Below, piece by piece: positions 1 to 64,000 of a stretch of 64,000 nt of DNA. The stretch comes from a virus: the IMG/VR virus record IMGVR_UViG_3300049216_000067. One strand, 5' to 3'. Numbering within the stretch: the stretch's first letter is position 1; each line of letters starts with the position of its first letter. The notes beneath the pieces were generated by a model. The model did not search any database. It saw only the letters and a program-made list of their open reading frames with translations, and was not told where the DNA came from. The translations under genes and the position numbers were made by a program.

Positions 1-1418
1 AATGGAATTAACTTCTTTTGAAGATAAACAGATGCTGTAGAAGACAACACAGAATTTTCAGAATCATCAACTGTTCTTAGCAAACGAGATAGACGAAATT
101 CTGAATTAAAAGTGTTCAAATTTAAATTGGCATAATTTTCAACTGCACTAATGATAGTGTTGATCAATTGTGTTTCAGTTAAAGTGGTCTGTGTAGAATC
201 GTAATCAACATCAAATGAAAGATTTAAGAAGTTGTAATCGGCTTCAACAAACTCTGGAGTAACAGTCAATACACTAATAGGAGCGATGACACTTTGAGTC
301 AAATATTGCTGTTGTTGAACAGTAATACCGTAACCGTTCTTAGGTTTAGCAGAAATAAAGACCTTACCATACACAGGTGGATTAAGAGTTTCACCACCCC
401 AAACAGTGACAGCATCAAAATATGGGTAGTTTTTGTTGATTAAGGCTACGTAGTCGTTAATTGTAACGGCACGATTTTGCGCAATATAACTCTTAGGTGC
501 TGAAAACTTGATAGAAGCCACATCTTCTATTGGTGTTCCACCGTAGCTAGATTGTACTGTAGTGACGTTTGAAGTAGATCCAGACAACAAAGCACTTTGA
601 AGAGTAAATCCATCAAGATCATTAGCCGCATTGGCACTTGTTGTGATATATGAAATAACAACAATGTTACCGTCTTGAAGAGCAGAGCCAATAATTCCAT
701 CACCAAAATAAATGTTGTAAGAGGCATTTGCGCCTTCTTCAATGAAGTAAACGTTTGAAGTGCCACTAACCGTAGTGAAATCTTCGGCCAAATTAAAATA
801 AGTTTTATAAGTGTTAACCGTAGAAGTCTGAACAATAACTTGAAGAGTACTGGTATCAACATTAGCATCAACAATGTTAAAGCTAGCTGTCGGATTAGTT
901 GAACTATCTGCAATGAATGTTTTGATTACAGGAGAACCTTCAGCAATCTGAACATTATTAAAATAGAAAGTATTACCATCAACACCAGCTGTGGTGTCAT
1001 CAAGTGTTACGAAATTATAAGAACTACCGTTCAACGCATCAGAAGAAAATTGACTGAAGCGAGGAAGTGTAAGAATTGAAGTGTTATCAGTATTAGAACG
1101 TGTTACAGCAACATTTACAGTAGCTTGAGCAGCAACAGCAGAACGAGGCGTGTAACCCAATGCCTTAGCATGAGATACGACTGTAGAACGAAGAACAGCT
1201 GTATCCAAGAACATTTCATTGGCAACGAGGTTCAAATAGATAGCGTTGTAGTGAGTATTGTACGCCAAAATATCTAGAAGAACATTAAAAGCTGATCCAG
1301 TGAAATCGTAATCTTGAAACTCACTTTGACTTTGCAAGTAAGTAATAAGATTTTGTTTGATAGAATCAAAATCAAGACTGGTAAGCTGAAGCTTGCTGGT
1401 ATTTGCTGTGACGCCCAT
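1..1418 (-). CDS. gp6: Baseplate wedge subunit gp6 (runs off window start)
   Basis: Manual translation from ATG 1418: MGVTANTSKLQLTSLDFDSIKQNL...DYDFTGSAFNVLLDILAYNTHY...ANEMFLDTAVLRSTVVSHAKALGYTPRS, the T4 gp6 N-terminal signature. It follows gp25. Confidence 0.92.
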   Translation of the reverse strand, partial: MGVTANTSKLQLTSLDFDSIKQNLITYLQSQSEFQDYDFTGSAFNVLLDILAYNTHYNAIYLNLVANEMFLDTAVLRSTVVSHAKALGYTPRSAVAAQATVNVAVTRSNTDNTSILTLPRFSQFSSDALNGSSYNFVTLDDTTAGVDGNTFYFNNVQIAEGSPVIKTFIADSSTNPTASFNIVDANVDTSTLQVIVQTSTVNTYKTYFNLAEDFTTVSGTSNVYFIEEGANASYNIYFGDGIIGSALQDGNIVVISYITTSANAANDLDGFTLQSALLSGSTSNVTTVQSSYGGTPIEDVASIKFSAPKSYIAQNRAVTINDYVALINKNYPYFDAVTVWGGETLNPPVYGKVFISAKPKNGYGITVQQQQYLTQSVIAPISVLTVTPEFVEADYNFLNLSFDVDYDSTQTTLTETQLINTIISAVENYANLNLNTFNSEFRLSRLLRTVDDSENSVLSSTASVYLQKKLIP

Positions 1419-1421
1419 GGT

Positions 1422-1841
1422 TTAACGGAGCCTCTGAAGAAAAGTGTTAATAGTAATAGGTGTAGAAATACCACCAGCTACCTGGAAAACAATCGTGACG
1501 CTATAGCCGTCTTGTGTATTATTGGTTTGAACGATGACATCCAAAACTTGTGCTCTCGGTTCGAAGTTAGCCAATACGTCTTTAATTTCTGAAGACAATA
1601 AATTGGCTGTAACACCGTCAACCAATTCGAACAACAACTTACGAACGTTGCCACCAATTTCTGGATGAAATGGACGTTCATAGTGGTTAGTAGAAACTAG
1701 ATTGACGATTGATTGGACAACGCTGTTAATACCAGTAACCTTCGTCAAATCCCCAGTCATCGGATTTGGTATGAAATCGATGTTGAAGTCAGAATATTGA
1801 CGAGTTTGAAGCGGTGTACTGAGTGTAGGTGCTGTTGCCAT
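1422..1841 (-). CDS. gp25: Baseplate wedge subunit gp25
   Basis: YSDF...V.QSI.NLV.T..YERPFHPEIG...FEPR motif; lies between gp5 and gp6. Confidence 0.93.
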   Translation of the reverse strand: MATAPTLSTPLQTRQYSDFNIDFIPNPMTGDLTKVTGINSVVQSIVNLVSTNHYERPFHPEIGGNVRKLLFELVDGVTANLLSSEIKDVLANFEPRAQVLDVIVQTNNTQDGYSVTIVFQVAGGISTPITINTFLQRLR

Positions 1842-1867
1842 TGATACTTCTCTTAAGGATCAACTAT

Positions 1868-3877
1868 TTAGCTAAGGAAAAGTGTTTTTTCTTTCATACG
1901 TCTTGTTGTCAATCCTGGAAGTACCTTACCAGCCGCCTTGTTCCAAAGAAGGAATGCTGAACCAGCGGCACACCACTGTTGAGCGTTGATATTCTTAAGT
2001 ACAGAACTTTTAAGCCAATTGTTTGGACCAATGTTGTAGATAAGGCTAAGACAAGCATCGAGCATGTTTTGCGTGATCTGAACATTAATACTTTTTTGGA
2101 GAACTGGAAGGAACGCATTTTCAACACATGTTCCAAGATAATCCAATGCGGTAGCGCGACTAATAGTGTCACCCAAACTGATTGGTTTACCCAATGCAGC
2201 TTGAGTTGTGCCATAACCGATTGTGATAGGTTGTGCGCCGGTTGCTGGATCGGGGTATGCAGTGACTGTGTCTGGACTGATAACCTTTGCAAAACCTTCT
2301 GCTGATTGAATAAGGTTCAAACCATTCTGACTGATAGACCATTGAGATGAATCTGTAAGAAAAGTCTTTGTGGTTGCATCAAACATACAACCGGCAGTAT
2401 TAATGTTTGCAGTGTTAGCATCCGGAGCAACCAAATTATTGTTGGCAACCGTGTTGTTAGGACCGGAATCCAGGAACAAACGCTGAACGTAAGCAGAACC
2501 AGTAATAGGATCAAGCTGAACACTATTAATGTTAAATGGAACTGGAACTTCTTCTGGTGGAGCAACGCCCGTATTCTTCGTAAGAGCGGACATACCACCT
2601 GGGATGCCAGATGGGGTACCTGCCGTTGCTGTCCCGGCTCCTGAGGCAGTAGGTGCGCCCTGGTTAACGCTGGTAAGAGTGGCTATTTGCACTTCACCTG
2701 AAATACCAACCGTAACACCGGTCAAAGCAGCCTGACCTGACGCTAATATGTTAACATCTGAACCTTCTGCATTGAAATCACCACTGGCATTAAAATTAAG
2801 ATCGCCACCAGAACTAATCGTCGTAACGCCAGCTGTGATATCTACACTGGATTCACCTGTTATGAATGTCTGTTTTCCTATTACCGTGGCAGTTTCTGAA
2901 CCGGATAAATTGATGTTTTCTGCTTGAACGTTAAAGTTACCACCAACAGAAAAATCCATATCACCGGCAACATTAGCGGTTAACTTACCTCCAGATTCTA
3001 AGATCGTGTCACCTTTGACTCGAACAAGGCAGTCACCGTCTACGCTAATAGCAACCGTACCCATGACATGAATATGATCATCTGCCATGACAATTGAGTA
3101 ACGGCTTCTTGTTACTTTTTCAACAACAGAACCGGATGGATAAAATTCAACAAATGACCCAGTACGATGTGCAATATGAATACGTTCTGATCCTGGTGTA
3201 TCATCATATTCGATTACATGACCAGATTCCGTGACTGTGGCGATATCATATGGATATTCAGGGTTATAAGCCGGATATGGTTCTGACCATCTATAGTTGT
3301 TAGCTGATACGACATTCAAATCCAAGTTATTTTTACGAGCGTTGATAACGGTGTTTGCAAGATTTTGGTAACGACTGACACCAGAGATAGAAATTTGATT
3401 CAGTTCATCTGCATTTGGGTGACGTAAAGATTCAAGAACAGCAGCATTAGCTGTATTGGCTTCTGTGATAGTAATACCTGAACCGTCAGTATTATAAGTT
3501 CGGCTTACAGGTACTTTAGGTGCCAAAGCAATGGTTGCTTCACTTCTCAAATCATGGAATCCAGATCCAACGTTAGGTGGATTGGTTTCAAATCCAGGAA
3601 TAATACCTAACATCAAAGGAAGCTGTTTAGATCCATCAAGCCAAACACCAAAAGCTACATCAGATTCTTTTGGTGTAGAGAATGTCTTACCATTAGTGTC
3701 TTGTAATATTTGTGCCCAAGGAAGATTTTGAGAAGGTAGTTCAGTTAAAGAAGGATTATGAACACCGTATATACGAACCTGCACGCGACCCAATTCAAGT
3801 GGGTCTTGACGATTTTCAACAACGCCAACCCAGAATCCCTGGAAATCTTCACCGGCAAAATATTTTGCAATTTGCAT
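1868..3877 (-). CDS. gp5: Baseplate hub/spike gp5 with C-terminal GH24 lysozyme
   Basis: N-terminal OB fold (GVVENRQDPLELGRVQVRIYG), TESGHVIEYDDTPGSERI, beta-helix repeats, C-terminal EGF...AYPD...TIGYG...GLTTRR lysozyme. Confidence 0.92.
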   Translation of the reverse strand: MQIAKYFAGEDFQGFWVGVVENRQDPLELGRVQVRIYGVHNPSLTELPSQNLPWAQILQDTNGKTFSTPKESDVAFGVWLDGSKQLPLMLGIIPGFETNPPNVGSGFHDLRSEATIALAPKVPVSRTYNTDGSGITITEANTANAAVLESLRHPNADELNQISISGVSRYQNLANTVINARKNNLDLNVVSANNYRWSEPYPAYNPEYPYDIATVTESGHVIEYDDTPGSERIHIAHRTGSFVEFYPSGSVVEKVTRSRYSIVMADDHIHVMGTVAISVDGDCLVRVKGDTILESGGKLTANVAGDMDFSVGGNFNVQAENINLSGSETATVIGKQTFITGESSVDITAGVTTISSGGDLNFNASGDFNAEGSDVNILASGQAALTGVTVGISGEVQIATLTSVNQGAPTASGAGTATAGTPSGIPGGMSALTKNTGVAPPEEVPVPFNINSVQLDPITGSAYVQRLFLDSGPNNTVANNNLVAPDANTANINTAGCMFDATTKTFLTDSSQWSISQNGLNLIQSAEGFAKVISPDTVTAYPDPATGAQPITIGYGTTQAALGKPISLGDTISRATALDYLGTCVENAFLPVLQKSINVQITQNMLDACLSLIYNIGPNNWLKSSVLKNINAQQWCAAGSAFLLWNKAAGKVLPGLTTRRMKEKTLFLS

Positions 3878-5181
3878 TAGCTTGATATTATTTGTTTAAT
3901 AGTTTGAGAGCCGTTTGTAGGTGCTGCTAACTGCGCAGAAACCGTGTCTGATAGAAGTTCTACGATTGTCGCCGCTGTGTCCAAAATAAATTTATGATGA
4001 ACACTAGAAACAAGATAACGGCCTGTTCTCATAGGATCATTAGCCGTAGTTGCGTCCTGAATTTCCATCTTTGGGACTACTACTCCGATTACGGAACCAG
4101 TCTTAAGAAGAATGTCACCAGGAACAACACCCACAATCTTGAATGTATTTAACATGCCCAATCTTGATGTGGTTTGCGGTAACCATTTCTTAAGGTTTGC
4201 TGGATTACTGGTTGTATCGGAATCAGTTGAAATGACAAACTTCAACATGTTTCCATCTGTTTGAAACACTGAATAACCAAACCTATTTGTAAAATCGTTG
4301 CACGGTAGAAAATTATTGAGAATAGCGTTGTTAGAAAGTTGTTTAGCATTAAAATTAACCGCAGTAAATTGTCTATTGACGATATCAAACGTGGCTAAAG
4401 TGGAAGAGAATGCTCCAGACTTCATAGTCTTTAGCATGTCAAAATCTTGCGTGACTTGAATTAGATTGAAAGTGTTACTGTTATAAACAGGATTTTGTCC
4501 TAATTTAATATTGAAACCATAAATCTGATAGGTTGGCTGCTGTAGTAATGTTTCATAAGAAACAAAGTTGAAACCGTCTCTATTTTCAAAAAAGAAATAA
4601 AGATTTTTGGCTGGACCATATGATCTAGGTGTAAGCCAAGATATTGCTTCAAGTGCGGACATGCGCGGAATTATGATGTCGAATACACCAGAAGTTTGTT
4701 CGATAATGTTTATCTTAGAAGGAGATACTCTAAGTTTGTTAAGCAATAGATCGCTGATCATTTGGTCTATTCTTAGACCTTTGTATGACTTACTGATCAT
4801 GCTTTGTGTTGAAAGAAATAACTCTTCAGAGCAAAAGTGTATGGTGTAATTTTGCAAACCATTAGAACCAAGAGATCTGTCGCTAATTTTGTATATGCGA
4901 AAAGTTTTGTTGATTGGTTTGTTTAAGCTAGGTTTATCTACATTTACTTGAATAAATTCATTGCCGTGCATTTTGAAAGAAGATATCAAATCGAGAGCAT
5001 CACCCATGACGACACTTCCAGTCATGACAGGACTCCAAATATCTTCATACAAATTTAGCTCAACTATAAGTCCTCTAATATCAACAATTTTACCGTCACT
5101 AGTAACGATGTTTAACGTGTTGAGTTTGTAATCAGATGAAGCAATTAAACCAATTGTATCTGATGAAGTATTTGATGACAT
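3877..5181 (-). CDS. Putative baseplate hub protein (gp27/late-control-D-like)
   Basis: 434 aa between gp53 and gp5; LNLYEDI, FFFENRDGFNF and GRYLVSSVHH motifs typical of this position in environmental T4-like phages. Confidence 0.6.
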   Translation of the reverse strand: MSSNTSSDTIGLIASSDYKLNTLNIVTSDGKIVDIRGLIVELNLYEDIWSPVMTGSVVMGDALDLISSFKMHGNEFIQVNVDKPSLNKPINKTFRIYKISDRSLGSNGLQNYTIHFCSEELFLSTQSMISKSYKGLRIDQMISDLLLNKLRVSPSKINIIEQTSGVFDIIIPRMSALEAISWLTPRSYGPAKNLYFFFENRDGFNFVSYETLLQQPTYQIYGFNIKLGQNPVYNSNTFNLIQVTQDFDMLKTMKSGAFSSTLATFDIVNRQFTAVNFNAKQLSNNAILNNFLPCNDFTNRFGYSVFQTDGNMLKFVISTDSDTTSNPANLKKWLPQTTSRLGMLNTFKIVGVVPGDILLKTGSVIGVVVPKMEIQDATTANDPMRTGRYLVSSVHHKFILDTAATIVELLSDTVSAQLAAPTNGSQTIKQIISS

Positions 5182-5195
5182 TATCTAAATCTCGT

Positions 5196-5870
5196 TTATG
5201 TTCCAAGAAGGCTTTGGAACTGTGCTTCAATTTGTGGAGCGTAAGAAGCATCAATTAAAGTTATTTCTCTTTTAGCTTCATTGATAGCTACTTCATTATC
5301 GTAAGCAGTCACAGCATTCAACGTTGTAACCGTGTTGACAATAGAACCATCAGATGTAACAACAGTGACATCAGACACAGTAACTATTGGATTATCGATA
5401 GTCGGAAGAGTACGTGAAATAATTTGATTTGTAGCAAAATTGTAGCTGTATGGTTCATCGGTGACTGTTGTTATATATGTAACCGTATTTGATGAACCAT
5501 TGATTGTGGTTGTAACCGTTTCTACCTGTTGTATTACAGCTAACTCACTTTGTGCAGCTTCTATAGAACCGTATGACGCAATGATGTTGTTGGCAAAGTC
5601 GTTTGAGTTCAAAGGCAGATCAAAATAAGGATCTATAATAGTGTTTGCGAATATGATGATCCAATGGCGCAAAGGATCACCATAAAATTTGAAAGCAACA
5701 CTTTCTAATGTATCACCGTCTTTCCATGGGTATTTGTAGTAAACAAGAGAATTGTTTAATACGGCTGAAATTGTATCGACACGAGTAAAGATATTCTTCA
5801 GCACATAAAATTGCTGAAGGTCTTTATCAAATGTATAGTAAATGTTTGGAAATTGTTCGAAATAATTCAT
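5196..5870 (-). CDS. gp53: Baseplate wedge gp53
   Basis: YFEQFP..Y, LysM-like GDTLESVAFKFYGD...HWII...N, NEAKREI. Confidence 0.88.
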   Translation of the reverse strand: MNYFEQFPNIYYTFDKDLQQFYVLKNIFTRVDTISAVLNNSLVYYKYPWKDGDTLESVAFKFYGDPLRHWIIIFANTIIDPYFDLPLNSNDFANNIIASYGSIEAAQSELAVIQQVETVTTTINGSSNTVTYITTVTDEPYSYNFATNQIISRTLPTIDNPIVTVSDVTVVTSDGSIVNTVTTLNAVTAYDNEVAINEAKREITLIDASYAPQIEAQFQSLLGT

Positions 5871-7036
5871 TAGTAGCCGTACTTAGCGATCAACTCGCGT
5901 GTGATGATATCCATTTCTGTAAATTGCAAATCCAAATCGATCTTCAAAGGAGAACCATCATTAAATGTTGTCCAAGTACCAGCACCTGAGTAATTGACTG
6001 TAATTTGAGTCAATGCACAGGTAGAAATTTTTGCGATAGATGGATTTTCCTGCTGCATAAAATAAAAAGAAATGTCGAACTGTGCTGGTGGGATGAAATA
6101 ACGACCACCGGCTTCATTGCTTACTTCAGGAGCAGCAAATGCTTTGAATGTTTTTATGATGTTGTAGATCGCCACAGATTCTTGTTGAGAACGTGGAATG
6201 AAATGAAATATAAAAGAATATTGTCTGTTCTGTGTTTTCTTAAACAACATTTCAATGTGTGGGTTAACAGCTTTACCCTGAGACTTGACGTAAAGATCTG
6301 TAAATCCTTGGCCTACAGCGCCAGTACTTTGAACAAGATCAGCACCCAATTCACCTTCTTGAGCATAATTGAATGATTTATTTGGTTCATCGGAAAACAA
6401 ATTTTTAGCTGCTGTTTCTGCAATATCTTTCAGAGAACTAATAGCACCTTTGAAAGAACCGCCCAACTGAGAGTACTTACCGATATTACCACCGGCTTCT
6501 GTTGCGCTGGCACCTTCCCATTCGTGAGCGTAGGTAGTAGACACCGTTTCAGGCATGTAGATAGAAATTGATTGAGAAATTCTTTGTAGCTTAGGCTGAA
6601 GATTTAAAGTTGTTAACAATCCTGCTCCAGCGACGGCACCGACACTGGCTTTAATGGCCGGATCGACACCAGAATTCACCAATGTGGTTACACCGGTTAA
6701 GAATGTACCGGCAGCAACATTTGAACCGCTACCAACAGGCGCATAGGTACCACCCTGAGAATTAAGCGTGTCATAATTTTGTGATGATGCGCTTTGACCG
6801 TTACCATTTGAACTTGTCGTAGAATTTTGAAAGTACTTAGAAGTAGTTGGAAGATTAATATTAAAAACCACATAGTGCGGGCAATCTGCACCACCAATGC
6901 CTTCTAATGGGAACCTTGCTTGACTAATAGCATATGGGTCTTTGTCTAGAACGGCAGTAGGTCCAACTCCAGAGCTTTGAGCACCCTGAGTAGGAGTACT
7001 TGCTAATGTTGAAGTTGTAAAAGGAATTGCTGGCAT
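5870..7036 (-). CDS. gp48: Baseplate tail-tube cap gp48
   Basis: IYMP, NPHIEMLF...RQYSFIFHFIPRS..ES, CALTQITVNY, LQFTE. Confidence 0.85.
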   Translation of the reverse strand: MPAIPFTTSTLASTPTQGAQSSGVGPTAVLDKDPYAISQARFPLEGIGGADCPHYVVFNINLPTTSKYFQNSTTSSNGNGQSASSQNYDTLNSQGGTYAPVGSGSNVAAGTFLTGVTTLVNSGVDPAIKASVGAVAGAGLLTTLNLQPKLQRISQSISIYMPETVSTTYAHEWEGASATEAGGNIGKYSQLGGSFKGAISSLKDIAETAAKNLFSDEPNKSFNYAQEGELGADLVQSTGAVGQGFTDLYVKSQGKAVNPHIEMLFKKTQNRQYSFIFHFIPRSQQESVAIYNIIKTFKAFAAPEVSNEAGGRYFIPPAQFDISFYFMQQENPSIAKISTCALTQITVNYSGAGTWTTFNDGSPLKIDLDLQFTEMDIITRELIAKYGY

Positions 7037-7080
7037 GAGGATATATACACAATGGAATAATCAATTATTTAGTGTGTATT

Positions 7081-7254
7081 ATGGGACGACCTATTGGATC
7101 GAAGAATAAGCAACCATATCCTAAATCTGAAGCTGTTTTGAGAAGATTGGAAGATTCCAAACATTTCTTAAATATAAGAAGACATACCAAAGGTTGGAAT
7201 CATACTGATAAAACTAAACAACTTATGTCAGATTTAAAACGTATTAGTAAGTAA
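7081..7254 (+). CDS. Small basic protein with NUMOD3-like DNA-binding motif (homing endonuclease remnant?)
   Basis: GRPIGSKNK and KGWNHTDKTKQLMS; ATG 7081 preferred as start. Confidence 0.5.
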   Translation: MGRPIGSKNKQPYPKSEAVLRRLEDSKHFLNIRRHTKGWNHTDKTKQLMSDLKRISK

Positions 7255-7288
7255 TGGGTGGAAACCTCACCCGCGTAGGACTGGAAGA

Positions 7289-7720
7289 ATGGCATATCAA
7301 GGTAAATTTTCATTAACTAACCCCAAAAAATATGTGGGTAATGTAAATCAAGTTTTCTATAGATCACTATGGGAAAGAACCATGATGGTTCGTCTTGATG
7401 AAAGAAATGATGTTATTGAATGGTCTAGCGAAGAATTAAGAATTCCCTATAGAAGTCCTATAGATGGAAAAATACATATTTACTTTCCTGATTTTTTTTG
7501 TAAATATGATACTGGCAGAGTCGAAATAATAGAAGTAAAACCTGCCAAGCAATGTGTAGAACCAATAAAACCTAAAAGAACTACGAAAAAATACATCAAT
7601 GAGATAACCGAATATGGACGCAATTTAGCTAAATGGGATGCCGCTCGTGCTATGTGTGCTGATAAGGGCTGGCATTTTATCATTCTAACCGAGAATGAAA
7701 TCTATGGAAAGAAGCCCTAA
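7289..7720 (+). CDS. gp4: Head completion nuclease gp4
   Basis: NPKKYVG..YRSLWER..WSSEE..IPY.SPIDGK.H.YFPDF..EVKP..N.AKW. Confidence 0.92.
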   Translation: MAYQGKFSLTNPKKYVGNVNQVFYRSLWERTMMVRLDERNDVIEWSSEELRIPYRSPIDGKIHIYFPDFFCKYDTGRVEIIEVKPAKQCVEPIKPKRTTKKYINEITEYGRNLAKWDAARAMCADKGWHFIILTENEIYGKKP

Positions 7721-7728
7721 ATAGTTTC

Positions 7729-8250
7729 ATGCCATCATCAAGAAAACCTAATGTAAACGACTCTCGCGAATCCATTCGTTGGTTTGTTCGTATCCTTAAG
7801 AATTTGGATACAAAACAAATAAAACGTGAACAGCTGGGTGAATACGTTAATAGGCCACAACTTGGTAAGCTATGTTGTTATTACTACGATCCAAAAACTA
7901 AGGAAACACTTCCTTATTGGGATAGGTTTCCGTTGGTAATGCCTTTAGATTATCAAGATAACGGCTACATTCTTGGTTTGAACCTACATTATCTTCCACC
8001 AGAAGCCAGAATGGTTTTGTTCGATCAATTGTTTGCTGTTCGTGCTAGAAAAGATCTAACAGTAGAAAATCAAATCCTAATGTCTTACATGGTTTTAAAA
8101 AGAACATCACAATTTCCAGGTTGGAGAGATTGTATCAAGCGTTATATTCCATCTCATATTCAATCTCGTGTTTTAGAAATTGATCCATTGAGTTGGAAGC
8201 TTGCTGTCGCCTTACCCACTCAAATGTTTGTCAAAAAGCGTCCTTGGTAA
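7729..8250 (+). CDS. gp2: DNA end protector gp2
   Basis: YDPKTKETLPYWDRFPL...GLNLHYLPP...CIKRY. Confidence 0.92.
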   Translation: MPSSRKPNVNDSRESIRWFVRILKNLDTKQIKREQLGEYVNRPQLGKLCCYYYDPKTKETLPYWDRFPLVMPLDYQDNGYILGLNLHYLPPEARMVLFDQLFAVRARKDLTVENQILMSYMVLKRTSQFPGWRDCIKRYIPSHIQSRVLEIDPLSWKLAVALPTQMFVKKRPW

Positions 8251-8255
8251 ATTAA

Positions 8256-9119
8256 ATGTCATCAAAAAATTTATTCGGTCTTAATGTTAATTTAACCAAC
8301 CAAGGTTTGACTGGATCAGCTAGTCTTAAAATACCTGGCTTGCCTGGTATATCTTTGACTTATCCATTTTTAAGCGGTGTGACTAATCCACCGACGAATC
8401 CTAATTTTAGCATCAATAATTTCATTCAAAATCTAAACCAACACAATGAAACTGCTAGAACCGACAAGTTTGATGTTTTGATTATACCACCAGCAAGTGT
8501 AGCCAATTACGCCGGTCTATCTCCAGCTGCCATTGGTAGAGGATTAAATCTTCAATGTGAAATATCAGAACTTCCTGGTCGTGATATTCAAATGCAAGAA
8601 TATACGATTCACGCATTTGTAAGAAGGGTTCCTCACCAAAATCAATACGGTTCAGCTAATTTTACATTCATTTGTACTGGTGATTTCTGGGAAAAAAGTA
8701 TGTTTGATGCTTGGTTAGATTTGATGGTTCCTGCACAAACAGGTTTAGTAAATTACCCATTAGATGCTAATAACAACCGTAATTACGAGTGTGATATCTA
8801 TTGTAACCAATATGACATGACTGGAACTCAAATTTATCAAGCACAGCTTGTTGATGCTGTGCCGACTTCCGTGTCTGTTTTAAACCAATCATGGGATAAC
8901 GATGCTATCCATCGCTTAAATGTGACGTTTGCTTTCCGTAAGTGGGTTACTGTTGATACTGACTATCAAACAGTTACGACATTTGCTGGATCTAATCCAC
9001 AAGTCCTACCTTCATTAACTAGCGGAATTATCAATACGATTGCTAATTCTCCTATCGTTTCTCAAGATCTTAGAAAAGGAAATGCCGCTCTAAATAGCGC
9101 AATCAAAAAATTAATTTAA
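8256..9119 (+). CDS. gp54: Tail tube initiator gp54-like
   Basis: ARTDKFDV, CEISELPG, FDAW, AVPTSV, L.VTFAFRKW; syntenic position. Confidence 0.8.
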   Translation: MSSKNLFGLNVNLTNQGLTGSASLKIPGLPGISLTYPFLSGVTNPPTNPNFSINNFIQNLNQHNETARTDKFDVLIIPPASVANYAGLSPAAIGRGLNLQCEISELPGRDIQMQEYTIHAFVRRVPHQNQYGSANFTFICTGDFWEKSMFDAWLDLMVPAQTGLVNYPLDANNNRNYECDIYCNQYDMTGTQIYQAQLVDAVPTSVSVLNQSWDNDAIHRLNVTFAFRKWVTVDTDYQTVTTFAGSNPQVLPSLTSGIINTIANSPIVSQDLRKGNAALNSAIKKLI

Positions 9120-9131
9120 TAGGTGATAATT

Positions 9132-9863
9132 ATGAAACTGCCAGAAATGAAGCACCCACAATATGAGGTGCAACTTCTCTCTTATCCTAATCCAATCAAG
9201 TATAGACCATTTACAGTTCGTGAAGAAATGATTCTACGAATGGCTGTTGAAGCTAAAGATTTGGATTCTACTGTCAACGCTTTAAAACAAGTTGTTGAAA
9301 ATTGTCTTGTCTCTGAAATCGATGTTGATAACATGGCCATTGTAGATATGGAAACTTTGTTTCTTCATTTACGTGCTAGATCTATCGGTGAAACAGGTAG
9401 TCAGTTTTTCAAATGTAAGAATGAAGTGACTACTACTGAAGGACAAAAGAAAGAATGTGGAATGTTACTTGAAGTTCCAATCAAATACTTAGAGGTTCCT
9501 GTTATTAACAACAATGCAGAAAGAAACATCAAGTTTAGTGACGATATGGGAGTCACAATGAAGTTTCCTTCTTATAAGGTTGCAAAAGAATTAATAAACC
9601 TAGAACAAGAAGAAGCTGAGGTTACTTTAGTCGCGTTGTGTATTGATAAAATCTTTAGCAGTGAAGAAGTTTTTAATGCTGATGACTGCACCCTAGAAGA
9701 ATTAGTAGAATTCGTATTGAAGCTTCATACCGATAAATATGAAAAAATGAAAGAGTTTTGTTTTAACGCCCCAAAGAATCAGTTAACCGTACAAAAAAAG
9801 TGCGCTAGGTGTGAATATGAGCATTCATTCACCTTGGAGGGTATCCAAGATTTTTTCGGGTAG
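9132..9863 (+). CDS. gp26: Baseplate hub assembly chaperone gp26
   Basis: YRPFTVREE, FLHLRARSIGE, C-terminal CARC...TLEGIQDFF. Confidence 0.9.
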   Translation: MKLPEMKHPQYEVQLLSYPNPIKYRPFTVREEMILRMAVEAKDLDSTVNALKQVVENCLVSEIDVDNMAIVDMETLFLHLRARSIGETGSQFFKCKNEVTTTEGQKKECGMLLEVPIKYLEVPVINNNAERNIKFSDDMGVTMKFPSYKVAKELINLEQEEAEVTLVALCIDKIFSSEEVFNADDCTLEELVEFVLKLHTDKYEKMKEFCFNAPKNQLTVQKKCARCEYEHSFTLEGIQDFFG

Positions 9864-10072
9864 GCTTTGGTAATGATTCGTTAGAGGCTCAGTTTAAACT
9901 GAACTTTAATATGCTGTATCATCAAAAAATTGATTTCACTATGTTTGATGATCGAATGCCTTGGGAAAGGGATGTATACGTTGGTATGCTAATCCGTCAA
10001 GTTGAAGAAGATAATGAGAAAGAAAAGTTGAGGCAACAAGAGAAAAGAGCTAGGGCTAGAACTAGACGTTAA
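9851..10072 (+). CDS. gp51: Baseplate hub assembly protein gp51 (in the -1 frame of gp26; first ATG only at 9911)
   Basis: Manual translation: GFGNDSLEAQFKLNFNMLYHQKIDFTMFDDRMPWERDVYVGMLIRQVEEDNEK; not in the ORF track. Confidence 0.85.
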   Translation, partial: FFRVGFGNDSLEAQFKLNFNMLYHQKIDFTMFDDRMPWERDVYVGMLIRQVEEDNEKEKLRQQEKRARARTRR

Positions 10073-10074
10073 AA

Positions 10075-12090
10075 ATGGCAGATAAAAAGAAAAATAACTC
10101 AGACTCACCTGGCCAAACAACGTCAGAAACGACCGCTGCTGCTCATGTGATTTTCAATGATCCAGAACAACCTCAGCGTCCGGTTACAGTAGAAAATATC
10201 AACAAAACAGTTAGCCAAGCTGTTGGTAAAGCTTTTGCTGAAAAAGAAAAAGAGGACATGAAAAAGCTGAAGGTTCGTATTAAGAACCCTCCTGCGCCTC
10301 CAACAACACAAAATAAACCAAAACCTAAAATAAAGATTAAACCAGATCAGGTTCCTGTGACTTCTGTTGAGGAAGAAACACAGAAACCTAAGATGAAAAT
10401 TAAGCTAAAGCAGAATAAGCCTGAATCATCTAAAAAGATGAAGATCAGGATGAAGCCTAACGCTCCTGGTGAAACAGAAGAAAAAGTTAACACTCCGACT
10501 GGAATTTCAATAAATCAGTTGGCAGAAAAATTAGCTGATAATATTTCTGATAAAGAAAAACCTAGCAAGCCACGTATCAGGATTAAGCCTGATGCACCCT
10601 ATTGGACAGATACAGAAAAAACTGATCAGAACAAATCTCTTGCTGCTGTAGTTAGTAAAACTGTAGCTAGTAAAGCCGCTGCTCTTGAAAAGAAACCAGA
10701 AACGGTAGAGCCTGTAGCCAATCCACATCGAGAAGACATCCAAGCTTTACAGACGAAGGTTGAAAAATTAGAAGAATCAGCGAAAGTTGAAAAGACTTCA
10801 AAACCAATGACAGAAGAAGAGAAAAAGCAATCAAGGTCTGATGCGGCTGATGCTTTGAAAGCTCTAGGTTTTAAGAAATCTGAATTCCAAGAATTGTTGG
10901 ATAAAGTCGATCATATTGAAGGTACGACTGAAAAGATTCGCATGGTTCTTAAACTTAAGGACAATCCTGCTGCTAAAATTCCTCAAGCAGAAGTTCCGGC
11001 TGCATTAGAAGTTGCCAAAAAAGAAACAAAAGAACCTATTGTAGCTCCTGTAAAAACGGGAACTAAAGAACCAGAAGCACCAAAAGCAACTGAAGTGCCT
11101 AAAGATCCTAACGCTCCTGAACAACTATCATTATTCAAAACTCCTGAAGTGCAAGCTACCAGTCCGTTTGCCGCTGTCACAGTGACACCTAAACCACCAA
11201 CTGTACCTGCACCTAAAAATGTTCAAAACAGTCAATCAGATCAAGATAAAGCAGAAGAAGATAAGAAAAACGCCCAAGAGTTGAAAGACAAGTTGGCTCA
11301 AGCTGAGCGCGACAAACAAATACAGAAGAAGTTGGATGAAATTGAGAAAGCAATTTTTAGCAAAGGTCTTCTTGATAACATTTCTTCTTTGATATCCGGA
11401 ACACTTAAGAGTCTTTTTGGTACTTTACTTGGACCATTACTCAAGCCTTTGATTTCTGCTTTACCTAGCTTAGTAGGTGCTTTGGCTAAATCTGCTCTAC
11501 TAATAGGAGTGGGTGTTGCTGCTTATGAAGGTGCTTCTTACCTATTAAAGAAAGCCGGATATACCGGTGAAACATTAGGTAGTCTTTTTTCTAATCAAGA
11601 TGCTGAAGAACAGAAAAGAGAAAATGCTTGGAACAAATATGGTAACAGGAATGCCATCAATTCTTTGAACACCAAACTTCAAGGTACAGGCTACACTGCT
11701 ATTGGTGCCGGTCAATATAAAGATTCAAAAGGCAATACGGTCAAAAAAGCCGATCTACCACCTGAAGTTCAGCGTAAATTAGACGCTAATGTCGCTAAGG
11801 TTACAAATCCTGCTGAAAGCGTTCCGGCCAAACTTGAAGCACAGGCACCAAAAGCAGCCTCTGACACTGCTTCTCAGAAGCTTACAGACACGCCTACAGC
11901 GGCTCCAACACAAGACGCTCCTGTAGTGCATGTTCACCAAGATAACCGTCAGATAACGGCTCCTGCGCCTCAACCGGTCAATGATGGGGGTGCTTTGATT
12001 CAGGTAAGAAATACTGAGCCATCTGCGTCAGGTATAATAGCAAACCTATTTGACCATCCAGTCACTTATGGTGCTGTTTACCGCATGTAA
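10075..12090 (+). CDS. Putative tape-measure/gp29-position protein
   Basis: 671 aa after gp26-gp51; Lys/Pro-rich N half, coiled coil, hydrophobic GLL..I.SL..G segment. Confidence 0.5.
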   Translation: MADKKKNNSDSPGQTTSETTAAAHVIFNDPEQPQRPVTVENINKTVSQAVGKAFAEKEKEDMKKLKVRIKNPPAPPTTQNKPKPKIKIKPDQVPVTSVEEETQKPKMKIKLKQNKPESSKKMKIRMKPNAPGETEEKVNTPTGISINQLAEKLADNISDKEKPSKPRIRIKPDAPYWTDTEKTDQNKSLAAVVSKTVASKAAALEKKPETVEPVANPHREDIQALQTKVEKLEESAKVEKTSKPMTEEEKKQSRSDAADALKALGFKKSEFQELLDKVDHIEGTTEKIRMVLKLKDNPAAKIPQAEVPAALEVAKKETKEPIVAPVKTGTKEPEAPKATEVPKDPNAPEQLSLFKTPEVQATSPFAAVTVTPKPPTVPAPKNVQNSQSDQDKAEEDKKNAQELKDKLAQAERDKQIQKKLDEIEKAIFSKGLLDNISSLISGTLKSLFGTLLGPLLKPLISALPSLVGALAKSALLIGVGVAAYEGASYLLKKAGYTGETLGSLFSNQDAEEQKRENAWNKYGNRNAINSLNTKLQGTGYTAIGAGQYKDSKGNTVKKADLPPEVQRKLDANVAKVTNPAESVPAKLEAQAPKAASDTASQKLTDTPTAAPTQDAPVVHVHQDNRQITAPAPQPVNDGGALIQVRNTEPSASGIIANLFDHPVTYGAVYRM

Positions 12091-12113
12091 AAAAGCCACC
12101 TTTCGGTGGCTTC
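12089..12113 (-). terminator. Rho-independent terminator between convergent genes
   Basis: AAGCCACC-GAAA-GGTGGCTT followed by a T tract on the minus strand. Confidence 0.85.
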
Positions 12114-12157
12114 ATAACTCCAGATTGTTGGTGCAAGGAGAAGGAGTTTAAGGAGAT

Positions 12158-13108
12158 TTACTCGTCATCTGCAAGATCATTAAACATGTTCAACATCTTG
12201 TCATCATCTGAAGATGTTTTTGTTGCAGTTGAAGCTAGTTCCTGCCATGGTGGAGTAGAATCAACAGTTTCTTCGACTGGCTTACTCTTAACAGTTTCCT
12301 TAGAAACTGCCTTGCCGCCATCTAATCCAAGAACTTTATTCAACTTCGCTTCTAGTTCCGCGTAGGTCTTAAACTTATCTGGTGTGACCAATTCCTTTAG
12401 CGAATATTCAGACTTCCAGATTCTTTCAATTTCTTCATCAGTTGATGCAATAGGAGTTCCCTTTGCTGGACTTTCAGAAGTTGCCATACCAACAAATTCA
12501 CTGGTGTCGTAGTTTCTGTAACCTTCTACCTTACGAACCTTCAATTTGAAATCATGACCATTATCAAAACTGAACACAGGAACACCAACAAGCTTGATGC
12601 CTTCGAGTGCTGCTGCTTCAATTTCTTCTGCTGTTGGCTTACCTGCACGACGAATCTTTTCATAAATTTTCTTGCCGTATGAGAACAAGAATACCTTACC
12701 TTCGTTTGCTGGGTTAGCTGGGTCCTTAACTACAAGAATGTTTGAAATGTAAGACAAACGACGCTTTTGAGCCTGAGCAATCTTTTTGTTTGCTTCGTTA
12801 CCTGTCTTCCACAACTTACTGTTGTATTCGCTGACAGGGTCAGCCAATCCAAGAGTAGTCAAACTATTTTCGATGTACCATCCACCAGGGCCTTCAAAAC
12901 CATGAGTAAACAATTGGACGAATGGAGTGCCATCTTCACCGTCTACGAATGGTGCTTCAAGAAAGCGAATGATTGCAAAACCATTACCGGCCTTATCGAC
13001 CTGTGGTTGCCAGAATCGTTCATCGTTCTTTTGCTTGTTGGTTTGCTGAAGTGCTTTTGTAAGTTTATCAAGAGATGATGTCTTACGGAGTTGTGCTAAT
13101 GAGTTCAT
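12158..13108 (-). CDS. gp32: Single-stranded DNA-binding protein gp32
   Basis: DERFW..DKAGNG.A.IRFL, GGWYIENSLTTLG..DPV, YRNYD.SEF, acidic tail. Confidence 0.95.
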   Translation of the reverse strand: MNSLAQLRKTSSLDKLTKALQQTNKQKNDERFWQPQVDKAGNGFAIIRFLEAPFVDGEDGTPFVQLFTHGFEGPGGWYIENSLTTLGLADPVSEYNSKLWKTGNEANKKIAQAQKRRLSYISNILVVKDPANPANEGKVFLFSYGKKIYEKIRRAGKPTAEEIEAAALEGIKLVGVPVFSFDNGHDFKLKVRKVEGYRNYDTSEFVGMATSESPAKGTPIASTDEEIERIWKSEYSLKELVTPDKFKTYAELEAKLNKVLGLDGGKAVSKETVKSKPVEETVDSTPPWQELASTATKTSSDDDKMLNMFNDLADDE

Positions 13109-13179
13109 GTGATATTTCCTTTTTGTACCTGTTTTATATGCGTGTATTGTTTTGTTTCACTTTACTCATAATATAAATC

Positions 13180-13187
13180 TATTTATA
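13180..13187 (-). promoter_or_regulatory. T4-type late promoter TATAAATA
   Basis: Exact TATAAATA upstream of gene 32. NTAAATA variants also occur at about 1865, 7066, 19412, 26265, 32380, 34056, 34682, 39623, 43655, 50801, 55805 (minus) and 7717 (plus). Confidence 0.75.
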
Positions 13188-13351
13188 CACTTAACGTGTG
13201 TCTCTCCACACCTGTCACGATCTTAATGCCTGTCGTTTGCAAGGATCTGAGTTATCGAGTTCCTATCTCGTCCCGCGTGGTTCGATGCTCTCACCTGATT
13301 TAAACCACTGTGTACAACGCAGTATCAGGAATAGCGGGCTGGCGCATTCTG

Positions 13352-14326
13352 TTATTCGTCGTCTCCAAAGTTGCTAGTGAAACCTGGTCCACCAGCTTTC
13401 TTATCGTTTTCAGATGTTACTTTGATGCTATTCATCTTAATAATGCGAGCAATCGTATCATCAAGATCGTTACCCAAACATTCTACAGCAATAATTACTT
13501 CTCGAATGTGAGCGATAGACAAACCTTTTGTTTCTAATGCCCACTTATTCAATTCTTTCTCTGCATTAGGTTCAGCCAAACGAGGAACCTTAGCTGAGAT
13601 GTACTGCTTACGTGCAGCTTCACTTGGCATACCGATCTTAATAATTTCATCAAATCGGCTTGGGCGATTAACCAAACGCTTATCCATCTTTTCAGGATAA
13701 TTCGTGGTAGCTACAAAGACCACATTATCAATTTGAAGTTCGCCGTCCAACAAATGAAGCAAATGCTGTTCGCCACCTTTATCAACGATTGAATCAATAT
13801 CTTCAATCATGACCACAATTGGTCTGATTGGTTCAATAAGACGGAGCACTCGCAAACCCTCTGCGGTTATTCTTGGGTCGGACAAATAGACTGAGATGCC
13901 GCCACTATCAACAATCTGCTTGCTGAGTTGCTGACATAGAACCGTCTTTCCAGAACCCGGAGGACCATAAAGCATGATTCCTCTTTTCCACAGGAAGCCG
14001 TGCTCCCTAAACTTTGGCTCACAGGACCAAAAATGTGCAATTGATGCCAACACTTTTTCTGCCTTGGAGTCCGGAAGGACCAACAACTTATCTAAGTTGA
14101 TTTCCTTACGGATAAAAAATATTCCCTTGTTATCGCTGTATCCAACAATGTATTGTCCAGGAGGAAGTCTCTTTTCAGTAGTGGCACATGGAATATAAGA
14201 ATCTCCACCACTAACAGCCCACATCTGACTACCACTATAGAACTCACTGAATTTACGATCAGCTTTTGTTTGTGGTGTATCTTCATCAGTCCTAGGAATA
14301 CCGGCATTGTTTAATAAGCTGGACAT
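13352..14326 (-). CDS. AAA+ ATPase
   Basis: GPPGSGKT, MIEDID, TTNYPE, RPSRFD. Confidence 0.9.
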   Translation of the reverse strand: MSSLLNNAGIPRTDEDTPQTKADRKFSEFYSGSQMWAVSGGDSYIPCATTEKRLPPGQYIVGYSDNKGIFFIRKEINLDKLLVLPDSKAEKVLASIAHFWSCEPKFREHGFLWKRGIMLYGPPGSGKTVLCQQLSKQIVDSGGISVYLSDPRITAEGLRVLRLIEPIRPIVVMIEDIDSIVDKGGEQHLLHLLDGELQIDNVVFVATTNYPEKMDKRLVNRPSRFDEIIKIGMPSEAARKQYISAKVPRLAEPNAEKELNKWALETKGLSIAHIREVIIAVECLGNDLDDTIARIIKMNSIKVTSENDKKAGGPGFTSNFGDDE

Positions 14327-14895
14327 TGTTTCTCCGTGATAAGTTTACGATACATCATTTCATTCATTGGCTGTTGGGCTTCATAGAACGGTTGAAACTT
14401 TTTCAGTTTCTTATATTTCAGATCCCACACCGGCATCCCAGCTAATTCTTTATTCATGTGATCAATTATATTGGTAAATTTGTTTAATATCAATATTGTT
14501 TGATAGTGAATATCACCGTATTGAAGTTTTTGAAAAATAACTTTGGCGTCGTACCCAGTAATCTTAATCATATCCATGCCAAAATTATCCAAATGTTTTT
14601 TACTATAATTCAACCATTCTAATTGGAATCGAGCCTGATCTTCAAAAATGCTCTTAGTGGTTACCCATTTATCTTTGGTATAAAACAACCAAGAAAAATA
14701 GTACTCAAAAAAGTCGGCGTCCTTAGTGGCAAATTCTCGACTCAACTTTACCCAAGAGTATTTGTCTTGACGACTGTTGAAAGCTTCTTCCGTATAAGCA
14801 GTTTTCCCCATGTACTTTTGGTAATCATATTCGGTAGAAAAGTGCAAAAAGACAGAATGATAAATTTTAAATATAGCGAATGGACTTAGGTTCAT
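14311..14895 (-). CDS. gp59: Helicase loader gp59
   Basis: Y..LHF...YDYQKY.GK...F..RQDKY; next to gp32 and gp33. Confidence 0.8.
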   Translation of the reverse strand: MNLSPFAIFKIYHSVFLHFSTEYDYQKYMGKTAYTEEAFNSRQDKYSWVKLSREFATKDADFFEYYFSWLFYTKDKWVTTKSIFEDQARFQLEWLNYSKKHLDNFGMDMIKITGYDAKVIFQKLQYGDIHYQTILILNKFTNIIDHMNKELAGMPVWDLKYKKLKKFQPFYEAQQPMNEMMYRKLITEKQCPAY

Positions 14896-15098
14896 TACAT
14901 TACATGAATTGGGCAGTAAAGAGAATTTCTTGTTTCAAACGCACCGTTGGCTTGGATTTCAAGAACTGGAGTAGTCACAACATGCTTAGTGTTAGTAACG
15001 TTCTCAGTATCTGGATGATCTACTGGAACCACAATGGCACAATAGCCTTGATGTAACAAGAGTGTTTGTTTCGGATCAAACCTAACTATTTTCTTCAC
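14895..15098 (-). CDS. Hypothetical protein
   Basis: Tightly packed ORF, HPD...VVTTPV...FETRNSLY. Confidence 0.7.
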   Translation of the reverse strand: MKKIVRFDPKQTLLLHQGYCAIVVPVDHPDTENVTNTKHVVTTPVLEIQANGAFETRNSLYCPIHVM

Positions 15099-15316
15099 AG
15101 TGGTAGCACTCCGATTCTAGGTAAGAAACGTAAATCTCTAGCTTCTGTTTCTATTTTACTTTTAATAGTAGTATTCAACAAGCTTGCTGCTACTTCGACC
15201 TCCATACCAGATCTTTTGCAATAATCGATAATTGCATCCATGTGTGTAATAGAAAGAGATTGTGCTCTTTCTTCAATCATAATTGAAAAATTATCTTTCT
15301 CTTCGCGTGTTGGCAT
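15095..15316 (-). CDS. gp33: Late transcription coactivator gp33
   Basis: FS..IE...DAIIDYC....EVE....L...IKSKIE.EA..L.FL. Confidence 0.85.
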   Translation of the reverse strand: MPTREEKDNFSIMIEERAQSLSITHMDAIIDYCKRSGMEVEVAASLLNTTIKSKIETEARDLRFLPRIGVLPL

Positions 15317-15325
15317 TTCTATTCC

Positions 15326-15508
15326 TTATTCTACGTAGGGCGGCAATTCGTAAGATTCTTGATATGTCCATGGACTAAACCAACATCGAATTCTTTCCCA
15401 TCGTGTTAATGGGCGAGGCAGTTCAAAACGAACATTACCTAACCAAATATAATAATGCCAACGGCTTGAGCCATCGGCAGTTTCACCTTCATCATCTATA
15501 GTACTCAT
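15326..15508 (-). CDS. Hypothetical protein
   Basis: Packed ORF in the minus-strand operon. Confidence 0.55.
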   Translation of the reverse strand: MSTIDDEGETADGSSRWHYYIWLGNVRFELPRPLTRWERIRCWFSPWTYQESYELPPYVE

Positions 15509-15660
15509 ACGTTTTTCTTATTTGGTGGACGATCCAAACCACCACGACGAGCAATATATCCGGCTGCTAGCTTGTCCTGTTCTTCTTTAAGCTTGCGCTC
15601 TATGACTCTGCGGTTTATACACTTATCACACATGCATTCTTTCTTGTGATCACTGAACAT
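15505..15660 (-). CDS. Small hypothetical protein (51 aa, CxCxxC)
   Basis: Manual: MFSDHKKECMCDKCINRR...NV; fills the gap and has an ATGA overlap with the next gene. Confidence 0.55.
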   Translation of the reverse strand: MFSDHKKECMCDKCINRRVIERKLKEEQDKLAAGYIARRGGLDRPPNKKNV

Positions 15661-15661
15661 T

Positions 15662-16705
15662 TTATGCTCCGAATACTTGATTCAATTGACGATTAACTTT
15701 TATGAATTCCGGATTGATTGATATTTTTGAAAGATCTTTAACACCCATATACGCACAAGTGCTACGGAGACCACCTAGATATTCTTTAATAGTATTCGAT
15801 ACTGGTCCTTTATAAGGAATCAATACCTCTTTACCTTCGCTGGCTCGATATTCTGCTACGCCGCCATTATGTTTGTCTTGCGCTGGCTTCGAAGCCATTC
15901 CGTAAAACCTACGAAACTCCGGACCACCAAGTTTCATAGATGTACCAGCAACTTCTCCACCACCCTCGTCGTGACCGGCAAATACCCCACCAAGCATCAC
16001 GTAATCGGCTCCTGCGGCTAATGCTTTGGCTACATCACCAGGACAAGTAATACCACCATCGGCAATAATTTTAATGTCAGCTTGATAATTATGTGCTTGA
16101 TCAGCACATTCAATCACTGCGCTAAATTGAGGATAACCAATGCCAGTTAACCTACGAGTTGTACAAACAGATCCTGGTCCGATACCTACCTTAATAATAT
16201 CGGCTCCAGCGTTGGCTAAGCTTGCAACCCCTTCTCGTGTAACTACATTACCAGCAATAATTATGCCGGTGTAATTCTCTCGAAGTTTTCTAACAAAATC
16301 GTGAGTAGATTTCGTATATGCGTTGGCCACATCGACACATACCGCGAATGGCCACTGAAAAGAAGATTGACGAAATACTTCAGTAAATAAACTAAATTTA
16401 TCCCAATCATTAGTTCCCATTGAATAAATGGTATACGGAGCAACAGTAGGATTGTTGCAATAAAAATCCACCAACTCATCAACACTGTAATGTTTATGGA
16501 GTGCAGTCAAAGTATCGTATTTGGATAACTGAATAGCCATCTCAAATGTCCCAACACCATCCATGTTTGCGGCAATGATAGGAACAAAACCATCATCATT
16601 GAATAAATTAACCTCACTCCTAGATTGTGGTGCATCCTTTCCACCGCATTTAGGTAATAACATGACATCAGAATAATCCAGCTTTACATCCGAGTGTATT
16701 TTCAT
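15662..16705 (-). CDS. guaC: GMP reductase
   Basis: [50 protein letters not shown]. Confidence 0.93.
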
Positions 16706-16965
16706 AGGGATTCCATCGCTTCTTTGATGAGAGAATATGGCACAGCATCAGCTATAGTGATGTCTGCTTCTGTTTCGATCCAAAGTTTGGCACCGCATGG
16801 AAGCGGCTTTTCTGGACGATATACGAGCTTACTAGGCCCATTGATCAAGACTTCTTTACAGTAAGTTGTCTTTGGTCCTTCCTGAACTCGACAAACCGGT
16901 AGATTGTTCCCGTGTTTCTTGTTGTGTCGAATCACGTTCACGTTTACGTGGATTATTTTTGTCAA
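16702..16965 (-). CDS. Conserved phage hypothetical protein
   Basis: TTG start after GGAG; IHVN..VIRHN.K...GPS.LVY.P.KPL.CGAK.WIET. Confidence 0.65.
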   Translation of the reverse strand: MTKIIHVNVNVIRHNKKHGNNLPVCRVQEGPKTTYCKEVLINGPSKLVYRPEKPLPCGAKLWIETEADITIADAVPYSLIKEAMESL

Positions 16966-17149
16966 AAGCGAACTCCAAATATTCCATTCGAATCTTAAAA
17001 CAAGTTTGACAAACAGGACACTTACAAAGTGGTGCCGTAAGTCCATCTCCTTTCAGCTTCTTGTGAAGCTTCTTACAGTCTTCAGTGTGGATCTGACCGT
17101 AAGAAGGCAACACAAGATAGCCTAAAGTGTCACATTCTGGACACTTCAT
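16856..17149 (-). CDS. Cys-rich hypothetical protein
   Basis: CPEC...C...CKCPVCQTC; ATGA overlap with the upstream gene. Confidence 0.5.
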   Translation of the reverse strand: MKCPECDTLGYLVLPSYGQIHTEDCKKLHKKLKGDGLTAPLCKCPVCQTCFKIRMEYLEFAFDKNNPRKRERDSTQQETREQSTGLSSSGRTKDNLL

Positions 17150-17835
17150 TGTCGATAAAACAAATGCTGTCCAATGGTTGCCACCAAATTCTCCGGATCT
17201 GCCCAGTTTGGTGCCTTGATGTAAGCAGCATGATAGAGAGTAGCGTCAGCCACATCACCATTACGTTCATGCTTGAAATACACATCACGAGCCATTCTGA
17301 TCACTTTCTGATAAAGACTCGGATGAATCCCAGTCCTAGGCTTACAAGTCCACGAAAACATACAGACTATTTTATCAGAATCTTTTTTAATATGTCGTTC
17401 ATAAACGACTCCACAAACAGTTTTTGGATAATCTTTATCCGCAACTCGATTCATGGTGACAGTAGCGACTGCTAGCTGACCTTCCTCAGGTTCAAATGCG
17501 GCTTCATGATAAATGTTGTCGGCAAGACAGGTGACTTCATTTTGGGTGAAATTCAATCGCGCTTTCTTAATAGCATCCTTCTTGGCTTGTTCTGCCTTCT
17601 TGCGTTCAATCTCGGCAACTTCGTCTTGCTGAGCAAGAAGCTTATCCTGGTAGGACTTGGCCTTACCAATCAACTCTTCGACAGTTGCACGATGCACATC
17701 ACGCTCAACCAACAATTCGTTCTTAAGCTCCTGTGTCCGTACAACGTAGGTAATGGTCACCATAATGGCAACGAAAGTCATGAGCCAAAAGCACATGGTT
17801 TCTTTCGATGCTTTAATAAGGTTAGTCATTGTCAC
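17146..17835 (-). CDS. Cell wall hydrolase (SleB/CwlJ, Hydrolase_2) with N-terminal TM helix
   Basis: CLADNIYHEA..E..EGQLAVA.V.MNRV...YP.TVCGVVY...FSW...IGQHLFY. Confidence 0.9.
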   Translation of the reverse strand: MTMTNLIKASKETMCFWLMTFVAIMVTITYVVRTQELKNELLVERDVHRATVEELIGKAKSYQDKLLAQQDEVAEIERKKAEQAKKDAIKKARLNFTQNEVTCLADNIYHEAAFEPEEGQLAVATVTMNRVADKDYPKTVCGVVYERHIKKDSDKIVCMFSWTCKPRTGIHPSLYQKVIRMARDVYFKHERNGDVADATLYHAAYIKAPNWADPENLVATIGQHLFYRQ

Positions 17836-17880
17836 TCCTTCAAATTGAAATGGAGTGACGATGCTACCTTAAGAATTAGC

Positions 17881-18594
17881 TCAGGTCAAATCTTCGTGAC
17901 TTTCTTCGTATTTTATGCGTGCAATAATATACTTCTTTACGAGTAACGATCTTACAATATCTGTGATATCCATCTCAACAAAGCCAAATAAATCAATCAT
18001 CTCAAGGATTCTTTTGAACTTAATATAGCCACTCGTATCATTGCGCTTCTTATTAAGGTCGGTCTGGTAGTAGTCACCCAGGAATAGGACCTTAGAACCG
18101 TCACCGACACGGCTTATGACAGTATTAAGCTCTTCGAATTGCATGTTCTGGAGTTCATCCACAATGATGATCGAATCCTTGAAGCTCATACCGCGTAGGA
18201 AGCTCGTGGTGACGAATTCGATGCTACCCTCTTCCTTGAGGATGTCATAGGCATCAGGACGGTTAAAAAGCTCTGTAAAGATGCCCATGTAAGGGATCTC
18301 ATAGATAGCTGCCTTCTCTTCGGCAGTACCTGGCAAGAATCCAACCTCACGAGCCGGGACAGTTGACCTAAGGATAATGATGCGCTTGTATTGAGTATCT
18401 TCCTTCATTAATTCTTGAAGGGCTAGATAGATACTCAAAAAGCTTTTACCAGTACCTGGACATCCATGGACAAAAAGATTTAAGCCAGTTTGATATGTTT
18501 GGAACAGCTTCTTTTGGTTTGCTGTTAGTGGTTCAATCTCTCTAAGTCTGAGACTGTTGCGCACGAAAACACTCTGCCCTTTCTTTTTAGCCAT
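17881..18594 (-). CDS. phoH: PhoH-family ATPase
   Basis: GCPGTGKS, GFLPG..EEK, SFLRG, DELQN, GDY.QTDL, DIVRS. Confidence 0.93.
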   Translation of the reverse strand: MAKKKGQSVFVRNSLRLREIEPLTANQKKLFQTYQTGLNLFVHGCPGTGKSFLSIYLALQELMKEDTQYKRIIILRSTVPAREVGFLPGTAEEKAAIYEIPYMGIFTELFNRPDAYDILKEEGSIEFVTTSFLRGMSFKDSIIIVDELQNMQFEELNTVISRVGDGSKVLFLGDYYQTDLNKKRNDTSGYIKFKRILEMIDLFGFVEMDITDIVRSLLVKKYIIARIKYEESHEDLT

Positions 18595-18628
18595 GTTGAC
18601 CCTCTGTTTTTGTTATTAGGAAAGTTCA

Positions 18629-19060
18629 TTAGTTCAATGTCCTTTTTCTAGACATGTCACTAGGTTGAATTTCAATTTCTTCATCATCTAAATCGACTTC
18701 TAAGGTCCCAATGTCTTCATCGTGTGAACCATAAAGTCCAACGAATGCTTCGGGATCGAATTCACCGGTTTCGAGATTGAAACCTGTAAAGATGACAGAG
18801 TAAGGTTCTAATTTGGCTATACATTCTTCGCACAAGAGTTCTTCACAAAAGCCTTTGAAGCCATCACCCATGAGTAGGGTGATGCCGTCTGGGCCAGTAT
18901 GAACTGCGCAAAGATTTTTTGGGTCGCGTGGGTCTTCGAGAACGATGGCTTTGGAGCGGTTTTCTTCAGGCATCCAACCCATCACTTGTGAGAGAGCTAA
19001 TGAAAGAATAAGAGTCAGGTCTTCGTGAGTCATACCTTCTTCAACTTTATTCTTCGCCAC
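18629..19060 (-). CDS. Hypothetical acidic protein
   Basis: GTG start after AGGAG. Confidence 0.65.
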   Translation of the reverse strand: MAKNKVEEGMTHEDLTLILSLALSQVMGWMPEENRSKAIVLEDPRDPKNLCAVHTGPDGITLLMGDGFKGFCEELLCEECIAKLEPYSVIFTGFNLETGEFDPEAFVGLYGSHDEDIGTLEVDLDDEEIEIQPSDMSRKRTLN

Positions 19061-19083
19061 TAGCTTCTCCTATTTGAAAAACA

Positions 19084-19410
19084 GTGGTGGGTTATTCTGT
19101 TTCCAAGAAACCCACCGAAACTCAGAGCAGAATTACGCAGCTAGTGCGAAGTCCTGTTCAAACATGTCATCGTTAGATGCATTTATAGTTTTGCACTTTC
19201 ACGGTTGTTACCTACCGGATAGCCCTTGGTGTATTACTTGCGAAGTCGATACCAGTTCAGGCCCATCAGAAAGATACTGCGACGTTAGCTCTATCACTCG
19301 GCATTAAGCTAACTGCTGCCTGATAACAGTCAGTATCTTTTTGGTGGACCTGTGGGGAGTCGAACCCCAGTGTTCCGCACCTTTAGTCAAAGGTTTACTA
19401 TCATTCAAAC
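19084..19410 (-). ncRNA. ssrA: Circularly permuted (two-piece) tmRNA, tag ASNDDMFEQDFALAA*
   Basis: The 3' piece GGGGTTCGACTCCCCACAGGTCCACCA (CCA end 19342) precedes the 5' piece GGGCCTGAACTGGTATCGAC (G1 at 19264). G3-U70 pair. 77-nt intervening hairpin. Tag ORF at 19180-19133. Confidence 0.93.
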
Positions 19411-20139
19411 TTATTTATCTACACTAGTCTTAAACTTCAGTTTCTTGTATGAAAGCAGTCTATTTCTCTTGTCTGCTCGAACAGGAGATGTGGAAAATGC
19501 CGTAAGAACTGAGCCTATGTCTGGCTCGTAGAAAGGAAATACTTCCAAACCAAGTTCCTTGCAATCCTTAATAGCAATTGCCATCTCTTCATCGTTAGCA
19601 ACACCGATCACCGCAAAATATAATTCATCGAATGCCTTCTCGGCAGCGGCCCCGTTGAATCTACCATTACCTAGACGGTGTCCCATCTTTGCAGCAGCAT
19701 GTGCTGCTTGAACAAGCTGATACTCCGGACTGATATCCTGCCTAACAAAAGTGTAAACGTAATATCTATTCAAATACTCAGACGTTCTAGTGAACGAATA
19801 CTTTATTTGAAGTGCCTTTATAATAGCATGATATTTCTCTAATTCTTCATTATTAGAAAAAATATTATCAGGATCAGTTCCAAGAATGCTGAAGCCACAA
19901 CCAAACAAGGTCCAATAGATGGTATCAAATGGTTCACGACCATTATCCAGCTTGGACTTGCGACGGATTGGAGTAAAGGCACGCCTCAAATAGACATCAG
20001 CTAATGATTCTAATGAGATACGGTGCCAGGTAGGGTCATGGTCTTTAATAGCCCTAAGAATGGCATATTGAACCATGTGGTAGCGGTCGAGTTGCTTGGT
20101 ACGAGCAAGTGTTTTGTAGATTGTTCTAAAGTCTTTCAT
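19411..20139 (-). CDS. Peptidyl-tRNA hydrolase 2 (Pth2)-like C-terminal domain protein
   Basis: YVYTFVRQDIS..QLVQAAHAA...VIGV..EE...FYEPDIG..LTA. Confidence 0.72.
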   Translation of the reverse strand: MKDFRTIYKTLARTKQLDRYHMVQYAILRAIKDHDPTWHRISLESLADVYLRRAFTPIRRKSKLDNGREPFDTIYWTLFGCGFSILGTDPDNIFSNNEELEKYHAIIKALQIKYSFTRTSEYLNRYYVYTFVRQDISPEYQLVQAAHAAAKMGHRLGNGRFNGAAAEKAFDELYFAVIGVANDEEMAIAIKDCKELGLEVFPFYEPDIGSVLTAFSTSPVRADKRNRLLSYKKLKFKTSVDK

Positions 20140-20147
20140 ATGAGTCT

Positions 20148-20193
20148 CCTAAATGTAATTGAATGATATTAAAAATCAGACAATTACACAAGG
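20148..20193 (-). promoter_or_regulatory. Anti-Shine-Dalgarno hairpin (candidate translational attenuator)
   Basis: CCU..UGUAAUUG..UGAU / AUCA..CAAUUACA..AGG pairs into the UAGGAG SD of the Pth2-like gene. Confidence 0.7.
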
Positions 20194-20253
20194 TGGTCCT
20201 CGTGCATAATGTAGGTTCTACGTGTCAGGAATCTTCTAGATCTTAGTAGCCAT
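20176..20253 (-). CDS. Leader peptide MATKI(UAG)KIPDT(UAG)NLHYARGPPCVIV, requiring amber readthrough
   Basis: ATG overlaps the upstream TAA (TAATG); TAG at codons 6 and 12; RGPP motif; TGA stop. Confidence 0.65.
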
Positions 20254-20564
20254 TATACATTTGCCTTTGCAACTACGGCTTCGATCTTAGCTTCTACTGC
20301 CTTGACTTCGGTTTTAACTTCACTAACAACATTAGCGACAGCGGCTTCAACCTTTTTGGCTTCACTCTTAACTTCGGCAACAACAGTATTTGCAACTGTT
20401 TCTACCTTAGCAACTTCAGTCTTGACAAGAGTGTAAATAGCACGACCAGCTTCATCAACCTTACCAGTGAATTCAGCTTCTTTTGGAAGATACCATTCTT
20501 CAATTTGAACTACGGCATCGCGTAGGCTGGTATCTAGAGATTTTACAAGTGTTACTAATGACAT
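20253..20564 (-). CDS. Hypothetical protein with Ala/Val/Glu/Lys amphipathic repeats
   Basis: True start ATG 20564 after AAGGA; the longer ORF-track start overlaps the tRNA. Confidence 0.75.
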   Translation of the reverse strand: MSLVTLVKSLDTSLRDAVVQIEEWYLPKEAEFTGKVDEAGRAIYTLVKTEVAKVETVANTVVAEVKSEAKKVEAAVANVVSEVKTEVKAVEAKIEAVVAKANV

Positions 20565-20580
20565 TTTTACTTCCTTAATT

Positions 20581-20657
20581 TGGTTCCCGTGACAGGAATC
20601 GAACCCGCGACGCATCGTTTTAGAGACGACCGCTCTTAGCCACTGAGCTACACGGGA
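20581..20657 (-). tRNA. Amber suppressor tRNA (anticodon CUA)
   Basis: Full cloverleaf with UCCCGUG/CACGGGA-ACCA; anticodon arm GUCGU-CUCUAAA-ACGAU; GGUUCGAUUCC T arm. Confidence 0.9.
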
Positions 20658-20664
20658 GAATACT

Positions 20665-20874
20665 TTATTTAGCTTCTTTCTTTGGTTGATTTGCAAGAGC
20701 TACGTAATCATCATCGATGAATCCTGAATTGCTAAACCATTGGGCCACAGTCTTACCCTTATGGTGAGCGACAACCGTATTGTTATCATTGTCTGTGGTA
20801 ACCAATACACCGTGATTGTCGGCAAGTTTACGAACTATTACGATAAATTCTTTAAGATTTGTATATGTACTCAT
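20665..20874 (-). CDS. Hypothetical protein
   Basis: Packed ORF. Confidence 0.65.
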   Translation of the reverse strand: MSTYTNLKEFIVIVRKLADNHGVLVTTDNDNNTVVAHHKGKTVAQWFSNSGFIDDDYVALANQPKKEAK

Positions 20875-21140
20875 TTTAATTTCCTATCCTTTCTATCTTT
20901 AATAACATACTCTAATTTTTGAAATGCTTGTTCCTGAACAATGGCGGCTAACAATGTACTTTGATCGACTAATGCTGTATGCCAAACCTGTACGCCACCA
21001 CCAACTTCATCACTAAAATATTCACGACCTTGGTCGCCAGTTATCCAATGTAAAGTGCAACCATTCGGCAATCTTACTTCACCAGTTTCAGGAGGTGGTG
21101 CAAACGTATCGCCAACTTTTTGATACAAGTTTTTAATCAT
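20871..21140 (-). CDS. Hypothetical protein
   Basis: Packed ORF with ATGA overlaps. Confidence 0.7.
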   Translation of the reverse strand: MIKNLYQKVGDTFAPPPETGEVRLPNGCTLHWITGDQGREYFSDEVGGGVQVWHTALVDQSTLLAAIVQEQAFQKLEYVIKDRKDRKLK

Positions 21141-21856
21141 TTCTTTTTCTCCAAAAGTTTGTTTGCTTTCCTTTCAGCTATTAGTTGTTCTTGAAACTTC
21201 ACAGGATTTTCAATGAATGCTTCAAGCCTAAGCTGACCCTTAAACGATGACTCAATAAAAACCATAGGCTGAGGATTATCCTCAATCGCCATAATAATTA
21301 CAGACTGCGCTGGCATCTCACCGTACAACTCTGCATACATTCTCGAATAGATTGAGCATTGAAGCCAATACGTTGTAATCCATTCTTCTAACTTGTCTTT
21401 ACCGCTCGTTTTCAAATCGATTGTAGACAGCACATTATCGTAATTACCTATGATGTCAGGTGTCCCTGCCAGTTTCAGACTATCAGAATAAAGACTCTTT
21501 TCGAGCAATCTGACTTCAGTAATCTTGTCTAACTTGGGTTTTATTTTTAAGAACAACCCTTTGTCCCACGGATCAGAATTCAATGAACTACGATAATTTC
21601 TTTCATCATTCATTAAATAATGATAGACAGTATTGTGTAATCTTTGTCCTCGATCAGTAGCTCTCAATGATTCACTAGCGGCTTTCTTCTCTCCTATTCT
21701 TTTCTTCCATTTATCTAGAAAACTCTTATCCCAATTGTCGGAAATAAATTTAGTGACAGACTGATAAGAATCACCATTTGGTGTAGTGTATCTGCGGCTA
21801 CCACTAGACTCATCAACAGTTACAACAGGTGCGATAACAAAGTTATGTTTGAACAT
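21137..21856 (-). CDS. PD-(D/E)XK exonuclease (Cas4-like superfamily)
   Basis: Y.SVT, RG..LH, LAGTPD...IDLKTS, Y.LQ...Y. Confidence 0.85.
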   Translation of the reverse strand: MFKHNFVIAPVVTVDESSGSRRYTTPNGDSYQSVTKFISDNWDKSFLDKWKKRIGEKKAASESLRATDRGQRLHNTVYHYLMNDERNYRSSLNSDPWDKGLFLKIKPKLDKITEVRLLEKSLYSDSLKLAGTPDIIGNYDNVLSTIDLKTSGKDKLEEWITTYWLQCSIYSRMYAELYGEMPAQSVIIMAIEDNPQPMVFIESSFKGQLRLEAFIENPVKFQEQLIAERKANKLLEKKK

Positions 21857-21858
21857 TA

Positions 21859-22014
21859 TTAGCGGATCTTCATCGTCCCGCCACGCTTACCGGTAGACTT
21901 CACAACCCTTGGCTTCTGAACCTGAACACGCTTCAAACCAGCAATAGTGATCGGTGCTGCTCTTTTGGCCTTGACCATGTTGCGAGCCTTATTGAACTGT
22001 TTGATCGTAGTCAT
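21859..22014 (-). CDS. Small very basic protein (51 aa)
   Basis: Manual: MTTIKQFNKARNMVKAKRAAPITIAGLKRVQVQKPRVVKSTGKRGGTMKIR; TAATG coupling. Confidence 0.6.
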   Translation of the reverse strand: MTTIKQFNKARNMVKAKRAAPITIAGLKRVQVQKPRVVKSTGKRGGTMKIR

Positions 22015-22421
22015 TATGAGTTAACCTTGTTCCTAACTTTTTTGATCGCTTCTTTACGAGCACTAACTGCTTTCTCGCGATGTTTCTTAACAACTTCTTT
22101 AGTCTTAATTTCTTTGATCGTTTTATTCTTCCTATAACGCTCAGCAAGAGGCGATATAGGATGAGCCTCACCGATCTTAGCTAAGACTTCTTTGAAGCCG
22201 TCAGGCTGCTTAGTTTCGAGACCATAGCCACCACCATAAGTGCGACCCTCAAAAGTCACAGCAGGGGCGGTGCCAATGTAACGTTCAAGCTCAGGATTGT
22301 TGTTAACAAAACCATCGTACTCTGACATCTTCATGTTGACTTCTACGATTGTTCCAACTGGAAACTTTTCGGTCAATTCAGGATCAGGAAGTGGAGCAAT
22401 TACCTTAAATTCGTAAATCAT
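22014..22421 (-). CDS. Conserved T4-like protein (FmdB-like regulator)
   Basis: M.MSEYD.F..NNP.L, PDGFKEVL.KI...HP. Confidence 0.65.
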   Translation of the reverse strand: MIYEFKVIAPLPDPELTEKFPVGTIVEVNMKMSEYDGFVNNNPELERYIGTAPAVTFEGRTYGGGYGLETKQPDGFKEVLAKIGEAHPISPLAERYRKNKTIKEIKTKEVVKKHREKAVSARKEAIKKVRNKVNS

Positions 22422-22618
22422 GATTCAAAATTTCTCCAAGGTGCTGTTTCTATTTGGCCACCTTCAACTAGCATGTTAAATTCTGATCTTTGCTTTTCTG
22501 TAAGCAAATCCAGAAAAAAGTTATCATTCATGAACTGGTAGGCTTCAATCTTATCTTCGAATGTACCACCCAGTTCATTATTAATGATTTGTTGTGCAAG
22601 TCGCTGTAAAAGAGCCAT
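22418..22618 (-). CDS. Hypothetical protein
   Basis: Packed ORF. Confidence 0.6.
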   Translation of the reverse strand: MALLQRLAQQIINNELGGTFEDKIEAYQFMNDNFFLDLLTEKQRSEFNMLVEGGQIETAPWRNFES

Positions 22619-22620
22619 GA

Positions 22621-23022
22621 TTAATCTGCTGAATGACCTGAAAAAGATTCCACTCCAAGAGAATCCAACGTATCAGCCATTTCTCGTTCACCGATACTTA
22701 CCGGAGCAGCACCATCTTCCAAAGGAATCAAAGTAGCTGAATTTTTGCTCACACTCTTTGCCTTGGCAATTGCAGCAGCAGAATTCTTGCGATGTTCAGA
22801 AATATTAACCTGGCTAGAATCCACCATCTGATAAGAAACAACCTTACGTCCTTCACGGATCGCAGTGATTTCAGCCTTGGCTTTCTTCAAACCGTGAATA
22901 TAGACAGGAACAGAAGGAATCTTAACCTTCAACTCTTCTGCAATTTTGGTGACCGAAACCGGTTCACCACTCTTCAAAACTTCAAACAACTTATACGTCT
23001 GCGTAGAATTACTCATAGTCAC
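22621..23022 (-). CDS. Winged HTH DNA-binding protein
   Basis: LKSGEPVSVTKIAEELKV...V.VYIHGLKK...I.A.R.GR.V.SY. Confidence 0.7.
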   Translation of the reverse strand: MTMSNSTQTYKLFEVLKSGEPVSVTKIAEELKVKIPSVPVYIHGLKKAKAEITAIREGRKVVSYQMVDSSQVNISEHRKNSAAAIAKAKSVSKNSATLIPLEDGAAPVSIGEREMADTLDSLGVESFSGHSAD

Positions 23023-23030
23023 TCCTTAAT

Positions 23031-23627
23031 TTAAATTGAATCTGGTTTACCGTTGTTCACCAGTAATTGACAAATATCATACGCACAGTCGGCAACAGGA
23101 TCGTGCTTATGTACAGTATCTTGATCCATCCACGGAACAGGAGCGTAACCATGAACGCAACCTTCTACCGTAAGATCTAGCGCGGTTCTAACATCGCGCC
23201 AATTGGAATAATGTGTGAATACTGGGTGATCAGCTGATCTACACAGACTCTCAAATACAACTTGATCCAAACCACCACGTTGCCAAAACATGACCTGAAA
23301 ATTCTTTTTCATGTCCATGCTACAACCACTGAGTGTGCGAATTTTTTCTAATCCTTCCAATAAAGGAAGATCATCAGGCTTCGGCGTAAGACTGACATCA
23401 CGTACTAATTTAGAACGCTTAGACCACCATTCTAATGTGGCTTTATCGACAGTTCTCTTATATTTGGTGATCTGTTCGCGTGCATCTAACTTGATGAAGT
23501 GAGCACGATTCAACAAATCTTTGTAAACTGGTTTTTCATCTAATGCGAATTCTATCATTGCAATTGACAAAACAGCAGCACTACTTTCAACATCCAAAGT
23601 TTCAATATCAAACATTATATGACGCAT
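23031..23627 (-). CDS. dexA: DEDD 3'-5' exonuclease (DexA-like)
   Basis: FDIETL, TLEWW, W.RG..D, WRDVRT, HDPVADC. Confidence 0.82.
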   Translation of the reverse strand: MRHIMFDIETLDVESSAAVLSIAMIEFALDEKPVYKDLLNRAHFIKLDAREQITKYKRTVDKATLEWWSKRSKLVRDVSLTPKPDDLPLLEGLEKIRTLSGCSMDMKKNFQVMFWQRGGLDQVVFESLCRSADHPVFTHYSNWRDVRTALDLTVEGCVHGYAPVPWMDQDTVHKHDPVADCAYDICQLLVNNGKPDSI

Positions 23628-23821
23628 TAAATACCCTCAGCTAATACTTCCGCTTTACCATCAAAAGTCCCACCGATATCAATTACTTTCCAAGTCTTAC
23701 CTTCATGATAGAAAATATCACCCAGTTGCATTTCCCATCTTTCAATTTCTAACTCTTCACCCATTCTAATGACTCTGACTTTGTCAGATCCATCATATTC
23801 TGCATCAGGGGTTCTGCTCAC
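23627..23821 (-). CDS. Hypothetical protein
   Basis: Packed ORF. Confidence 0.6.
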   Translation of the reverse strand: MSRTPDAEYDGSDKVRVIRMGEELEIERWEMQLGDIFYHEGKTWKVIDIGGTFDGKAEVLAEGI

Positions 23822-24402
23822 GTTGCCAAACCATGATGTCCTCGAACTGGTTTAGAGTCCAAGAATTTTTTTACATCTTCCAACAAATACAATGAATAAT
23901 CACCGGTTCCAAAAATAGGAGAATCGATGCAAACGTTAGCCACTCTACCAGCCTCAAGATGTTGTTCAGTCATGGGATTGAAACGCTCATGGATATGACC
24001 ATGGCAATGATAGGCACCATGGTGCATTTTGTTCCATTCCATAATTGGATAATGGAACAAAACGAACGTTCCGTGCGGGGTATTCAATTCCTTGTATTCC
24101 TGAACAGAAGCAAACTTCTTTTGCAACTGAACATCATTGCGGATGACCCTATCATGATTTCCGTAAATCAAATGAATGCGTCCTGTCAACTGGTTCATAA
24201 TATTCTTGGCACGCTCAGAGTCACAGAAAAAGAAGTCACCCAAGGCAAACACATCGTCCTCAGGACCTACCTGCTCTTGCCAACGACGAATCATTTTCTG
24301 ATCCATAACTTCAATGTCCGCATCCGGCCTGGTATGAGGACAGAACTTATGAATGTTCTTATGGGAAAAATGATTGTCTGATGTAAGGAATATTTTTGAC
24401 AT
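23818..24402 (-). CDS. Calcineurin-like metallophosphoesterase
   Basis: SDNHF.H, LGDF, GNHD, HYP, HGHIH. Confidence 0.9.
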   Translation of the reverse strand: MSKIFLTSDNHFSHKNIHKFCPHTRPDADIEVMDQKMIRRWQEQVGPEDDVFALGDFFFCDSERAKNIMNQLTGRIHLIYGNHDRVIRNDVQLQKKFASVQEYKELNTPHGTFVLFHYPIMEWNKMHHGAYHCHGHIHERFNPMTEQHLEAGRVANVCIDSPIFGTGDYSLYLLEDVKKFLDSKPVRGHHGLAT

Positions 24403-24926
24403 TACTGTAAACGATATACGATTGAAAGATTCTGGCGACCCACGTTAGGAGATGAAGTACCTGCGTCAGATACATGTCCGATAGCAAGACTCCATCGACT
24501 AGACAATTGATATGATATACCTAAATGGAAATTTGTGTGAGCACCATTAATAACATCAATCCTCTGTACAAAAGCCGGTCCTAGATCGGCACAGAAATCC
24601 CAACGACAAGACTGTAGTCCTAAATGCCAATCCCAATTATTTGGAACCGTTTCACTTTGAAAAGTGGTTGAACCCCAAAGTGTAGTACCAGCAATAAAAT
24701 TTAGACCCTTGTTGGGTGTGATTTCTTGCTTGTAAGTAAGTCCTAGTGTTGGACCGTAGCCTTCTGTTCCGAATGAAGATCCGGCATTGATATCAACTTC
24801 AGCCGCGTGTGCAGGGCGATACAATAAAAATGCTAACAAGGCTATGAATAGAAGGATACCAATCGTTGCAGCTGTACCGTTGCCTACCAATCGACGTACA
24901 TAAGACCAAATGCTACTTAGATTCAT
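24402..24926 (-). CDS. PagL-like outer-membrane beta-barrel (lipid A 3-O-deacylase family)
   Basis: Signal peptide ending AHA-A, amphipathic beta strands, C-terminal HVSDAG...PNVG matching the PagL H-x-S-N-A-G...PN.G motif. Confidence 0.7.
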   Translation of the reverse strand: MNLSSIWSYVRRLVGNGTAATIGILLFIALLAFLLYRPAHAAEVDINAGSSFGTEGYGPTLGLTYKQEITPNKGLNFIAGTTLWGSTTFQSETVPNNWDWHLGLQSCRWDFCADLGPAFVQRIDVINGAHTNFHLGISYQLSSRWSLAIGHVSDAGTSSPNVGRQNLSIVYRLQ

Positions 24927-24990
24927 AATTGTCACCAGTTATTTAACACTGAATGAAATATTACATTAATTCTTAATTAATAGCAATGGT

Positions 24991-25176
24991 TTAAGAGACT
25001 TCTTCCACAGTAATTCTGGTGTTAGCCCATACGTGAGCCTCGGTCTTTTCACCAGGTTTCAAGATGGCAATTACATCATAGGTCGGAGTGCCGTTATAGG
25101 CACGCTTAAGAACCACATCATGAATATCTGAGCCGGTATTGCTCGATTCATTGCTAACGATAACTTTAGTTGTCAT
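24991..25176 (-). CDS. Hypothetical protein
   Basis: Packed ORF. Confidence 0.6.
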   Translation of the reverse strand: MTTKVIVSNESSNTGSDIHDVVLKRAYNGTPTYDVIAILKPGEKTEAHVWANTRITVEEVS

Positions 25177-26239
25177 TATTAAAATTCCTTAACCAAACTT
25201 TGGTAGATTTCTTGGAATAAGCCTTCAAACCGCGACGGTTTAGACATACGTCGGCATCCTTGTGACGCCAAACAGTCTTCATTTTACTAAAGATGTCATC
25301 AGAACTTGTAGGATCGGCGTAATAGGGGAATGCCCAGGCGATCTCACTAGAGACGACCATCGGTACCCCACAGGCAACAAAGTCGGCTGCAACGATGTTA
25401 AAGGTCTCCGTAAAGGACACCTGAAGGCCCATGTCCATGTCCTTAATGATTTCGATGAACTTGTGATGAGGCGTCCACTGGTGGCAAATAAGCTTATGCC
25501 CTTTATCTTTAAGAGATTCAAATAGATCCACGATGTTGTGATAAACGGGATCACCTTTGTTCTCTATGCGTCCGACATTAATATGAAAATGTAGTTTCTT
25601 ACCTAAGCTATCAGCAAACTTCAAAGCGGCGACTGCTTGAATAAGCTGGTTCTTCAATGGTCGAATAGCACCAAAGCAACCCACATCAACATGTTCCCTA
25701 TCCTTTAAGGGTGTCCTTTCCTTAGGAGTCAATTCTTTCGGCATGTAATAGTTGGGTGTATAGAAAACCTTCTCACGCAATTCTTCTTCGGTCCAATCAT
25801 TCTCTTCGTTAAGTATAAAAGAAATCTCATTAAGCATCCTTAATGAATTGGCTGATACGCTGACATTTTTATGTTTGACGTAGGCGCTGATCCATTTCAT
25901 GGCAATACCTTCGTTTGCCATGAATGGTAATTCACTGTGAAGTCTGATATTCCAGTTGACGGTCGGATGAAGCTTTGAAAGAATTTCGAATTTCTCAGGG
26001 ACGACCCAGAGGGCTTCTATGATTACATCTGTCGGTCTAAATTTGGTTACTTCTCGATCAATGCAATTGTTATCGATGACTTCAACCAATTTCGCTTCAA
26101 CACCGTTTTCGTTAAGCATCTCGACCACTAGGCGAGCAGAATTCCACAATCCTGTTGAGACACCTTTCTGAGAATAGGACTCGTGGTCGGAATAATCTTC
26201 ACGACGTTTCACGATAAAAAGTAGGCGAGGTTTTGACAT
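25166..26239 (-). CDS. GT-B (GT4-like) glycosyltransferase
   Basis: GCFGAIRPLKNQL, QVSFTETFNIVAAD...GVP.V.S. Confidence 0.8.
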   Translation of the reverse strand: MSKPRLLFIVKRREDYSDHESYSQKGVSTGLWNSARLVVEMLNENGVEAKLVEVIDNNCIDREVTKFRPTDVIIEALWVVPEKFEILSKLHPTVNWNIRLHSELPFMANEGIAMKWISAYVKHKNVSVSANSLRMLNEISFILNEENDWTEEELREKVFYTPNYYMPKELTPKERTPLKDREHVDVGCFGAIRPLKNQLIQAVAALKFADSLGKKLHFHINVGRIENKGDPVYHNIVDLFESLKDKGHKLICHQWTPHHKFIEIIKDMDMGLQVSFTETFNIVAADFVACGVPMVVSSEIAWAFPYYADPTSSDDIFSKMKTVWRHKDADVCLNRRGLKAYSKKSTKVWLRNFNNDN

Positions 26240-26286
26240 GTAGAGACTCCATAATGTTACCCATTATTTAGTCTCCACACGAATTT

Positions 26287-27768
26287 CTAGCGCCGAATAT
26301 TCGCTCTAATTTGTCCTACATTCCACTTTTTGTAGAAACTACCGTTGCGCCACACCAAAGCCAACGCATCATGTTTCTCAAACCAACTCTGTTCGGCTCT
26401 CGTCAACTCGTCTCGGGCATGGAACGGTTCAAGCTTACCATCACCTAAAATCACAATGCGACCCTTGGCACTCTTTTTCACACCACTATCAGTCTTTGGA
26501 TCTTTGAACAACATGTGTTCAACACCATCAACGCGAGCCGCTGTGGCTTTCATGGCAAAACCATAGGTATCTCGCGTGTTGTATTCGTAAAAATAAGAAC
26601 CCAAACCCAAAACAACGTTTGTGCTGGCAAAACCTTTTGCGGCCAAACGCTGGAAGATTTCTTGAGCACGGTCGTAGGTAATGCTGTCACCATAGATCGC
26701 ACCAATGTGTGAATCGAGCACTTTGTAACCTTTCTCGTTCACTGTGCCGCCGAAAATATCCCATAATGCTTCTACGACACCTTTACGGATCAACTCGTCG
26801 CGAGAATTCGTACCCTTGTGATTTGGATTGCCACAAAGAATGTCCACAGGATCGCCGCTGTCAGGACGAATAACAGTCTTTCCATCACGAGCCATGATCT
26901 TACCTTTCAATTTTGGAAGGATTGAACCAATGACTTGCCACAAATCCCAAGTATCACTAACAATGCTGACAATGCCTGAAGGATATAAATCTAAAAGACG
27001 ATTATATGTTTCAAACTCATCTTTTTCACCACCGGCACACATCACAGAATGTTCAGTTGCTGGAACGCTCATTCCGAGTAAAGCTTCTTGATTTCCAGAA
27101 TAATACTTTTCAAGCAATTCAATTGCCGGAAGAGTATCTGTTCCAGTGAAAGATAACAAATGACCAGCACCGCTCAACGCTGCATCCTCGATACCGCTCA
27201 TGCCACGAAAACTAAAATCATGACCTTGCCAATCGACAAAGCTAAGATCACCACCCGTGTTACGAGCATAGTTCTCAAACATTGCACGCATACGATGTGC
27301 GTGAGTAGCACTTGTGCAACCTTTCCAAATCAGATTCGAAAGCATAGATTCAAAATAGTTTGTGACCCATGCAAAATCTTCATGAGTACTTTCAACAGTA
27401 AACATCGGGCAACGAAGAGGAACACGAGTACCTTCAGGAACTGCTCTGAATTCCAATGGAATATACCCTAAAGAGTGTAGATCAGCGATGTGCTGTACAC
27501 CGATTGAATTTGGTCCAAAATAACCATTCAAACGTTTCTGATACTTATCAGTAACCTCGGCCTTACGAAGTTCAAAAAATGTTTTAATTGCTCGATCAAC
27601 AAAATATTCTTTAAGAACATATTGAAGACCAAAGAAAGCCACCCTATCAACCCCTGAAATACGTGTAGCGCGTGGCGTCCAATTCGAATACACGCTTTGT
27701 GTTTTGTTGGGGTATTGGCGACGATGATCCAGCTTGTAGCCATCCACCAGGGTAATAAAATCAAACAT
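26287..27768 (-). CDS. Nicotinamide phosphoribosyltransferase homolog (NadV/Namat-like)
   Basis: DGYK..H..QYP, HDFS.RG, SVPATEHSVM, SIVSDTWD, RPDSGDP, YGDSIT, RDT.GFAMKAT, KKSAKG. Confidence 0.93.
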   Translation of the reverse strand: MFDFITLVDGYKLDHRRQYPNKTQSVYSNWTPRATRISGVDRVAFFGLQYVLKEYFVDRAIKTFFELRKAEVTDKYQKRLNGYFGPNSIGVQHIADLHSLGYIPLEFRAVPEGTRVPLRCPMFTVESTHEDFAWVTNYFESMLSNLIWKGCTSATHAHRMRAMFENYARNTGGDLSFVDWQGHDFSFRGMSGIEDAALSGAGHLLSFTGTDTLPAIELLEKYYSGNQEALLGMSVPATEHSVMCAGGEKDEFETYNRLLDLYPSGIVSIVSDTWDLWQVIGSILPKLKGKIMARDGKTVIRPDSGDPVDILCGNPNHKGTNSRDELIRKGVVEALWDIFGGTVNEKGYKVLDSHIGAIYGDSITYDRAQEIFQRLAAKGFASTNVVLGLGSYFYEYNTRDTYGFAMKATAARVDGVEHMLFKDPKTDSGVKKSAKGRIVILGDGKLEPFHARDELTRAEQSWFEKHDALALVWRNGSFYKKWNVGQIRANIRR

Positions 27769-28639
27769 TTTTGTATTCCTCCGTTGTTCGTGCTTCTTCT
27801 AGAATTTCATCAATAATCGGCTGAAGCGAAACGACATGCAAACGTGGGTCATGATACGGATTCGCTGGCATGTGACTGAAGCTGTCTGTCGTGTAGATGT
27901 GTTTGATTGTCGGACTAATGTTATTCAAACCGCGAGAGAAAATACCGTGAGACACCCACAATGATAGGGTACTGCTCACAGCATAAGGGTTTTTCTCAAA
28001 CTCCTGAGCCAGCAAGTTAAATGTACCACCACCATCGCAAATGTCATCGACAATCAGGTAATGTGCCGCTTCTGGTAACTGTGGCATTGTGAATCCTTCG
28101 AACTTGCCTGTAGCAAAGTCACGCTTCTTTTCACACTGAATCAACTCATAGCTTGAGCTAAACACGCTATCAAAATCTTCAGCACGAGCCTTGGCCCCTT
28201 TATCCGGAATGATAATTCGCGGTGTTCGTGGAAATAGATCTTTAATCGGAAGATCAGAAGGCATAAAATTATGATATACAGAATGCTGAGTATGCTCTGA
28301 ATGCACATCAAACGTGTAGATACGATCTGTTTCATTGTAGAACATATCGATCATTATGTTGGTTGTCAAAGGAGTACAGCCATCGCTTCGATCCTGTCGG
28401 GCACCGGGAAAATATGGACAAAACAACCAAATATTATGGTATACACCATTCTTACGAGATTGGCAATTGAGAGCATTCAAAACGCAAAGGGCCAAACCTA
28501 CGTCGTTCCAGGTACGCGCCTTAAGATACAAAAGGGCTGGGCCGAAATCTTCTGGAATTCGGGCATGTGGTTCACCGCCAGGGAAAAAGAATGTCTCGAT
28601 TCCGCTGGCCTTGTAATTGTCACTATCGATGACTTTCAT
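27761..28639 (-). CDS. PRPP synthetase homolog (Adps-like)
   Basis: FPGGE, PYFPGARQDR, DVHS, PDKGA, IVDDICDGGGTF, HGIFS. Confidence 0.92.
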   Translation of the reverse strand: MKVIDSDNYKASGIETFFFPGGEPHARIPEDFGPALLYLKARTWNDVGLALCVLNALNCQSRKNGVYHNIWLFCPYFPGARQDRSDGCTPLTTNIMIDMFYNETDRIYTFDVHSEHTQHSVYHNFMPSDLPIKDLFPRTPRIIIPDKGAKARAEDFDSVFSSSYELIQCEKKRDFATGKFEGFTMPQLPEAAHYLIVDDICDGGGTFNLLAQEFEKNPYAVSSTLSLWVSHGIFSRGLNNISPTIKHIYTTDSFSHMPANPYHDPRLHVVSLQPIIDEILEEARTTEEYKNV

Positions 28640-28681
28640 GATAACTCCAAAATATAATAATACCGCTTTAATAGTAATTTC

Positions 28682-29569
28682 TTAAGATGTCAAGAAATTT
28701 TGAATCACTGTAAGTCGATCCTGCTCATTCATGGATGGAAAATCAATATGACCCTCCAAATAATCCAGGAGCGGATAAAACTCTTCATCCACAGTCTTAC
28801 GAAATGAAGGAATGTCGGCCAGCAAATCGATCAGCCTGTCACCCTTCTTTCGAGCAAGAAACTTGTTGATCAAATAGTATGGTGACTTGATTTTAAGTGA
28901 CATGGACGGTCCATGCACCACAAAGCCTTCATGCTGACAATTCTTCACAAGGTCTAGAACAGTAGAGAACAAAATATTGTTGTATACGACCTGAGGGCGC
29001 AATACACCCATATGCTTAGCATGAGTATCCAATGAAGATTCGACAGCCATACCACCATCATAATGAAGGCGAGCACCTATCAAGTATGCTCCCGGCTCTT
29101 CAGGAATGATGTGTGGATCAGAAGGATCACAAATTTCAAATAACCATGTGATGTTATGCCCCAAATCACGAATCCAATTGGTAACATCAGGACGTAACCA
29201 TTTCTCTGCCAATCCAACAAAATCTGAGTCGAGTGATCCTGTCGTAGATACAATGACACCATGATCCTTGACGTAAGTTGCCGCTGCCATAAATCCGTTT
29301 ATCTTACGGACAGCTGTCACCCTCTGATCCAATGAAAAATCAGTTCCTCGTTCACCACGATTGTAGATCTTCTTGAAAGGTAAAATAACTGGCTTCCAAT
29401 CCTTATCGACAACCAATCCACGACACTCTTCCAATTCCGGTGTCCACAGGTTGTCATAAAAAACCTTTCGAGTGTACTTGACAACAAATAAACCTGGATA
29501 GCGAATAGACTCACGACAAGTCACCAGCTTTGGATTGTTTTCGACAAATGTCTTAATATTTTCAAACAT
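28682..29569 (-). CDS. T4 Rnl1-like RNA ligase
   Basis: ECRGLV, KINGF (motif I), STTGSLDS, FEI, EGFV, KIKSPYY. Confidence 0.88.
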   Translation of the reverse strand: MFENIKTFVENNPKLVTCRESIRYPGLFVVKYTRKVFYDNLWTPELEECRGLVVDKDWKPVILPFKKIYNRGERGTDFSLDQRVTAVRKINGFMAAATYVKDHGVIVSTTGSLDSDFVGLAEKWLRPDVTNWIRDLGHNITWLFEICDPSDPHIIPEEPGAYLIGARLHYDGGMAVESSLDTHAKHMGVLRPQVVYNNILFSTVLDLVKNCQHEGFVVHGPSMSLKIKSPYYLINKFLARKKGDRLIDLLADIPSFRKTVDEEFYPLLDYLEGHIDFPSMNEQDRLTVIQNFLTS

Positions 29570-30164
29570 GTGAATTTTTGACTCCTTTACCGTACTCGTT
29601 CAAAATATCATTCATCTTATCAGGGTCGAACGGATTACGTACAATATTTTTTACTTGAGGTTCAACTAAATCCACAGATGATATAGAAGATTGAAGCCGA
29701 AGCTGCTCGTTGGTGTAATCGAATCTACGATTAAGTTCAGTCAAAAATTCGATAATCTGATCATATAAATGTGCGTAATCTATTGTAAGAACAACAGAGT
29801 AATCGGTATTAATGCGCCCAATATAACCGGCTTCTGAGGTCATGTAAATAGCTCCAGGATATTTCGCCTGTTCAGAAGCGATCCTCATTTTAAGCACATT
29901 TTTATCAAAAAATTGCGATATCTGCTTTCCAGTAACACTTTCTAAGTATTCAAAAATATTTCGAAAATCATATTTCGTATCTTCGCCTAGAATTTTTTTC
30001 AGGAGAATTGATATCCACTTAATTTGGTTCTTAGTTGGATTTATACTGTAAGCAAGACTCTCAGCAAATCCTTTATCATCATCAACAATAAATTCTGATG
30101 ATATAAAAGATTGAAGTTGAAGCTGCTCGTCGGTATATTTGACCAAAACATTGTGCGTTGCCAT
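29562..30164 (-). CDS. Hypothetical protein with duplicated 14-aa motif
   Basis: YTDEQLQLQSFISS and YTNEQLRLQSSISS. Confidence 0.65.
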   Translation of the reverse strand: MATHNVLVKYTDEQLQLQSFISSEFIVDDDKGFAESLAYSINPTKNQIKWISILLKKILGEDTKYDFRNIFEYLESVTGKQISQFFDKNVLKMRIASEQAKYPGAIYMTSEAGYIGRINTDYSVVLTIDYAHLYDQIIEFLTELNRRFDYTNEQLRLQSSISSVDLVEPQVKNIVRNPFDPDKMNDILNEYGKGVKNSHV

Positions 30165-30427
30165 TAAGCACCGTTCAGTTTATCGGCTTTCTCTTTTGCT
30201 TCGATCAATAGATGCATAAAATGCCCTGGACAGGTTGGGGGCAGTTGACCCGTGCCAACTGCCCATACCAATGCTTCCTGGTGCAACTCTATGACTTGTT
30301 CACTGAGCCTAACAGTTTCCAAAAGTGTGCGGTAATACTTTCGCTGTTGCGTAACGCGAACAATATTCACTATAACGAACAGCACACCTATGATTGACCA
30401 CAACACAATTGAAATCGTGTGCCACAT
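30164..30427 (-). CDS. Membrane-anchored hypothetical protein
   Basis: N-terminal TM helix; TAATG coupling. Confidence 0.65.
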   Translation of the reverse strand: MWHTISIVLWSIIGVLFVIVNIVRVTQQRKYYRTLLETVRLSEQVIELHQEALVWAVGTGQLPPTCPGHFMHLLIEAKEKADKLNGA

Positions 30428-31314
30428 TACAGATCCCTTACGTCTCGAAAGCCAATGAACACTGGGAAACGCGGTGCTTCCTTGTTGCCACCGTCGAAGA
30501 ACTTGTACTTGGCTAACTTGCCAATAAGATTCTTACGATTGTCCCAAAACTCCTGACGCATTGCTGCGGTATAGCCGGTGCCAATAGCGAACTCAACACC
30601 TTCAGGAGTCTTGCAAACAAAAGCACCCAAGGTTCCCATGGGTTGCATGTTCTCCTTGTGGGAAGACCTTTCAGTGCGGCCAAACGCATTGCGTTCAGCA
30701 ACATTGTTGTTCTTCATCAACTCCTGAAAGCCAATAATCACGGCTTCAGCATCGCTAAAACGCTTCAGCTTAAGCATGCCACCTTCTTTGGTACTGGAAC
30801 GACCATGCTTGTAAGCTGCATAGGGGTTGCGAACAATCAAACCCTCATAGCCTTGACCCAGTGCTTCAGACTCATATTCATCCAGTTGAGACTGATCGTT
30901 AATCATGCGCTGTTCAACGAGATTAGCCGGATACAGAATCTTACCTTGACTCATTAGGTCAACAAGATACTTAACCCGTTCACCAAATGGCCTCATACCA
31001 ATGCTAATGTGATCGAAAACCCAATACGTGAAATCAGGCTCACCTTCCTCGGACATGACAGCAGACATGGTTGTGCGATAGAAGTCCGGAGCACCGGGAT
31101 TACCAACACCCAGTTCACCATCAAAACCATTGAATTCTGGACGACCAATCATTTTTTGAACATGAAGATTTGGGATCGGTTTCCAGTTACGGCTCATGGC
31201 AACACCATTGTGAACCATGCAGCGAATGCCATCCAGCTTAGGGGAGGCTAACAGGGGAAAATTGAAAACTTCCGGGGCAGCACCAGCCAACATCGGTTTA
31301 ATTGCATTCGTCAT
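30427..31314 (-). CDS. ATP-dependent DNA ligase
   Basis: KPMLA, SPKLDGIR, DGEL, EGLIVR, LKLKRF, PRFPVF; start reassigned to ATG 31314 after AGGAG. Confidence 0.93.
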   Translation of the reverse strand: MTNAIKPMLAGAAPEVFNFPLLASPKLDGIRCMVHNGVAMSRNWKPIPNLHVQKMIGRPEFNGFDGELGVGNPGAPDFYRTTMSAVMSEEGEPDFTYWVFDHISIGMRPFGERVKYLVDLMSQGKILYPANLVEQRMINDQSQLDEYESEALGQGYEGLIVRNPYAAYKHGRSSTKEGGMLKLKRFSDAEAVIIGFQELMKNNNVAERNAFGRTERSSHKENMQPMGTLGAFVCKTPEGVEFAIGTGYTAAMRQEFWDNRKNLIGKLAKYKFFDGGNKEAPRFPVFIGFRDVRDL

Positions 31315-31340
31315 TTTCACTCCTTTTACATAATAAAGTA

Positions 31341-31418
31341 AACCGCGTGTGGGTAACGATCCCACGTTCTGCACCATACATCGTCACCTGAAGATTAGAA
31401 CTGTGTGACTAACGCGGC
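31341..31418 (-). ncRNA. tRNA-like structured RNA without anticodon arm or CCA
   Basis: GCCGCGU/ACGCGGU closing stem, GUCAC/GUGAC arm, GUGGG-AUCGUUA-CCCAC T-arm-like hairpin. Confidence 0.45.
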
Positions 31419-31434
31419 TATTGACAACAGGGAG

Positions 31435-31462
31435 ATTATACCTGAACTATTAAGAAAGTCAA
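31435..31462 (-). promoter_or_regulatory. Sigma70-type promoter
   Basis: TTGACT-N16-TATAAT. Confidence 0.7.
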
Positions 31463-31469
31463 TATTTAA

Positions 31470-31979
31470 TTAAGGATGGGTACTGTATTGAATTCCTTGC
31501 ATTTGAGGAAGACCTGAGTTAGTGATAAACTTTTGCTTGATCTTTTCTAAGCGATCAGCCGGAACACCGTGAATAGACCCGTAATCACCCTTACACTCAA
31601 TAATGTGTACTTGATACCCATGAGTCTGCGCCAATTCAATGTAACCGCGCATAGCTCTCCAGCGAGAGTAAACACCCGCTGTAATGACGATAGGCTCTTT
31701 CATAACCATACGAAGATATACACCGTCATAACATTGATCAATAGCACGAGATAGACGTTCCTCGGTCCATTCGTATTCACCTTTCTCGTTGTATAGAAAT
31801 TGATCAGTCTCGACATAGGAGACGTGTGATTCCTCAGCCATTTTAGCTGCTAAGGTGGACTTCCCAGATCCAGGGATACCACGAATGATGTAAAAATGTT
31901 TCACAGGTTTGCGCTTAATAAACGAAGTCAAAATGAAGAACATGGTGAATGCTAAAAGCATTGAAATAAGTAAACCCAT
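31470..31979 (-). CDS. P-loop kinase (AAA_33/polynucleotide-kinase-like)
   Basis: IIRGIPGSGKST, SIHGVP; possible N-terminal TM helix. Confidence 0.8.
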   Translation of the reverse strand: MGLLISMLLAFTMFFILTSFIKRKPVKHFYIIRGIPGSGKSTLAAKMAEESHVSYVETDQFLYNEKGEYEWTEERLSRAIDQCYDGVYLRMVMKEPIVITAGVYSRWRAMRGYIELAQTHGYQVHIIECKGDYGSIHGVPADRLEKIKQKFITNSGLPQMQGIQYSTHP

Positions 31980-31988
31980 GATGTTCTC

Positions 31989-32297
31989 CTAAGCTGCTGC
32001 GTTAATTAACTTCCTTTCAATGTTGCCATTAACTACGCCCATTGTACCATTTGTAATATGAATTACAACAGCACTTCTGAAATGCAGCTTGTAGATATTG
32101 CCGTTATTTATAGGAATCGCAAAACAAATTTCAAAGCGAGTTCCGACTGTAATGGGAAAATTTGGAAGAGATAAACATGCGCCACCACCAGCACTAACGT
32201 TTAGAATGCGTCCAATAGATCGCATGTTTCCATGTCTAGCTACAACAAGAATTGAATTAGTGGTTTTACGTCGTTGGTTGTAGCGTTTTTCTATCAT
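31989..32297 (-). CDS. PilZ-domain protein
   Basis: RYNQR (RxxxR) and NVSAGG (D/NxSxxG) c-di-GMP-binding motifs. Confidence 0.75.
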   Translation of the reverse strand: MIEKRYNQRRKTTNSILVVARHGNMRSIGRILNVSAGGGACLSLPNFPITVGTRFEICFAIPINNGNIYKLHFRSAVVIHITNGTMGVVNGNIERKLINAAA

Positions 32298-32372
32298 TGG
32301 TGCTCTGTTGCAGATTCGAACTGCATTCTCTGACTTACGAAATCAGCACATCTCCTGTTATGTTTACAGAGC
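32298..32372 (-). tRNA. tRNA-Thr(CGU)
   Basis: Cloverleaf, loop UUCGUAA, CCA. Confidence 0.85.
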
Positions 32373-32393
32373 GTTTCATTATTTAGTTTAAAA

Positions 32394-32609
32394 TTGACTG
32401 CTCATAGCCGCTGTTCTGTTTCTAATCTATCATTTCTCTAAGCCTTAACCCGATCTTTGCTCCTATACCTTCGGAAACGATCTGTTTAAGTTGCTCACCG
32501 CCGTTTACGGTATCAGTAGTACAAACGTCTTTAGACTTCTACAGGGTATCGGTGAGCAGCGAACTTCCTCGATGGGTCTCCTTACCCTCCGCGATAGATC
32601 GACAGTCAA
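32394..32609 (-). ncRNA. rnpB: Minimal RNase P RNA
   Basis: P1 UUGACUG/CAGUCAA, P2 AUCUAUC/GAUAGAU, GAGGAAGUUCGCUG pairing with ACAGAACAGCGGCUA (P4), GCUCACCG/CGGUGAGCAA, P15 with GGU, UAGAGAAAUG. Confidence 0.85.
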
Positions 32610-32613
32610 ATCT

Positions 32614-32796
32614 TTAAACTGAAAACTCGTTTAATAGTTTACTTTCTGTAACTACTCTACTGCGAACCCAACTTTCAAAGGTTGGTGGCGTACCAGCATA
32701 GGACATAAAAGCCTTTCGATATTCAGAAAGAAGTCTCATATGTTCATCTGAAGTCAATTGAATGTCTGGTTGTTCGTCAACAATCTTAATCGCCAT
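32614..32796 (-). CDS. Hypothetical protein
   Basis: Start at MAIKIV after GGAG. Confidence 0.6.
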   Translation of the reverse strand: MAIKIVDEQPDIQLTSDEHMRLLSEYRKAFMSYAGTPPTFESWVRSRVVTESKLLNEFSV

Positions 32797-33139
32797 CTTT
32801 ATCTCCTGCTTTGATTTTCTCTTTGTCGATTCTAGCTCTTTCTTTATCGACAATTCTCTGCATTTTAACAAGATCGTTTTTCGCTTTCTCTAAAATAGAA
32901 ATAGCCTCGTTGATCTTGTCAATTTTTAAACTGTCCACCTCTTCATAACTTTCAAAATCCCAATTGATTACCCTATTGCAGTCACCGAGAGACATATTGA
33001 AATCAATTTGAAGATAGTCTTTATCGGGTGTTTTACCCTTCTTAACTTTCACATAACCTTTATATCGTATATAGCTACCTGTCTCAAACTGGTCGATGAA
33101 ATCGCCACCGGTCGTTTTAAATAGGATATTTTCATCCAT
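32786..33139 (-). CDS. Hypothetical protein
   Basis: Start at MDENIL. Confidence 0.65.
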   Translation of the reverse strand: MDENILFKTTGGDFIDQFETGSYIRYKGYVKVKKGKTPDKDYLQIDFNMSLGDCNRVINWDFESYEEVDSLKIDKINEAISILEKAKNDLVKMQRIVDKERARIDKEKIKAGDKDGD

Positions 33140-33521
33140 CACTTGTCTCCTGTTCTTCGTCTGGAAGTATAGCATTTTTATCTACTTCTTTCCAGAGACC
33201 GTCGTCTTTCACTTCGACTTTAATCTTGCGCATTTGGCGTTCTACATTGTCCTGAATGACTGCTTCTTGACCAGTTCTCTTTAAGAATTCCAAATGACGC
33301 CAGTCTTCAAACTTCTTGGTCTTTGCCATGCGCTCAAACGCAAGAGAACGGTTCTGGTGCTGACTTCGATGATCTTCAGCATAACCGTGGGCACCTGAGG
33401 CACGATGGGTGCAATGGACCGCAGAATTGGTTTTATTCTTCTTTTGACCACCGTTGCCGGTGCCGCGAGTGTATGACCAATCGGATGCGGTAACGGAGAA
33501 TACTAATTCACGCTTACTCAT
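33132..33521 (-). CDS. RF-1-domain GGQ protein (ArfB/PrfH-like peptidyl-tRNA hydrolase)
   Basis: RGTGNGGQKKNKTNSAVHCTH.ASG...RSQHQNR..A. Confidence 0.88.
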   Translation of the reverse strand: MSKRELVFSVTASDWSYTRGTGNGGQKKNKTNSAVHCTHRASGAHGYAEDHRSQHQNRSLAFERMAKTKKFEDWRHLEFLKRTGQEAVIQDNVERQMRKIKVEVKDDGLWKEVDKNAILPDEEQETSDG

Positions 33522-33792
33522 GTTTTGCACTCAAATTTAATTCTTGCATATATTCGTCAGAATATTTTGCATTCACTGTAAAGATTGATCCTGCTGATCT
33601 GCTCATTGGTTGCACAGCAGCCAACTCGATCATTTGTTCGCGAAATTTCTTTTTAATGAATTCGTGTAGTTTCTGTCGAGTTTCCGGAGTATTTGGCATC
33701 CCTACGAAATCTTCAAAACAAGTCGGATTAGAAGCTATGATTTCATAGAATTCATCAGCATCTAAAGTTTCGGATTCAGTTTCTTTTTTCAT
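33514..33792 (-). CDS. Hypothetical protein
   Basis: Packed ORF. Confidence 0.6.
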   Translation of the reverse strand: MKKETESETLDADEFYEIIASNPTCFEDFVGMPNTPETRQKLHEFIKKKFREQMIELAAVQPMSRSAGSIFTVNAKYSDEYMQELNLSAKHE

Positions 33793-33953
33793 TGTTTCAC
33801 CAGATCACGAATGTATTTTTGATACTCAATCGGTTTAGCTAAAAAGCTTTTATAGAGAGCTAAACTTTCACCTTTTAGAAGAAACTGGAGACCACGATGC
33901 TCCATCATGACAAAACGGCAATCAAGATTTATATTTACTTGAATTGCGTACAT
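33789..33953 (-). CDS. Hypothetical protein
   Basis: Start trimmed to avoid the tRNA-Ser. Confidence 0.4.
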   Translation of the reverse strand: MYAIQVNINLDCRFVMMEHRGLQFLLKGESLALYKSFLAKPIEYQKYIRDLVKQ

Positions 33954-33957
33954 AGAT

Positions 33958-34045
33958 TGGCGGGTAGCAGAAGAATCGAACTCCAACACCTTTCGGCGTC
34001 CCTTTCTTTAGCAAAGAAGCCTGGTTCCAAACCAGATTACTACCC
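33958..34045 (-). tRNA. tRNA-Ser(GCU)
   Basis: Loop UUGCUAA, long variable arm, GCCA end. Confidence 0.85.
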
Positions 34046-34058
34046 TAATCTCCTATAT

Positions 34059-34649
34059 TTAGTTCAACTTGTAAGCTGGATTTTTCCAGACCCTCGATGA
34101 CTTAGGAATCTTCGAAAGCAAATATTCCATCTGATCGTACAACACTTTATGGTTGTCCAAAAGAAGCTTTTCCTGCAAGTTAGGTGCATACGGAACATAC
34201 AACAATTGCATACCTGCTTGTTCCGGTGTCCTGTCTGCTTTACCGTGATTACATGACTTGCAAGCAGAAACAGTGTTCACCCAAGTGTGACGACCACCAT
34301 GAGACTTAGGAATCACATGGTCAATAGTCAACTGATTGTACTTGAATTGAATTCCACAATATGCGCAGATGTAAGCATCACGAGCATAAAGAATATCACG
34401 CTCAGCATAAATCGTTTCTCGTGTGTAGAAATCTCGTCCAAACACAGGACCGTCAACCATAATGATTGAAGAGACTTCAATCTTTGATCGTTCACCCTTA
34501 GAATTCATGCCACCATAGAAAGTGTGAACAGGAGAACCAAGATTACAGATGACCTTACCCAAAGCGTAGTAACGCGCAGACTCTTCTTCGAGTCCGGTCC
34601 ATTCGCGTGGGTTTCCTGATTTGTCAACAACGAGAACTTCTTTCGACAT
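34059..34649 (-). CDS. HNH endonuclease
   Basis: RD.Y.CAYCG, TIDHVIPKS.GG..TW.N.V.AC..CN..K. Confidence 0.9.
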   Translation of the reverse strand: MSKEVLVVDKSGNPREWTGLEEESARYYALGKVICNLGSPVHTFYGGMNSKGERSKIEVSSIIMVDGPVFGRDFYTRETIYAERDILYARDAYICAYCGIQFKYNQLTIDHVIPKSHGGRHTWVNTVSACKSCNHGKADRTPEQAGMQLLYVPYAPNLQEKLLLDNHKVLYDQMEYLLSKIPKSSRVWKNPAYKLN

Positions 34650-34704
34650 GTTCTAACTCCTTCACTCACAAGTGCATGATTTATTTAGGAACAAGATTCT
34701 AAAT

Positions 34705-34779
34705 TGGAGTACTGGACTGGATTCGAACCAGCATGGGACTATTTTGCAGACAGCCGCGTGACCTTTCCGCCACCAGTAC
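34705..34779 (-). tRNA. tRNA-Cys(GCA)
   Basis: Loop CUGCAAA, U73. Confidence 0.88.
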
Positions 34780-34801
34780 ATTCGTAAGGAGTATAACTTT
34801 G

Positions 34802-35122
34802 TTATCGAGCTATGACAAGGTTCTTTGGAGGGACTTCAATTTTCGTCTTTCCATTGATCTTGTTGTAATGAGCTAGAATCTGATCTTCTGGCTCAGTAAT
34901 GTAGACAATCTTATCTTCAAGAATTTCAATCTCTTCTTTTGCCAAAGTTCCCCATGGAATGAAAGCAAACATGATCTGCGTCTTACCGGCTGCATCAGGT
35001 GGTCCCTGCTGTGGGATAACAAGAATCGCATCTGTAAGTGAATAACCTGTTTTTAAGGTTTGAACAGTTGCAAGTAATTCTTCACCAGTAACAAGCTTGA
35101 TTAATTTGACGCTAGATTCCAT
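34802..35122 (-). CDS. Sm-like fold conserved T4-like protein
   Basis: VKLIKLVTGEELLA...F.PW...Y. Confidence 0.75.
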   Translation of the reverse strand: MESSVKLIKLVTGEELLATVQTLKTGYSLTDAILVIPQQGPPDAAGKTQIMFAFIPWGTLAKEEIEILEDKIVYITEPEDQILAHYNKINGKTKIEVPPKNLVIAR

Positions 35123-35146
35123 GATAATTCCTTTAGGTAAAGCTTT

Positions 35147-35175
35147 ATTATACAGTATTTTTGTTTAATAAGAAA
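35147..35175 (-). promoter_or_regulatory. Promoter with TATTAA box and TATAAT -10
   Basis: TATTAA-N12-TATAAT; same arrangement at five other sites (see findings). Confidence 0.6.
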
Positions 35176-35176
35176 T

Positions 35177-35252
35177 TGGAGCGGATGAAGGGACTCGAAC
35201 CCTCGACATCTTCCTTGGCAAGGAAGCGCAATAGCCGCTATGCGACATCCGC
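35177..35252 (-). tRNA. tRNA-Gly(GCC)
   Basis: Cloverleaf, loop UUGCCAA. Confidence 0.92.
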
Positions 35253-35258
35253 GTAAAC

Positions 35259-35333
35259 TGGTGCTCCAACACAGAATCGAACTGTGACTTGGTCCTTACC
35301 AAGGACCTGTAATAACCATTTTACTATAGGAGC
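35259..35333 (-). tRNA. tRNA-Thr(GGU)
   Basis: Loop UUGGUAA. Confidence 0.9.
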
Positions 35334-35391
35334 GATACATTCAGATTATCCTTTTAATTGCGACTGTTTCCCCCCCCCCCCGCAATGGATT

Positions 35392-35465
35392 TGGTGGTCG
35401 TACTAGGAATCGAGCCTAGGTATCTTCCATGTCATAGAAGTGTTCTACCATTGAACTATACAACC
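35392..35465 (-). tRNA. tRNA-Val(GAC)
   Basis: Loop AUGACAU. Confidence 0.8.
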
Positions 35466-35473
35466 AAAACCGT

Positions 35474-35662
35474 TTAGTGAAAGCCGTGCAAATACGGCAA
35501 CAGTTGGACTACCAACCATATGACCAACGCAACGATGGCAACACCGTTTAGAATTTGCTTGAACGTTTCCTGCAAAGGAGCCTTATTGACAAGCCATAGC
35601 AAAAAACCTGCAACAAAAATCACAATCAAAATGTGGATAATGTCCACCATAAATTTCTCCAT
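35474..35662 (-). CDS. Small two-TM membrane protein
   Basis: Two hydrophobic helices joined by KAP...K.IL. Confidence 0.7.
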   Translation of the reverse strand: MEKFMVDIIHILIVIFVAGFLLWLVNKAPLQETFKQILNGVAIVALVIWLVVQLLPYLHGFH

Positions 35663-35683
35663 TGTAAATTAAACGTTCGAAAT

Positions 35684-35759
35684 TGGTCCCCTTGCCAGAA
35701 CTCGAATCTGGAATAAAACGTTCGTAGCGTTTCGTGATATCCGGTTTCACCACAAGGAG
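35684..35759 (-). tRNA. tRNA-Arg(ACG)
   Basis: Loop CUACGAA. Confidence 0.88.
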
Positions 35760-35840
35760 AGATACTGGTTACGTTTCCAGTTCATGTAGGATCATCTGGT
35801 TTGCCTAAGCCTAACAGATAAACACTCGCCATGACGATTT

Positions 35841-35913
35841 TGGTAGCGGTCGCTGGTAATGCTCCAGTTCTACAGGTTATGAGCCTGTCGTCAACTTTTT
35901 CGACTTCCCCGCT
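35841..35913 (-). tRNA. Atypical tRNA-Met(CAU), initiator-like
   Basis: AGCGGGG 5' end, loop CUCAUAA, non-canonical T loop, acceptor mismatches. Confidence 0.6.
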
Positions 35914-35932
35914 ATAATCTTTATATGATGTT

Positions 35933-36250
35933 TGGTGCTGATTTTTCGAGTAGTTGTCAAGCTACTATCTTTCTTTTTAGGTCCGGTGGGTTTATGACTT
36001 ACACATCTCCACTCTGTTGCAACAAAGTTTCGCAGATATGAGAGGAATTTTCCTCCAACGTAGTCGTCTTCTGACTGTTTATGGTCTACCAACTACGCAG
36101 CGATCACAGGCGGGTTCCGTCTTTTTCCTGTTACTTTCTGTCATTACCTTACCTAATCATACTCAAACCTTCTCGACAGCCCGTGAGAAGTACCTTCCTG
36201 CCGAAGAACGCAGTTTATCAGTCACAAAAAACCAACCCAAACATCACATT
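35933..36250 (-). ncRNA. Unidentified structured RNA of about 320 nt ending in ACCA
   Basis: At least six hairpins, long-range end pairing, no credible ORF. Confidence 0.55.
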
Positions 36251-36254
36251 AAAC

Positions 36255-36329
36255 TGGTGGTGATACTGAGAATCGAACTCAGATCTATGGCTTATGAGAC
36301 CACTGCCCTAGCCGTTGGACGATATCACC
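36255..36329 (-). tRNA. tRNA-Met/Ile2(CAU)
   Basis: Loop CUCAUAA. Confidence 0.85.
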
Positions 36330-36420
36330 GTAAATTGTTGGGACCTATCGCTGCCCGTGCGAGTATTTTACGAATAATACCATTCGTCTCTACAAACACT
36401 GACGCTCGTTGAGAAGTAAT

Positions 36421-36496
36421 TGGTGGAACTGGTAGGAGTCGAACCTACATCTCGTCCTCTTCAGGGACACGCTAAAGCCACCTCAGCTACAGTTCC
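36421..36496 (-). tRNA. tRNA-Phe(GAA)
   Basis: Loop CUGAAGA. Confidence 0.9.
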
Positions 36497-36501
36497 AAAT
36501 T

Positions 36502-36578
36502 TGGTGCCCAATGAGGGAGTCGAACCCTCAAAACCCAGCTTCTTAGACTGGTACGTATGCCAATTCCGTCAACTGGGC
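36502..36578 (-). tRNA. tRNA-Leu(AAG), short variable loop
   Basis: CCAGU-CUAAGAA-GCUGG. Confidence 0.85.
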
Positions 36579-36587
36579 AAATAAAAT

Positions 36588-36664
36588 TGGTGCGCCTGAC
36601 AGGAGTCGAACCTGCAAGATTTTGGTTCTAAGCCAAACATGTTTGCCAATTTCATCACAAGCGC
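36588..36664 (-). tRNA. tRNA-Leu(UAG), short variable loop
   Basis: UUUGG-CUUAGAA-CCAAA. Confidence 0.87.
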
Positions 36665-36670
36665 ATAATT

Positions 36671-36756
36671 TGGCGGAAAGCTGACGAATCGAACGCCACA
36701 AGTTTCCCTGCGATGTGCTTTCTAGACACTCAGAGACCCAGTCTCTATAACTTTCC
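36671..36756 (-). tRNA. tRNA-Ser(AGA)
   Basis: Loop CUAGAAA, long variable arm, G73. Confidence 0.82.
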
Positions 36757-36760
36757 AAAT

Positions 36761-36846
36761 TGGCGGAAGTGTGACGAATCGAACGCCACTAGCGAACCAG
36801 CGATCAGTTTTCAAGACTGCCCTCATCCCAGACGAGATACACTTCC
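36761..36846 (-). tRNA. tRNA-Ser(UGA)
   Basis: Loop CUUGAAA, long variable arm. Confidence 0.85.
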
Positions 36847-36851
36847 AAAAT

Positions 36852-36927
36852 TGGGGCGGCTAACGGGACTTGAACCCGTACTGACTCTTTCACAGAGAGT
36901 GGTGCTAACCATTACACTATAGTCGCC
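36852..36927 (-). tRNA. tRNA-His(GUG)
   Basis: Loop CUGUGAA, G-1/C73. Confidence 0.9.
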
Positions 36928-36933
36928 ATAAAT

Positions 36934-37007
36934 TGGATCATCCTCTAAGATTCGAACTTAGGTCACTACTTTCAGAGAGTAGGGTACTGCCGCTGTACGA
37001 AGGATGA
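36934..37007 (-). tRNA. tRNA-Gln(CUG)
   Basis: Loop CUCUGAA, U1-A72. Confidence 0.88.
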
Positions 37008-37014
37008 ATAAACT

Positions 37015-37089
37015 TGGTGTTCCTAGAGGGAATCGAACCCTCGTCGTGGGACTGAGAAACCCACATCCTAGCCTCTAGAAGATAGGAAC
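37015..37089 (-). tRNA. tRNA-Glu(CUC)
   Basis: Loop UUCUCAG. Confidence 0.85.
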
Positions 37090-37094
37090 AAATT

Positions 37095-37202
37095 TGGCCC
37101 CTCAGAATGGATTTGCACCACCTTCGTCGGCAAGGACGACGCTCTTTTAAATGATCCACCCGGACATGTGATCAAACAATCTTCTTTTGAGCTACTTCGG
37201 GA
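37095..37202 (-). ncRNA. tRNA-like RNA with greatly expanded D loop
   Basis: GCUC/GAGC D stem enclosing about 43 nt, 6-nt anticodon loop, GCCA end. Confidence 0.55.
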
Positions 37203-37250
37203 AATAAAGAAAGACATTTTGGCTCTAATTGCCTGGTGTGTTTCACTAAA

Positions 37251-37324
37251 TGGTCAGGATAGCAGGAGTTGAACCTGCGCCGCGAGCTTCCAAAACTCGA
37301 ACGCTACCGTAACGCTTTACCCTG
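37251..37324 (-). tRNA. tRNA-Pro(UGG)
   Basis: Loop UUUGGAA, C1-G72. Confidence 0.87.
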
Positions 37325-37395
37325 AGATGCGTGAATGACCTGGGTCAATCACGACTTTTGTGTCCCGCTTAGATTTGTCTAGCGGCTCGCACGTT

Positions 37396-37472
37396 TGGTG
37401 CCCAATGCGAGAGTCGAACTCGCAAAACCGAATTTTTGAGATTCGTATGTATGCCAATTCCATCAATTGGGC
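37396..37472 (-). tRNA. tRNA-Leu(CAA), short variable loop
   Basis: CGAAU-CUCAAAA-AUUCG. Confidence 0.87.
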
Positions 37473-37482
37473 GAACTTAAAT

Positions 37483-37558
37483 TGGATCACCGTGTACGAT
37501 TCGAACGTACATTTTCCTCGTTCAAAGCGAAGCGTCCTACCAATTAGACGAACAGTGA
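37483..37558 (-). tRNA. tRNA-Gln(UUG)
   Basis: Loop CUUUGAA. Confidence 0.88.
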
Positions 37559-37565
37559 ATAAACT

Positions 37566-37640
37566 TGGCGATCCCAAGGAGAATCGAACTCCTACTTTCT
37601 CTTAGACAGAGAGAAATCATAGCCATTAGATCATGGGACC
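37566..37640 (-). tRNA. tRNA-Asp(GUC)
   Basis: Loop CUGUCUA, G73. Confidence 0.88.
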
Positions 37641-37646
37641 ATAAAG

Positions 37647-37721
37647 TGGTACGTCTACACGGACTCGAACCGCGATTCTCCGCTAATCAGGCAGATGTCT
37701 TTGCCATTGGACGATAGACGC
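37647..37721 (-). tRNA. tRNA-Ile(GAU)
   Basis: Loop CUGAUUA. Confidence 0.87.
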
Positions 37722-37897
37722 ATATTAAAGTGAAAGCAATTCTCGTAGAGAATTAAATCTCTTTCCTGATTCATCAAGAAAGTAGACTTGGACAGTTTTT
37801 CCACCATCAACGACTGTGCATCGAGTGATGTGTTTACCGTCTACTACGATTGGATATTTTCTAGTGATCTGAGCCATGAGAAAATCTCCTTACTGAT

Positions 37898-37973
37898 TGG
37901 TGGGTCCTGTGGGGTATGATCCCACATCTCTGCGCTTAAAAGGCGTGACTCTTTCCATTTGAGTTAAGGACCC
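37898..37973 (-). tRNA. tRNA-Lys(UUU)
   Basis: Loop CUUUUAA. Confidence 0.87.
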
Positions 37974-37977
37974 GAAT

Positions 37978-38025
37978 TGGAGCGGCACCGACAGGTTAGT
38001 GTCGTAAGCTCTAGAACCGTGCCGC
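37978..38025 (-). ncRNA. 48-nt mini-tRNA with Gly-type acceptor stem
   Basis: GCGGCAC/GUGCCGC-UCCA plus a CGACA/UGUCG hairpin. Confidence 0.6.
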
Positions 38026-38031
38026 ATAAAG

Positions 38032-38106
38032 TGGTTGACCCTGAGAATTTCGAAATCTCGACTTTTGCCGTGTAAAGACAACGCTCTGCCTCTGAGCTAA
38101 GGGTCA
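38032..38106 (-). tRNA. tRNA-Val(UAC)
   Basis: Loop UUUACAC. Confidence 0.87.
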
Positions 38107-38112
38107 ATAAAT

Positions 38113-38188
38113 TGGTGTCCCGAACAGGAATCGAACCTGTACCTTAACGCTTAGGAGGCGTAAACATTATCCATTGTGCTACCGGGAC
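38113..38188 (-). tRNA. tRNA-Arg(CCU)
   Basis: Loop CUCCUAA. Confidence 0.88.
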
Positions 38189-38193
38189 GTAAT

Positions 38194-38276
38194 TGGCTCT
38201 CTCGGAAGGATTCGGACCTCCATCACTTACCGTTCGCGAAAACGGCAGTAAGCTCTCGATATTGAGCTACAAGAGA
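38194..38276 (-). ncRNA. tRNA-like RNA with elongated anticodon arm
   Basis: Normal acceptor, D and T arms with GCCA end; anticodon arm UUAC(UG)CCGUU-UUCGCG-AACGGUAA. Confidence 0.55.
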
Positions 38277-38283
38277 ATAAACT

Positions 38284-38367
38284 TGGTGGCTCTGATGGGA
38301 TTTGAACCGCATAGCCTTCTGGTTTGATGCTATCTAACCTGACGCTCTACTATTGAGCTACAGAACC
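38284..38367 (-). ncRNA. tRNA-like RNA with elongated anticodon arm
   Basis: GGUUCUG/CAGAGCC-ACCA and canonical D arm; anticodon arm of about 25 nt. Confidence 0.55.
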
Positions 38368-38372
38368 GAAAT

Positions 38373-38447
38373 TGGAGCGGAAGACGAGACTCGAACTCGT
38401 ATACTCTTGGTTGGAAGCCAGGGGCACAGCCTTTGTACCACATCCGC
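38373..38447 (-). tRNA. tRNA-Gly(UCC)
   Basis: Loop CUUCCAA. Confidence 0.88.
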
Positions 38448-38453
38448 ATAAAT

Positions 38454-38528
38454 TGGTACTCCGTAGGGGTGTCGATCCCCTTCCTACGCCTTGAAAGGGC
38501 GTCGATCTAGCCGGTAATCTAACAGAGC
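38454..38528 (-). tRNA. tRNA-Glu(UUC)
   Basis: Loop CUUUCAA. Confidence 0.88.
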
Positions 38529-38722
38529 ATAATCCGATATTTTAGCGTCGGCTTTAGCGCATTTTTGGGGCAGACCTAAGTCTAACCACTCCACCATCTA
38601 GTTTTTGAAAACTAGAAAATTAAAATGTGATCTACTCACCCTCTCACCATACTGAACCGAGAGAGGCTACGAAATGGTTCAGCCTGGATAGCTACTTGTA
38701 GATCTTTGCTATCGTATGATCG

Positions 38723-38798
38723 TGGTCAAGGTGGCGAGACTCGAACTCGCGATTCCATGCGCCCAAGGCATGTGGTATAGCCGCTAACCGACACCCTG
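38723..38798 (-). tRNA. tRNA-Pro(UGG), second copy
   Basis: Loop CUUGGGC. Confidence 0.87.
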
Positions 38799-38904
38799 AA
38801 AATATATTGAACCGGTTACGTCATCCGGTGTTGCTTGCGGCAACCGTAATGCCCACTCCTGCCGGGTGGTGGGCTGTCTCTACCCGCAAGATAGAGACTT
38901 TGTT

Positions 38905-38983
38905 TGGTGCCTCCAGCGGGAGTCGAACCCGCAAGTAACCCGCGTTTTAAGTGCAGTGCATATGCCAATTCTGCTACAGAGGC
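38905..38983 (-). tRNA. tRNA-Leu(UAA), short variable loop
   Basis: Loop CUUAAAA. Confidence 0.83.
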
Positions 38984-38987
38984 GATT

Positions 38988-39083
38988 TGGTAGTCCCACC
39001 AGGACTCGAACCTGGATCATGCGGTAATCTGCCGCCAAAGCCACTTTATAAGGGTGGTGTTTTAACCATTAAACTATAGGACC
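38988..39083 (-). tRNA. tRNA-Ile(UAU) with long variable arm
   Basis: Loop CUUAUAA; variable region of about 24 nt with a GCGG/CCGC stem. Confidence 0.8.
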
Positions 39084-39088
39084 GAATT

Positions 39089-39179
39089 TGGTGGTGCATC
39101 CAGGTAACGATCCTGGCTAGGCTTATTAGGCTCACCGGTTTTACAGACCGGTCCCCATCCTTAAGGGTTTTACTGCACC
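39089..39179 (-). tRNA. tRNA-Tyr(GUA)
   Basis: Loop CUGUAAA, long variable arm. Confidence 0.85.
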
Positions 39180-39186
39180 ATAATTT

Positions 39187-39261
39187 TGGACCCGCTGGCC
39201 GGATTCGAACCGACGTTCATTGAGGTAGAAGCTCAAGGCACATCCTCTATACCACAGCGAG
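39187..39261 (-). tRNA. tRNA-Arg(UCU)
   Basis: Loop CUUCUAC. Confidence 0.85.
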
Positions 39262-39593
39262 ATTATTTCTTTCTTCGTAGTGTACGATAGCGTGACAATT
39301 GGCACGCAGCACAACGCACTTCGCGATTTCTTCTTTCATCCTATGAATTGAATAGCCTTGCTTATGCATTTGGCTAATTTCAATATCTTTTTGTGATGGA
39401 TCAGAATGATGAAATTGCAATGTTGCCGGATGATTTTGTCCACATTTAGCGCACATTAAATTTTTTTGAATTCTTGAATCCATTCTTTCAATATAGATCG
39501 TCTTTCTTTGATTTTAGAGATTGCATGTTGTTGGTTCTTAGCGTACCAATCTCTACGAGATTGTCTGACTTTTTTTATATTTCTTATCGACAT
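39247..39593 (-). pseudogene. Frameshifted HNH endonuclease inserted in the tRNA array
   Basis: ATG 39593 after GGAG gives MSIRNIKK...EWIQEFKKI*. The HNH domain (CAKCG..LQFHH.DP..K...ANCH..H) continues in the -1 frame at the A7 run 39461-39467. Confidence 0.7.
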
Positions 39594-39629
39594 GACTCCA
39601 AACCTTATTTTGTTGTTTGGAGTATTTAG

Positions 39630-39706
39630 TGGCAGGTTGTGACGGTGACGATCCGCCTTTGATAGTTTTGGAGACTACGGTCTTAGCCAACGTAGACGAA
39701 CAACCC
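39630..39706 (-). tRNA. tRNA-Trp(CCA)
   Basis: Loop CUCCAAA, G73. Confidence 0.85.
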
Positions 39707-39712
39707 ATAAAT

Positions 39713-39787
39713 TGGTGCTCTCACTCGGAATCGAACTGAGTTCTCAGGCTTACAAAACCCGTGCATCGCCAACAATGCTTTGAGAGC
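39713..39787 (-). tRNA. tRNA-Thr(UGU)
   Basis: Loop UUUGUAA. Confidence 0.88.
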
Positions 39788-39827
39788 GTAACGACGGTTC
39801 TCTACTCTAGTACCGACAACACGTATT

Positions 39828-39901
39828 TGGTGGACCGTGAGAGAATCGAACTCTCAATAGTGACTTGCAAGGCCACTGTTATCCCATTTAACTAACAGCC
39901 C
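39828..39901 (-). tRNA. tRNA-Ala(UGC)
   Basis: Loop CUUGCAA, G3-U70. Confidence 0.9.
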
Positions 39902-39907
39902 AAATTT

Positions 39908-39983
39908 TGGTGGGTCCGCAGGGATTTGAACCCTGATCGTGCTCCTTAAGAGGGAGATATAATAGCCGTTATACGACAGACCC
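39908..39983 (-). tRNA. tRNA-Lys(CUU)
   Basis: Loop CUCUUAA. Confidence 0.88.
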
Positions 39984-40048
39984 GAATAAGACCATAACAA
40001 TCCGCGCCAGGGTGAAGCGTTTCTAATGTTATGGATAAAACCCTGCAA

Positions 40049-40119
40049 GATCCTTGACAGGAATTGAACCTGCTTCTCCCGATTCAAATTCGGGCGACTT
40101 ACCGTTTGTCTTCGAGGAC
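40049..40119 (-). tRNA. Degenerate tRNA with UUG anticodon (Gln-like), no encoded CCA
   Basis: CCCGA-AUUUGAA-UCGGG, GGUUCAAUUCC, one acceptor mismatch. Confidence 0.55.
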
Positions 40120-40250
40120 AGATCTTTTTTACGTGTTAGTCTCACGATCCGGACTCGGACATTAGGATTCAATAATGGAACTGTTGGCACATACGATGAC
40201 GAGTCGATGTTTAGGTTGTCAGCCTTAGTCAACAGTTCCGCGTTAATTTT

Positions 40251-40323
40251 CTCCAGCACAAGGAATCGAACCTTGCCACAAATCGTTAACAGCGATCCCG
40301 CACACCTTGCGCGTCTACTGGAA
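40251..40323 (-). tRNA. tRNA-Asn(GUU), no encoded CCA
   Basis: Loop CUGUUAA, G73. Confidence 0.78.
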
Positions 40324-40328
40324 TAAAT

Positions 40329-40486
40329 CGAAAATAAAGTGCGGGTGTCCTGGGCCACTAGACGAAGGCTCGCCGGTCGCGTGCGTGAGCACTTGAATCT
40401 CGGTACGTTTTCGAGAGCCGGTATAGATGAACCTGTTGGATTCGAACCAACGTTCCCCGCGTTAGAGTTTCCCTGCTTTACATCGT
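40329..40486 (-). ncRNA. Circularly permuted tRNA-like element (YrlA-type topology or permuted CUA tRNA)
   Basis: The 3' half (40467-40427) lies upstream of the 5' half (40372-40341). The halves complement in both the acceptor and anticodon stems. Confidence 0.7.
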
Positions 40487-40916
40487 GTTTCCCTAATAGG
40501 TACTTAACAATGCTGGACACGTTTTAGTCCAACCTGATTTAGGTGGTGAGGGCGACCAAGGTCATTCAATGGAATCCAAAGAATGCTTGAGAAATTGATG
40601 CTGGCTTCACGAGTTTCCTCGACGGATTTCCAGCTTCCAAAGTAAAAAGGCCACGCTTTGGCAAGCGATGGCCTTGTAATCTTGTTCCAGCGGTTCCATG
40701 GGAAGGAGTGACCGCGTGCCTAGCGTGCAAGAACGTTGCACGAGTTGCGTAGTGGAAGCGGGGATACAGCTGAACCTCTTCGGTTCGAAGGCTTATCTGC
40801 CTGAGATACTTCTACTACCTCTAATGCTTACTATCTTAGATTATTTAATCTTTAATAGCAAGTCTCATATTTATCTTCTAATTTCGAAAAGACTAACTAT
40901 TAAGAAAATTTATTTT

Positions 40917-41099
40917 CTAATAGTCATCCTCTTCATCAAAATCGTGATCCCCTAGAACGTCGTTCATTGTAAACCGTTGACGACGATATGGTTCTTTTGG
41001 AACACGGACCTCATTACTACGAGTCTTGGTCTTTTTGCTGCCACGATTTTGTCGTGACGGCTTAGTGAAATCATCTTTGTCTTCGTCTCTAAAAGCCAT
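40917..41099 (-). CDS. Small hypothetical protein
   Basis: Basic then acidic 60-aa ORF, packed. Confidence 0.6.
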   Translation of the reverse strand: MAFRDEDKDDFTKPSRQNRGSKKTKTRSNEVRVPKEPYRRQRFTMNDVLGDHDFDEEDDY

Positions 41100-41100
41100 A

Positions 41101-41325
41101 TTAGTGCTTTACAGGACCTCCGATTCTAGCCAAGTCTTCTGCCTCCTGAGCCATAAATCCAATTAAAAATCGTACAAACTGCTTATCTTCCAATTTTTCC
41201 AGATTCTCTGGTTTGATGTAAGCCCATGATTGTCCTACATAAACACAATAAGCCTTTAAGGTCTCATCGTATCTGAAGAAACAACCGAGTTCTTCCACAA
41301 GGTTAGATGCGTCTGTAACTTCCAT
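41101..41325 (-). CDS. Hypothetical protein
   Basis: Packed ORF. Confidence 0.6.
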   Translation of the reverse strand: MEVTDASNLVEELGCFFRYDETLKAYCVYVGQSWAYIKPENLEKLEDKQFVRFLIGFMAQEAEDLARIGGPVKH

Positions 41326-41357
41326 GGTTGATATATTAAAACACTTCTAATCTAAAG

Positions 41358-41858
41358 TCAAACAGTTTCTGTTCCGGCAGGATAATGCTTCTTTTGAGGG
41401 GCAACTGGGGCTGTCGGCGTTCCCGGTGCCTTACAAACTACGCTAGCAATACTAGCACTTCTAGTTCCTGGCGTAATTACAATTGTGTCATCTGGGTTTA
41501 CATCTGAAGCTAAAATTTTACCGTCTCTGTCAAATATGTAGATGTACAAATAGGTGCTCTTCATAGCAACACAATCAATTTGCTGTTTTGTAACTACAAC
41601 TTCTACTTCGTCATCTCTCTTGGTAACAAGAGAAATAAAGAAACTAGCTTTACCATCAACAAGCTTAATACTTGTGACATCAATAATTAAAACACCATTA
41701 GAGTCCGTGTAGAGCGGAAAGAACTTATCGTTTCCATTCGGAACGGCATCCTTAGGCAATTCTTCGATGGTCTTAGCGGTAGATTCTTTCTGGACATGAC
41801 CTTGAGCGATTCCGAAACTAAAAAGCGAAATTAGAGCAAATAAAGCTAGTGTTTTCAT
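41358..41858 (-). CDS. Secreted protein (surface-adhesin-E-like pattern)
   Basis: Signal peptide; ID.TSI, IDC, I.PGT....A..VC. Confidence 0.6.
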   Translation of the reverse strand: MKTLALFALISLFSFGIAQGHVQKESTAKTIEELPKDAVPNGNDKFFPLYTDSNGVLIIDVTSIKLVDGKASFFISLVTKRDDEVEVVVTKQQIDCVAMKSTYLYIYIFDRDGKILASDVNPDDTIVITPGTRSASIASVVCKAPGTPTAPVAPQKKHYPAGTETV

Positions 41859-41890
41859 GTGGAATCCTCAGGGTTATTAAGTATATATGA

Positions 41891-42214
41891 TCATCGACGG
41901 TTCTTGTAACGTTCCTCTAATTTTTTAACATTAGCACGAATAATTTCCTGCCCTTCGATCCCATGACGATAAGCAATCATCATCAAATAATATTGAACGT
42001 CACCTAATTCCTTGATCAACTTTTTCTTGTCAACTTTAGTGACAGATCCTTGATCACGCTGCGCTTTTTTAAGAAGTTCTGTGACTTCACCGGCTTCACC
42101 TGGAAGACCTAAAGACATGACAAAGTCATCAGCCAAACTTAATTTCTTTTTCTTGTCAGTCCACATGCTTGCGACCCAAGCCTGGTATTCATTCAGAGTC
42201 ATTTCTTTTTTCAT
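41891..42214 (-). CDS. MazG-like nucleotide pyrophosphohydrolase
   Basis: LGLPGEAGEV.E..KK..RD, ELGDV.YY, NV.KL..RY. Confidence 0.88.
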   Translation of the reverse strand: MKKEMTLNEYQAWVASMWTDKKKKLSLADDFVMSLGLPGEAGEVTELLKKAQRDQGSVTKVDKKKLIKELGDVQYYLMMIAYRHGIEGQEIIRANVKKLEERYKNRR

Positions 42215-42489
42215 GTGTGACGCACCTTTGGTTTGAATTTCATATAACTATCACGCTTCTTCATGCTGGCCTCACCTAATCGATATAATTTTTCTTCCTC
42301 TTCTGGAGAAATTTGCATTTCTTCAAACAACATAGCAACTACGGCTATAACATCCATGATTTCTTCTTTGAGATGAGCAATTCTTTCAGGTGTTTCACCA
42401 AAACGCATGATCTTGCTTTTAGCTTTAATGACCTCTGAACATTCCTCGGCCAAACATTCCATCAATTCTTCTTTCGCATTGTGAATCAT
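42211..42489 (-). CDS. Second MazG-like protein
   Basis: LAEECSEVIKA.SK..RFG...L.EEI.DV. Confidence 0.7.
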   Translation of the reverse strand: MIHNAKEELMECLAEECSEVIKAKSKIMRFGETPERIAHLKEEIMDVIAVVAMLFEEMQISPEEEEKLYRLGEASMKKRDSYMKFKPKVRHT

Positions 42490-42530
42490 GTAATCTCCAT
42501 AATTGAATCAATATTCTGCGCTATAGTTTC

Positions 42531-42866
42531 TTAAGACACAACATTCATAACATGAATGCTCCACAGATCAACAATAATTGTGATGCCAACAAGTCCCCAT
42601 AGCGCATACACAACAAAATCTCTAGTTCTACGATTTGAACGGTAGTAAACCAATATAACCGCGCCAAACAATGCCCATAAAGTAAAAATTTTCCAAGCTA
42701 ATAGCACCCAGACAGTTTGAAACACTGTAAGTAACCAATGATCTATTGGATTGGCTTCGGCATCAAATCCAGCAATTGAAATGATGTTTCTTGTGATAAA
42801 AAAATCAATGATGAAAAAGAAAGCTAATGACAACATTGCCGTAACGTATTGTCGAGCTATATTCAT
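42531..42866 (-). CDS. Membrane protein with EANP motif
   Basis: Three TM helices, D...T...EANP. Confidence 0.65.
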   Translation of the reverse strand: MNIARQYVTAMLSLAFFFIIDFFITRNIISIAGFDAEANPIDHWLLTVFQTVWVLLAWKIFTLWALFGAVILVYYRSNRRTRDFVVYALWGLVGITIIVDLWSIHVMNVVS

Positions 42867-43135
42867 AGTCCAACCGGATTTTCATTATTGGCTTTAGGGA
42901 CACATTCTACGCGACAGTAGACTGCTGTCGTCATTGGTGGTTTAGAACCAGGTGCCCAATATCGGCTAGATGGGGTAAAAATTGATACTGGCTTACCGTT
43001 TCGGTCGAACCAGCCGGTACTTTCTTCTGAAGTTATATAACAGTTACAATTCACACAAGTCCACACCGTATTTGATGTGGCAACATAACTAAATTCTTTC
43101 ACGTTTATTCCTTTAATTTTCCCATCTGTATGCAC
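42863..43135 (-). CDS. Hypothetical Cys-containing protein
   Basis: CVNC...CRVEC. Confidence 0.55.
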   Translation of the reverse strand: MHTDGKIKGINVKEFSYVATSNTVWTCVNCNCYITSEESTGWFDRNGKPVSIFTPSSRYWAPGSKPPMTTAVYCRVECVPKANNENPVGL

Positions 43136-43628
43136 AGAACATGTTGTAAATACCTTCTGAACGACCGTATGCCTCGACTTCCCAAGGTGAATTGTAATAA
43201 TCCCAATCCATTGTCTTGGATGTTGAAACTAGATACAGCTTGCCGTGAAAGCGAGATTGAATCCCGTTCGCATAGTCAAACAATTCACCATTCAAATACT
43301 GCTTCACATGGACCAATTCGTGTGAAAGCATCACTAGAAAATCGCGCATCCTATAACGCAAACTTCCTGATGATTTGATAGATGATTTGTTGATGTCGAT
43401 TGTAAACTTTCTACGTCCCTTGACTCGACCTTCATCACCCATCCAAGCACTACATTCTTCGAACTCTTCTTGCTGATCAACAGGTAGATCTGAAATATTA
43501 ATAGCAGTAAGTTTAATATCTGCCTTTTTAAGTTTTTCTTTGGACACCAAGTGGCCTAAAGTAAATGCCACAAACTCACGGATATAGGCACGCTCTTCAT
43601 GATTATCTATTCCTTTAATAGTTAACAT
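43113..43628 (-). CDS. Zinc metallopeptidase-like protein
   Basis: HELVHVKQY...PWEVEAY. Confidence 0.8.
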   Translation of the reverse strand: MLTIKGIDNHEERAYIREFVAFTLGHLVSKEKLKKADIKLTAINISDLPVDQQEEFEECSAWMGDEGRVKGRRKFTIDINKSSIKSSGSLRYRMRDFLVMLSHELVHVKQYLNGELFDYANGIQSRFHGKLYLVSTSKTMDWDYYNSPWEVEAYGRSEGIYNMFCAYRWEN

Positions 43629-43667
43629 CAGGGGTTGCCTCGTATGGGTAATACCCTATTTACGATA

Positions 43668-43973
43668 TTACCCCAAGAGCATTGATTTCGCTGGGGAATA
43701 TTGGAACCCAGCAAGTATTACGGATTTGACCGAATTGACCTTAAAGGATCTCCAATCATTTTCTTCAAGATCCCAGACCACAAATGTGGTTGCTTTTGCA
43801 TCAAGATCTGAAAGGTCCTCAGATTTGTCTGAAACGGTTTTTTCCGGAAGGTAGGCGTTCTGTAGGGTACACTTCATAAACCGCTCTGAGCCGTCCTGCT
43901 TCGTAAATACGACGGTTACCTGAGCATTGCGTAGGAGTTGACCGAGTTGAGAAGCGTTGATCTTGGTGGACAT
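43668..43973 (-). CDS. WYL-like/SH3 beta-barrel conserved T4-like protein
   Basis: VVFTKQDGSERFMKCTL...VWDLE..DWRSF. Confidence 0.75.
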   Translation of the reverse strand: MSTKINASQLGQLLRNAQVTVVFTKQDGSERFMKCTLQNAYLPEKTVSDKSEDLSDLDAKATTFVVWDLEENDWRSFKVNSVKSVILAGFQYSPAKSMLLG

Positions 43974-44002
43974 AGGATCTCCTTAATAAGTCACCCTATT
44001 AT

Positions 44003-44551
44003 CTACTTTGATTCCTTAATAGTAAAGGCGTATTTGATCAGGTACCAGGCGTCTATTATGTCAGATGTTGGATTGGTTCCTGGCTTTCCTAGAATTGATA
44101 AGTCCGCACCGGTTTCTTTGACGAAAGCTTCGTGCATTTGGATTTTATCAGCATTGCCTTTACCGGTAGCAAATTTTTTCAAGACTGTAGGTGGGACTAA
44201 AAATAATTTGTGATCAAGCGTCCATAGTTTGTGTTTTAGAAGTCCTGTATTTTCACCAATTTGAAACACCATTCCTTTCGAACCCATACTGTAATTTTCA
44301 ATGTAGGTTTCAGCATTGGCAGCTTCCTTGCTAGCAATCCTGATGAAATGGTTACTGATATTGTTGTGACGTTGCTCTGGTGTAAACCAATCAAAATGCT
44401 GAGATCCGATAATCTTACCGTTCAAGAACACATCTTCATGTTTTTTCTTGTCAGAAAGAAACCAGATCTTAGCATTGGCCCATGTGGCATCTGGAGCGAT
44501 GCACATTGCCGGTGAAGTCATAGAGTAATCGAAAGATATCTTATTCGTCAT
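44003..44551 (-). CDS. RuvC-like (RNase H fold) nuclease/resolvase
   Basis: DYSMTSPA, IENYSMG, IGENTG.LK, P..LKKFATGKGNADK, DIIDA; start ATG 44551. Confidence 0.8.
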   Translation of the reverse strand: MTNKISFDYSMTSPAMCIAPDATWANAKIWFLSDKKKHEDVFLNGKIIGSQHFDWFTPEQRHNNISNHFIRIASKEAANAETYIENYSMGSKGMVFQIGENTGLLKHKLWTLDHKLFLVPPTVLKKFATGKGNADKIQMHEAFVKETGADLSILGKPGTNPTSDIIDAWYLIKYAFTIKESK

Positions 44552-44735
44552 CGTCTGAACGATAACTATCAAATTCCTCGTCTTCGTCAGCGTTATCTGC
44601 CTCTTCAATTGTTTCACCACAGAATGCACAATGTGATGGGTCACCAGAGACACCATGCTTAGCAAACCTAATCGTGTATTCTGAGTCACAATTCTCACAG
44701 ATGATGCTGAGACTCTTTTTCTTTTCAATTGCCAT
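44541..44735 (-). CDS. Small zinc-ribbon protein
   Basis: CENC...CAFCG, acidic tail. Confidence 0.7.
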   Translation of the reverse strand: MAIEKKKSLSIICENCDSEYTIRFAKHGVSGDPSHCAFCGETIEEADNADEDEEFDSYRSDDDE

Positions 44736-44744
44736 AATTTATCC

Positions 44745-46676
44745 TTAAAGTTCGCAAACACCGCTTACACATGCAAGTGTTTTTGTATTTTCAGTATTGT
44801 CTTGCTCTTCTTTGAATTGCTTCCAATCAAAATTAACGTTTTGAGTAGCTAACAATTCATTGTACTTGGCTTCATCAATTTCCTCATACGGAGCCTGACG
44901 GTAAGTACCGGTGTCTCTTGGCAAGAATGAAACACCTGATAATCTATCAATATGTTTGTAAACCCAAGAACCAACTTCTAGCCATTCATCTTCACCAACA
45001 TATACGGTTATTGATGGCTTGTGTTCACACCAGTTGTCTTGAAAAACAAGCCAATGTTCAAGCTGCTGAATAGCAGTCATATCTTTAACAAATCTACTAC
45101 CTTCAGGTGCTTTCATTGGGAATGAAAATACCCATGAAGACTTGTTGTAGAAATCCTCTTCAGCCTTGTAACCGTTGTCCATCATGAACTGACCCAGTGG
45201 ATCGGTTTTTCCAAGTCTTACTCTACGTATATAGTACGGAGCGTAACGTGGGTGAATTCCAGATGCAGAATCAACCAGCTGAGAGACAGTGCCAGATGGC
45301 TTGACGCATGTAATAGCTGCTGAATGTTCGATATCCAAGTAATCAGCAAATTCAATGTTGGTCTTCACTGCTAATTCACGCAAATCTTTCAATGTCGGAG
45401 CAAGGTTTGCGTTGATTCGGCCTGTCAATCCAGCACCAGGAAACGGGCCATAATCATTACCATTCAATAAAGAATGATCCATGATGCCAGTCAAGCTAAC
45501 ACCCAACAATCTTTCTTCTTCGGTGTTCTTTTTCCACTTCTTGTTGATGTAGCGAAAGTCAGATACCGTACTCTGCAATGTTCCAAGGATCGTCGCCAAA
45601 CGCACCTTACGAGACAAGTCTTCTTTGGTGTCAGTTGCTCGAACAACCACTTCGGTCAAGTTACAAAACTGATATGGACGAAGAATGATTTCAGAACATG
45701 GGTTAGTACCGTAGTCTATATCCGGATCACGACGACCATACTGTGCAGCAATAAGCTGTGATGCCTTACGAGAAAAAATTCCTCGCTCACCAGAATGAGA
45801 ATTGTAAAGAGCCAACCATTCAGCCATGAACGTACCTATATCCGGCTTATCTTCATAGACTGCGCTGATATTGGCAAGTGCGCGCTGATTGTTATCGAGC
45901 CACCAGTTACCTGACTTGGATAGACGCATTTTATCGTCATTCAAATCAGTGAGGCTAATCAAAGCAGAACGACGGACACCACCGGACACGATTACATCAG
46001 CAACTTTACAGACAAGATCATGACACTCAATTGGCGTCAGTTTACGACCTTTAGCTTTGTTGAACAAAATGATCGCAAATTTCAAAAGATCCACTAATGG
46101 TTCTGGTCCGCTAGCTCTTCCTCCAAAAGTTTTGAGCCTAGCACCAGCTGGGCGCAAGAGACTGACATCCCATTTCGCAATCTTTCCAGAATATAGGAGT
46201 GATATAAATTCACGAAAGCCAGATGCCCATCCAAGTTTGGAGTCCTTAAAGACAACGGTGGTATCTGTTTCGTGGAGTTCATCTGGTACCTCAGGAAGTT
46301 TATTTGTGTAACGAGATTCAACACTAAATCCAACACCGCAACCACAGCTAAGCAAATACATGATTTCATCAAATGCTTTTTGACTATCGATTGGAAGGTA
46401 TGAGCAATTATAACCAGCAACTTGATCCTTCTCTAAAGCAGGACCAGCAGTCATCAAAGATCTCATAGATGGCATAACTTCAAGATTCAAAATAGCTGAA
46501 CGAAGTTCGTCCCATGGAATCTTTCTTGAACCTGTTTTGGTGCGAGCCTTAAAAAAATCTATGTAGCGATCTACAGTTTCTTCCCAGGTTTCTCTTCTTC
46601 CTAAATCGTCGCGGTAACGAGCGTAATGACCGACATGAATAAACTGTTGATAAATGGTAGGCAACTCAACCGCCAT
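44745..46676 (-). CDS. nrdJ: Class II (B12-dependent, monomeric-type) ribonucleotide reductase
   Basis: MPSMR, YNCS, GG.ASGP.PL, GGVRRSA, TNPCSEI, CNL.E, TCVKPSGT, C-terminal C..G.CE; no nrdB nearby. Confidence 0.9.
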   Translation of the reverse strand: MAVELPTIYQQFIHVGHYARYRDDLGRRETWEETVDRYIDFFKARTKTGSRKIPWDELRSAILNLEVMPSMRSLMTAGPALEKDQVAGYNCSYLPIDSQKAFDEIMYLLSCGCGVGFSVESRYTNKLPEVPDELHETDTTVVFKDSKLGWASGFREFISLLYSGKIAKWDVSLLRPAGARLKTFGGRASGPEPLVDLLKFAIILFNKAKGRKLTPIECHDLVCKVADVIVSGGVRRSALISLTDLNDDKMRLSKSGNWWLDNNQRALANISAVYEDKPDIGTFMAEWLALYNSHSGERGIFSRKASQLIAAQYGRRDPDIDYGTNPCSEIILRPYQFCNLTEVVVRATDTKEDLSRKVRLATILGTLQSTVSDFRYINKKWKKNTEEERLLGVSLTGIMDHSLLNGNDYGPFPGAGLTGRINANLAPTLKDLRELAVKTNIEFADYLDIEHSAAITCVKPSGTVSQLVDSASGIHPRYAPYYIRRVRLGKTDPLGQFMMDNGYKAEEDFYNKSSWVFSFPMKAPEGSRFVKDMTAIQQLEHWLVFQDNWCEHKPSITVYVGEDEWLEVGSWVYKHIDRLSGVSFLPRDTGTYRQAPYEEIDEAKYNELLATQNVNFDWKQFKEEQDNTENTKTLACVSGVCEL

Positions 46677-46739
46677 GATTGTTCCTTTGTATTGTTTTGG
46701 TGATGGTTATATAGGTGCGTGAAAAAATTAAGATGGAAG

Positions 46740-47438
46740 TTATTGATTCCTCAACTCATCGAACGCAGCTATCGTAACTGGAACAATTGGCTTAATTAAT
46801 TCTTTCATAGCTTGAGCATAAACTCTCACTTCATGTTGGGCATGATCGTGATCACGAAGAACGATAAAATTGTTTAATAGATTATGAAGATTTACAGTAG
46901 CAAACATTTTTGAATAAGAATTCACAGGGAGAACACCACGAGCTAACTCACGAGGAATGCCTCTATCGATCATACCTTTGTATGCTACAAAAGCTGCATT
47001 ACATTGAGTATCAATCATAATCCTAGCCATTTCAGCAAATGGGTTTTGTTCATTTGTACGCATTTGTTTGTTAGATGATGATTGTGTAGTGATCTGCTCC
47101 AATTCAGGAACATAGTAACCCATATCTAATTCAGTGTATCGGGCACTGACTTCATTGTATGACCATGTGCGATGACGATGCCATTGTCTAAACACAAAAA
47201 TTGGTGCCTTTACTTCGAACGTAAATGTCACAGATTCAAAAGGAGATGTATGGTGGTTCTTCATCAAATAATGAATCAGCTTAGCATCTTTACCAATAGC
47301 TTCATCACCTTCAGGTTCACGCCAATCAGCGTCGTATGATACGCGAGCAGAACGAACTATAGATAAATCATTACCCATGTGATCAACTAAACGAACGTAA
47401 CCGCCATTCAATACTTCAATTTTGTCTTGCATCTTCAT
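46740..47438 (-). CDS. thyX: Flavin-dependent thymidylate synthase
   Basis: H.SPFE, RQWHRHRTWSYNEVSARY, ARGVLP, HAQ.EVR. Confidence 0.95.
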   Translation of the reverse strand: MKMQDKIEVLNGGYVRLVDHMGNDLSIVRSARVSYDADWREPEGDEAIGKDAKLIHYLMKNHHTSPFESVTFTFEVKAPIFVFRQWHRHRTWSYNEVSARYTELDMGYYVPELEQITTQSSSNKQMRTNEQNPFAEMARIMIDTQCNAAFVAYKGMIDRGIPRELARGVLPVNSYSKMFATVNLHNLLNNFIVLRDHDHAQHEVRVYAQAMKELIKPIVPVTIAAFDELRNQ

Positions 47439-47441
47439 TCC

Positions 47442-48179
47442 TTATAATCTTTCGGCATCAATAAAAACATAATTGATGTAGGTGTTAGCTATAAACAAGT
47501 AACCAGTACTCTCCATAATTTGCCTTATTTTTAAGCCATTTCCAGGTTTTATAGTCTCACTGACTTCGATCTGAATTATGAATGGCCTATAAGCATTATA
47601 GTTTATCGCAGCCAAAATTTCTACGTCTGGACCTTCAACATCTATCGACAGATAGAACAATTGATACCTGTTATTAGCCATTTCCATAATTTCATTAATG
47701 TTAACGGCTTTCACTCTTCTTTCAAAAGATTTCAAACCCTTGTTCATGAATCTTTGTATAAAATCTGGATCTGTACTAGATAACTCATTAGCTTCATCAC
47801 AAATAACCATATCCATGTGAGTAGAATCATCAGCAACACATGCTGCTTCGACAACCGTATCACCTTCTCTGAATTTTCTTAAATCAGCAGCAAGTTTAGG
47901 ATTAGGTTCGACTAAAATTCCACGAGAACCGTATTTCTGTCTTATAAGATAAGTTGAACTAGTTGCTATAGGATGATTTGCACCTATCTCCACATAACCA
48001 AAACTCAGTGGGCCGCTTCTCATGGCATAAGCATCTAACAAAGACATCACGATTATATCCTCGTATTTTTGCGAATACGTAGTATGCAACCACGGTGTAA
48101 TAGTTGGAGCAACTTGCTGAAGATTTTCTACTTCTTCATAAACAAAGGGATTGACTATTTGTTTTAGCATTTTTTCCAA
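47442..48179 (-). CDS. FkbM-family methyltransferase
   Basis: YSQ..ED, YVEIGANHP...S.T, VEPN, LSIDVEG. Confidence 0.85.
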   Translation of the reverse strand: MEKMLKQIVNPFVYEEVENLQQVAPTITPWLHTTYSQKYEDIIVMSLLDAYAMRSGPLSFGYVEIGANHPIATSSTYLIRQKYGSRGILVEPNPKLAADLRKFREGDTVVEAACVADDSTHMDMVICDEANELSSTDPDFIQRFMNKGLKSFERRVKAVNINEIMEMANNRYQLFYLSIDVEGPDVEILAAINYNAYRPFIIQIEVSETIKPGNGLKIRQIMESTGYLFIANTYINYVFIDAERL

Positions 48180-49210
48180 GAACTCATTTTTAATTGAGCT
48201 TCTAATCCTCTAAAAGTGTTTTCATCAATCATTTCTTGAATTTGTAAAGTAGTCATTCCAGAAAGAAATGCTTCATTGATATCTTTGCCTGGAAACGATT
48301 CAGGTAAAAGACACACATCAAAACCTTCGTCAATTGAATCTTCAATGATATTAACCAATTGTTTGTTACGTGGCTCTTTATCGAATACCAACACCGGATA
48401 AACACCAAAAGTTTCGTATACCCATTTAGCTGTACCATTCAAATTAGAGTCACCAGAAGCAATTGCGTTAGGCAAAAACATACTATCGAACTCGCCTTCG
48501 GTAAGATAAACTTTCTTCCCAAAATCAACTCGATTTATATTAAATACCTTACGATATTCGGCAACTTTTACTTTAAGGTATCTCTGTTTTGGATCGGCCT
48601 GAAATGAGCGTCCACACACGTTCACAATGTATCCTGCCCTATCAGTGTAGAAAAATACAACACGAGGATCATTTTCTTTTATTTTATCTTTGCCGTGCCA
48701 TGGAAAAGTTTCATCCAAAAACATTTTGAAATCATCAGCAAAGAAAATCTCTTCCCAAAATTCAACTGGAATTTGACGAGCCGCGATGTAGGCACGAGCA
48801 AAATGATCTTCAGGAAGATCCACTATTCTAGGAAGATCAATATGATGTAATCCAACTGGATTGTGATCTAATTTCAATTCTTCTGTTGGTTCAGAGACAG
48901 GAGTTTGCCCAACTACATTATATTTACCATCTGCTTCAAATTTTTCCATGACGTAATCTTTGTACATCAATGGATCTAGAAATTTTAGAAAATTGTGAAA
49001 GTTGGTACTGACGTTACAGTTCCAACATTTGTACCCATACCCGTTATAGTCCTGAGCCTTGAATACGTAGCCGCGAGCCTTCAACGCATTTTTCTTAGAA
49101 TCACCACAAAACGGACAACGAAAGTTGTATAGGTCTGTAGATTTTTCTTTGAAAAGTTGAAGTCTTGCAGAAGTTAAAAGCAGGTATTTACGATCAAGAT
49201 ATAGGCTCAT
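48164..49210 (-). CDS. gp61: DNA primase gp61
   Basis: NFRCPFCGDS.K...KARG, C.NC, EGEFDSMFLPNAIA, D.EPRN, KDINE. Confidence 0.93.
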   Translation of the reverse strand: MSLYLDRKYLLLTSARLQLFKEKSTDLYNFRCPFCGDSKKNALKARGYVFKAQDYNGYGYKCWNCNVSTNFHNFLKFLDPLMYKDYVMEKFEADGKYNVVGQTPVSEPTEELKLDHNPVGLHHIDLPRIVDLPEDHFARAYIAARQIPVEFWEEIFFADDFKMFLDETFPWHGKDKIKENDPRVVFFYTDRAGYIVNVCGRSFQADPKQRYLKVKVAEYRKVFNINRVDFGKKVYLTEGEFDSMFLPNAIASGDSNLNGTAKWVYETFGVYPVLVFDKEPRNKQLVNIIEDSIDEGFDVCLLPESFPGKDINEAFLSGMTTLQIQEMIDENTFRGLEAQLKMSSWKKC

Positions 49211-49245
49211 CACAACATGATATGATAAATTTCTTTAATACTCAA

Positions 49246-49761
49246 TTAGCCGTTGGCAGTTATACCTAACAATGATGTCAGCAATCCCCATTTGTGGAAC
49301 ATCAAACCACCAAGGATAGCCGTTGCAAAAGCAATGTATTTCCAATTGTCCACAAGAAATTTAAAGACTTTGAACTTTCCATCATCTTTAGGATCTACTA
49401 TTTCAGGTTTTGGTGCGCTTGCCTGAATTTCAACAATAAGATCTTTCTTAAGTTCCTCTAGGAACTCCCTACGTTTCTCGTCCTGGTTATCGATTTTCTC
49501 TTCAATTTCAACCATGAAATTATCAAGCTTTTGGTTGATATCTTTAAGAGATTGTTCGACATTCATGTTTATTTTTTCCTGTGTCCTTAAGCGGTCCTCA
49601 TAGATAATGATATTACGATTCAATGCCTCGATATGGGTTTCTGCCCTATCGATTACATCTTCCATTTTTTCCAATGATTTGGTTTGAATGGAACTATCTT
49701 TGCTTAGAACAGCAACACCTGTCTCCAAAGTATGAATGCGTTCTAGTTCATTACTTGGCAT
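49246..49761 (-). CDS. Coiled-coil protein with C-terminal TM helix (lysis-associated?)
   Basis: Follows the spanins; long heptad region then NWKYIAFATAILGG. Confidence 0.6.
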   Translation of the reverse strand: MPSNELERIHTLETGVAVLSKDSSIQTKSLEKMEDVIDRAETHIEALNRNIIIYEDRLRTQEKINMNVEQSLKDINQKLDNFMVEIEEKIDNQDEKRREFLEELKKDLIVEIQASAPKPEIVDPKDDGKFKVFKFLVDNWKYIAFATAILGGLMFHKWGLLTSLLGITANG

Positions 49762-49930
49762 TAGGGTCACCAGGTTTTTTAATAGTTTGTAGATCTGGTA
49801 ATGGTGCTAACAAATTGGCAGGAGCCGTTGGCATCGTATACACAGGGACAAGTTTAGTTGTCTGACAACCTGTGATAGAACTCAAAAACAAGATTGAAAA
49901 AACCATCCAGTAAAAAATACGACCTTTCAT
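49751..49930 (-). CDS. o-spanin (Rz1-like lipoprotein)
   Basis: Manual: MKGRIFYWMVFSILFLSSITG-CQTTKLVPVYTMPTAPANLLAPLPDL; lipobox followed by a Pro-rich segment. Confidence 0.78.
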   Translation of the reverse strand: MKGRIFYWMVFSILFLSSITGCQTTKLVPVYTMPTAPANLLAPLPDLQTIKKPGDPNAK

Positions 49931-49931
49931 T

Positions 49932-50498
49932 TTATTTGTCCTTCTTGTTCTGTGCAGCTACAGCGGCTTGTTGTTTCGTGTACCAATCCTGCCAGCCTTG
50001 TGCGACTGCTTTGTATTGAAGACAGATACCATAGTTGGCATTATCGACGTTCAACGCATCAACAGCTGAAACTCCAGAAGGTGTTGTGTTAGCAGCTGCC
50101 GTTGGATCAATGTTTAGACCTTGAACGGATGAATTGAACGAACTAACCCAACCTTCGCTAAGGATAGTCTTGATATCTGGAACATTCTTAGTAATAACAT
50201 CGGAATTGTCATGAACCACTTTAGTGATCACTTTGACTCTATCCACGTATTGAATTTGTACTTTAGTGTTTACGCCAGTTGATATCTCATGTAATTCAGC
50301 ATCGTCCTTGTTCTTTTGAACGATGTAAGCGTTAATCTCTTTTTGTGCTTCAGCTTCAACCTTGTTATGAAACCAAATTTTACCCCAAAGTAGCAAACCA
50401 CCCAATAGGATAACTCCAGCACCGATCAAATAGTAGGATGGGATCAGTTTGATAGCTGCGCCAAAACCGTCCTTAAGAAGCGTAGTTAAGATACTCAT
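49932..50498 (-). CDS. i-spanin (Rz-like)
   Basis: N-terminal TM helix, periplasmic helical region, QYVDRVKVI, NYGIC...WQDW. Confidence 0.75.
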   Translation of the reverse strand: MSILTTLLKDGFGAAIKLIPSYYLIGAGVILLGGLLLWGKIWFHNKVEAEAQKEINAYIVQKNKDDAELHEISTGVNTKVQIQYVDRVKVITKVVHDNSDVITKNVPDIKTILSEGWVSSFNSSVQGLNIDPTAAANTTPSGVSAVDALNVDNANYGICLQYKAVAQGWQDWYTKQQAAVAAQNKKDK

Positions 50499-50779
50499 GT
50501 CTTCTCCGTACCAGAAGTGACCTGATCACCACCATTTGATAATGGTTGCTCTGTCGTTTCTTTAATTTTAATAGATGCGCCACCACCGGCAAGAATGCCA
50601 CCAAATGCCATACCAAAATTGATCATGTTGAATGATGATGGTAATAAAATTGTGGTGTAAATGACTAGCCCAAAGAATAGGAGCGTGCCCATAACCCACA
50701 AAATGCGGGCAGGATCGAATGATATACCGTCTTTTTCGGTAACAATATCTTTAATAACACGCTTGGATAAACGAAACAT
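50495..50779 (-). CDS. Holin-like two-TM protein
   Basis: Two TM helices; between endolysin and spanins. Confidence 0.6.
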   Translation of the reverse strand: MFRLSKRVIKDIVTEKDGISFDPARILWVMGTLLFFGLVIYTTILLPSSFNMINFGMAFGGILAGGGASIKIKETTEQPLSNGGDQVTSGTEKT

Positions 50780-50818
50780 GACAACTCCTAATCTAGGAGT
50801 TATTTAGGGTCCCGTAAC

Positions 50819-51298
50819 TTACTGACCCAGAACGTAATGGTTGTACTTTGCTATGAAAGTATCGTGGGTAGCAGCGCCTTGTGGGGTGTTATACCATTGT
50901 TTATAGTATGCCCAAATAGCTTCTATGTTGTTTGCATCCGGCAATGCGCCAGGTTTACGTGCGTAATGGATACGAGCCATACAAACACTATATGGATCAT
51001 TATAGATCATGTCGTCAGCTGTGCCTTGATGCCCACCATTATAGTTCTTGATTTGAAAAGCAAGAGTTGCGTGATAAGCAAGGTAATTTGTCCAAATATC
51101 GTTAAAATCTTCAGCTTCCATTTGAAAGATTCCACGAGCCGGTCCACCACCACCCTGAACGCGATACATGCCAAAATTACTTTCATTAGCACAAGTAGCT
51201 AACAAAAGTTCTTCGGCGTTAGGTGAATATAAACCGATTGGCGTAAGAGTTGATTGAATTAATGAGCGTAGATTAGCTACGACTAATGGGCTATTCAT
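50819..51298 (-). CDS. Endolysin (lysozyme-like/transglycosylase fold)
   Basis: T.A.ES..G...Q..GGPARGIFQME, ARIHY, YYK..YNT..GA. Confidence 0.75.
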   Translation of the reverse strand: MNSPLVVANLRSLIQSTLTPIGLYSPNAEELLLATCANESNFGMYRVQGGGGPARGIFQMEAEDFNDIWTNYLAYHATLAFQIKNYNGGHQGTADDMIYNDPYSVCMARIHYARKPGALPDANNIEAIWAYYKQWYNTPQGAATHDTFIAKYNHYVLGQ

Positions 51299-51783
51299 TT
51301 CTTGTAACGCTCAAGAGAATTTTTCTTAATTTTCTTTTTGATCTGAAAAGCATAATTAGTTGTTGCGTCTGCTGGTGCAACACCGGCTACTGCGCCACCA
51401 CCTACTGACATAGCAACATTTTCTTTGACATTTGTTTTCTTAGCATTGTATGAAAAATAATCATCACCACCGCCCTTGTTCTTAGGGTCTAGTTTGTGCT
51501 GCATTTTAGACTTTACTGTGTTTTGTAATTGACGATTTGCTGAATATTCAGACTCTTTACCTTCACCAATACCAGTTGGAGATGGTCCAGTAGTGTGTCC
51601 GTGGACTACACTAGGGCGGCGAGAAGAATTTGGACGAGTGACAGTCTTTTGCTTACCGACACCAGCTACACCACCAATGGTAGGTCCACCGGCTTGAGTA
51701 TTTTGTGCTTTCTGTTTATTAGAAACAGGAGAGGAATTCTTACTGGCTGTCTTGCCTAGAATCTTTTGCTTTATTTCGGTCAT
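51295..51783 (-). CDS. Low-complexity basic late protein
   Basis: Lys/Gly-rich; VKEN followed by MSVGGGAVAG. Confidence 0.6.
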   Translation of the reverse strand: MTEIKQKILGKTASKNSSPVSNKQKAQNTQAGGPTIGGVAGVGKQKTVTRPNSSRRPSVVHGHTTGPSPTGIGEGKESEYSANRQLQNTVKSKMQHKLDPKNKGGGDDYFSYNAKKTNVKENVAMSVGGGAVAGVAPADATTNYAFQIKKKIKKNSLERYKK

Positions 51784-52171
51784 TGTTTAATGCTCTTAAA
51801 ATTTCAACTACTTTCTGATCCAACCCTATGGTGTCCGTTTCAATGGTCAATCCGCGAACACCTTGGATCTGCTTAGGTAGCAAATTCAAAAACAACAAAA
51901 AAGGCTTAATGACCTGCCAATCTTTTTGATCTAACTTCAACCAAAGTAATTTGGATGATGCTTCGATCCCAAAAACATTATAAAATATAATCAAATGATT
52001 CAACAAAAGTCGTTCTTTCAACAAACCTGTTGAATGATACTTAGTCAACAATCGCTTGATGTACAAAATTCTATTCAAATCTTCATCAAACTCAGCTTGT
52101 ATAGCAAACGGTTTTTCGTAAGCTTTAGCTGCATAAAGAATGTAATTCTCGTCAGTCAAGTCATTGATCAT
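51740..52171 (-). CDS. Conserved T4-like hypothetical protein
   Basis: L..ENY.LYA.K.Y..P....EF.EDL.R..YIKRLL..Y...G.LKERL.LNH.I..YNVFG. Confidence 0.8.
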   Translation of the reverse strand: MINDLTDENYILYAAKAYEKPFAIQAEFDEDLNRILYIKRLLTKYHSTGLLKERLLLNHLIIFYNVFGIEASSKLLWLKLDQKDWQVIKPFLLFLNLLPKQIQGVRGLTIETDTIGLDQKVVEILRALNNDRNKAKDSRQDSQ

Positions 52172-52183
52172 ATAAAATTCAAC

Positions 52184-52711
52184 TTAAACGTCTGGTGGAC
52201 CATCATCTAAACCACGTTCACCTTTGGTCTTACGAGCTATAACTTGAGCCGGTGTTTCATCAGGAATTTCTGGATACTCTCGATCATCAGCAATTTCCAT
52301 GACTTCAGACAACTCATCTTCGTTGACTAACTGTGCATAACATTCAAACAAACCTTCAAAATCTTTATCGCAAACCATGTACAAATAAATGTCACTGATA
52401 TCACCATGCGCGTCCTCGACATGAAATATGTATTCACCATCAAAAGGTGCTGCATACATGTCAGGAGCAAGAGGATTAGTAACACCGGCTAAAATAGCTG
52501 GACCCTCTTCTGGGGTCATGCCGTTTTTACCTTCAATGTCAATATGAGGAAGAGTAATACCGTGAAGATCTAGAGCGCCGCGAACAGCTTGAACAAAAAG
52601 AATCGGAGCGACAAAACGCTTAGCAGTAATGTCGTCAAGCAAAGTGTTCAATCTATGAACATCTGTTGTCTCGTCATAAAATTCTGGTTGACTATTTACA
52701 AACTCTGTCAT
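52184..52711 (-). CDS. Acidic hypothetical protein
   Basis: Packed ORF. Confidence 0.65.
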   Translation of the reverse strand: MTEFVNSQPEFYDETTDVHRLNTLLDDITAKRFVAPILFVQAVRGALDLHGITLPHIDIEGKNGMTPEEGPAILAGVTNPLAPDMYAAPFDGEYIFHVEDAHGDISDIYLYMVCDKDFEGLFECYAQLVNEDELSEVMEIADDREYPEIPDETPAQVIARKTKGERGLDDGPPDV

Positions 52712-53223
52712 TTCGTATATCCAATTTCCTCAAGCTGTCTAATCGTATCTTTTGCGCTAATGTGAAGGACTCCGATTCCACCAGCTTTGATCCATTCTTC
52801 GATGTTTTTATCCTTATCGTCAATTAAAACATTGGGATACATCGTTGTCTTATTTAGGGCAAACTTTTGCTTCTCGACACGAGCCACGACATGAAACCTA
52901 TTGTCAGGAACCATCATGTGAGTCTTGTTCCAAATCTTTTTTCCTTTAATAGCAACCTCAATAGCAGATTTACCCCATTGAGGGTATGCCGTCAAAATAT
53001 GAGGGTTCCAATATTTGACGAAACCCCACAATTCATCATAGTCCTGCATAGGTTCAAGCTGAGACCAAAATTCAACTGTGTCACATGCTTCAGAATAAGC
53101 TTGATTTCTCTTATTCTGCCCAAAATCTTCAAATTCCTTTCCGTCGATGTCGTAACCGATTCGCCTGGAAGCTTCCTTATGAAAATCCACTAACACACCA
53201 TCCATATCCACATACAAAATCAT
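52708..53223 (-). CDS. HAD 5'(3')-deoxyribonucleotidase
   Basis: YVDMDGVLVDF, ILT, K..W, LIDD...NI.EW..AGG.G. Confidence 0.88.
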   Translation of the reverse strand: MILYVDMDGVLVDFHKEASRRIGYDIDGKEFEDFGQNKRNQAYSEACDTVEFWSQLEPMQDYDELWGFVKYWNPHILTAYPQWGKSAIEVAIKGKKIWNKTHMMVPDNRFHVVARVEKQKFALNKTTMYPNVLIDDKDKNIEEWIKAGGIGVLHISAKDTIRQLEEIGYTK

Positions 53224-53234
53224 AATATAACCTC

Positions 53235-54113
53235 TTATTTCTTACGGTCTCCGCTTGGAGTCGTCTTATTCCAATTTTTATCTTTCTCACCAATAACAGG
53301 TTCAGTGATAATCCTATGCGCTGGCTTTCCAGTAGCCGTTGTACCGCGAACCTTGCCAAGGTACTTACGAGCAACCTTTCCGGTTCCTGGGCCTTTAGCG
53401 TTCGTTCCACGGACCTTCTTGGCTTCATTGTTGCCGTCAACATCTTCCTTTTCACCGACCTTCAATTCTTCTTTCACAGGAACGCAATTAGGTACCTTCT
53501 TGCCGTTCTTTTCCTTTTCACCAACTTGCTTATACCCTTTCCAACAAGGGTCTTGTTCGTTGATGAATTCTTCGAAAATTGAATCTAAGTCACTAAGCGA
53601 CATTATAACATCACTTTCATAAGTCGTGCTAGCATTAGGTATAGTATCTCTACGTAACTTCTTGTTCATATTGGTTTTCTTTGTTCCTGCTGGGACTGGA
53701 AGTGACTGAGCATAATTGTTATTTCCAGTGTTTGGTGCTCCACCGTCGTAGGCTTCTGCCTGTGGCTTCAACAATGAATTACCACCTGAGTTCTTCATAC
53801 GACGCTTTAAACCTTTAACAGTGTTATCCAACTTCACCTTAGGATCTTTGATCTTTTTCATGTCTGCACGATGATTGGTCATCAAATCGTCAGACGATTC
53901 TTTAAGTCTACCATTATCAGGTGCTGAACCGGGATAGGTAGTCCTATCACCAGGAGTCACTTTTGGCTTGGGAAAAGGTACCCTGACTGTTTTGTTTAGA
54001 CCACGAAAATCCTTTCCCTCAGCAGAGAATGATTTTACATTGTCAAGATCAGTCGTTTGGTCTTTAATTGCTTGACCACGAATGTCAGCTAATTTTTTAG
54101 GTGTTGTTGGCAT
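53235..54113 (-). CDS. Putative internal head protein
   Basis: DPCWKGYKQVG.K.K.GK.VPNCVPV motif and repeated (L/V/I)xE sites. Confidence 0.6.
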   Translation of the reverse strand: MPTTPKKLADIRGQAIKDQTTDLDNVKSFSAEGKDFRGLNKTVRVPFPKPKVTPGDRTTYPGSAPDNGRLKESSDDLMTNHRADMKKIKDPKVKLDNTVKGLKRRMKNSGGNSLLKPQAEAYDGGAPNTGNNNYAQSLPVPAGTKKTNMNKKLRRDTIPNASTTYESDVIMSLSDLDSIFEEFINEQDPCWKGYKQVGEKEKNGKKVPNCVPVKEELKVGEKEDVDGNNEAKKVRGTNAKGPGTGKVARKYLGKVRGTTATGKPAHRIITEPVIGEKDKNWNKTTPSGDRKK

Positions 54114-54270
54114 TCTTCTTCTGGCGAATTTGTTCTTCTACAGCCTTAAGGTTACGAACCAATGGTGTATTACGATTCAATCCACCTGGATCGATTGCAT
54201 TGACACGTTGTACGTCATGAACCAACCTGTTGTGGTACGCTTCTAGTTCTTGGAGTGTTTTTTCGGTCAT
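54097..54270 (-). CDS. Small hypothetical protein (57 aa)
   Basis: Manual: MTEKTLQELEAYHNRLVHDV...; AGGA SD. Confidence 0.55.
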   Translation of the reverse strand: MTEKTLQELEAYHNRLVHDVQRVNAIDPGGLNRNTPLVRNLKAVEEQIRQKKNANNT

Positions 54271-54271
54271 A

Positions 54272-55513
54272 TTATTTCCTACGAATATCTTTCAATGATT
54301 TTGGAGTGGTTTCTTCTTTATAAGCTGTCAATCCGATACCACCGCTCGGAACTGCGCCCATCCTGCCGTCAAAATAATCACCAGGTGGTCTTGCACCTTT
54401 CGCTGGACGATCTTTACGATACTTCACACCTTTGGCTTGGGTCTGAGTTACTTTAATTTCTTGATTGCTTTCACTGACTGGTTTAGCACACTTACAGATA
54501 GCAGCATTAGCTTTGGTTGGCTTGCCAGCTTTCTCTGATTCGTCATTATGGCAAGCTTGAAGCGCACTATGTGCGTCACCTTCATGCTCCCAAACTGTTC
54601 TATGCTTTCCTTCTTTTGCTGCTGGGCAACCTAATTTGTGTACACGGTATGAACAGTTGTTGTGGCTAAAAGTAATAAGATGTTTCTCGGCACTTTCAAC
54701 TACCTCACGAGAGGTTGCTTTGTTTCCTGGTACAGCGATACCACCCTTATACTTGTCGCCCTGAGAAACACCTTTCTTGTCTTTCTTCTGGGCAATCATG
54801 TCTACAATTGTTGGAAACTCTTTTTCAAATAAAATATCAACATCTTCACGAATATTAGATGTATCGTTTTGACCTTCTAATGGGACAGGTTTCTTCTTTC
54901 GTAGAACGTTGAATGATCCGTCTTTGACTCGTTCATAGCCAGCTGGAACGTCATGGCCACCCTTAGGTTCACCACCAACTGGCTTAGGTACTTTTGGGGA
55001 ACGGATACCCATTACCGGCTTTTCAAAATACCCTTCAACCAACGTATTCAATTCTTGGAGCCAAGAAACAATTTGCGCCTGAGTTTCTTCATTGGCTTTT
55101 ACAAAATCGTTAGAATTATCGAATAGGAAGAACCCTTCTCCGAATAGATCCTTAAACTCGTGCATTGACTTGATGGATTCTTCGTACCTGGATGCACGAC
55201 GAGATTCGAGGATGTTTCCTGAACGTAGGAAAGATGCTTGATTGTCTGTGTATACGAAGACCATGGCAGTCTGATAGCCCATCGCTTCAAGGACTGCTTT
55301 TGATGTATGAACGTGAGTATAAGATTCAGCCGTGCCATTAACGATCAACGGTCTACCATCTATAGTTTCAACGTTTTTGTTATGGGCGATTGCGTCAATG
55401 AGTTTCGCTAAAGGAAACTCTGTGGCACCAGACTCTTTAAGAGCCGTGCGTAATAGGAAATCCTTACCGGAACCAGGACCGCCTACTAGAAATACTGCAT
55501 TATAATTTTCCAT
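54272..55513 (-). CDS. P-loop kinase (zeta-toxin/AAA_33-like) with low-complexity C-terminal extension
   Basis: AVFLVGGPGSGKD, LIVNGTA, GY.T.MVFV.T. Confidence 0.7.
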   Translation of the reverse strand: MENYNAVFLVGGPGSGKDFLLRTALKESGATEFPLAKLIDAIAHNKNVETIDGRPLIVNGTAESYTHVHTSKAVLEAMGYQTAMVFVYTDNQASFLRSGNILESRRASRYEESIKSMHEFKDLFGEGFFLFDNSNDFVKANEETQAQIVSWLQELNTLVEGYFEKPVMGIRSPKVPKPVGGEPKGGHDVPAGYERVKDGSFNVLRKKKPVPLEGQNDTSNIREDVDILFEKEFPTIVDMIAQKKDKKGVSQGDKYKGGIAVPGNKATSREVVESAEKHLITFSHNNCSYRVHKLGCPAAKEGKHRTVWEHEGDAHSALQACHNDESEKAGKPTKANAAICKCAKPVSESNQEIKVTQTQAKGVKYRKDRPAKGARPPGDYFDGRMGAVPSGGIGLTAYKEETTPKSLKDIRRK

Positions 55514-55596
55514 GCTTCCTACTCTGTGAAGAAGTGCCGGGAGATTACAAGTTTCCCGGCTAATTTTGTTATTGTCTTTTAGTTATCGTTATTCGA

Positions 55597-55776
55597 TTAA
55601 AGCTTTGAGACGACAGTGTTTGCAACTGCCTTTTCTGCATCGGTTGCTGCTGCCTTAACGTCAGCTTCAACACCAGCAACAACTGTTGCTCCAGTTACTA
55701 CCTTACCTGACTTCCATAGCTTGTAAGCTACAACAGCGGCTAGGACCAAAACACCTGTAATTATTAAACCTAACAT
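55597..55776 (-). CDS. Small membrane protein (59 aa)
   Basis: Manual: MLGLIITGVLVLAAVVAYKLWKSGK...; downstream of TATAAATA at 55805-55812. Confidence 0.65.
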   Translation of the reverse strand: MLGLIITGVLVLAAVVAYKLWKSGKVVTGATVVAGVEADVKAAATDAEKAVANTVVSKL

Positions 55777-55826
55777 GTTAATTTCCTTTTGTTATTAACT
55801 AACGTATTTATACTATTAAAATATGA

Positions 55827-56036
55827 TCAAGAACGTATGCTGACACTATTGGCTGAGTTTTCAGATTGGATCATTTTGATGATAGTTTCAGTTAGCTGAA
55901 GATCCCTACGGATATACTCCAGTTTTGTTTCCAACTCTTCTTTTTTCTTAAGGTACATAGCTAACTCCTTCAACTGGCGTTCGCGTTGTTCTTTAACATC
56001 CGAAAGAAGAATGATTCTAGATTTCTCTGTTTCCAT
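55827..56036 (-). CDS. Coiled-coil hypothetical protein
   Basis: 69 aa after the helicase. Confidence 0.65.
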   Translation of the reverse strand: METEKSRIILLSDVKEQRERQLKELAMYLKKKEELETKLEYIRRDLQLTETIIKMIQSENSANSVSIRS

Positions 56037-56044
56037 CCTTTGAT

Positions 56045-57457
56045 TTATACAATTTCTCCAGTCTCAGTATCAACATCTTGATTGTTACCTATATTCTTAA
56101 ACTTGTCCCACATGCTGCCACCCGTTCTAGTTGGTGTAACCTGCTGGTAACCAATGTCTTGGTTGAGTGTCTGACCAGAATCTTCAATGTCGTAAAGCTT
56201 CATCTTTCCATAGTTAACACCAACTAAGAAACGTTGATTTTCATTCACATCAGTAGATCGACTTGCCAGCTTCTTGACTGCTAATTGGTTTTGAGCACGA
56301 AGTTGATCATTTGTTGTGACTACCCATAATTCATCCACAGTGGCCGGTAGACCAAACGATTCAGAAGTAGCATCCATGTCAGGGTCACTGTCTTTAAAGC
56401 CAGCACGAGTGATCTGAGTCGCGCTAACGATAGGACATTTGATTTCACCGGCAAGACCACGCAATTCTTCAGCTATGCTCTTAACGTAGGTATAACTGTT
56501 TACGTTGTTTCCTGGTTTGTAACGTGAAGAAGTACAAATGTTCAAATAATCGACAAAAATCACATGTGGCCTAAATTGTTTCTTAAGAAGAAGTTCGTTC
56601 AACAAAGCACGGAAATGATTCACGTTAGCTGTTGCGGTTGGATACTCTTTAACAATCAATCTACCTTTAATAGTTTCCCTCATACTAGCTATTTTACGAT
56701 CATAGTTTTCTTTAGGAAGATCCACAAGATTCTTAATTGTAATATCAAGAAGGTTAGCATCGATTCGCTGTGATATTTTTTCTTCAGCCATTTCCAATGT
56801 AATGTACAAAACATTGTATCCCTGCTCAAGGTAACCGGCTGCGAAGTCACACATGATCAATGATTTGCCAACTTTAGGCCCAGCTAAAATGACATTCAAA
56901 GTCTTAGATTCTAAGCCGCCACCCGTAGCAAGATTGAATTTTTTGTTTGAAAGAGGAAGCTTTGTATTTTTACGATGATAGTATTCGTAACGTTCATCAG
57001 CATCCTCAATGTAATCATGACCAACATTTGGGTCAAAGCTGACAGCAAGTGCATCAGTCAATAATTGAGGAATACTACCTTTGTCTTTTTTGCTCTTGCC
57101 ACCCATGATCTGAATAGATTCATGAATAGCATTATGGAGTGCTTTCTCCTGACAAAACTTTTCCGTTTCGAAATCTAACCAACCTATATCGTCTTGTATT
57201 TCATTTTTAGAAATATTGTCTAGAAGTAACTCTACCTGTTCGATATCACTTTCAAAGATATCGGTACGGTGATTGATAGCAATCCAAAGAGCATCCGTTG
57301 ACGGAGGCATCTTGTATTTTTCAACGTGGTTTGCTAATTCGGTGAATATAATTTGTTCGGCGCGAGACTCGTTAAAATACTCAACTTTCAGATACGGTAG
57401 GGCCTTTCTTAGAAACGGTTCGTTCTTCAATAGGTTCCTCAAAATACACACTTCCAT
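56045..57457 (-). CDS. gp41: Replicative helicase gp41
   Basis: LAGPKVGKSL, YITLEMAEE, VKEYPT, VDYLNIC, AEELRG, SATQ..R, SESFGLPAT.D. Confidence 0.95.
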   Translation of the reverse strand: MEVCILRNLLKNEPFLRKALPYLKVEYFNESRAEQIIFTELANHVEKYKMPPSTDALWIAINHRTDIFESDIEQVELLLDNISKNEIQDDIGWLDFETEKFCQEKALHNAIHESIQIMGGKSKKDKGSIPQLLTDALAVSFDPNVGHDYIEDADERYEYYHRKNTKLPLSNKKFNLATGGGLESKTLNVILAGPKVGKSLIMCDFAAGYLEQGYNVLYITLEMAEEKISQRIDANLLDITIKNLVDLPKENYDRKIASMRETIKGRLIVKEYPTATANVNHFRALLNELLLKKQFRPHVIFVDYLNICTSSRYKPGNNVNSYTYVKSIAEELRGLAGEIKCPIVSATQITRAGFKDSDPDMDATSESFGLPATVDELWVVTTNDQLRAQNQLAVKKLASRSTDVNENQRFLVGVNYGKMKLYDIEDSGQTLNQDIGYQQVTPTRTGGSMWDKFKNIGNNQDVDTETGEIV

Positions 57458-57812
57458 CCGTATCATCGCTCAATACCTCTTTCTTCAAATCATTAAAATT
57501 GGTTTGTGCATCTGCAATACAGATGAACAAAATCTCACCCACTAACTTGGAAAACTCTTCACCGTAATAAGAAGCGTGCGTACCAGGAATCTTTTTGATT
57601 ATTTCGTGATCGAATTTGGTCTTACCGTAATCATCCAGGACTTTAATGTCCTTTACAGTGAAGACTGTTCCCTTGTACGCACCTTCTAAAACCTCTATTG
57701 GAAGCAATCCATTATACTCGTCGGCAATCCTAAAGAACTTATCTTTTTCATATTTCTTTAGCTTTAAAATAATGAGGATGTCTTCTAATTTCTTATGAAG
57801 ATATCTTTTCAT
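57381..57812 (-). CDS. gp40-position protein (head vertex assembly chaperone-like)
   Basis: Between uvsX and gp41; G.YKG.V...F...VGEIL. Confidence 0.5.
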   Translation of the reverse strand: MKRYLHKKLEDILIILKLKKYEKDKFFRIADEYNGLLPIEVLEGAYKGTVFTVKDIKVLDDYGKTKFDHEIIKKIPGTHASYYGEEFSKLVGEILFICIADAQTNFNDLKKEVLSDDTDGSVYFEEPIEERTVSKKGPTVSES

Positions 57813-58903
57813 TATTCGTCTCCATCCTCAATATTAAGATCCTCATAGCCTTGATACATTGAATCGCCAGTCAAAGCGTATGTGTCTTTGATCCAATCTT
57901 TGAATTTTTGATCATTCAAAATAGGTGTCCAAAACTCTGCGCAATTCATGTCTGCTTTGCGCCATAGCTTATCTTCAACTTCACCGGTCTCCATGTCTAC
58001 ACGCGAATACCAACCAGGCTTAGGTTTAGTTACATGACCTGATTCAATAGCAAGATCTTTTAGTCCAGAAAATTGGCTGATGCCACCGTCGAAACGTACT
58101 TCAATTGGAATCTTAGATTTTTCTTTGACGAATCTAGACTTCTCAACATTGATAATAAAATCGTAACCAAGAATTTCAGTTTCACCTTGTTCTTTTTCTT
58201 GTTGACGACCAATGATGAATGCACTATCTGCGGAATACAAAGGTCCAGTACCACCACTAATAATGGCCTTCGGGTACATTCCTTGTTCCATGTAGATATG
58301 CATTACTACATGCATTGGAATATCTTTAAGATTCAAATGTGGGGTAACCATACGGAACAAAGATTTGATTTGTTTAGCGCGAGTCATGTCGGTGACTGAC
58401 TTCTGGGCTAATGCATCTTCTACTTCTTTCTTAGAAGCTAGATTACCAACAGAATCTATAGCAATGAATAATTTGTCGCCACGTTCCACTTCCTGAAGTT
58501 GAGCCATGATATCAAACTTCAATTGCTCAACATCTGTAAGCGGACTATGAACAACACGAGACATATCTATACCAAATGCATCAAAATATGTTTTACCCGT
58601 TCCAAATTCGGAATCGTAAAACAAACATACACCATCTGGATATTTTTCTTGATAAGCCTTAACCATCATTAAAAGAAATGCCGTCTTAAAATGTTTAGAT
58701 GGACCGGCCCAAAGAGTCAAACCTGGTGAGATACCACCATTAAGATCTGCTGATAGTGCCACATTAAGAATAGGAATTTCTGTTTTGATTTGATCTTTCT
58801 TATCGAAGAACTTTGAGTCAGACAGAATGGCTGATTCTTTGATTGTTGAATTCTTCTTGATTTTGTCTAGGAGTTTGTTTGGTTTATTTTGCTTGTTTTC
58901 CAT
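57812..58903 (-). CDS. uvsX: RecA-like recombinase UvsX
   Basis: AGPSKHFKT, YDSEFG, DSVGNLASKKE, DMTRAK, SGGTG, KSRFVKE. Confidence 0.95.
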   Translation of the reverse strand: MENKQNKPNKLLDKIKKNSTIKESAILSDSKFFDKKDQIKTEIPILNVALSADLNGGISPGLTLWAGPSKHFKTAFLLMMVKAYQEKYPDGVCLFYDSEFGTGKTYFDAFGIDMSRVVHSPLTDVEQLKFDIMAQLQEVERGDKLFIAIDSVGNLASKKEVEDALAQKSVTDMTRAKQIKSLFRMVTPHLNLKDIPMHVVMHIYMEQGMYPKAIISGGTGPLYSADSAFIIGRQQEKEQGETEILGYDFIINVEKSRFVKEKSKIPIEVRFDGGISQFSGLKDLAIESGHVTKPKPGWYSRVDMETGEVEDKLWRKADMNCAEFWTPILNDQKFKDWIKDTYALTGDSMYQGYEDLNIEDGDE

Positions 58904-58955
58904 AGTCGTTCCTTCTAATAAGAAGGAACATTATAGCAAAAATATGGTTAATACT

Positions 58956-61601
58956 CTACTGGAACAGATGCTCTAAAGATCCTCTTTCCTCTAGTTCCCA
59001 CCCAATGGCCTCAGTGACACGTTCTATTTGCACAAGATAATTCTTATTGAACATTGCTTCATAATCAATACTATCGTCCACTTCAAACTCTTTAGGAATC
59101 ACTGTCGTAAACGACACGACATCGGATTGAAGCTTGTTGGGTTCTTTCAAGTAAACGTACTTAAGTTTTTCACCTTCTTTAATAGATTGGTACTTTCTCG
59201 TAAGATCTTTCCTGATTAACCAACGATTAAAGACGATAGCTCCCTTCACATGTGCTGGGGTCTTATTTCGAAAAATAATTTCGGTACTGTTGGAGCCATC
59301 ATATTTCTCTAATCCGTGCATGCCCAATGGTGCAGCAATATCTTGTACCGGAAGGTTAAAGAATTCCTTACGAAACTTCTCATTGAAATCACGAAGTTCT
59401 TTAATAGTTCCACCATTAATAATAAGTTCGAAAGCTTCTTTTGCTGCCTTACGACAAGCACCTGGAGTAGATGACTTGATAGCTGCCATGCCGGTAATCT
59501 TAAGCTTTGGCTTGGCGTACTGCACACCCTCCATGTTGTAAATGTTCAACATGTAATGCTTCTTCTTGACCCAGATGGCGCGATCTACCAAAGCTTCACG
59601 CTTCATTTCTAGCTTCTGTTCGTAAGCATTGGTATAGTCAGCTAGTTCCTGGCAAAAAGCCTTCACCTGAGGCGCTATAACCTTCTCGCAGACCTTATCC
59701 AAGTGTTCTATGACCTTTCCCGGCCCCATAGCTTTCTGCTGCTCAGGCGTGTACGCAGCGTCTACAATCGCCTTAAAGGTGACATAGACCGAATCGGTAT
59801 CACTAGCAATGACATAGTCACCATTGGTCTGACCTGTACGGTTATTAATAAACTCATTAAGTCTCTTCTGAATGAACTGAACAGATAGACGAGCAGATGT
59901 AGTGATGGCTTCAGCCAAACGAACATCAAAGAATCGGAAGTATTGATTTCCAACGGCACCGAAAGCTGAGTTCAACTGAATCTTCTTGGAAGCCTGAAGG
60001 TTGTTATACTTTGTGATCAAAGCTTCAATCTTCAATCTTTCCTCAGGGTCGGTAGTCTTTTCAAGAAGCTTTTTCTGCTCAGTCATTTTCTTCTTGTAAG
60101 CAGCACGATCTTTGTACATTCGGTCCATGATATCCGGCAAGAATCCACGAACATTCGTCCTAAAGAACTGACCATTAGGCGTCAACGTGACTTTCTCGTC
60201 TTTAAGAATATTAGTGTCGTAGATCTTTTCTAGCATACACTCGATATTGTCGGTATTTTTACCAAAGTTACATTTTTCAAACCATGCCAATAGAAGATCA
60301 CTGAACTCTTCAGGATGAAGCAATGTTTCAGGAGAGATATTAAACATCATGATCAAATGAGGATAAAGGCTAGTAAAGTCGAATGAAGCGAGCCAATGGT
60401 ACATACCGGCTTTAGGCTCTTTAACGTAACCACCTATGAACTGTTCGCTCTTAGGATTCTCCTTCTTGGGAGGCATCATGATACCTTTGCGCTTAAGTTC
60501 GTTCATGACAATCGTATCCCACATACGAACCTGTGAGAACACATCCTCGAAGTTGACGCGAGCATCGTAAGCGAGAGTCACAATCTGTTCGATCAAAGCA
60601 TTCTTTGCTTCGATCTTCATAACCAATTCAACGTCACCAATGTTGTAATCGATGAACTTTTGATAATTCTTAACAAATAGGCTGTACAAATCTTCGTATT
60701 CAGAATAGTCGATCTTTTTTGATCCGACTTCCACGCTACCAATATAATCTAACTTGTATGACTCTTGACTTGGGTTTGCAGAAAACTTGATGTACAAATC
60801 AATGTAATCAATCATAGCGACACCGGAAATCTCGTGATAACAGATTTCGTCTGTGCCAACTCTAACATTGCGTTTTCTGACCCAACCCCACGGTGATAAT
60901 TGCTTGATTAAATCCTCACCATCGGAACCCATGAATAATCGTTCCATACGATTGATCATGTAAGTAAAGTCGAACCCTGCACTGGGATTACCCATACGCA
61001 ATGAACGACAAGCATTCCATCCAGTAACAATGTCCGGATAATGCTTCTTCCATAGCTCCATGAACTTACGAATTAGATCTTTTTCATCTGCGCAATGAGT
61101 GTAAATGACATCTTCACGAGTTGTCGTAAACATTTGATCTGAACCGTTACCATAACCAAACACATAGAACTTACCGGCAACATGGATAGTGATGGCTGTT
61201 ATAGGCTCATTGGCCTGTTCAGGCTTAGGAAATCCATTTTGAGAACCAACCTCAATATCGATATAGGCTACGACAATGTCAGAGAACTTAAACTCAATGT
61301 CATTAGTGTAAAAATCAGAAATGAAAGAGTATTCATGACGATTATCACCATACAATTTGAATCCAGGAATGTGCTGATACTTTTTCCTAAACTCTTTGTG
61401 TGCGTTGATATCTTCAAAAGATACCTCGTCTAGTGGTTGACCAGAAAGGGTCTTGTACGGTGACTGATAGTTCTTAGAAACCGTATATAGACGAGGTTGA
61501 TATGGAAGGCGCTTCCTTACGCGCTTCCCATCCACGACACCACGGAATAGAACATTATTCCCGTAGTGCTGGACGTTTGTATAGAAATTTGTAGACTTCA
61601 T
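58956..61601 (-). CDS. gp43: Family B DNA polymerase gp43
   Basis: DIEV exonuclease motif, SFDFTSLYP, KIQLNSAFGA.GN, ASDTDS, KKHY. Confidence 0.96.
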   Translation of the reverse strand: MKSTNFYTNVQHYGNNVLFRGVVDGKRVRKRLPYQPRLYTVSKNYQSPYKTLSGQPLDEVSFEDINAHKEFRKKYQHIPGFKLYGDNRHEYSFISDFYTNDIEFKFSDIVVAYIDIEVGSQNGFPKPEQANEPITAITIHVAGKFYVFGYGNGSDQMFTTTREDVIYTHCADEKDLIRKFMELWKKHYPDIVTGWNACRSLRMGNPSAGFDFTYMINRMERLFMGSDGEDLIKQLSPWGWVRKRNVRVGTDEICYHEISGVAMIDYIDLYIKFSANPSQESYKLDYIGSVEVGSKKIDYSEYEDLYSLFVKNYQKFIDYNIGDVELVMKIEAKNALIEQIVTLAYDARVNFEDVFSQVRMWDTIVMNELKRKGIMMPPKKENPKSEQFIGGYVKEPKAGMYHWLASFDFTSLYPHLIMMFNISPETLLHPEEFSDLLLAWFEKCNFGKNTDNIECMLEKIYDTNILKDEKVTLTPNGQFFRTNVRGFLPDIMDRMYKDRAAYKKKMTEQKKLLEKTTDPEERLKIEALITKYNNLQASKKIQLNSAFGAVGNQYFRFFDVRLAEAITTSARLSVQFIQKRLNEFINNRTGQTNGDYVIASDTDSVYVTFKAIVDAAYTPEQQKAMGPGKVIEHLDKVCEKVIAPQVKAFCQELADYTNAYEQKLEMKREALVDRAIWVKKKHYMLNIYNMEGVQYAKPKLKITGMAAIKSSTPGACRKAAKEAFELIINGGTIKELRDFNEKFRKEFFNLPVQDIAAPLGMHGLEKYDGSNSTEIIFRNKTPAHVKGAIVFNRWLIRKDLTRKYQSIKEGEKLKYVYLKEPNKLQSDVVSFTTVIPKEFEVDDSIDYEAMFNKNYLVQIERVTEAIGWELEERGSLEHLFQ

Positions 61602-61873
61602 TAAGTAGCTGAAACTGCTGCCGTTGTGTTAGCAATATCTTCCTTCAATTCAGCAACCACTTCTCTTGCTAGACGTTGAAGCTTGAAACCCTTGTGATGA
61701 CCATGAGCGTCAATAAAAAGCATGCGTAGAGCACGCTCATATCCTTCTGGGCCTGCGCCCTTAAACATCTGACGTTGCTCTTTGTTATAAGTCGATAGCG
61801 GTGACTTGCTCAAAGAAATAAACCTTCCCAAATTACGTGGAAGTGTGCTGTTGAAGCTCGACCTGTTCGCCAT
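61601..61873 (-). CDS. Hypothetical protein
   Basis: Start MANRSS after GGAG. Confidence 0.6.
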   Translation of the reverse strand: MANRSSFNSTLPRNLGRFISLSKSPLSTYNKEQRQMFKGAGPEGYERALRMLFIDAHGHHKGFKLQRLAREVVAELKEDIANTTAAVSAT

Positions 61874-62597
61874 TTTTATCTCCATCATTTAGTAGTTGAT
61901 CACATTTACGCATAAATCTTTCTGGTTGACCCTGTAGACGAACCTGGAAGTTATGCCAGAAAGTCTCTTCACCTGTCACAGGATCACCAAACGTCGTACC
62001 CAAACCGTATCGCGGCATTCCATCAGCAAGTGCCCATCCAGTAGGTGCCTCATCTGGCGCTGCCTCAAACTTGAGTGGCATGTACTTAATAACCTTGATT
62101 CCCTTTTTTTCTGAAATCCAGGTGTATTCTTCACCCACATCAGACCTTGATGTTTCCAGAGCAGAAGGTTTACCGATAGTCAAAAAAGTAGACGTACTGA
62201 TTGCCATTGCACTGGGTGCGACAAAAGTATGTTGACCGTTTTGAATATGGTTGGTTCTTTGAATATTACCAACGATAGCTCCATTATAGGCTTGCTCCAC
62301 ATAAAGATCAATGGCTTTATCGTTTAATGGAACAGCGTCAATATCCAAGAAAAACATTACATCGAAATCATACTTCTTGGCGATTCGACCAGCAAACTCT
62401 GGGCGTACATCTACACCGTTCATATGCCATGCACAATCCATAGAAATACCGTGACGTAATGTTGTCATCAACTGAAAAAATTGGTGACCGCTTTTATTAT
62501 ATTTTTCTACAACGGCTCGCTGTCTTTGAACAGCTTCCATTGGAATATTGTTCATAAAAAATGAGAAGATGCCAGCTTTGATCATTATTTTCTCCAA
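61833..62597 (-). CDS. GT-A fold glycosyltransferase-like protein
   Basis: HG, FFLDIDAVPL (DxD), DVGE. Confidence 0.7.
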   Translation of the reverse strand: MEKIMIKAGIFSFFMNNIPMEAVQRQRAVVEKYNKSGHQFFQLMTTLRHGISMDCAWHMNGVDVRPEFAGRIAKKYDFDVMFFLDIDAVPLNDKAIDLYVEQAYNGAIVGNIQRTNHIQNGQHTFVAPSAMAISTSTFLTIGKPSALETSRSDVGEEYTWISEKKGIKVIKYMPLKFEAAPDEAPTGWALADGMPRYGLGTTFGDPVTGEETFWHNFQVRLQGQPERFMRKCDQLLNDGDKNGEQVELQQHTST

Positions 62598-63358
62598 GGA
62601 AATCCATTTGGGTAACGTTGCTGCATAATTTCGTTACCGCGAGCAAAGAACTCACCAGAAACAGAAAGATTAGTACTATCGACAGTATAATTCACCGTGT
62701 ACTTACCTGTACCAACACCTTTAGTAGCCTGATTCAAAACATGAACCAACGCACGATCAACTTCTGGCACTCCTGGTTCACGAGCTTTACGGTGCCAAAT
62801 AGGTGAAACATAAACAGCAAGTTTCTTTTGAATAAAATAACAATTCACATCGACCAGACGATCATTTGCATTGATGACTGTTGGATAATCTGGACCTAAA
62901 CTTTCACAATCATCATTACAAAGAATAACACCATTTTTGTCTACGATCTTGCGTAACGAATAAGCCCAACCAGTTTGATTTTTATGAATAGCTTCTAAAC
63001 AATCGTTTATATGATATTCATCAATAGTATTATCATCATCTAAGAACATCACATATTCACCGTCAGCCAGATATGTTCCGGCTGCGTACATACGGTGGCC
63101 ATTCCAACGGTCTTGACCTACAGAGAAAGGTAACTCAATTAATTCCACATCTTTATATAAAGAATATTTGTCACGACCACTAATCATGTCATAAGGAATG
63201 TGTTGAAATAATTTCTTACTAGATTCCGGTCCATCAGCAAAAATAAGATGCTGAATCTTAGCCACACTGGGGCCAGTTTGTTTTGCTACAGACTCAATAC
63301 AATTGATAATTGATTCACGGCCCGTTGAGGCAGTAATAACAGTTACTTGTGTATACAT
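62585..63358 (-). CDS. GT2 glycosyltransferase
   Basis: VIT.STG, SV..QT, DG, FLDDDN, VD.NCY, DR. Confidence 0.85.
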   Translation of the reverse strand: MYTQVTVITASTGRESIINCIESVAKQTGPSVAKIQHLIFADGPESSKKLFQHIPYDMISGRDKYSLYKDVELIELPFSVGQDRWNGHRMYAAGTYLADGEYVMFLDDDNTIDEYHINDCLEAIHKNQTGWAYSLRKIVDKNGVILCNDDCESLGPDYPTVINANDRLVDVNCYFIQKKLAVYVSPIWHRKAREPGVPEVDRALVHVLNQATKGVGTGKYTVNYTVDSTNLSVSGEFFARGNEIMQQRYPNGFPWRK

Positions 63359-63424
63359 TACGATTTACCACGAATAGAACGCTGATGCGCTGCCCATCTC
63401 TTCAAACGCTTTTTAGATCCACGC

Positions 63425-63700
63425 TTAGCTCGGCCTTTTCCACGCTTGTTCAACCCAGTCCCACTGCTCATTGTAAAACTCCTTCCTATACCAACAGTCC
63501 CAGAGTTTTTCTGGAACAGCATTTAAAATAAATTCACCACTAGTAGCCAATGAGGGACCGTATCTCAATGGATATACATTATACGGTTCACACTCATATT
63601 TAAAGCCATTGTCGGTGAGTTCAGTAACCTTAATCCACCCAGGTGGTGTGCCTGTTTTGGAAACAAACTTATCACCGACTTTTACATTATCAAATATCAT
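63425..63700 (-). CDS. Hypothetical protein
   Basis: TAATG-coupled ORF. Confidence 0.6.
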   Translation of the reverse strand: MIFDNVKVGDKFVSKTGTPPGWIKVTELTDNGFKYECEPYNVYPLRYGPSLATSGEFILNAVPEKLWDCWYRKEFYNEQWDWVEQAWKRPS

Positions 63701-64000
63701 TATTTACCCTTATAAGTTCCATCTAGAACGGCTACTCGGATAGTTTCATCAAAATTCACATTCTTCGTATTCATTGCAGACTTCATCATTGTGACCGTTT
63801 CACTTACAGTGTTGTATCCAGAACTAAATGATGCACCGGTTGCAGACAAACTCATTGAGCGACCACGAGTTATTCCATATGAACCACCTGTCTTAATAGC
63901 ATCTTGGTTTGCACCCAAGAACAAGAAATCCCAATTGTAAGTATCTGTTTGTTCTTTGATCTTAGCTGTAATTTGCTCGTGGTTATAAGTTCCACTAGAA
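63700..64000 (-). CDS. vWA-domain protein, C-terminal part (enters from window end)
   Basis: SSGTYNHEQITAKIKEQTDTYNWDFLFLGANQDA...GI. Confidence 0.7.
   Translation of the reverse strand, partial: SSGTYNHEQITAKIKEQTDTYNWDFLFLGANQDAIKTGGSYGITRGRSMSLSATGASFSSGYNTVSETVTMMKSAMNTKNVNFDETIRVAVLDGTYKGK

What the first reader, a model, noticed from the sequence alone, without database searches (positions are those of the whole stretch)
19411..20657. Amber-readthrough sensor: two-UAG leader peptide with an RGPP arrest motif gating a Pth2-like gene, just downstream of a CUA suppressor tRNA
Seen: a 25-codon uORF (20253-20176) is translationally coupled by TAATG to the gene after the suppressor tRNA. It reads M-A-T-K-I-UAG-K-I-P-D-T-UAG-N-L-H-Y-A-R-G-P-P-C-V-I-V-UGA. 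A hairpin begins at the last Pro codon (CCU..UGUAAUUG..UGAU / AUCA..CAAUUACA..AGG, 20193-20148) and pairs into the UAGGAG SD of the Pth2-like gene. Known: RAGP/RAPP/RGPP-type motifs (SecM, ApdA/ApdP family) stall ribosomes, and a stalled ribosome can open a downstream RBS, as in secM-secA. Inference: the Pth2-like protein is made only when ribosomes pass both ambers (suppressor active or RF1 limiting) and stall on RGPP. That would be a switch that measures stop-codon readthrough and induces a peptidyl-tRNA recycling enzyme. UAG is otherwise rare in this window, so two in frame ahead of an arrest motif looks non-random. I do not know of a described system like this.
Basis: partly seen in the sequence, partly recalled or inferred. 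Interest (0 to 1): 0.96.

Follow-up and report, generated by a model that had tools for sequence, protein, structure and literature searches.

The report
Stop-codon-gated ribosome-stalling leader in phage
A large phage that uses the normal genetic code carries a tiny leader gene whose ribosome-stalling Arg-Gly-Pro-Pro motif can be reached only by reading through two UAG stops with the phage's own UAG-reading tRNA. The stall would uncover the start site of a peptidyl-tRNA-hydrolase-like gene, so the element looks like a natural, undescribed switch that reports whether stop-codon readthrough is working.

Summary

**In the window (minus strand), in order:**
- tRNA(CUA)
- a 103-aa ORF
- a leader, M-A-T-K-I-UAG-K-I-P-D-T-UAG-N-L-H-Y-A-R-G-P-P-C-V-I-V-UGA
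- a hairpin that pairs the second Pro codon with the UAGGAG Shine-Dalgarno (SD) sequence
- a 242-aa gene whose C-terminal half has a Pth2 fold
- a permuted tmRNA

**In 31 non-redundant related phage loci:**
- The leader recurs with an R-G-P-P, R-A-P-P, H-G-P-P or R-D-P-P motif. Those four are published arrest motifs; a few leaders carry weaker xPP variants.
- The motif codons vary at wobble positions, which indicates selection on the peptide.
- The motif sits 55-65 nt before the gene start in the two-domain loci.
- One or two in-frame stops always precede it, and 29 of 31 leaders have no start codon between the last stop and the motif.
- The stops match the tRNA in the locus: UAG with tRNA(CUA) in 19 loci, UGA-UGA with tRNA(UCA) in 3, no mismatch.
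- UGA leaders are scattered on the protein tree, which needs at least four changes.
- The hairpin shows covariation.

Single-domain relatives, including those in cultured phages, instead put the matching stop at about codon 3 of the Pth2-like gene itself.

I found no paper that describes this. The scan has noted the same design on other DNA; the UGA/UCA form, the two-domain protein and the tmRNA linkage are what this window adds. Nothing has been tested experimentally.

The parts
20581..20657 (-). Suppressor tRNA with anticodon CUA and an encoded 3' CCA; first gene of the module
   Evidence: ARAGORN; Rfam RF00005, 60.5 bits. Relatives with the same layout carry tRNA(CUA) or tRNA(UCA) upstream of the leader.
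20253..20564 (-). 103-aa ORF predicted to be coiled-coil, with no family assignment; its TAA stop overlaps the leader's ATG (TAATG)
   Evidence: Only weak sub-threshold Pfam hits and no PHROG. The content between tRNA and leader varies among relatives.
20176..20253 (-). Leader ORF: 5 sense codons, UAG, 5 sense, UAG, N-L-H-Y-A, R-G-P-P, C-V-I-V, UGA
   Evidence: The same plan is found in 31 non-redundant loci. A 33-nt in-frame insertion in the 89%-identical relative L001/L002 keeps the frame.
20236..20238 (-). First in-frame UAG (leader codon 6), followed by A
   Evidence: Stops at this position are UAG, or UGA where the tRNA is UCA.
20218..20220 (-). Second in-frame UAG (leader codon 12), followed by A, 7 codons before the first Pro codon
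   Evidence: The distance from the last stop to the first Pro codon is 7 codons in 15 of 31 leaders and 8 in 6. 29 of 31 leaders have no ATG, GTG or TTG between this stop and the motif.
20191..20202 (-). R-G-P-P arrest motif (CGA GGA CCA CCT). The expected stall has the first Pro codon (20196-20194) in the P site and the second (20193-20191) in the A site
   Evidence: Across 26 leaders Arg is CGA/CGT/CGG/CGC/AGA, Gly is GGA/GGT/GGG/GGC and Pro uses all four CCN codons. RGPP, RAPP, HGPP and RDPP are published arrest or arrest-permissive motifs (PMC12992588; PMC10987492). The stall position is inferred from those papers.
20142..20201 (-). Hairpin whose 5' arm starts at the Pro codons and whose 3' arm contains the SD
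   Evidence: Minimum-free-energy fold. Same topology in 22 of 22 relatives, z -2.3 to -7.5. Covariation: 81.6% of cells paired against 29-50% when the partner is slid, 10 of 18 pairs changed on both sides, 0 of 500 shuffles as good. On the model-fitted alignment, 83.6% paired and 13 of 18 pairs. The covariance model gives one sense-strand hit in the window.
20146..20151 (-). SD UAGGAG of the Pth2-like gene; its AGG pairs with the second Pro codon
19411..20139 (-). 242-aa regulated gene: a helical N-domain (residues 1-120, no clear structural match) plus a Pth2-fold C-domain (residues 123-234)
   Evidence: 66 homologues, none annotated. AlphaFold pLDDT 93. Foldseek and VIA-align matches to Pth2. 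Invariant columns include Q134, Q141, Q144, H147, E205, D207, T213 and P219.
19042..19434 (-). Permuted (two-piece) tmRNA that overlaps the 3' end of the gene. Tag ASNDDMFEQDFALAA is coded at 19180-19133
   Evidence: Rfam RF04321 114.5 bits and RF01850 91.3 bits. ARAGORN at relaxed threshold. A tmRNA follows the gene in most relatives.

Best explanation
The leader is a translational switch whose input is readthrough of its own stop codons by the phage's suppressor tRNA.

**Shown by sequence and comparison**
- The order is tRNA(CUA), 103-aa ORF, leader, hairpin with SD, Pth2-fold gene, tmRNA.
- No terminator-like or promoter-like site lies on that strand between the tRNA and the tmRNA.

**Inferred mechanism**
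1. Ribosomes that finish the 103-aa ORF restart at the overlapping AUG and translate M-A-T-K-I.
2. At each of the two UAGs, RF1 competes with the tRNA(CUA).
3. If RF1 wins at either UAG, the ribosome leaves 25 nt or more before the hairpin. The SD stays paired with the Pro codons and the gene stays off.
4. If the tRNA wins twice (roughly the square of the suppression efficiency), the ribosome makes ...N-L-H-Y-A-R-G-P and arrests on R-G-P-P. Published RAPP/RGPP arrest peptides do this.
5. With the P site at 20196-20194, the arrested ribosome covers about 15 nt downstream. That holds the 5' arm (20193-20181) single-stranded and frees UAGGAG, so other ribosomes can start at AUG 20139.

**Output**
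The product is a two-domain protein with a Pth2 fold, transcribed together with a phage tmRNA. I take it to be a ribosome or peptidyl-tRNA rescue module that the phage makes only once stop-codon suppression is really occurring. The purpose, and any feedback of the protein on the stalled leader ribosome, are speculation.
For: 1. **The motif is selected as peptide.** Across 26 leaders R, G, P and P are held while third codon positions vary, including CGN to AGA. The P-D pair between the two stops also varies synonymously (CCT/CCA/CCC, GAC/GAT). This indicates that translation passes the first stop.
2. **Most variants are published arrest motifs.** RGPP is the most common form. RAPP occurs in L088 and L096, HGPP in L087, L092 and L093, and RDPP in L018 and L127. 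PMC12992588 reports RAPP and RGPP arrest as robust, refractory to EF-P and tolerant of different N-terminal contexts.
3. **The motif cannot be reached without readthrough.** 29 of 31 leaders have no ATG, GTG or TTG between the last in-frame stop and the motif.
4. **Stop and anticodon match.**
   - 19 UAG leaders have tRNA(CUA) in the fetched flank.
   - 3 UGA-UGA leaders (L083, L087, L092) have tRNA(UCA).
   - There are no mismatches, and 9 leaders have no tRNA in the flank.
   - No two-stop leader mixes stop types.
   - The four UGA leaders need four changes on the protein tree; L083 is sister to the UAG leader L082 with 97/95 support.
   - UGA is an ordinary gene stop in those loci.
5. **The hairpin is conserved in shape, not sequence.** In 22 of 22 leaders it sequesters the SD against the Pro codons or the bases just after them, with different stem sequences, and it covaries.
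6. **There is a second, independent design with the same logic.** 58 non-redundant single-domain relatives (56 UAG, 2 UGA) begin M-x-stop before the conserved domain.
   - Where a tRNA is visible, 36 UAG cases have tRNA(CUA) and 2 UGA cases (L065, L080) have tRNA(UCA).
   - Cultured phages with this design are Acinetobacter ME3, Salmonella Arash, Cronobacter GAP32 and Ralstonia RsoM2USA.
7. **The window uses the standard code.** It shows no other UAG-gated ORF.
Against: - There is no experimental evidence of any kind. I could not obtain RNA or ribosome-profiling data.
- Whether the tRNA is charged, with which amino acid, and how efficiently it suppresses, is unknown.
- Stalling by this particular 20-residue nascent chain is assumed from the motif.
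- Some family members have weaker-looking motifs whose stalling is unverified: N-D-P-P, and K-P-P, I-P-P or Q-P-P directly before a stop.
- The window's leader AUG has only a weak SD (AAGG, 10 nt upstream) and relies on TAATG coupling.
- An out-of-frame AUG is conserved 3-5 codons before the Arg codon in 23 of 26 leaders. This model does not explain it, so there may be a further layer.
- The statistics are not corrected for shared ancestry, and tRNA plus leader could move together by recombination.
- Only 64 kb of a roughly 175-kb phage is visible, so recoding elsewhere in the genome is not excluded.
Confidence: 0.72

Rival explanations
1. The leader mainly senses host release-factor activity: RF1 for UAG leaders, RF2 for UGA leaders. 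The rescue module is induced when termination fails, and the phage tRNA only sets the baseline.
For: UAG is read only by RF1 and UGA only by RF2 (established knowledge), and this family uses these two stops and never UAA. Readthrough depends on the tRNA-to-RF ratio, so the same leader responds to both. A rescue module (Pth2 fold plus tmRNA) is a sensible answer to a termination failure.
Against: The stop type tracks the neighbouring tRNA anticodon without exception and switches repeatedly among close relatives. That is not expected if a host property set the codon. Earlier notes of this scan report UAA leaders with UUA tRNAs (not tested here), and UAA is read by both release factors.
Confidence: 0.12
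2. The stops always terminate translation and the R-G-P-P frame is never translated. The conserved CCNCC is only an anti-SD sequence, and the region is an RNA-level element, for example one controlled by reinitiation from the short first ORF or by the conserved out-of-frame AUG.
For: The Pro codons do double as anti-SD. The stretch from the first UAG to the Arg codon is identical at nucleotide level between the window and L082, although their proteins are only 74% identical. An out-of-frame AUG is conserved as nucleotides.
Against: An RNA-only constraint does not predict three-base periodic variation, including CGN to AGA for Arg and all four Gly codons. It does not explain why most variants are the published arrest motifs RGPP, RAPP, HGPP and RDPP. 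It also does not explain why the stops match the tRNA anticodon.
Confidence: 0.06
3. The phage reassigns UAG (or UGA) genome-wide late in infection, as crAss-like and other recoded phages do. The leader stops are simply recoded sense codons that time this gene to the code switch.
For: Phage suppressor tRNAs are best known from recoded phages (10.1101/2021.08.26.457843 and PMC11210395, listed). Only 64 kb of about 175 kb is visible.
Against: On the minus strand 62 ORFs of 100 aa or more are intact under the standard code, and 6 of them end in UAG. Reading UAG through merges only one pair of adjacent ORFs, the same as for UGA, and the second ORF of that pair has its own start. UGA ends 2 to 6 genes in each UGA-leader locus.
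Confidence: 0.05
4. Ribosomes pass the stops by programmed frameshifting or hopping rather than by tRNA suppression.
For: prfB shows that an in-frame stop can be a regulatory recoding site (established knowledge). CCU GAY between the stops holds an out-of-frame UGA.
Against: The motif stays in the zero frame with the start codon and both stops in all leaders, so no shift is needed. No slippery site with an internal SD is conserved. The anticodon matching would be unexplained.
Confidence: 0.02

Closest known systems
RAPP/RGPP-type regulatory arrest peptides (ApdA, ApdP, ApcA; SecM with RAG-P; the Streptomyces lividans RAPP/RGPP peptides; PMC10987492, PMC12992588)
   Same: A short upstream ORF ends in R-[A/G]-P-P, the stall is expected at Pro-Pro, and a stalled ribosome melts a hairpin that masks the SD of the next gene.
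   Different: In those systems the leader always reaches the motif, and the signal (Sec/YidC pulling force and the like) releases the arrest. Here the signal decides whether the ribosome reaches the motif at all, through in-frame stops. The leader has no signal or membrane segment, the output is not a protein-localisation gene, and the element is in phages.
Leader-peptide attenuators that sense charged tRNA (trpL, hisL, pheL)
   Same: A tandem pair of diagnostic codons in a tiny leader reports the availability of one tRNA species and controls the downstream genes.
   Different: Those use sense codons, and scarcity stalls the ribosome to change a transcription terminator. Here the codons are stops, scarcity ends translation, and the read-out is translational through an arrest motif and an SD mask.
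prfB (RF2) autoregulation and tnaC
   Same: A stop codon inside or at the end of a regulatory ORF serves as the sensor of termination efficiency.
   Different: prfB needs a +1 frameshift at CUU UGA with an internal SD. tnaC blocks RF2 at its own stop in response to tryptophan. Neither uses a dedicated suppressor tRNA or a downstream arrest motif.
Engineered amber-gated leader switch (Liu, Qi, Yanofsky and Arkin 2011, as summarised in PMC6412442)
   Same: A UAG placed in a regulatory leader peptide makes downstream expression depend on an amber-suppressor tRNA.
   Different: It is synthetic, built on the tna leader, acts on Rho-dependent transcription termination, and uses an orthogonal tRNA/synthetase pair. 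The element here is natural, uses two stops, and acts on an SD-masking hairpin.
Archaeal/eukaryotic peptidyl-tRNA hydrolase Pth2 (PH1539, AF2095, MJ0051, human Bit1)
   Same: The C-terminal domain has the same fold (Z 13.0, rmsd 2.4 A over 109 residues; TM 0.72-0.78).
   Different: There is no detectable sequence-family membership (no Pfam or PDB sequence hit; 16-24% identity in the structural alignments). It has an extra 120-residue helical N-domain and is phage-encoded. Activity is untested.

Membership tests
RAPP/RGPP-type arrest peptides | R-[A/G]-P-P (or a closely related arrest-permissive) core near the C-terminus of a small ORF | tested here: met
   R-G-P-P at 20202-20191. The related loci carry RGPP, RAPP, HGPP or RDPP variants with wobble variation. 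The motif list comes from PMC12992588.
RAPP/RGPP-type arrest peptides | Demonstrated ribosome arrest (toeprint, peptidyl-tRNA accumulation) | not testable with these tools
   Needs in vitro translation or ribosome profiling.
RAPP/RGPP-type arrest peptides | The downstream gene's SD is masked by a structure that the stalled ribosome disrupts | tested here: met
   The geometry (stalled P site 45 nt upstream of the SD, 5' arm inside the footprint) is read from the sequence.
RAPP/RGPP-type arrest peptides | An N-terminal secretion or membrane segment, so that arrest is released by the localisation machinery | tested here: not met
   The leader is 25 codons with no hydrophobic segment. The regulated gene is not a Sec/YidC component.
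Pth2 peptidyl-tRNA hydrolase (Pfam PF01981) | Match to the family profile above threshold | tested here: not met
   No Pfam family at E up to 0.1. A profile search of PDB sequences found no Pth2.
Pth2 peptidyl-tRNA hydrolase (Pfam PF01981) | Pth2 fold | tested here: met
   Foldseek E 3e-5 to 3e-4 against 2zv3, 3erj, 1q7s, 1wn2, 1xty and 1rlk. VIA-align Z 13.0 to 1wn2.
Pth2 peptidyl-tRNA hydrolase (Pfam PF01981) | Catalytic residues in place and hydrolase activity | not tested
   Invariant D207, T213, H147 and Q144 are listed, but no residue-level superposition was available. Activity needs biochemistry.
Stop-codon-reassigned phage (code 15 or code 4 type) | Many genes interrupted by the reassigned stop in frame | tested here: not met
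   for the window, for the UGA-leader loci. Only 64 kb of the genome is visible.
prfB-type programmed frameshift site | An in-frame stop that must be bypassed by a +1 shift at a slippery codon, with an upstream internal SD | tested here: not met
   Start codon, both stops and the motif share one frame in all leaders.
Permuted tmRNA (Rfam RF04321) | Score above the gathering threshold and a tag reading frame | tested here: met
   114.5 bits against a threshold of 47. ARAGORN finds the tag ASNDDMFEQDFALAA.
Nonsense-suppressor tRNA | Cloverleaf with an anticodon complementary to a stop codon | tested here: met
   The tRNAs of relatives are aligned.
Nonsense-suppressor tRNA | Aminoacylated and active in suppression | not testable with these tools
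   The identity elements are ambiguous (U1-A72, A73).

The most novel reading that the evidence does not exclude
In standard-code phages, 'orphan' suppressor tRNAs serve mainly as regulators. Together with the stop-gated leader they form a sensor of the cell's decoding state. Two stops in series act as an AND gate, so the response rises roughly with the square of the tRNA-to-release-factor ratio. The sensor switches on a dedicated rescue module, a Pth2-fold enzyme plus phage tmRNA. That enzyme may in turn release the ribosome stalled on its own leader, which would close a feedback loop. The same logic has evolved in two architectures (arrest leader, and a stop at about codon 3 of the gene). 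In the loci tested here it uses UAG and UGA; earlier scan notes, untested here, report UAA as well.
Probability: 0.35. Interest if true: 0.93.

Novelty: new variant of a known kind. Interest (0 to 1): 0.88.

Why it matters
- **Orphan suppressor tRNAs.** Many phages that use the standard code carry suppressor tRNAs with no known target (one example is the genome announcement PMC9022506, listed). This element gives them a specific, conserved target.
- **A new input for arrest peptides.** The ribosome has to earn access to the stalling motif by reading through stops. This would be the first natural example of a design that synthetic biologists built by hand in 2011.
- **A link between three translation parts.** It ties a suppressor tRNA, a Pth2-fold protein and a tmRNA into one phage module. 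That points to an undescribed way in which large phages manage termination and ribosome rescue in the infected cell.
- **It is easy to test.** The whole switch is about 120 nt plus one tRNA gene. Cultured phages (Acinetobacter ME3, Salmonella Arash, Cronobacter GAP32, Ralstonia RsoM2USA) carry the sister design.
- **Possible use.** It could also serve as a compact natural reporter of suppression efficiency.

Tried and rejected
**Searches that gave nothing**
- Pfam and a PDB sequence-profile search gave nothing for the regulated protein. PHROGs gave only an unnamed family.
- DNA search of cultured-phage records with the locus matched only the tRNA.
- Six literature searches found no description of a stop-gated arrest leader.

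**Tools or data not available**
- The window's own assembly is not held. Only a 22-kb relative, G001, could be used.
- The contig of L100, a two-domain homologue with neither leader nor suppressor tRNA in 7.7 kb, is not held. I could not check whether it lacks a suppressor tRNA altogether.

**Analyses that failed**
- MAFFT plus RNAalifold on all 22 hairpin regions predicted no structure, because the stems are too different to align.
- A 12-sequence subset gave only part of the structure. I therefore projected the window's own fold onto that alignment and built a covariance model.

**Readings considered and rejected**
- Genome-wide recoding is rejected for the window. The one in-frame UAG junction, at 31991, is two genes, and the second has its own start.
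- An ORF starting at the out-of-frame AUG (20207-20205; M-H-E-D-H-L-V, UAA at 20186-20184) is rejected as the selected frame. The variable positions fall on its second codon positions. Why that AUG is conserved remains unexplained.
- The N-terminal domain has no convincing structural match (Z 6 or less, helical).
- The amino-acid identity of the tRNA could not be assigned.
Full report
**1. What is in the window**

On the minus strand the order is as follows:
- tRNA with anticodon CUA, 20657-20581.
- A 103-aa ORF, 20564-20253.
- A short ORF whose ATG (20253-20251) overlaps the preceding TAA as TAATG.
- A hairpin.
- The SD UAGGAG, 20151-20146.
- A 242-aa gene, 20139-19411.

The UAGs are at 20238-20236 and 20220-20218, and R-G-P-P is at 20202-20191.

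Folding 20205-20125 gives the described hairpin (-17.5 kcal/mol, z -2.4). The second Pro codon, CCU, pairs with the AGG of the SD.

Rfam also finds a tmRNA directly after, and overlapping, the gene's 3' end (permuted tmRNA, 114.5 bits). ARAGORN at a relaxed threshold resolves it as a two-piece tmRNA at 19434-19042 with the tag ASNDDMFEQDFALAA.

No promoter-like or terminator-like site lies on this strand between the tRNA and the tmRNA. That is weak evidence for a single transcription unit.

**2. The regulated protein**

- Pfam gives nothing, and a profile search of PDB sequences gives nothing relevant.
- The protein has 66 unannotated homologues in metagenomes. Their alignment shows an invariant core in the C-terminal half.
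- An AlphaFold model built on that alignment is confident (pLDDT 93).
- Residues 123-234 match archaeal and human Pth2: Foldseek E 3e-5 and TM 0.72-0.78, and Z 13.0 with rmsd 2.4 A over 109 residues to PH1539.
- The N-terminal 120 residues form a helical domain with no convincing match.

'Pth2-like' is therefore right for the fold and unproven for the activity.

**3. Related loci**

I collected loci from three sources: the nearest held virus record, IMG/VR and metagenome scans with the protein alignment, and contigs that encode close homologues.

*The motif.* In every locus with a two-domain homologue and enough upstream sequence, an R-G-P-P-type motif lies with its first Pro codon 55-65 nt before the start codon. 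Several single-domain loci have one too. That makes 31 non-redundant leaders.
- The codons vary at third positions while the residues hold. Arg is CGA/CGT/CGG/CGC/AGA, Gly uses all four GGN codons and Pro all four CCN codons.
- The main variants are RAPP, HGPP and RDPP. These are the motifs reported as arrest or arrest-permissive sequences. RAPP and RGPP are described as robust, refractory to EF-P and tolerant of different N-terminal contexts (PMC12992588; PMC10987492).
- A few leaders have rarer forms: CGPP, NDPP, and ARPP, KPP, IPP or QPP directly before a stop.

*The stops.* One or two in-frame stops precede the motif in all 31 leaders.
- The usual plan is stop, x-P-D-T, stop, three or four residues, Y, A or E, then R-G-P-P.
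- The last stop is 7 codons before the first Pro codon in 15 leaders and 8 codons in 6.
- 29 of 31 leaders have no ATG, GTG or TTG between the last stop and the motif.
- The P-D pair between the two stops also varies synonymously.
- In the 89%-identical relative, a 33-nt insertion in the first segment keeps the frame.
- The base after a leader stop is a purine in 46 of 53 cases.

**4. The key result: the leader stop matches the tRNA**

- Leaders with UAG have a tRNA(CUA) in the fetched flank in 19 loci.
- The leaders with UGA-UGA are L083, L084, L087 and L092. L083, L087 and L092 each have a tRNA(UCA). L084 has only 404 nt of flank.
- There is no mismatch, and no two-stop leader mixes stop types.
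- On a maximum-likelihood tree of the proteins, the four UGA rows are scattered and need four changes. L083 is sister to the UAG locus L082 with 97/95 support.
- In those loci UGA also ends 2 to 6 ordinary genes, and coding density under the standard code is 0.75-0.87. They are not code-4 phages.
- My own calculation from the leader counts (19 and 3, no mismatch) gives an uncorrected Fisher exact probability of about 6e-4. It is not corrected for shared ancestry.

**5. The hairpin**

- All 22 regions folded on their own give the same topology. The 5' arm starts in, or within two bases after, the Pro codons, and the 3' arm holds the SD.
- The stem sequences differ widely, and z-scores run from -2.3 to -7.5.
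- On a 12-sequence alignment with the window's structure projected onto it, 81.6% of cells pair, against 29-50% when the 3' partner is slid. Ten of 18 pairs change on both sides, and 0 of 500 shuffles reach the observed values.
- A covariance model built from that alignment finds one sense-strand hit in the 64-kb window and the expected places in the relatives.
- On the model-fitted alignment, 83.6% of cells pair and 13 of 18 pairs change on both sides. That alignment leans towards the model by construction.

**6. A second design with the same logic**

In more distant phages, most of them large, the Pth2-like protein is a single domain. In 58 non-redundant loci (56 UAG, 2 UGA) the gene starts M-x-stop, for example M-T-UAG or M-L-UAG, immediately before the conserved core.
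- The tRNA is visible in 38 of them. It is CUA in the 36 UAG cases and UCA in the two UGA cases (L065, L080).
- Cultured phages show this design: Acinetobacter vB_AbaM_ME3, Salmonella Arash, Cronobacter GAP32 and Ralstonia RsoM2USA.
- Their GenBank records leave the gene unannotated, truncated or split.
- XacN1 and Stenotrophomonas CM1 instead have an ungated fusion protein and no tRNA within 2.5 kb.

Two different architectures that make the same protein family depend on the same tRNA support the view that suppression is the input and the Pth2-like protein the output.

**7. Code usage in the window**

- Under the standard code, 62 minus-strand ORFs of 100 aa or more cover 45.7 kb, and 6 of them end in UAG.
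- Reading UAG through merges only one pair of minus-strand ORFs, the same as for UGA, and the second of that pair has its own start.
- No other ORF in the window shows a start, a few codons and a UAG before a long open frame.

The leader is the only recognisable target of the tRNA(CUA) in these 64 kb.

**8. Mechanism**

- *Shown:* the anatomy, its conservation, selection on the motif at peptide level, the stop-anticodon matching, and the covarying SD mask.
- *Inferred from published RAPP/RGPP systems:* arrest with the first Pro codon in the P site. A ribosome there covers about 15 nt downstream, which is the whole 5' arm, while the SD lies 45 nt away and stays accessible.
- *Inferred from geometry:* a ribosome that terminates at the second UAG ends 25 nt before the main stem and leaves the hairpin closed.
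- *Speculative:* why the phage wants this protein when suppression is on. One possibility is rescue of ribosomes that read through natural stops to mRNA ends, together with the tmRNA. Another is that the protein resolves the stall on its own leader.

**9. Unexplained**

- In 23 of 26 leaders an out-of-frame AUG lies 3-5 codons before the Arg codon. The leader-frame codons read xAU Gxx. Tyr is always UAU, is replaced by AAU in three leaders, and the following residue varies (A, E, G, D, V) while its first base stays G. In the window this AUG is at 20207-20205. An earlier count gave it two bases off.
- The peptide D-E-Y-E-G-L precedes the first stop in several leaders and ends a separate upstream ORF in L082-L084.

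**10. Novelty**

- Six full-text searches found papers on arrest peptides, recoded phages and an engineered amber-gated tna leader (PMC6412442). None describes a natural stop-gated arrest leader.
- Earlier notes of this scan describe the same design on other phage DNA with UAG and UAA. They are AI notes, not independent evidence. I had reached my reading before I read them, and I tested the shared claims here.
- This window adds several things:
  - the UGA/UCA form, with repeated switching among close relatives;
  - the two-domain protein;
  - the tRNA-first gene order;
  - the tight link to a permuted tmRNA.

Noticed in passing
window 19042-19434 (-): The phage encodes a permuted (two-piece) tmRNA with tag ASNDDMFEQDFALAA. 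It overlaps the 3' end of the Pth2-like gene. ARAGORN at default settings missed it, while Rfam and a relaxed ARAGORN run found it. A tmRNA follows the gene in most related loci.
   Followed up: partly
window 34705-40323 (-): An array of 33 tRNA genes covers most amino acids and lies 14 kb from the isolated suppressor tRNA.
   Followed up: no
window 20205-20207 (-), and the same place in 23 of 26 related leaders: An out-of-frame AUG is conserved as nucleotides 3-5 codons before the Arg codon. In the window its short ORF (M-H-E-D-H-L-V) ends at UAA 20186-20184, inside the 5' arm of the hairpin. It might be a reinitiation codon for ribosomes released at the second UAG. It remains unexplained.
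   Followed up: partly
L166 (Acinetobacter phage vB_AbaM_ME3), L167 (Salmonella phage Arash), L168 (Cronobacter phage GAP32), L169 (Ralstonia phage RsoM2USA): In these cultured phages the single-domain Pth2-like gene starts M-T-UAG, M-L-UAG, M-A-Q-UAG and M-L-UAG. The GenBank records split it (Arash gp85c/gp84c), truncate it (GAP32_397) or leave it unannotated (RsoM2USA). ARAGORN reads the Arash tRNA annotated as tRNA-Phe as anticodon CUA.
   Followed up: partly
L001/L002 2725-2758 (relative of window 20243): An 89%-identical relative has a 33-nt in-frame insertion in the first segment of the leader (M-A-T-N-G-M-P-S-E-K-K-W-K-A-E-I-UAG). The rest of the leader and the hairpin are identical.
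   Followed up: yes
L003, L091, L093 upstream of the gene: In these three loci the leader frame has no stop after the Pro-Pro motif and runs in frame into the gene's AUG. An unarrested ribosome would therefore make an N-terminally extended protein.
   Followed up: no
L015/L116 111-185: The tRNA next to a UAG-UAG leader has an irregular anticodon loop. ARAGORN reports a two-base anticodon 'ct', and the loop reads AUUCUAAC.
   Followed up: no
L007, L009, L093, L094, L106; L082-L084: A conserved peptide ending D-E-Y-E-G-L precedes the first leader stop. In L082-L084 it ends a separate ORF just before the leader's AUG, and its last codons supply the leader's SD.
   Followed up: no
window 31472-32342 (-): Two ORFs in the same frame are separated by one UAG (117 aa, then 172 aa with a P-loop ATPase or kinase-like match). 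The second has its own AUG four codons after the UAG, so this looks like two genes rather than a readthrough target.
   Followed up: partly

Follow-up and report, generated by a model that had tools for sequence, protein, structure and literature searches.

Can a phage carry its own RNase P RNA? The question is raised by a segment of 216 nucleotides in a viral DNA of 64,000 nucleotides, the whole of which is called the window in what follows. An earlier note had read this segment as a phage-borne miniature RNase P RNA whose catalytic domain is intact. Few ribozymes are universal; RNase P RNA is among them, and to our knowledge its gene has been treated as strictly cellular or organellar. A full-text literature search, with most subscription journals outside its coverage, found no publication that describes an RNase P RNA encoded by a phage.

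The window comes from a T4-like phage: it encodes gp32, UvsX, baseplate proteins, a gp33-like coactivator and a family B polymerase that is only about 42% identical to the polymerase of the nearest cultured phages. A permuted tmRNA and a tRNA with a CUA anticodon are also encoded. Nearly all genes, and all tRNAs, lie on the minus strand, as does the element. Its start lies 5 nt past the stop codon of a possible ORF; 21 nt downstream of the element, on the same strand, is a gene for tRNA-Thr(CGU), and another ORF follows immediately after this tRNA. A scan for promoters and terminators found none flanking the element, which makes co-transcription likely. The features, listed in the 5' to 3' direction of the RNA, are the following.

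32394..32609, minus strand: the whole putative miniature RNase P RNA gene, from P1 to P1, 216 nt (family-profile match and pairing check)
32602..32609, minus strand: 5' strand of P1, UUGACUGU, pairing with 32394-32401 (8/8)
32593..32600, minus strand: 5' strand of P2, GAUCUAUC, pairing with 32424-32431 (8/8)
32570..32591, minus strand: P3 hairpin (7/7 paired)
32557..32570, minus strand: CR-I, GAGGAAGUUCGCUG, including the 5' strand of P4 (aligned to E. coli rnpB)
32563, minus strand: bulged U of P4, the equivalent of E. coli U69
32494..32556, minus strand: P5, the 5' strand of P6 and the specificity-domain stub with helices S1, S2 and S3 (P5 pairing and Rfam alignments)
32545..32549, minus strand: 5' strand of the P6 pseudoknot, AUACC, pairing with GGUAU in the P17 loop at 32465-32469 (5/5)
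32442..32493, minus strand: J5/15 (CAA), P15, the L15 internal loop (AAACA/GGGUU), P16 and P17 (family pairing and E. coli alignment)
32448-32450, minus strand: CCA-binding GGU of L15, aligned with E. coli G292-G293-U294
32431..32440, minus strand: CR-IV, the J18-2 equivalent, UAGAGAAAUG, aligned to E. coli UAGAUGAAUG
32424..32431, minus strand: 3' strand of P2, GAUAGAUU, partner of 32593-32600
32406..32423, minus strand: J2/4 and CR-V, AGAAACAGAACAGCGGCUA (AGAAACAGAA CAGCGGCU), containing the 3' strand of P4 at 32406-32413
32394..32401, minus strand: 3' strand of P1, GCAGUCAA, partner of 32602-32609
32298..32372, minus strand: tRNA-Thr(CGU) with encoded CCA (Rfam tRNA match, 49.5 bits; missed by ARAGORN)

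Read from 32609 to 32394, the RNA forms helices P1, P2, P3, P4 with its bulged U, P5, the P6 pseudoknot and the P15/L15/P16/P17 arm, and a script confirmed that 66 of the 66 proposed pairs are Watson-Crick or G-U. P4 is AG(U)UCGCUG/CAGCGGCU, paired at 8/8 positions, with its 5' strand inside CR-I; P5, CUCACCG/CGGUGAG, joins 32550-32556 to 32494-32500 (7/7 paired) and is followed by CAA. The regions CR-I, J5/15, CR-IV and CR-V come in the order of bacterial type A RNAs. All the catalytic-domain motifs listed by the earlier note are present on this strand; its list lacked the P6 pseudoknot, in which AUACC, just 3' of P5, pairs with GGUAU. The note was also right that the specificity domain is cut, although the stub left between the P5 strands measures 49 nt and not the claimed 55 or so. 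P18, which it had declared missing, is indeed absent between P15 and CR-IV of the window copy, where GGC-UUAGAGAAAUG is found; in about half of the aligned relatives, one or two hairpins occupy its place.

Folded alone, the window sequence yields a centroid structure that recovers P1, P2, P3, P5, P15 and P16. Its minimum free energy is unexceptional with respect to shuffled sequences (z = -0.69), a value that is uninformative by itself. No sizeable ORF crosses the element: a plus-strand ORF of 43 amino acids is the only one that overlaps it, and a protein-coding role was rejected.

The reference for the comparison of residues was a genuine E. coli rnpB (L285:717-1093). The order and the pairing of P1 to P6, P15, the L15 GGU, P16 and P17 are those of E. 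coli M1 RNA and of type A in general (RF00010), and CR-I, CR-IV and CR-V of E. coli are recognisable in the phage RNA at the sequence level. As in type A, P1, P2 and P3 frame the core, with P2 crossing P4. The phage P4 aligns with E. coli A67-G74 and C353-U359, its bulged U corresponding to U69, but is one base pair shorter at its outer end, with one nucleotide lost from each strand: J3/4 and P4 read GAGGAAGUUCG and GGCUA on the two strands, against the universal GAGGAAAGUCC and GGCUUA. The L15 loop is AAACA/GGGUU in the phage and AAAUA/GGGUA in E. coli, and the phage GGU is equivalent to G292-G293-U294.

The RNAs also differ in size. The phage RNA has 216 nt and M1 has 377; the specificity domain of type A, with P7 to P14, CR-II and CR-III, is replaced by the stub of 49 nt, and P18 is missing from the window copy. 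Unlike E. coli rnpB, the gene is phage-encoded and sits inside a tRNA array. The P6 pseudoknot, in which the P17 loop pairs with the strand 3' of P5, is what distinguishes type A from type B, and together with the L15 loop it is a feature of bacterial type A. The GGU of L15 pairs with the 3'-RCCA of tRNAs, and the full specificity domain, made of P7 to P14, CR-II and CR-III, reads the elbow formed by the T loop and the D loop.

The element is a member of a conserved family. A blastn search with the 3' block led to a complete second copy in LR756501, an uncultured phage of 735 kb, in which P1, P2, P4, P15 and P16 differ in sequence with their pairing unchanged. Two pattern scans of IMG/VR gave 60 instances, 43 of them non-redundant, on contigs of up to 476 kb; the first of these scans was too loose, CR-I being present in only 10 of its 119 matches. 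A third scan used only J5/15, L15 and CR-IV as anchors and produced 111 matches, 81 due to chance and about 30 to true members. With an nhmmer profile of the family, near-full-length members were recognised at 93 fetched loci, nearly all on viral contigs. In the window, the profile finds a single copy, at 32616-32390 on the minus strand (E 6.5e-29), and one other member (L047) is almost identical to the window.

Among deposited genomes, the 635-kb phage LR745206 has a divergent yet complete miniature P RNA, and the cultured Stenotrophomonas phage DLP6, whose genome of 168 kb is complete, has a copy of 249 nt (KU682439.2:105774-106022) that is unannotated, no feature of the record lying over the element. 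Two other blastn queries (L120 and L136) gave no match in deposited phages. Outside of phages, a two-anchor pattern was searched in prokaryote genomes, with one representative for each of 185,579 species, and was found in 7 contigs; about 13 chance matches were expected by our own estimate. Only one of the 7, a 3-kb contig of a metagenome-assembled genome (L289) that carries 13 tRNAs, is a true member by the profile. The family, at least in the sequence form that was searched, thus appears to be essentially confined to phages, and this single true match makes a recent capture from a host unlikely.

Covariation was evaluated on an alignment of 38 members, computed by MAFFT without knowledge of the structure, against a structure of 59 pairs that includes both pseudoknots. 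Standard pairs fill 85.8% of the cells, versus 61.3% after shuffling, and none of 500 shuffles reaches the observed value. When the partners are slid by 1-3 columns, the proportion of paired cells drops to 31-43%, and the covariation score, 0.597 for the proposed structure, falls to 0.09-0.14. In 52 of the 59 pairs, changes are seen on both sides.

The signal is spread over all helices. In most members, P1 sequences that are unrelated still pair, over 7-16 bp, and both sides have changed in 8/8 pairs of P2. P3 is paired in 88% of cells, with 5/6 pairs covarying; P4, paired in 99.7%, also covaries, with up to 5 pair types at its inner positions. The corresponding values are 99.3% for P5 (4/4 pairs covarying), 80.6% for P6 (5/5 pairs changed on both sides) and 90-93% for P15 and P16, which covary as well. 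The motif set observed in the window is thus confirmed as real and as more than a coincidence, since 93 loci share this architecture and each helix shows compensatory changes.

Conservation must be read with more care, since CR-I and part of CR-V were fixed by the search patterns, and their invariance in the main alignment is partly a matter of selection. No pattern imposed the AA of J5/15, the G of L15 or the AG..AU of CR-IV, all of which are invariant, the GU of L15 being nearly so. The third scan provides about 30 members chosen without using the GAGGAA of CR-I, and 28 of them keep it. The remainder of CR-I and CR-V varies among these members (ACAGAA or ACAAAA; GGCUA, GCCUA or AAUUA), with matching changes across P4.

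Rfam 15, applied to the window, gives no RNase P match for the window copy, either at the gathering score on the whole window or at E <= 10 on a slice of 501 nt. Its relatives fare better. The copy of DLP6 matches RF00010 (RNaseP_bact_a, class A) with 54.7 bits, at E 3e-15 for the whole locus and 9e-16 for a slice of 1051 nt; a slice of 281 nt has no Rfam match, a blank that we treat as an edge or filter effect. Two members match RF00373 (RNaseP_arch), L154 with 43.8 bits and E 2e-11, and L157 with E 9e-4, and a third, L147, matches RF02357 (RNaseP-T) with 30.9 bits and E 6e-3. These matches fall on the exact coordinates of the element and span the full models.

The Rfam alignments map P1/P2, P3, CR-I, J5/15, P15-P17, the CGGGU of L15, CR-IV and CR-V, and in the members the blocks of the specificity domain collapse, 85 positions shrinking to 17 and 110 to 20. 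That the archaeal model scores better is probably a matter of size and not of ancestry. No family match reaches the gathering score (100 bits for RF00010, 60 bits for RF02357), and RF00010 at E <= 1 finds nothing in five whole huge-phage records that bear the element. The covariance-model search by which the earlier note proposed to check its reading is thus negative for the window copy itself and yields RNase P models for its homologues. The lack of such a match, which the note had named among its refuting outcomes, literally holds for the window copy and would by itself speak against the reading.

These three independent lines of evidence, namely the covariation of the family, the sub-threshold matches to three Rfam RNase P models and the residue correspondence with E. 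coli M1, support the proposal of a phage-borne miniature RNase P RNA whose catalytic domain is intact, and we consider it very likely that the element is a homologue of RNase P RNA. Relative to the bacterial type A ribozyme it is a novel form, specific to phages, whose specificity domain is reduced.

Very small P RNAs exist elsewhere. In claiming that only the archaeal type T RNAs are similarly small, the earlier note overlooked those of mitochondria, which are also very small. Type T (RF02357), found in Pyrobaculum and other Thermoproteaceae, is likewise about 200 nt long, with its catalytic domain kept and its specificity domain nearly gone. It has archaeal sequence and archaeal protein subunits, whereas the phage RNA has P6, the L15 GGU and, in two phages, an rnpA-type protein. 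The best score against the type T model is 30.9 bits, well under 60, and the two look like convergent reductions rather than one family. The laboratory constructs made of the catalytic domain alone ('Micro P'-type deletions) have the same content; the phage RNA differs from them in being natural and evolutionarily maintained, and in that a small conserved stub replaces the specificity domain.

It remains to decide what the RNA does. Pre-tRNA cleavage is established for archaeal type T RNA and for catalytic domains isolated from bacterial P RNAs; the laboratory constructs retain it, especially with a protein cofactor. The phage RNA keeps the modules with which type A enzymes contact their substrates, the adenosines of J5/15 and the GGU of L15. 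The strict conservation of these catalytic and substrate-binding features, together with the co-occurrence of a phage RnpA in two genomes, points to an enzyme in working order, and an active 5'-processing enzyme for phage tRNAs is the most likely reading, in which we have reasonable confidence in the absence of any data on activity or expression.

Candidate substrates abound around the element. The union of ARAGORN and Rfam predictions counts about 37 tRNA genes in the window, slightly fewer than the 39 or so that had been claimed; ARAGORN alone undercounts, since it misses the adjacent tRNA-Thr. CCA is encoded by 33 of the 34 ARAGORN genes, a pyrimidine precedes the first nucleotide, at position -1, in 32 of 34 (U in 21), and the spacers between tRNAs are often of only 4-10 nt. 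These CCA ends, -1 pyrimidines and short spacers match an enzyme that relies on the contacts of L15 with CCA and of J5/15 with N-1. The T loops are less eloquent: 28 of 34 conform to the canonical UUCGAnU or UUCAAnU, and odd ones number only 3 to 5, so that the suggested fit between the loss of the specificity domain and 'many non-canonical T loops' is weak. In the family, 27 of the 43 members lie at most 500 nt from a tRNA, and in 27/27 of these cases the tRNA is on the same strand.

The protein subunit was searched among the ORFs of the 64 kb of the window, none of which has a Ribonuclease_P domain (PF00825). An rnpA-like gene above the Pfam cut-off is found in 2 of 10 element-bearing records: the 635-kb phage LR745206, which thus has both rnpA-like gene and miniature P RNA, and a 476-kb IMG/VR record, in which the gene has a ClpP-like gene as its neighbour instead of the bacterial rpmH-rnpA-yidC context. 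Both proteins have an intact RNR motif and are nearly identical in sequence around it. No rnpA was found in the complete genome of DLP6 or in 7 other element-bearing records. Consequently, for these records and for the window, the protein partner must be assumed to come from the host: we infer that the smaller phages presumably use host RnpA.

A mechanism can be conjectured from these elements. The RNA would be transcribed together with the neighbouring ORFs and tRNA-Thr; the latter would be a likely substrate within the same transcript, and a cut at its 5' end would fix the 3' side of the P RNA. The RNA would fold and bind host RnpA through the retained surface of CR-IV, CR-V and P15, the partner being a phage-encoded RnpA in a few very large phages. 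The complex may then cleave the 5' leaders of the densely packed, CCA-encoding phage pre-tRNAs, recognising the acceptor stem, the -1 nucleotide and the CCA end rather than the elbow of T loop and D loop. The phage would thereby have its own capacity for processing tRNA 5' ends during infection. That the enzyme also acts on the tmRNA is an inference. A miniature type A RNase P RNA that processes the 5' ends of phage tRNAs is, in our judgement, a probable and the best explanation of the data, its catalysis and its expression both being inferred.

There is always the possibility, however, that the RNA is an RNase P-like decoy or regulator, catalytically dead or with a catalysis that is irrelevant, which sequesters host RnpA or competes with host M1 and so shuts down or redirects the maturation of host tRNAs. 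This is the main rival, and it has a precedent: the RNase P-like RNA of camelpox and other orthopoxviruses, for which a decoy function has been proposed as possible, is the only viral one that we found (PMC3001073). That RNA belongs to a eukaryotic virus and is kin of the eukaryal H1/MRP-type RNAs; it has neither a tRNA array nor the bacterial core.

Three properties of the phage RNA itself can be read as those of a decoy. It has lost the specificity domain, which contributes to substrate affinity; its J3/4 and P4 are one nucleotide short of the universal consensus; and most of the phages that bear it have no rnpA, so that it must meet the RnpA of the host. Yet a decoy would need only the surface that binds the protein, and what is invariant or strictly maintained includes the bulged U of P4, the adenosines of J5/15 and the GGU of L15. 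Nor would a decoy explain why matching CCA ends persist on the phage tRNAs, or why the element is embedded in same-strand tRNA arrays, and sequestration makes little sense for the two huge phages that have an RnpA of their own. We regard a decoy as improbable.

A second possibility keeps the ribozyme active and changes its main targets: lacking the domain that reads the elbow, it could be adapted to non-canonical phage substrates, such as the precursor of the two-piece tmRNA, permuted or odd tRNA-like RNAs and polycistronic junctions between mRNA and tRNA, or to host RNAs. The window has suitable candidates in its permuted tmRNA, its tRNA with a CUA anticodon and its few odd T loops, and the element itself has an ORF on one side and, on the other, a tRNA with a further ORF directly after it. 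However, the prevalence of canonical T loops in the window speaks for ordinary substrates, and the constant companion of the family is an ordinary tRNA array and not a tmRNA; in DLP6 and many other members, the element is directly beside standard tRNAs. Such targets as the main ones are thus also improbable, if anything a little more so.

Finally, that the element is a non-functional relic such as a captured fragment of host rnpB, a chance resemblance, or a coding or cis-regulatory segment can hardly be maintained: the folding energy no better than that of shuffles, the lack of an Rfam match for the window copy and the overlapping plus-strand ORF are all it has in its favour, whereas near-full-length copies at 93 loci have compensatory changes in all helices, two pseudoknots included, pairing would not persist in a relic across members with unrelated P1, P2 and P5 sequences, the ORF is short with a register that is not conserved, and the covariation in the alignment of 38 members effectively refutes a host-rnpB relic.

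The preferred reading remains an active enzyme that processes the 5' ends of phage tRNAs. The nearest phage ribozymes in the literature are the theta (HDV-like) ribozymes, which adjoin tRNAs in gut phages and were proposed to lessen the dependence on host RNases, 5' maturation being assigned to cellular RNase P (PMC10879173). Theta ribozymes are small and self-cleaving, and act in cis on 3' trailers, while the RNA described here is a homologue of RNase P RNA that would act in trans, and at the 5' end. The published rnpB finder describes the smallest P RNAs, of types M and T, as only archaeal, and never mentions phages; the main text of the huge-phage paper has no mention of RNase P, rnpA, rnpB or ribozymes; and a full-text search found no paper in which 'DLP6' and 'RNase P' appear together. 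We lean, with less assurance, towards a broader claim: that this is the first virus-encoded, catalytically active RNase P, and the smallest natural P RNA of bacterial type, reduced to the catalytic domain, whose partner would be host RnpA in T4-like phages and phage RnpA in phages of 476-635 kb, and which would free the 5' maturation of phage tRNAs from host rnpB and from the recognition of the elbow.

With a conserved phage family, RNase P RNA would gain a viral branch, and this family would amount to a deletion experiment performed by nature: the specificity domain, and often P18, can be dispensed with in a type A ribozyme, while the conservation in the family indicates that P4 with its bulged U, P6, J5/15 and the GGU of L15 cannot. 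Phage miniature P RNAs of this class escape the present Rfam models and rnpB finders, and in the cultured phage DLP6 the element explains a gap that had been left unannotated. For the biology of large phages, the translation toolkit, which already comprises tRNAs, tmRNA and release-factor-like proteins, would be extended to the maturation of tRNAs.

The most practical system for experiments is the cultured Stenotrophomonas phage DLP6, which carries an unannotated copy of the miniature RNase P RNA:

L286:1304-1552 (KU682439.2:105774-106022), plus strand: mini P RNA copy, 249 nt.

A tRNA-Arg(CCG) begins 3 nt downstream of this copy. When a 281-nt DLP6 slice (L286:1285-1565) was scanned against Rfam by E-value, no match came back, yet a 1051-nt slice and the whole locus each give this element 54.7 bits. 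In this pipeline, matches to long models can therefore be lost when the slice is very short. This loss may also bear on the Rfam blank obtained for the window's own copy, which was scanned on a 501-nt slice.

The family varies in structure. Three loci on IMG/VR contigs (L218, L241 and L282) form a sub-lineage with GAGGAAAUUGG in CR-I and ..CCAAUUA in CR-V; their P4 helix appears to be fully complementary and to lack the bulged U that is otherwise universal. At the P18 position, columns 261-296 of the structure-blind MAFFT alignment, about half of the members have additional hairpins, either one or two, and a GAAA loop often caps the second; the window's copy and the other half of the family have no hairpin there.

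The window also contains several genes related to translation or possibly to tRNA trimming:

32298-32372, minus strand: tRNA-Thr(CGU) with encoded CCA, which ARAGORN missed but Rfam detects at 49.5 bits; the ATG of the next ORF directly follows the CCA.
19133-19402, minus strand: permuted (two-piece) tmRNA.
20581-20657, minus strand: tRNA with a CUA (amber-reading) anticodon, labelled Pyl by ARAGORN.
33135-33530, minus strand: RF-1-domain/ArfB-like ORF.
23034-23627, minus strand: ORF of 198 amino acids whose 3'-5' exoribonuclease domain is Rv2179c-like (PF16473, 56 bits).

The permuted tmRNA, the CUA tRNA and the RF-1-domain/ArfB-like ORF form a translation-rescue and recoding cluster. A possible role for the product of the Rv2179c-like ORF is to trim back the short 3' trailers that the closely spaced, CCA-encoding tRNAs of the phage carry, and such trimming could complement a putative 5'-processing ribozyme.

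Two very large phages encode RnpA-like proteins that are near-identical, both with an intact RNR motif (KRAVDRNRIKRLM):

L169:1498-1797, minus strand: RnpA-like gene, 476-kb phage.
L288:1501-1809 (LR745206.1:76444-76752), plus strand: RnpA-like gene, 635-kb phage.

Each of these phages also carries the mini P RNA; with gene and RNA present in the same phage, each of the two may thus have a complete RNase P holoenzyme of its own.

What the first reader, a model, noticed from the sequence alone, without database searches (positions are those of the whole stretch)
40329..40486. Circularly permuted tRNA-like gene whose rejoined loop would read CUA
Seen, in transcript order: CUCUAAC-GCGGG-GAAC-GUUGG UUCGAAU CCAAC-AGGUUCA-U (3' half), then a 54-nt structured linker closed by CCGG/CCGG, then CGAGCCU-UC-GUCU AGUGGCCCA GGAC-A-CCCGC (5' half). 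The halves give a complete cloverleaf broken at position 31/32, with loop CU-CUA-AC. The flanks also pair (GUAAAG/CUUUAU). Known: permuted tRNA genes are described from algae and an archaeon. Bacterial YrlA Y RNAs have the same T-arm, closed acceptor, D-arm order. Inference: this is either a YrlA-like tRNA mimic or a second, split amber suppressor matured by RNase P and sealed by the phage Rnl1-like ligase.
Basis: partly seen in the sequence, partly recalled or inferred. Interest (0 to 1): 0.82.

Follow-up and report, generated by a model that had tools for sequence, protein, structure and literature searches.

The report
Back-to-front tRNA mimic in phage
The back-to-front tRNA is real and kept by selection in this phage lineage, but comparison with related copies shows it is most likely a non-decoding tRNA look-alike RNA of the bacterial Y-RNA (YrlA) style with no Ro60 partner gene in sight, not a split stop-codon-reading tRNA.

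Summary
On the minus strand, 40467-40341 holds a tRNA 3' half, a 54-nt two-hairpin linker and the matching 5' half. ARAGORN calls the rejoined halves a tRNA with anticodon CUA.

The element is under selection. A sister phage (about 93% identical) differs at 11 columns, and none breaks a helix; one change is a compensatory pair in the linker. A more distant, truncated copy has two compensatory T-stem changes.

Four related modules in three other phage contigs keep the same order: T arm, closed acceptor arm, D arm, open anticodon stem. None has the CUCUAAC loop. Part of the linker is conserved. The element encodes no CCA, unlike 35 of the 37 tRNAs here.

I read it as a Ro60-independent, YrlA-style tRNA mimic carried as a cassette in phage tRNA arrays. 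It is not a YrlA family member:
- The Rfam YrlA model gives no hit, yet it finds the control in mycobacteriophage Catera.
- There is no GNCGAA motif.
- There is no TROVE gene in the window or in four related contigs.

The split amber suppressor is not excluded, but I put it at about 5%. No RNA data could be obtained. This scan has noted similar back-to-front tRNA mimics on other genomes.

The parts
40476..40481 (-). 5' strand of the flanking clamp helix (GUAAAG). It pairs with 40334-40339. A seventh pair, C40475-G, forms in the sister copy L093.
   Evidence: Conserved in L093 and L092.
40461..40475 (-). 15-nt single strand between the clamp and the anticodon-type stem. Its last 7 nt (40467-40461, CUCUAAC) look like an anticodon loop with CUA. 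RNAalifold pairs AGGG with CUCU as a small hairpin.
   Evidence: Positions 40475-40462 are identical in window, L093 and L092; the last base is C or A. Absent from the modules in L006, L011 and L013.
40456..40460 (-). Anticodon-stem 3' strand (GCGGG). Pairs with 40341-40345.
   Evidence: This stem covaries across the family.
40452..40455 (-). 4-nt variable region (GAAC). C48 can form the Levitt pair with G15.
   Evidence: 15:48 covaries as G:C or A:U across the family.
40435..40451 (-). T arm: 5-bp stem and canonical loop UUCGAAU.
   Evidence: Two compensatory pair changes in L092.
40427..40434 (-). Acceptor 3' strand (40434-40428) and discriminator U (40427). No CCA follows.
40373..40426 (-). 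54-nt linker that closes the acceptor arm. It holds the CCGG/CCGG helix (40421-40418 with 40376-40373), hairpin 1 (40416-40412 with 40402-40398) and hairpin 2 (40392-40389 with 40384-40381).
   Evidence: One compensatory C-G to U-A change in hairpin 1 against L093. The hairpin 2 region is sequence-conserved in L013.
40366..40372 (-). Acceptor 5' strand (6 of 7 pairs; 1-72 is C.A). A nick at 40373|40372 is the site expected for RNase P.
   Evidence: The RNase P site is an inference from M. smegmatis YrlA (PMC4201824).
40346..40365 (-). U8-C9, D arm (stem GUCU/GGAC, loop AGUGGCCCA) and A26. The arm resembles tRNA-Glu and tRNA-Gln.
40341..40345 (-). Anticodon-stem 5' strand (CCCGC).
40324..40340 (-). 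3' flank: A, then CUUUAU (clamp 3' strand, 40339-40334), then a U-rich spacer up to tRNA-Asn. It has the same composition as ordinary inter-tRNA spacers of this phage.
40250..40323 (-). tRNA-Asn(GUU), the first tRNA of the array. Its 5' maturation by RNase P would set the element's 3' end.
   Evidence: In relative L012 the conserved leader runs straight into tRNA-Asn with no element.
40485..40680 (-). Conserved leader upstream of the element. It contains a terminator-like hairpin (about 40677-40640) and a direct repeat of AGGGAAAC (40494-40487 and 40474-40467).

Best explanation
The element is a gene for a non-decoding tRNA mimic.

**Transcription and release (inferred).** It is transcribed on the minus strand with the tRNA array. 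RNase P cutting at the 5' end of tRNA-Asn would free it on the 3' side.

**Fold (shown from sequence).** It can fold into a tRNA L-shape, because all elbow and core positions are kept.
- The acceptor arm is closed by a conserved two-hairpin extension. It has no chargeable end unless RNase P nicks it at 40373|40372, as happens in M. smegmatis YrlA.
- The anticodon end is open. In place of a 7-nt loop it carries a 15-nt strand and a 6-7-bp clamp.

**Function (inferred).** With this shape it cannot decode. It would present a tRNA body to tRNA-binding factors, either as a decoy or sponge, or as a platform for the phage's tRNA processing and repair enzymes.

**Family.** It belongs to a small family of such modules that move as cassettes within the tRNA arrays of related T4-like phages. 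The family appears to work without Ro60.
For: **The structure is real.**
- ARAGORN accepts the rejoined halves.
- RNAalifold recovers the permuted cloverleaf plus the linker helices.
- The strict descriptor found only this site in 1.36 Mb.

**It is under selection.**
- Sister copy L093 is 92-93% identical overall.
- It differs at 11 columns. Nine lie in unpaired columns and two form one compensatory pair. P is about 0.01 under random placement.
- The truncated copy L092 has two compensatory T-stem pairs.

**It has relatives.**
- Model R1 finds L006 at 34 bits, L013 at 28 bits and L011 at 25 bits.
- All have T arm, closed acceptor, D arm and open stem. The stems and the 15:48 pair covary.
- None has the CUCUAAC loop.
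- The linker hairpin 2 region is conserved in L013.

**It behaves as a cassette.** L012 has the homologous leader but no element.

**It is not matured like the tRNAs.** No CCA is encoded, against 35 of 37 tRNAs.

**No Ro60.** No TROVE gene in the window or in four related contigs, with a working control.

**The architecture matches YrlA.** R1 hits Catera YrlA. RNase P nicking and CCA addition of a 7-bp-acceptor YrlA is published (PMC4201824).
Against: - No transcript, end-mapping or binding data exist.
- The window covers only about a third of the roughly 175-kb genome. A Ro60-like or other partner gene could lie elsewhere or in the host.
- The 20 nt that include CUCUAA are identical in three lineages whose stems differ. 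This also fits a functional anticodon loop.
- The family is small: seven copies in five contigs. One copy is truncated, and L013 has a degenerate acceptor.
- Homology of the L006 and L011 modules rests on modest scores, plus layout and flank similarity.
- The decoy or platform function is inference only.
Confidence: 0.62

Rival explanations
1. Split (circularly permuted) amber suppressor tRNA. RNase P and 3' trimming remove the linker. Unknown nucleases cut before C32 and after C31. The phage Rnl1-like ligase seals 31 to 32. CCA is added by the host.
For: - The rejoined sequence is a good cloverleaf with U33, CUA and A37.
- CUCUAA is identical in three lineages; position 38 varies.
- The body resembles the phage's own Gln tRNAs: same D stem, same U73, and a loop one base from CUCUGAA.
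- The window encodes an Rnl1-like ligase and a P-loop kinase.
Against: - The loop is missing from all four related modules outside this lineage.
- The linker is conserved in structure and partly in sequence, although this model discards it.
- No CCA, unlike 35 of 37 tRNAs.
- 1-72 is mismatched.
- There is no bulge-helix-bulge or ribozyme at the 31/32 ends.
- CUCU can pair with AGGG in the flank.
- A canonical CUA tRNA already exists at 20581-20657.
- TAG still ends ordinary genes.
Confidence: 0.05
2. A true Y RNA (divergent YrlA) that binds a Ro60/Rsr protein encoded elsewhere in the phage genome or by the host.
For: - Same domain order as YrlA.
- R1 cross-hits Catera YrlA.
- Large tRNA-rich phages with tmRNA and GGQ proteins, such as Catera, do carry Ro60 plus YrlA.
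Against: - No RF02553 hit, while the Catera control scores 36 bits.
- No GNCGAAN0-1G or GGUCCGA motif, and no long terminal stem.
- No TROVE gene in the window or in G002-G005.
- YrlA normally lies within 4 kb of Ro60 (PMC4201824).
Confidence: 0.1
3. A cis-acting part of the array precursor: a tRNA-shaped entry or processing site, or a 5' stabiliser for the polycistronic tRNA transcript. It would not be a free RNA.
For: - It sits between a conserved leader with a terminator-like hairpin and the first tRNA.
- The 7-bp acceptor plus T arm is a plausible RNase P site.
Against: - Related modules lie inside arrays, not at their head (L011 after tRNA-Ser, L013 after tRNA-Cys, L006 between His and Ala).
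- L012 manages with the same leader and no module.
Confidence: 0.12
4. A functionless relic: a captured or decayed piece spanning two tandem tRNA genes, from the anticodon loop of copy 1 to the anticodon stem of copy 2.
For: - Tandem bacterial tRNA-Glu genes give exactly this pattern.
- The element is GC-richer than the phage's tRNAs and unlike any of them (at most 50 of 73 identical positions). This fits a foreign origin.
Against: - Substitutions avoid all helices, and compensatory changes occur.
- All tertiary-contact positions are intact.
- The flanks show no trace of the missing halves.
- No donor was found.
- This may explain the origin, not the present state.
Confidence: 0.08

Closest known systems
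YrlA bacterial and phage Y RNAs (Rfam RF02553), especially M. smegmatis YrlA and the YrlA of mycobacteriophage Catera (Chen et al. 2014, PMC4201824)
   Same: - The domain order is T arm, acceptor-like stem closed at the top, D arm, with the RNA ends leaving through the anticodon-stem position.
- tRNA tertiary positions are kept, and the 15:48 pair covaries (the paper says the same).
- A 7-bp acceptor makes RNase P nicking and CCA addition possible, as shown for M. smegmatis YrlA.
- R1 hits Catera YrlA at 19.4 bits.
   Different: - No Ro60/TROVE gene nearby.
- No GNCGAAN0-1G motif and no long Ro-binding terminal stem.
- The D and T arm sequences are not the near-invariant YrlA ones.
- No RF02553 hit.
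- It lies inside a T4-like phage tRNA array.
- It carries a 54-nt two-hairpin acceptor extension.
Circularly permuted tRNA genes of Cyanidioschyzon merolae, some green algae and Thermofilum pendens
   Same: - The 3' half precedes the 5' half on one transcript with a short linker.
- The rejoined halves form a full cloverleaf.
   Different: - Those genes use a bulge-helix-bulge motif, a splicing endonuclease and a circular intermediate. No such motif is seen here, and I know of no bacterial or phage tRNA splicing endonuclease.
- Related modules lack the loop altogether.
Permuted two-piece tmRNA (Rfam RF04321 and RF01850). This phage's own copy is at 19075-19454.
   Same: Acceptor 3' piece, intervening hairpin, acceptor 5' piece on one precursor.
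   Different: - The tmRNA encodes CCA, has a tag reading frame and lacks a canonical D arm and anticodon stem.
- The element has no CCA and no frame, and keeps a full D arm and a 5-bp anticodon-type stem.
Double tRNA-mimic RNAs noted earlier in this scan beside DUF7873 proteins (AI notes e1-2703945 and others; unpublished)
   Same: - Back-to-front tRNA-like modules, also reported inside phage tRNA clusters.
- L006 carries two such modules in tandem.
   Different: - The window has a single module.
- No DUF7873 match appeared among the window ORFs of 190 aa or more.
- The link to that family was not tested directly.

Membership tests
YrlA (RF02553) | Match to the Rfam covariance model | tested here: not met
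   - No hit at E<=10 on 40200-40650.
- No hit on L093, L011 or L006 modules at E<=1. The best weak alignment is 15.8 bits on L006 module A, against a cut-off of 69.
- Positive control: Catera YrlA scores 36.1 bits, E 1.8e-5.
YrlA (RF02553) | Encoded within about 4 kb of a Ro60/TROVE gene on the same strand | tested here: not met
   - All window ORFs of 190 aa or more were scanned with Pfam: no TROVE.
- PF05731 is absent from G002-G005, and the control rang in Deinococcus.
- The rest of the phage genome is not held.
YrlA (RF02553) | GNCGAAN0-1G (Ro60-contact) motif near the 5' end | tested here: not met
   A regex over 40300-40700 on the minus strand found neither GNCGAAN0-1G nor GGUCCGA.
YrlA (RF02553) | tRNA-like domain in the order T arm, closed acceptor-like stem-loop, D arm | tested here: met
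   R1 aligns to the Catera YrlA domain.
Circularly permuted tRNA gene | 3' half upstream of 5' half; the rejoined sequence is a canonical cloverleaf | tested here: met
   ARAGORN calls tRNA(CUA) on the rejoined halves.
Circularly permuted tRNA gene | Processing motif at the leader/trailer junction (bulge-helix-bulge or equivalent) that defines the ends to be ligated | tested here: not met
   The junction is a 6-7-bp helix with a 15-nt/1-nt asymmetric loop. No ribozyme or other Rfam motif is present.
Circularly permuted tRNA gene | The anticodon loop is conserved as part of the gene in homologues | tested here: inconclusive
   Kept in window, L093 and L092. Absent from the homologous modules in L006 (two), L011 and L013.
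Circularly permuted tRNA gene | Ligated junction, circular intermediate, mature CCA-ended tRNA | not testable with these tools
No CCA is encoded.
Two-piece tmRNA | Encoded CCA, alanine-type acceptor, tag reading frame | tested here: not met
   No tmRNA model hit on the element. No CCA. The phage's real tmRNA is at 19075-19454.

The most novel reading that the evidence does not exclude
The element is a working, circularly permuted amber-suppressor tRNA of Gln or Glu type. RNase P and 3' trimming would remove the linker. The 31/32 ends would be cut and sealed by the phage's own Rnl1-like ligase and kinase. If so, it would be the first permuted tRNA gene I know of from a bacterial virus.

A milder version: RNase P nicks it and CCA is added. 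The result is a two-piece, chargeable tRNA body, as in M. smegmatis YrlA but without Ro60.
Probability: 0.06. Interest if true: 0.9.

Novelty: new variant of a known kind. Interest (0 to 1): 0.48.

Why it matters
tRNA mimics of the YrlA type are known only as partners of Ro60. Here the same architecture is kept by selection in T4-like phage tRNA arrays with no Ro60 gene found. This suggests such mimics have a wider use, for example as decoys against host tRNA-cleaving defences or as platforms for phage tRNA repair.

There is also a practical lesson for annotation. A back-to-front tRNA seen by eye can be any of three things: a closed mimic module, a pair of tandem tRNA genes, or a true permuted gene. 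Only comparison with relatives or RNA data can tell them apart.

Tried and rejected
**Searches that found no homologue**
- blastn of 40200-40700 against cultured phages: no match.
- IMG/VR pattern scans: only ordinary tRNA pairs or canonical suppressors; nothing; only L013's own contig.
- A strict 29-base metagenome pattern found nothing and was too strict.
- The DNA polymerase query found one near-identical fragment that does not reach the site.
- The upstream 166-aa protein has a single cluster.
- R1 over 50 more IMG/VR records gave only a tRNA-Lys/tRNA-Glu dimer as a false hit.
- The bacterial genome scan returned tandem tRNA-Glu genes. No donor resembles the element beyond the D arm.

**Comparisons that were negative**
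- T4 stable RNAs C and D are not similar.
- The single-sequence fold z-score is uninformative at -0.39.

- The window's own assembly is not held, so the rest of the genome could not be searched.
- 'DUF7873' was not accepted as a family name, so that link stays untested.

**Idea rejected**
- A sigma-70 or T4 late-type promoter that would place the transcript start at C32. I saw no convincing promoter by eye, and the scan found none.

Full report
**Setting**

The window comes from an uncultured, distant T4-like phage. Its DNA polymerase is about 42% identical to those of cyanomyoviruses. It has T4-type baseplate, gp32, UvsX and gp59 genes.

On the minus strand it carries an array of about 37 tRNA genes between 32.3 and 40.3 kb. 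It also has a permuted two-piece tmRNA and a canonical CUA suppressor tRNA at 20581-20657. The finding lies directly upstream of the first tRNA of the array, tRNA-Asn at 40250-40323.

**Observation**

- a 7-nt stretch CUCUAAC
- the 3' strand of a 5-bp stem
- a 4-nt variable region
- a canonical T arm
- a 7-nt acceptor 3' strand and a discriminator U
- a 54-nt linker closed by CCGG/CCGG
- the acceptor 5' strand, U8-C9, a canonical D arm, A26
- the 5' strand of the 5-bp stem

Three lines show this is not chance. ARAGORN calls the rejoined halves a tRNA with anticodon CUA. RNAalifold on the window plus its sister copy predicts the same permuted cloverleaf, the linker helices and the flanking helix without guidance. 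A strict descriptor of this architecture found only this site in 1.36 Mb of window plus fetched phage loci.

Pair 1-72 is a C.A mismatch. No CCA follows the discriminator, whereas 35 of the 37 tRNAs in the window encode CCA.

**Relatives and selection**

Direct pattern scans for the element in IMG/VR and in JGI metagenomes found nothing. A 20-mer from the conserved leader upstream then retrieved two metagenome contigs that carry the element.

L093 is a sister phage, 92-93% identical over 4 kb.
- Its copy differs at 11 alignment columns.
- Nine of these are unpaired.
- The other two are the two sides of one pair in linker hairpin 1, changed from C-G to U-A.
- Under random placement, no broken pair is expected only about 1% of the time.

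L092 is more distant and is cut off inside the T arm.
- Its T stem carries two compensatory pair changes.
- Its stem 3' strand differs from the window's.
- The 20 nt upstream of the stem, including CUCUAA, are identical.

The element is therefore a structured RNA under purifying selection, and that selection includes the linker.

**A small family, and what it lacks**

I built a covariance model (R1) from the window and L093 with this structure. It found homologous modules in three other phage contigs:

| Locus | Position | Score | Context |
|---|---|---|---|
| L006 | 8246-8376 | 34 bits | between tRNA-His and tRNA-Ala; by eye, and by a relaxed descriptor, there are two tandem modules here |
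| L013 | 4633-4766 | 28 bits | directly after tRNA-Cys |
| L011 | 503-572 | 25 bits | after tRNA-Ser |

These scores come; the sequences were read. L011 comes from the same sample series as L093. Its gene order continues where L093 ends, so it is probably the same sister phage. Its T arm is identical to the window's.

All of these modules share one layout:
- stem 3' strand, 4-nt variable region, T arm
- an acceptor-like arm that is closed at the top, by 7-8-nt loops in L006 A and L011 and by a 43-nt insert in L006 B
- D arm, then stem 5' strand
- covarying anticodon-type, T and D stems
- a 15:48 pair that switches between G:C and A:U

None of them has an anticodon-like loop. The stem begins 5-10 nt after the preceding tRNA's CCA, or directly after a short linker.

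The second linker hairpin and the bases after it are conserved in sequence between the window and L013. That is not expected of a spacer that is thrown away.

Relative L012 (98% complete genome, GGQ protein 74% identical) has the same leader but runs straight into tRNA-Asn with no element. R1 finds no module anywhere in that genome. R1 over 50 further related IMG/VR records gave only a dimeric-tRNA false hit. The module is therefore an accessory cassette of a narrow phage group.

**Is it YrlA?**

The architecture is that of the YrlA tRNA-like domain described by Chen et al. 2014 (PMC4201824). My model R1 hits the YrlA of mycobacteriophage Catera at 19.4 bits.

The defining features of the family are not met:
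- Rfam RF02553 gives no hit on the element at E<=10, nor on the related modules.
- As a positive control, the same tool finds Catera YrlA at 36 bits, just upstream of its Ro60-like gene.
- There is no GNCGAAN0-1G or GGUCCGA motif in 40300-40700.
- There is no long terminal stem like Catera's.
- Pfam scans of every window ORF of 190 aa or more found no TROVE domain.
- PF05731 is absent from four related contigs, with a working control.

The window is only about a third of the genome, and the assembly is not held. A distant partner gene cannot be excluded.

**Is it a split suppressor?**

Points in favour:
- The loop has U33, CUA and A37, and it is conserved in three lineages.
- The body shares its D stem and U73 with the phage's Gln tRNAs.
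- The phage encodes an Rnl1-like ligase and a P-loop kinase.

Points against:
- The loop is not part of the module in any relative outside this lineage.
- The linker is conserved.
- No CCA is encoded.
- 1-72 is unpaired.
- Nothing marks the two cuts that would be needed. The junction is a short helix with a 15/1 asymmetric loop, and no ribozyme or other motif is present.
- RNAalifold pairs CUCU with the AGGG just upstream, which is another reason the stretch could be conserved.
- The phage uses the standard code. TAG ends 4 of 51 long frames, and a normal CUA tRNA already exists.

I put this reading at about 5%.

**Origin**

The element is GC-richer than the phage's tRNAs and is unlike any of them (at most 50 of 73 identical positions). 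Its D arm and 4-nt variable region are of the tRNA-Glu/Gln type.

A scan of bacterial genomes with a T-loop-to-D-arm pattern returned many tandem tRNA-Glu gene pairs. Read from one anticodon loop to the next anticodon stem, these give the same back-to-front pattern. Capture of such a piece is a plausible origin. No donor was found, and the present copies are clearly constrained.

**Most likely mechanism**

Shown:
- a conserved, L-shape-competent RNA with a closed acceptor arm and an open anticodon end
- an accessory cassette in tRNA arrays
- no Ro60 gene found

Inferred:
- It is released by the tRNA-processing enzymes. RNase P at the tRNA-Asn 5' end would set its 3' side.
- It may be nicked by RNase P at 40373|40372, like the 7-bp-acceptor YrlA of M. 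smegmatis.
- It acts by offering a tRNA body to tRNA-binding factors, as a decoy or as a platform.

**Earlier notes of this scan**

Other windows have yielded back-to-front tRNA mimics, among them double modules beside DUF7873 proteins and a permuted tRNA-Asn in another phage. I used these as leads only. The L006 double module fits that description. I could not test the DUF7873 link.

Noticed in passing
window 40250-40323 (minus): tRNA-Asn(GUU) has no encoded CCA in the window: its 3' end runs into AAAA. The orthologue in sister contig L093 ends in GCCA and has compensatory T-stem changes.
   Followed up: partly
window 40049-40119 (minus): A tRNA called by Rfam (50.7 bits) but missed by ARAGORN. 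It also lacks an encoded CCA. So the three elements at the head of the array (this one, tRNA-Asn and the mimic) all lack CCA.
   Followed up: no
L011:503-572 (+): A second, short-loop tRNA-mimic module in the probable sister phage, between tRNA-Ser(AGA) and tRNA-Leu(UAG). Its T arm is identical to the window element's. The window has only 6 nt at the matching place.
   Followed up: partly
L006:8241-8529 (minus): Two tandem back-to-front tRNA-like modules between tRNA-His and tRNA-Ala in an unrelated phage contig. One has an acceptor hairpin with an 8-nt loop, the other a 43-nt insert. This resembles the 'double tRNA mimic' of earlier scan notes.
   Followed up: partly
L013:4633-4766 (+): A module after tRNA-Cys whose acceptor stem is degenerate. 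Its two linker hairpins and a stretch of about 20 nt match the window's linker.
   Followed up: partly
window 40485-40680 (minus): The leader is conserved in L093 (identical), L092 and partly L012. It has a terminator-like hairpin at about 40677-40640 and a direct repeat of AGGGAAAC at 40494-40487 and 40474-40467. I could not place a convincing promoter for the array.
   Followed up: partly
window 23031-23627, 28682-29569, 31470-31979 (minus): An Rv2179c-like 3'-5' exoribonuclease, an Rnl1-type RNA ligase (295 aa, shorter than T4 Rnl1) and an AAA_33 P-loop kinase. Together these are possible RNA end-healing and sealing functions.
   Followed up: no
L230:31983-32060 (Mycobacterium phage Catera): The YrlA upstream of the Ro60-like gp223 scores only 36 bits against RF02553, below the 69-bit gathering score. 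Default Rfam annotation would therefore miss phage YrlAs.
   Followed up: partly
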